From NCBI GenBank assembly GCA_002794465.1, contig MTSL01000044.1, forward strand, positions 1 to 7,467: DNA of 7,467 bases. Direction: 5' to 3'. The notes under the pieces were generated by a model. It had not been told where the DNA came from. It was given only the letters and a program-made list of their open reading frames with translations, and ran no database searches. This document shows, one piece after another, positions 1 to 7,467 of this stretch. Both the position numbers and the translations under genes were made by a program. The stretch is from Paramicrosporidium saccamoebae KSL3. Its lineage: Eukaryota; Fungi; Cryptomycota. Each line of letters starts with the position of its first letter. Position 1 is the stretch's first letter.

Positions 1-5
1 TAGTC

Positions 6-115
6 CTAGAATAGTATAGATACACATCACATCTCACTGTCCTCAAATACCCCGCTAATCCATCCATTCTATCACACAAATACCCAACTAATCAATCCTC
101 TGCCTCTACATCACA
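6..115 (+). repeat. Left copy of an imperfect inverted repeat (partner 1642..1709), with an internal 33-nt duplication
   Basis: 31..52 (atctcactgtcctcaaataccc) is the exact reverse complement of 1668..1689. 77..94 matches 1659..1676 exactly. Flanking blocks match 17/19, 12/14 and 11/12. The copy may extend past the window start. Confidence 0.9.
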
Positions 116-183
116 CTTTGCTCCTGGTCTGTAGTTAGTTATACACCCCCTAACGCTGTGTCATGCCAATCCGATAAAATTGC

Positions 184-1544
184 TTATTTATTGTGCGGGT
201 CGTATCTATCAACAGCGGGACCGGGGACAGTCTTCCCATCCTTCCCAACCACCAATACACCAATTAAGGCTGGTAATTCCAATCTGGAAACACCCTCTCC
301 CAACAACTCCCAGTCCGTCTCCTCAGTCAACGGCGCCAGATAGAAATCTCTAATTGCCCTCCCCGGATCATGCGCAATCACCGCCCATCTATTATGTTCC
401 GTCAAATATGATATTATAGTTTCTAAGGCGCCTGCTTCATCAGACAGATGGAAAAAAAGCACATCCCGGCTACTGCTGCCAGCGCAGATCTGTCGCACAT
501 AGTCCGAGGCAGTCTTAATAGGGATCCTACCCGAAATGTGCAAATTATGTGGGAGATATTTGAGGAGCGTCTGGTTAGTGTGCGGTCGATTAGGGGAATA
601 CAGAAAAGTCCCCTCCGCCGGAAATCTGCCCAGTTCTGGGAGATAAATTTTACCCAGCCAGCTAGAGTCACTGCTCAACGACCGCATCAACACGCTTGCC
701 GATGCCACTGTGTCTGGATATACTGCTTCCTTATCCCCCATTGGCAAGAAATCTTCTCCTTTGTGCGTTTTCTTTACAAAGCCACTCTCAATGCTTCCGT
801 CGGGGATGGTGAGCTGGGTTATTGATTGTTCCCGAACAGTCCTAATCACCTCAGCAACATCCTCATTTGCCATTTCCTGGGGCGTCATTTCCACGAGCCG
901 GGTAGAGTCGATGGATCCTGTGAAAAGCAGCCTGCGCAATCGGTCATTCTTTGGATCCTTCAGGTTGAATTGCAGAGTGCGGTACTTTGCCTTGTATTTT
1001 GTTCCGCATCGTGTGGCCTCACTGGAACCATGCTGCTCGGGTGTCTCGTCGGCAAGTTTTGCAAAAATGGCAGCTTCAATGGCTGTCGCCAACTCTGTGT
1101 GGTTTTTATACTTGGTATCCTCTGGTTGATCGTCCCAAAATCCAGATAGAACATTGGCAAGGCCTTCCGTTACAGTCTTCCTCACGGGGTCCTCGTCTAC
1201 TCTGTAGTTTGTCACCTTTGGTTGCGGGACAGTCTAAATAATGGTCAAATAAACTGACCATATGATACTCGCATCCTTTTGGGTGCTGCTTCGCTACTGT
1301 TCCGCCTGCTTTTTTGAGAGGAGCTATCCAGTGACTCGGTGCTTTTCTTGGGGCTCTTCTCGCACGGAGGACAGCGGTACTCTTTCAAGCTGTCCAGTGC
1401 ATCTGGTGATACTCCAACGCAGTCAATGTGGTACCTACCGTCACAAATCTTTGTCTAGAGGTACCATTCATCACAGTAATTACATTGGATCATAACACTG
1501 CCATTATCAGGCTGCCGACATGTACAGAAAACTGGCTCGCCCAT
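184..1544 (-). CDS. BYE1: PHD finger + TFIIS central domain + SPOC domain transcription factor (Bye1/DIDO1/PHF3 family), 431 aa; exons 1544-1465, 1434-1269, 1233-184
   Basis: Splicing GT-AG introns at 1464-1435 (30 nt) and 1268-1234 (35 nt) gives MGEPVFCTCRQPDNGSVMIQCNYCDEWYHIDCVGVSPDALDSLKEYRCPPC (C4HC3 PHD). This joins in frame to the 343-aa ORF carrying TFIIS-M (KYKAKYRTLQFNLKDPKN...MTPQEMAN) and SPOC-like (WLGKIYLP...LHISGRIP...DFYLAP) segments. No in-frame ATG lies between 1544 and the upstream in-frame stop. Confidence 0.88.
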
Positions 1545-1641
1545 TCCCGCCGAGCTTTCCAAAAGGAATAAGATTGAAAATGTAATTTTATCGTTTACTA
1601 AGAATGTCGGGTAGCGATGGATTATATGAGATTGGTTCTGT

Positions 1642-1709
1642 TGTGACGTAGAGAAGACTGATTAGTTGGGTATTTGAGGACAGTGAGATATGTATCCATA
1701 CTATTTTAG
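1642..1709 (-). repeat. Right copy (68 bp) of the inverted repeat, 97 nt upstream of the BYE1-like ATG
   Basis: The reverse complement ctaaaatagtatggatacatatctcactgtcctcaaatacccaactaatcagtcttctctacgtcaca aligns to 6..115 with 62 identities in the four aligned blocks (67 columns) and three indels. Confidence 0.9.
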
Positions 1710-1867
1710 AATTGGCAGTGAACAGACCCCCTTCCCATCTGTGGTGTTATCCCCACTACGCGACACTGTGATTTCAACACTTATCAACGTGACTTTAGCT
1801 CGTCAGTTTGCAATTTCAACGCTTTAGTCTTATAGCACATGGCAGTTTTATAATTCCAATACTGTGT

Positions 1868-2395
1868 CTATTCCTTCTTATCAGATTCGACAATATTCTC
1901 TTTTATCAAGAGTGTCTCCAATTCTCCATTTTTGTGCATGTCCATTATAATATCACAGCCACCAACAAAATTTCCCTTTACAAATACCTGTGGAATAGTT
2001 GGCCAAGAGCTACGACATTAAATCACATGCGAAATTACGTGAATTTCTTGACTTCTGAGCGAATGTCCTCGTCTTCAAGGACGTTAATAGCAGTAACTTT
2101 GGGAACTTTTTGAAAATCGAGTATCTGGCACACTGCACGACTAAAGCCGCACTACCGGTTATTGGGCATACAAATAATGTACCATGGGGCTGCGAGGAGT
2201 GCCCTTCATGAATATCACCACGTCGTTATCTCTCACAATCTACAAAGCAAGTCACGCCTGGCGTACTTGCAAGTACCTGCTCGACAAAACTCCTCGCTGC
2301 ATCCTTAGAGTATGGCCTCGAAAACTATCGGTTTAGCGACTGACCAAAGTTACAAGCAAAGCGCCGGGCCGTAGCAAATTTGAAACCCGCAACAT
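1868..2395 (-). CDS. GRX5: Mitochondrial monothiol (CGFS) glutaredoxin, 133 aa; exons 2395-2354, 2324-2277, 2239-2183, 2151-2039, 2009-1868
   Basis: Four GT-AG introns (2353-2325, 2276-2240, 2182-2152, 2038-2010) give [106 protein letters not shown]...DKKE*. It has the [18 protein letters not shown] and GGCD motifs and an Arg-rich, acid-free presequence. Confidence 0.95.
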
Positions 2396-2787
2396 GACAA
2401 AAATTCTATTTTTGTTTTGCGTAATTATTTTACAGAATTCCAAGTAACCGAAATCGGTGACGACTCACTGTGGTCAAGAGCGTCCCGTGGTGATACGATA
2501 GCCTACGCACCGGAACTCCTTATCGTGACACTTTAAGCAAGAGCCCTTTTTATTAAATATCATCTTCATTTATGGGGCGAGACTCAACATCAGATCGTAG
2601 CAACCAATGGGAACTGCTAGGTCTTGAACATGGCGAGTTGGCTCACCACGTCTCAAAGAGCATCGTGAATATTCCCCCTGATTACCGCAAACGTTTGGCG
2701 GAAAAGATTTTATTTATCAGCCCGCAGATACCATGTCCTTGAATCAGGCCATTCAATTCACTAATATTTGATTTTATAATATTGTGA

Positions 2788-3225
2788 CTAGTCAGCGAGG
2801 TAGGCTCTTACTTTATCGAGCACTTGTACCGCAAGCTTTCGGAAATTAGGCAATCGCAGATTATCTTTGATCAAGAAAAGGACGGCCAGGATGCCAGCAA
2901 GTACCACCACTAAATAGAACAGGTCGGCTATTCTCTTGCTGAGAAAGATCCCCAGGAGCGCGATAGACCACCACGGAAACCAACGTCTACGTTTGTGATC
3001 CTTTGGCTGGTTGACTTTTGCAGAAGTAGGCGGGTCTTTGCGTGCAGACGAAGTGTCTCGATCAATAATCGTTGTTACAGTGCATAAACCGGGAATTGTA
3101 AAGGTATATGACTCTTCTAGGACCTTGTTAGTTTCTGAGGCGCGATACATTTCCCGTGCAGTGTGGGGGGGTCGAGATTTATATCCGCCCTCGGCCTCGT
3201 GTCTAGTCTTGATTGGTTGAGCCAT
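2788..3225 (-). CDS. Orphan ORF C, 145 aa, intronless, probable membrane protein with two hydrophobic segments near the C-terminus
   Basis: First ATG at 3225 in good context (atcATGG); the ORF track start at 3237 is GTG. KRRR precedes WFPWWSIALLGIFLS and LFYLVVVLAGILAVLFLI. ATTATAAAA lies 7 nt after the TAG, the same word found after the GRX5 stop. No family recognised. Confidence 0.6.
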   Translation of the reverse strand: MAQPIKTRHEAEGGYKSRPPHTAREMYRASETNKVLEESYTFTIPGLCTVTTIIDRDTSSARKDPPTSAKVNQPKDHKRRRWFPWWSIALLGIFLSKRIADLFYLVVVLAGILAVLFLIKDNLRLPNFRKLAVQVLDKVRAYLAD

Positions 3226-3498
3226 GATGTTTGACACTCGGTATCAATATAATAAACAACTTTGTGCCATTCATCTAGTAGCAATTGCACTGTGACTTGT
3301 GTCAAGTAGAACTGTAAAGTTAATATAAGACAGACTGCTGGTCATAACCTAGATGGCTATCCCACAAGTCAGGTTGGCCTTAAAAGGAGGCACGCCGTTT
3401 AGTAAAGTTTAGGTTAGGATCTGTTCTACCACATACATACCCGTAGGATGATACTTACAGGCCATAAATCATAAGCAAAGATTGCGTTATACATTCAT

Positions 3499-3807
3499 TT
3501 AGAAATTACCACTATTCTGATACATGTGGAACGTTGAAGCAGCAAATCCAGCCCAATCAGTGCCTGCAGGACTCTCTCGCTTAACACTCTCTTCTTTGTA
3601 AATTCGACCATTGCGACAGGTGGTCACAATAGTCTTGACAGTGCTTCCTTGATTGATTACTGTGACTTCACGCCACCATCCCGGTCCCTCCTGTCTTGTT
3701 GTGCGCTTCGTCACAGGAGGATTTGCTTGCGGATGGCTCCAGTCGCGTGATGTATCTCTTTGATGCTGTCCTCTCCACTTTCCCTTCTGATTGCAACCAT
3801 AAAACAT
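3499..3807 (-). CDS. Orphan ORF B, 102 aa, intronless, paralogue of ORF A
   Basis: First in-frame ATG at 3807 (the track's 3831 is GTG, with an in-frame TGA just upstream). It shares W-x-HP, TK..T..EGPG..R..T, R.GRI..E, E.P.G and WA with ORF A: 21 identities in 56 columns by hand. Confidence 0.72.
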   Translation of the reverse strand: MFYGCNQKGKWRGQHQRDTSRDWSHPQANPPVTKRTTRQEGPGWWREVTVINQGSTVKTIVTTCRNGRIYKEESVKRESPAGTDWAGFAASTFHMYQNSGNF

Positions 3808-3827
3808 TGGTGGGAATTCTGGGGTTA

Positions 3828-3869
3828 ACACTCGTGTTCATATATATATAGATGGAGAAATCCGTGTCA
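3828..3869 (-). promoter_or_regulatory. Putative core promoter of ORF B: TGACACGG (3869-3862), TATATATATA (3850-3841), CGAGTGT (3834-3828)
   Basis: The motif and TATA element end 55 and 34 nt upstream of the ATG, versus 56 and 34 nt for ORF A. Function is inferred. Confidence 0.5.
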
Positions 3870-3896
3870 TCACTGGATTGGTCAAATATTATTTAT

Positions 3897-4313
3897 TCAC
3901 CAGTATAAGAATTCATCGAAAAAGTTCTTTGTGATTCCATACGCCCATTCAGCCCATCCTTGTGGCCGCTCTTCATACGTCTTGCGCTCTGTCGTAATAC
4001 GACCATCACGATTTGTCTCGGTGATCACGGTTACACGACCGGCGTGATCTCGAAAGGTAGTAATTGTCCTTTTGTATCCTGGCCCTTCCTCGGTAGTGAT
4101 CTCTTTGGTCATGTCCGGTGGATGCATCCAGGAGGGTTCTTGGTCATTATCCGCATTTTGAGAATTGTTAACACCATAAGTATTGTATGCATTGTAAGCG
4201 TTGCGAGCCTCTTCATTCCACAATGGTGGCGAAAAGGTAATTACACCCCACGGGGTGCTACACTGCACTGACTCGCCATGTACTGGCATGTTGATCGGCT
4301 GACACTTGAACAT
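3897..4313 (-). CDS. Orphan ORF A, 138 aa, intronless, paralogue of ORF B
   Basis: ATG-started open frame, stop TGA fused to AATAAA, TATAAAA 34 nt upstream, and protein similarity to ORF B. No family recognised. Confidence 0.78.
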   Translation of the reverse strand: MFKCQPINMPVHGESVQCSTPWGVITFSPPLWNEEARNAYNAYNTYGVNNSQNADNDQEPSWMHPPDMTKEITTEEGPGYKRTITTFRDHAGRVTVITETNRDGRITTERKTYEERPQGWAEWAYGITKNFFDEFLYW

Positions 4314-4346
4314 TTGAAGAATGTTGACCCCAGGGCTATCCTTTTG

Positions 4347-4376
4347 TTTTATAGTCAGGCATTGTTAGCCGTGTCA
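4347..4376 (-). promoter_or_regulatory. Putative core promoter of ORF A: TGACACGG (4376-4369) and TATAAAA (4353-4347)
   Basis: Canonical TATA box plus an 8-mer shared with ORF B at an equivalent distance. Confidence 0.5.
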
Positions 4377-4431
4377 CCTTGCAATTGGTAGCAATATCCT
4401 TGAGTAATTAAATTTAACGACCCCAGTACGG

Positions 4432-4515
4432 GTCACTATGGTCGAGCGGTCTAAGACGCAGCACTCAAGATGCTGTCTCCGTAAGGGGGCGTGGGTTCGA
4501 ATCCCACTGGTGACA
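4432..4515 (+). tRNA. tRNA-Leu(CAA), intronless, long variable arm, no encoded CCA
   Basis: Acceptor GTCACTA/TGGTGAC, D stem GTC/GAC, anticodon stem CAGCA/TGCTG with loop CT-CAA-GA (anticodon 4466..4468), variable arm TCTCC-GTAA-GGGGG, T arm GTGGG-TTCGAAT-CCCAC, discriminator A. Confidence 0.97.
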
Positions 4516-4520
4516 CATTC

Positions 4521-4525
4521 TTTTT
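4521..4525 (+). terminator. Pol III oligo(T) terminator of the tRNA
   Basis: TTTTT begins 5 nt after the discriminator base. Confidence 0.8.
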
Positions 4526-4829
4526 AGAATTTTGTAACTTGATTCACATTATACATAATCGAGATACATTACGGTAATGCAATTGTATTAACAGCTGTGT
4601 GACGTAGGGCTCTATTATTTACATACAAAAACCATTATCGCACACGACGCACATGCCCAACGAGAGCTGTCCTTTTATTGGATATTTTCCGTCATTTATA
4701 AGGCAAATTCTTTCACCCGATCACCATCCTTTAATTTCAAACTGTTTAGCCACGCACCGACTACTGATTGCTCAATTTTAACAAAAGAATGACCTACCGC
4801 TACTGGTTCCAGGGCTGGAACTTTTCACC

Positions 4830-5965
4830 ATGGGAATCATTGAAAAGATAGCCGATATTGAACGAGAGATTGCCCGTACGCAAAAGAACAAAGGTACAAT
4901 TACTACATATGCCACTGAAATTGTGTAGCCACAGAATATCACTTGGGAATTCTAAAGGCCAAGCTAGCAAAGTACCGCGCCGAACTGTTGGACATCAAGT
5001 CGGGCGGTGGAGGTGGGAAAGGGGAAGGCTTTGACGTAATGAAATCAGGCGACGCGCGTGTCGCGCTGATCGGCTTTCCATCAGTTGGAAAATCCACCCT
5101 CCTCAACAAAGTGACCAAAACGGAAAGTGCCGCGGCTGCATACGAATTCACCACCCTGACGTGCATCCCAGGAAACATTGAATACGAAGGCGCCAATATC
5201 CAACTGCTGGATCTACCCGGGATTATCGAGGGAGCAGCCCAGGGAAAGGGACGAGGAAAACAGGTGATTGCGGTGGCACGGACAGCCGACTTGGTGCTTA
5301 TGATGTTGGATGCAACCCGTGGACCTCAGCAGCGTCGACTATTAGAAGCAGAATTAGAGGCAGTGGGGATCCGATTGAACCGCGTCCGACCAAACATTTC
5401 GTTCCGGACCAAAAGCGCCGGTGGAATTGGCTTCACAGCAACGGTGCGACAATCGTATCTGACAGAAAAGTTTGTGCAGACAATGTTGCACGAATACAAA
5501 ATCTTCCACGCCGAAGTCATTGTGCGGGAAGACTGCACTATGGACGATTTCATTGACGTAGTGGTGGGCAATCGGAAATATTTGAAATGCCTGTATTGCT
5601 ACAACAAGATTGATCAGATTGGCATGGAGGATTTGGATCGGCTGGCAAGGGAGCCCAACACGGTAGTGGTGAGCTGCGAAATGAACCTGAATTTGGACTT
5701 TTTAATACGTCGGATTTGGGAGGAACTGGGTCTTTTGCGACTTTACACAAAGAAGCGGGGAGAATATCCCGACTTTGAAGATGGAGTCATTATCCGAGCG
5801 GGATCTAGCGTAGAGCATCTCTGCCACCGCATCCATCGACAGCTTCCATCAATTTTCAAGTTTGCACTGGTATGGGGAACAAGTGCAAAGCATCAGCCAC
5901 AAAAAGTAGGAATACAGCATCGCCTACAAAATGAAGATGTGATCCAAATTGTAAAGAAGCAATAA
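4830..5965 (+). CDS. DRG2: Developmentally regulated GTP-binding protein 2 (OBG/DRG family with TGS domain), 366 aa; exons 4830-4893, 4929-5965
   Basis: Removing the intron 4894-4928 (35 nt) gives [38 protein letters not shown], the DRG2/Rbg2-type N-terminus. Motifs: G1 GFPSVGKS, G2 YEFTT, G3 DLPG, G4 NKID, C-terminal TGS (WGTSAKHQPQKVG...EDVIQIVKK). Confidence 0.95.
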
Positions 5966-5966
5966 A
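5961..5966 (+). terminator. AATAAA poly(A) signal containing the DRG2 stop codon
   Basis: CAA TAA A. The same kind of placement occurs at 187..192 (-), 3892..3897 (-) and 7425..7430 (+). Confidence 0.6.
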
Positions 5967-5985
5967 CTGTGATGTGATCTGGGCT

Positions 5986-6104
5986 GTAGTTTGGATTGTA
6001 GTTGGATTAGAGCTTGGATTGTAGTTTGGATTAGAGCTTGGATTATAGTTTGGATTAGAGCTTGGACTGTAGTTTGGATTGGAGCTTGGATTGGAGTTTG
6101 GGCT
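5986..6104 (+). repeat. Minisatellite of ten ~12-bp units, mostly alternating GTAGTTTGGATT / AGAGCTTGGATT (24-bp higher-order repeat)
   Basis: Units start at 5986, 5998 (11 nt), 6009, 6021, 6033, 6045, 6057, 6069, 6081 and 6093. A degenerate unit lies at 5974..5985. Confidence 0.95.
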
Positions 6105-6276
6105 GACAGTAAAGATTCTTGGGATCCATTTTTTGTAAGGATTGCAATAGATTTCACATCCATCTCAGCAAGTCTCACAAACCCTGGCTGGGATATGTAA
6201 ACTTGCAGTCATCTGAATTAATAAATCCCGAAATTAGCGGAGCCAACCAAGCTTGGTGAATCTCGAAATTGGCGTA

Positions 6277-7425
6277 ATGTTTGTGACAAAGAGAATGCTA
6301 TCGGGAATGGCGACGGCGGGGACAAAGTACGGACTGCGCTATACAGTGTCGATGATTCCGGGGGACGGAGTGGGAAATGAGCTGTGTCGGTCGGTGGAGA
6401 GTGTGTTTGCAGCAGCAAAGGTACCGGTGGACTTTGAACATGTCCATCTTTCGGGCTATTCACGTGACACGCATGACGTACAACATGCAATTGCATCGCT
6501 TCGGAAGAATCGAATTGGTCTAAAGGGCATTATATACACTCCACAGAGCGGACCCGAAACATCGATCAACGTGGCCATCCGTCATGCATTGGACATTTAT
6601 GCCAATGTGGTCCATATTCGGGCGTTGCCAGGCTGTCAAGCCCGATATCCGGACATTGATATGGTGGTGATCCGAGAGAACACAGAGGGCGAATATTCGG
6701 GACTGGAACATCAACCGGTGCCGGGTGTGGTAGAGTCGCTCAAGGTGACGACACGGGAAAAGAGTCGTCGGATTGTGCAGTTTGCATTTGATTATGCGGT
6801 GCAGAATGGACGTCGCAAGGTGACCTGTGTGCACAAGGCAAACATTATGAAATTGACTGACGGACTCTTTCTGCGGACCTTCTTGGAGGTGGCCGAGAAA
6901 AATCGTCATATGGGCGTGGAGACGGATCATATGATTGTGGACAACACGGCAATGCAGTTGGTCAGTCGACCGGGCCAATTTGACGTCATTGTCACCCCCA
7001 ATTTGTATGGAAACATTGTGACCAACATAGGGGCGGGTCTGGTAGGCGGAGCGGGTCTGATTCCCGGCTACAATATTGGTCGTGACTATGCCATATTTGA
7101 ACCGGTAAGGGTTAGAGAGTGATCTGAATGTGTAGGGAGCGCGCCATGTGGGAAGGGACATTGAAGGACAAAACAGCGCCAATCCCGTGTCAATGTTGCT
7201 GAGTTCCGTGTTCATGTTGCGTCACCTAGGTCTAACCTTCCATGCCGAGCAGATTCACAATGCCGTGATGACCACCTTGTCAGCGGGAAAGGTATATGGC
7301 ATATTGCAATGGACATAATGTTGTAGAATATGACACCGGATATCCATGGATTCTCTACCACCACAGCCTTTACTGAAAGCGTTATAGGAAATCTTCAAAA
7401 TACGACTAACGGAGCAACTATTTGA
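6277..7425 (+). CDS. IDH1: Mitochondrial NAD-dependent isocitrate dehydrogenase, regulatory subunit, 360 aa; exons 6277-7104, 7136-7291, 7327-7425
   Basis: Motifs KYG.RYTVSMIPGDGVG, RENTEGEYSGLEH, HKANIMK and DNTAMQLV. YGNIVTN replaces the catalytic-subunit YGDILSD, indicating the regulatory subunit. Introns 7105-7135 (31 nt) and 7292-7326 (35 nt) restore FEP|GARHVG...ANPVSMLLS...GK|NMTPDIHG. The presequence-like start is MFVTKRMLS. Confidence 0.95.
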
Positions 7426-7430
7426 ATAAA
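7425..7430 (+). terminator. AATAAA poly(A) signal sharing the last base of the IDH1 stop codon
   Basis: TGAATAAA, the same arrangement as at the end of orphan ORF A. Confidence 0.6.
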
Positions 7431-7467
7431 GATGAGTTATAATATAGATCAGTGTGGCATGAGCATG

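Follow-up and report, generated by a model that had tools for sequence, protein, structure and literature searches.

The Bye1-like gene on contig MTSL01000044.1 of Paramicrosporidium saccamoebae is bracketed by a real homologous inverted repeat of about 70 bases, which has in all likelihood neither moved nor flipped the gene. With moderate confidence, we regard this repeat as a young, probably neutral local inverted duplication of ~70 bp of spacer DNA, slippage-prone and strand-asymmetric, in the two spacers that adjoin a gene at its ancestral place. P. saccamoebae belongs to the Rozellomycota and is an intranuclear parasite of amoeba. The window analysed is the complete contig (assembly GCA_002794465.1), 7,467 bp long, and it contains genes for IDH, DRG, a tRNA-Leu and three small lineage-specific proteins, as well as the GRX5-like and Bye1-like genes. 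The three small lineage-specific proteins gave no Pfam match, and no further family members of the contig's two tandem paralogous small proteins were found in P. saccamoebae. The features at and around the repeat are the following:

6 to 115, no strand assigned: left arm, composed of a prefix (6-43), unit 1 (44-76) and unit 2 (77-115)
44 to 115, no strand assigned: tandem duplication inside the left arm, with units of 33 and 39 nt
184 to 1544, minus strand: Bye1/PHF3-like gene encoding 431 aa, with exons at 1544-1465, 1434-1269 and 1233-184
1545 to 1867, no strand assigned: GRX5-Bye1 spacer of 323 bp, which holds the right arm
1642 to 1709, no strand assigned: right arm, composed of a prefix and one unit
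1868 to 2395, minus strand: spliced gene for a monothiol (CGFS) glutaredoxin, GRX5-like, directly upstream of the Bye1-like gene and on the same strand

Both arms of the repeat, 6-115 in plus and 1642-1709 in minus orientation, are non-coding spacer DNA. The gapped alignment of the left arm with the reverse complement of the right arm contained 62 identities, 6 mismatches and 3 gaps (of 5, 33 and 4 nt), which corresponds to an identity of 62/68, or 91%, over 68 bp. The six mismatches (G/A, A/G, C/T, A/G, C/T and A/G) are all transitions, and the longest exact word common to the arms is the 22-mer ATCTCACTGTCCTCAAATACCC, located at 31-52. An earlier, sequence-only reading of this DNA had counted 62 matches in 67 aligned bases with five substitutions; its 62 matches, its exclusive transitions and its 22-mer stand, while its alignment was one column off and one mismatch short. 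A repeat search of the window recovered the same pair as two segments, I1 (28-79 / 1641-1692) and I2 (77-101 / 1652-1676). The score of the right arm against the rest of the window was 31, compared with 10.5 +/- 1.0 (maximum 14) in 200 Markov-1 random windows, that is, ~20 SD above the shuffled or random null, indicating that the arms are truly homologous. No third copy of the arm was detected in the remaining 5.7 kb of the window. A RIP-like mutation process was considered for the transitions and rejected, since they run in mixed directions and contexts and since, with transitions favoured 2:1, all six differences would be transitions by chance with a probability of ~0.09.

Detailed inspection of the arms revealed that they differ in unit number. 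The 33-nt alignment gap is due to the tandem duplication in the left arm, which has two head-to-tail units where the right arm has one. The cores of the two left units are CAAATACCCCGCTAATCCATCC and CAAATACCCAACTAATCAATCC, with 86% identity between 44-65 and 77-98, and the single unit of the right arm is closer to unit 2 than to unit 1; TRF at a score of 30 did not call the two-unit tandem as an array. The 5- and 4-nt gaps fall in CA-rich runs, a pattern expected of slippage. One strand of each arm is almost free of G: on the plus strand the left arm is G-poor (6 G in 110 nt, GC skew -0.69) and the right arm C-poor (6 C in 68 nt, GC skew +0.60). The termini of the right arm (CTAAAATAG... and ...CGTCACA) are not complementary, and own terminal inverted repeats are absent from both arms. 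The right, single-unit arm alone has a predicted fold of only -3.9 kcal/mol, and the predicted duplex between the two arms reaches -94 kcal/mol. The motif CAAATACCCNNCTAATC occurs three times inside the arms, and searches with Rfam (E <= 1) and ARAGORN gave no known RNA or tRNA-derived element in them.

The left arm begins 5 nt from the contig end, by which it may be truncated, and lies 68 nt beyond the stop codon of the Bye1-like gene (184-186). On the upstream side of the Bye1-like gene, the right arm is separated from the ATG by 97 nt and from the preceding GRX5 stop codon by 158 nt; the distances of 68 and 97 nt had been reported exactly by the earlier reading. Outside the left arm only the five nucleotides TAGTC remain before the contig ends, and they differ from the AATTG that follows the right arm. 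Between the right arm and the ATG there is a TATA-like CATATAATC, whose position suggests that the right arm is probably upstream of the Bye1 transcription start. The GRX5-Bye1 spacer measures ~100-115 bp in two relatives (loci L005 and L007), so that it is ~200 bp longer in P. saccamoebae; an insertion into it would fit this difference, but spacers differ in length across the clade.

The enclosed gene is complete. Pfam searches with the 431-aa model detected a PHD finger (E = 7e-9), a TFIIS_M domain (1e-23) and a SPOC domain (8e-12), which together are the Bye1/PHF3 architecture. Its two introns are short, with 30 nt (1464-1435) and 35 nt (1268-1234). The deposited model, PSACC_00453, to which the long ORF at 184-1215 (minus strand) is 100% identical, has 360 aa, a start at 1471 and no PHD finger. 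The PHD exon is kept in the relatives, which makes the model with the ATG at 1544 the better one; both this start and the Bye1-like identification had been proposed from the sequence, and the finger absent from the deposited protein is restored by them. The GRX5-like gene is not called among the genes on the deposited record.

Loci homologous to this region were found in five relatives, with the following gene orders:

L005/L006 (Logan; 48% protein identity): GRX5 -> Bye1 <- TUP1
L007 (JGI; 49% protein identity): GRX5 -> Bye1 <- TUP1
L008 (NCBI GCA_020047435.1; 35% protein identity): Bye1 <- TUP1, GRX5 not called or checked
L009 (Logan; 40% protein identity): GRX5 -> Bye1 <- TUP1
L002 (JGI; closest sampled relative): Bye1 <- TUP1, the contig starting inside the gene

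The Bye1-like gene of L002 is 87% identical by BLASTP to that of P. saccamoebae, 91% over 292 aligned codons and 84% at the nucleotide level, and two further contigs of this closest relative (L010/L011) are collinear with window positions 2788-5309. DRG and IDH are nearby in all five relatives' contigs, with the DRG/IDH block inverted only in L009. The orientation of the Bye1-like gene is the same across the five relatives and a second orientation was not seen in them. This conserved synteny and orientation place the Bye1-like gene at its ancestral site and in its ancestral orientation relative to GRX5 and DRG/IDH. No inverted repeat was found around the gene in L005 or L007, and the arm motif CAAATACCC(NN)CTAATC was absent from ~75 kb of the relatives' loci, which included the same spacers. 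The left spacer was not significantly similar to its orthologous counterpart in L002. A protein search with TUP1 from L002 gave no P. saccamoebae protein among the best 120 of 284 matches; a P. saccamoebae orthologue with ~87% identity should have ranked first in that search.

Divergence between the arms is low. Their Jukes-Cantor distance is 0.094, far below the synonymous divergence of the Bye1-like gene between P. saccamoebae and L002 (dS = 0.62 over 292 codons), indicating that the repeat is young or recently homogenised if the arms are neutral. On the same condition the repeat would be lineage-specific, having been duplicated or last homogenised well after the split from L002. Selection or gene conversion could be responsible for the higher-than-neutral similarity of the arms instead of youth.

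In a local inverted duplication, a stretch of ~70 nt from one spacer would have given rise to a second, reversed copy in the adjacent spacer at a distance of 1.5 kb, presumably through template switching or the templated repair of a break, leaving what are probably just two copies. Replication slippage would later have duplicated a 33-nt unit in the left copy, and further slippage would have generated the 4-5-nt indels in the CA-rich runs. The repeat probably has no function beyond that of a weak substrate for rare recombination.

Other repeats were found in the spacers of P. saccamoebae and its relatives. The window contains a minisatellite at 5988-6101, in the DRG-IDH spacer, several occur in the L007 spacers, and the Bye1-TUP1 spacer of L002 holds 13 copies of an 18-nt minisatellite (929-1164) that is not alignable with the window. 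Two candidate kinships of the arms were rejected. The arms and the 5988-6101 minisatellite have GGATTAG words in common, but their scores of 6.5-9 are within the null range. The left arm shares the word AGAGGCAGAG with the 18-nt minisatellite of L002, and a MAFFT alignment of the two was suggestive, but the score was 8 against a null of 8.85 +/- 1.2.

According to the genome paper, the assembly was obtained from a metagenome with Velvet (k = 53, 80-nt reads) and comprises 7.3 Mb in 221 scaffolds, with a gene space of 76%; the organism is probably diploid. Repeats were reported to make up 0.53% of this genome, mostly simple or low-complexity sequences; the word 'transposon' is absent from the paper and no transposons are reported in it. 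A literature search on repeats or transposons of the P. saccamoebae genome found nothing beyond the 0.53% figure.

The next reading, possible but rather unlikely, is that the arms are two members of a low-to-moderate-copy dispersed short repeat family and that the gene between them is incidental. Contig ends often correspond to multi-copy or tandem sequence, and the left arm is at the end of a contig from a k = 53 assembly of 80-nt reads, which repeats typically break. This position fits a repeat family, but it also fits a longer tandem array past the end, and such an array, as in L002, would explain the contig break equally well; moreover, the arms share only a 22-mer and so cannot themselves break a k = 53 graph. 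Short dispersed spacer repeats do exist in the clade, as indicated by a 55-nt element repeated in three spacers of L005, and the difference in unit number between the arms resembles minisatellite-bearing elements. However, there is no third copy elsewhere on the contig, and the low and mainly simple repeat content reported for the genome argues against such a family. With ~3,750 spacers, a chance pair in adjacent spacers would need a family of several tens of copies. The label 'MITE-like', which had been attached to the arms, is not apt, given the lack of own terminal inverted repeats in either arm, and the weak fold of the single-unit arm likewise speaks against such an element. Exact-word scans for the arm gave one match in JGI metagenomes, on a bacterial contig and attributable to chance, none in GTDB genomes, and two 18-mers without extension in IMG/VR; these are no better than chance words, in collections that probably do not contain the P. 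saccamoebae genome. Local copying is favoured over two dispersed insertions because the genome is reported to be nearly free of interspersed repeats and because two copies in adjacent spacers would be improbable for a family of fewer than tens of copies, and this preference is by a small margin.

It is improbable that the arms are functional cis-elements, that is, paired protein-binding sites, an insulator or terminator, or a dsRNA stem in a GRX5-Bye1 read-through transcript. The threefold CAAATACCCNNCTAATC motif would suit such a role, as would the predicted duplex energy, and the arms, if old, are more alike than the neutral divergence to the nearest relative allows. In addition, each arm is oriented alike to the neighbour reading into it, which is GRX5 for the right arm and, judging from synteny, TUP1 for the left. 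A functional role thus has support from geometry but not from conservation: the motif is missing from the relatives' loci, the same spacers included, neither L005 nor L007 has a bracketing repeat, and no Rfam family matches the arms. Furthermore, the TATA-like CATATAATC puts the right arm probably upstream of the Bye1 transcription start. A more specific form, in which the arms would act as a pairing device and form a ~68-bp stem (-94 kcal/mol) around the whole Bye1-like gene, in a read-through transcript or in single-stranded DNA, is very unlikely. If true, the stem could cause a chromatin/elongation regulator of an intranuclear parasite to be silenced by a dsRNA-based mechanism or to be inverted occasionally.

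We give equally little credence to a 1.5-kb cassette that is invertible, or was recently inverted, by recombination between the arms, an option raised by the sequence-only reading. The geometry is that of such a segment, with inverted repeats bounding one gene, and the arms could pair strongly (-94 kcal/mol) if single-stranded or co-transcribed. However, the gene has kept its ancestral orientation with respect to GRX5, DRG/IDH and TUP1. The comparison with GRX5 in relatives, which that reading had itself proposed as a check, shows conserved synteny and orientation in L005/L006, L007 and L009 and argues against inversion, and only one orientation is present across the five relatives. No recombinase was found among the seven genes of MTSL01000044.1, and an inversion that carried the promoter region along with the complete gene would have little effect. 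The homology extends over only 68 bp at 91%, with a longest perfect block of 22 bp, and by the standards of yeast recombination this is a poor substrate. A recent inversion is therefore left unsupported by the ancestral orientation, the absence of a recombinase on the contig and the 22-bp longest match, although inversion may happen rarely within the population.

That the repeat is an assembly artefact, such as a chimeric or fold-back tip where the contig stops, is more doubtful still. Such tips could be suspected because the left arm occupies the very end of a de Bruijn contig built from short reads, but a fold-back gives exact reverse complements. Between the arms there are instead six transitions, two short indels and a 33-nt tandem duplication whose units have diverged, a biological pattern of divergence that makes an artefact unlikely.

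Least credible of all is a Pack-MULE/foldback-like non-autonomous DNA element that would have the arms as its terminal inverted repeats and the Bye1-like gene as captured and transported cargo. Inverted repeats do lie just outside one gene, at both of its ends, and no transposase was found between them, but the proposed capture is contradicted by a complete gene (PHD, TFIIS_M and SPOC) at its ancestral site, with the same neighbours and orientation in relatives down to 35% protein identity. The five nucleotides present outside the left arm (TAGTC) are not repeated after the right arm (AATTG), and the genome paper reports no transposons.

As it stands, the repeat carries little biological weight: it is probably one more case of a compact genome with a small inverted duplication in its spacers, and nothing points to gene capture, mobility or switching. 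Since it touches the assembly end, the repeat shows where the P. saccamoebae assembly has a gap, which is probably the Bye1-TUP1 spacer. Two points of annotation also emerge, namely the PHD finger missed by the deposited Bye1-like model and the GRX5 gene uncalled on the record. Should the arms turn out to belong to a dispersed family, P. saccamoebae, whose genome is reported to have hardly any interspersed repeats, would gain its first recorded example, a modest addition.

Compared with known systems, the locus resembles Pack-MULEs and other gene-carrying, non-autonomous TIR elements in having host-derived coding sequence, and no transposase, between inverted repeats, but the P. saccamoebae cargo is complete and sits at an ancestral syntenic site, and no target-site duplication is visible in the 5 nt available outside the left arm. 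With the 2-micron FLP/FRT system, bacterial invertons and the flip-flop of plastid inverted repeats it shares inverted repeats that bracket a segment; the arms, in contrast, are short and diverged, with no recombinase on the contig and a single, ancestral orientation across the relatives. Like MITEs, the arms are short, non-coding and placed in the spacers of a compact genome, but they have neither own terminal inverted repeats nor a visible target-site duplication.

The likeness to intergenic minisatellites is closer, with two tandem units of 33-39 nt in the left arm and one in the right, strand asymmetry, and the presence of minisatellites in spacers of this contig (5988-6101), L002 and L007. 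The arms differ from these in being 1.5 kb apart and inverted instead of head-to-tail, and in having no significant similarity to the other minisatellites. In the case of short local inverted duplications of the fold-back, MMBIR or polymerase-theta type, the junctions in P. saccamoebae differ in having no demonstrable microhomology, and the mechanism is here a presumed one. The remaining properties of such duplications are shared with this repeat: tens of bases copied over a few kb, inverted, into non-coding DNA, in a young and lineage-specific event with no mobile-element features.

The deposited model of the Bye1-like gene, PSACC_00453, starts at 1471 and encodes 360 aa without a PHD finger. 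Placing the start at 1544 and introducing a 30-nt intron at 1464-1435 regains the PHD domain (window 1435-1544, minus strand; Pfam E = 7e-9), which is also kept in relatives L005 and L007. The neighboring GRX5-like gene is absent from the called genes on the contig's record.

Features of the contig beyond the Bye1-like gene
1868-2395, minus strand: spliced GRX5-like gene coding for a monothiol glutaredoxin of the CGFS type (E = 8e-18 for Pfam Glutaredoxin)
3499-3807, minus strand: small protein gene, 102 aa
3897-4289, minus strand: small protein gene, 130 aa
4432-4516, plus strand: tRNA-Leu(CAA) gene (detected by Rfam, at 58 bits, and by ARAGORN)
5988-6101: minisatellite in the DRG-IDH spacer, 24-nt unit (sub-period 12 nt), TTGGATTGTAGTTTGGATTAGAGC x 4.7

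The two small proteins are paralogs encoded in tandem, with 38% mutual identity across 73 aa, and neither had a match in Pfam. Their sole homologues were found in one close metagenomic relative (P0140, 74% identity) and, because of this confinement, the pair constitutes a lineage-specific family. The tRNA-Leu(CAA) gene, located between the small-protein genes and DRG, occupies the same position in contigs L010 and L011 of the closest relative.

The minisatellite at 5988-6101 lies directly 3' of the DRG stop codon; a kinship with the inverted-repeat arms that bracket the Bye1-like gene was considered and rejected, as the similarity was not significant. Repeated sequences were also found in the spacers of relatives.

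Spacer repeats in relatives
L002 (closest sampled relative), 929-1164: minisatellite, 18-nt unit, AGTAGTAATGAGAGGCAG, 13 copies, 96% matches
L005 (a more distant relative), 1551-1605, 4416-4470 and 5795-5849: element of ~55 nt whose ends are palindromic, GCCAGACATTTT ... AAAATGTCTGGC

The L002 minisatellite occupies the spacer orthologous to that of the left arm; short-read assemblies would break at such an array. The L005 element, present in three separate intergenic spacers, may represent a dispersed spacer hairpin element in the clade.

From the conserved gene order, a convergent TUP1 orthologue is expected immediately past the end of the contig, to the left of window position 1 and outside the assembly. 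Among the best 120 of 284 matches to the TUP1 C-terminus of a close relative there was no P. saccamoebae protein, suggesting that the orthologue may be unassembled, split or unannotated. In L009, another relative, the DRG-IDH block (1996-3979) lies inverted relative to Bye1, unlike in the window, in L005 and in L007; the GRX5-Bye1-TUP1 triad is unaltered.
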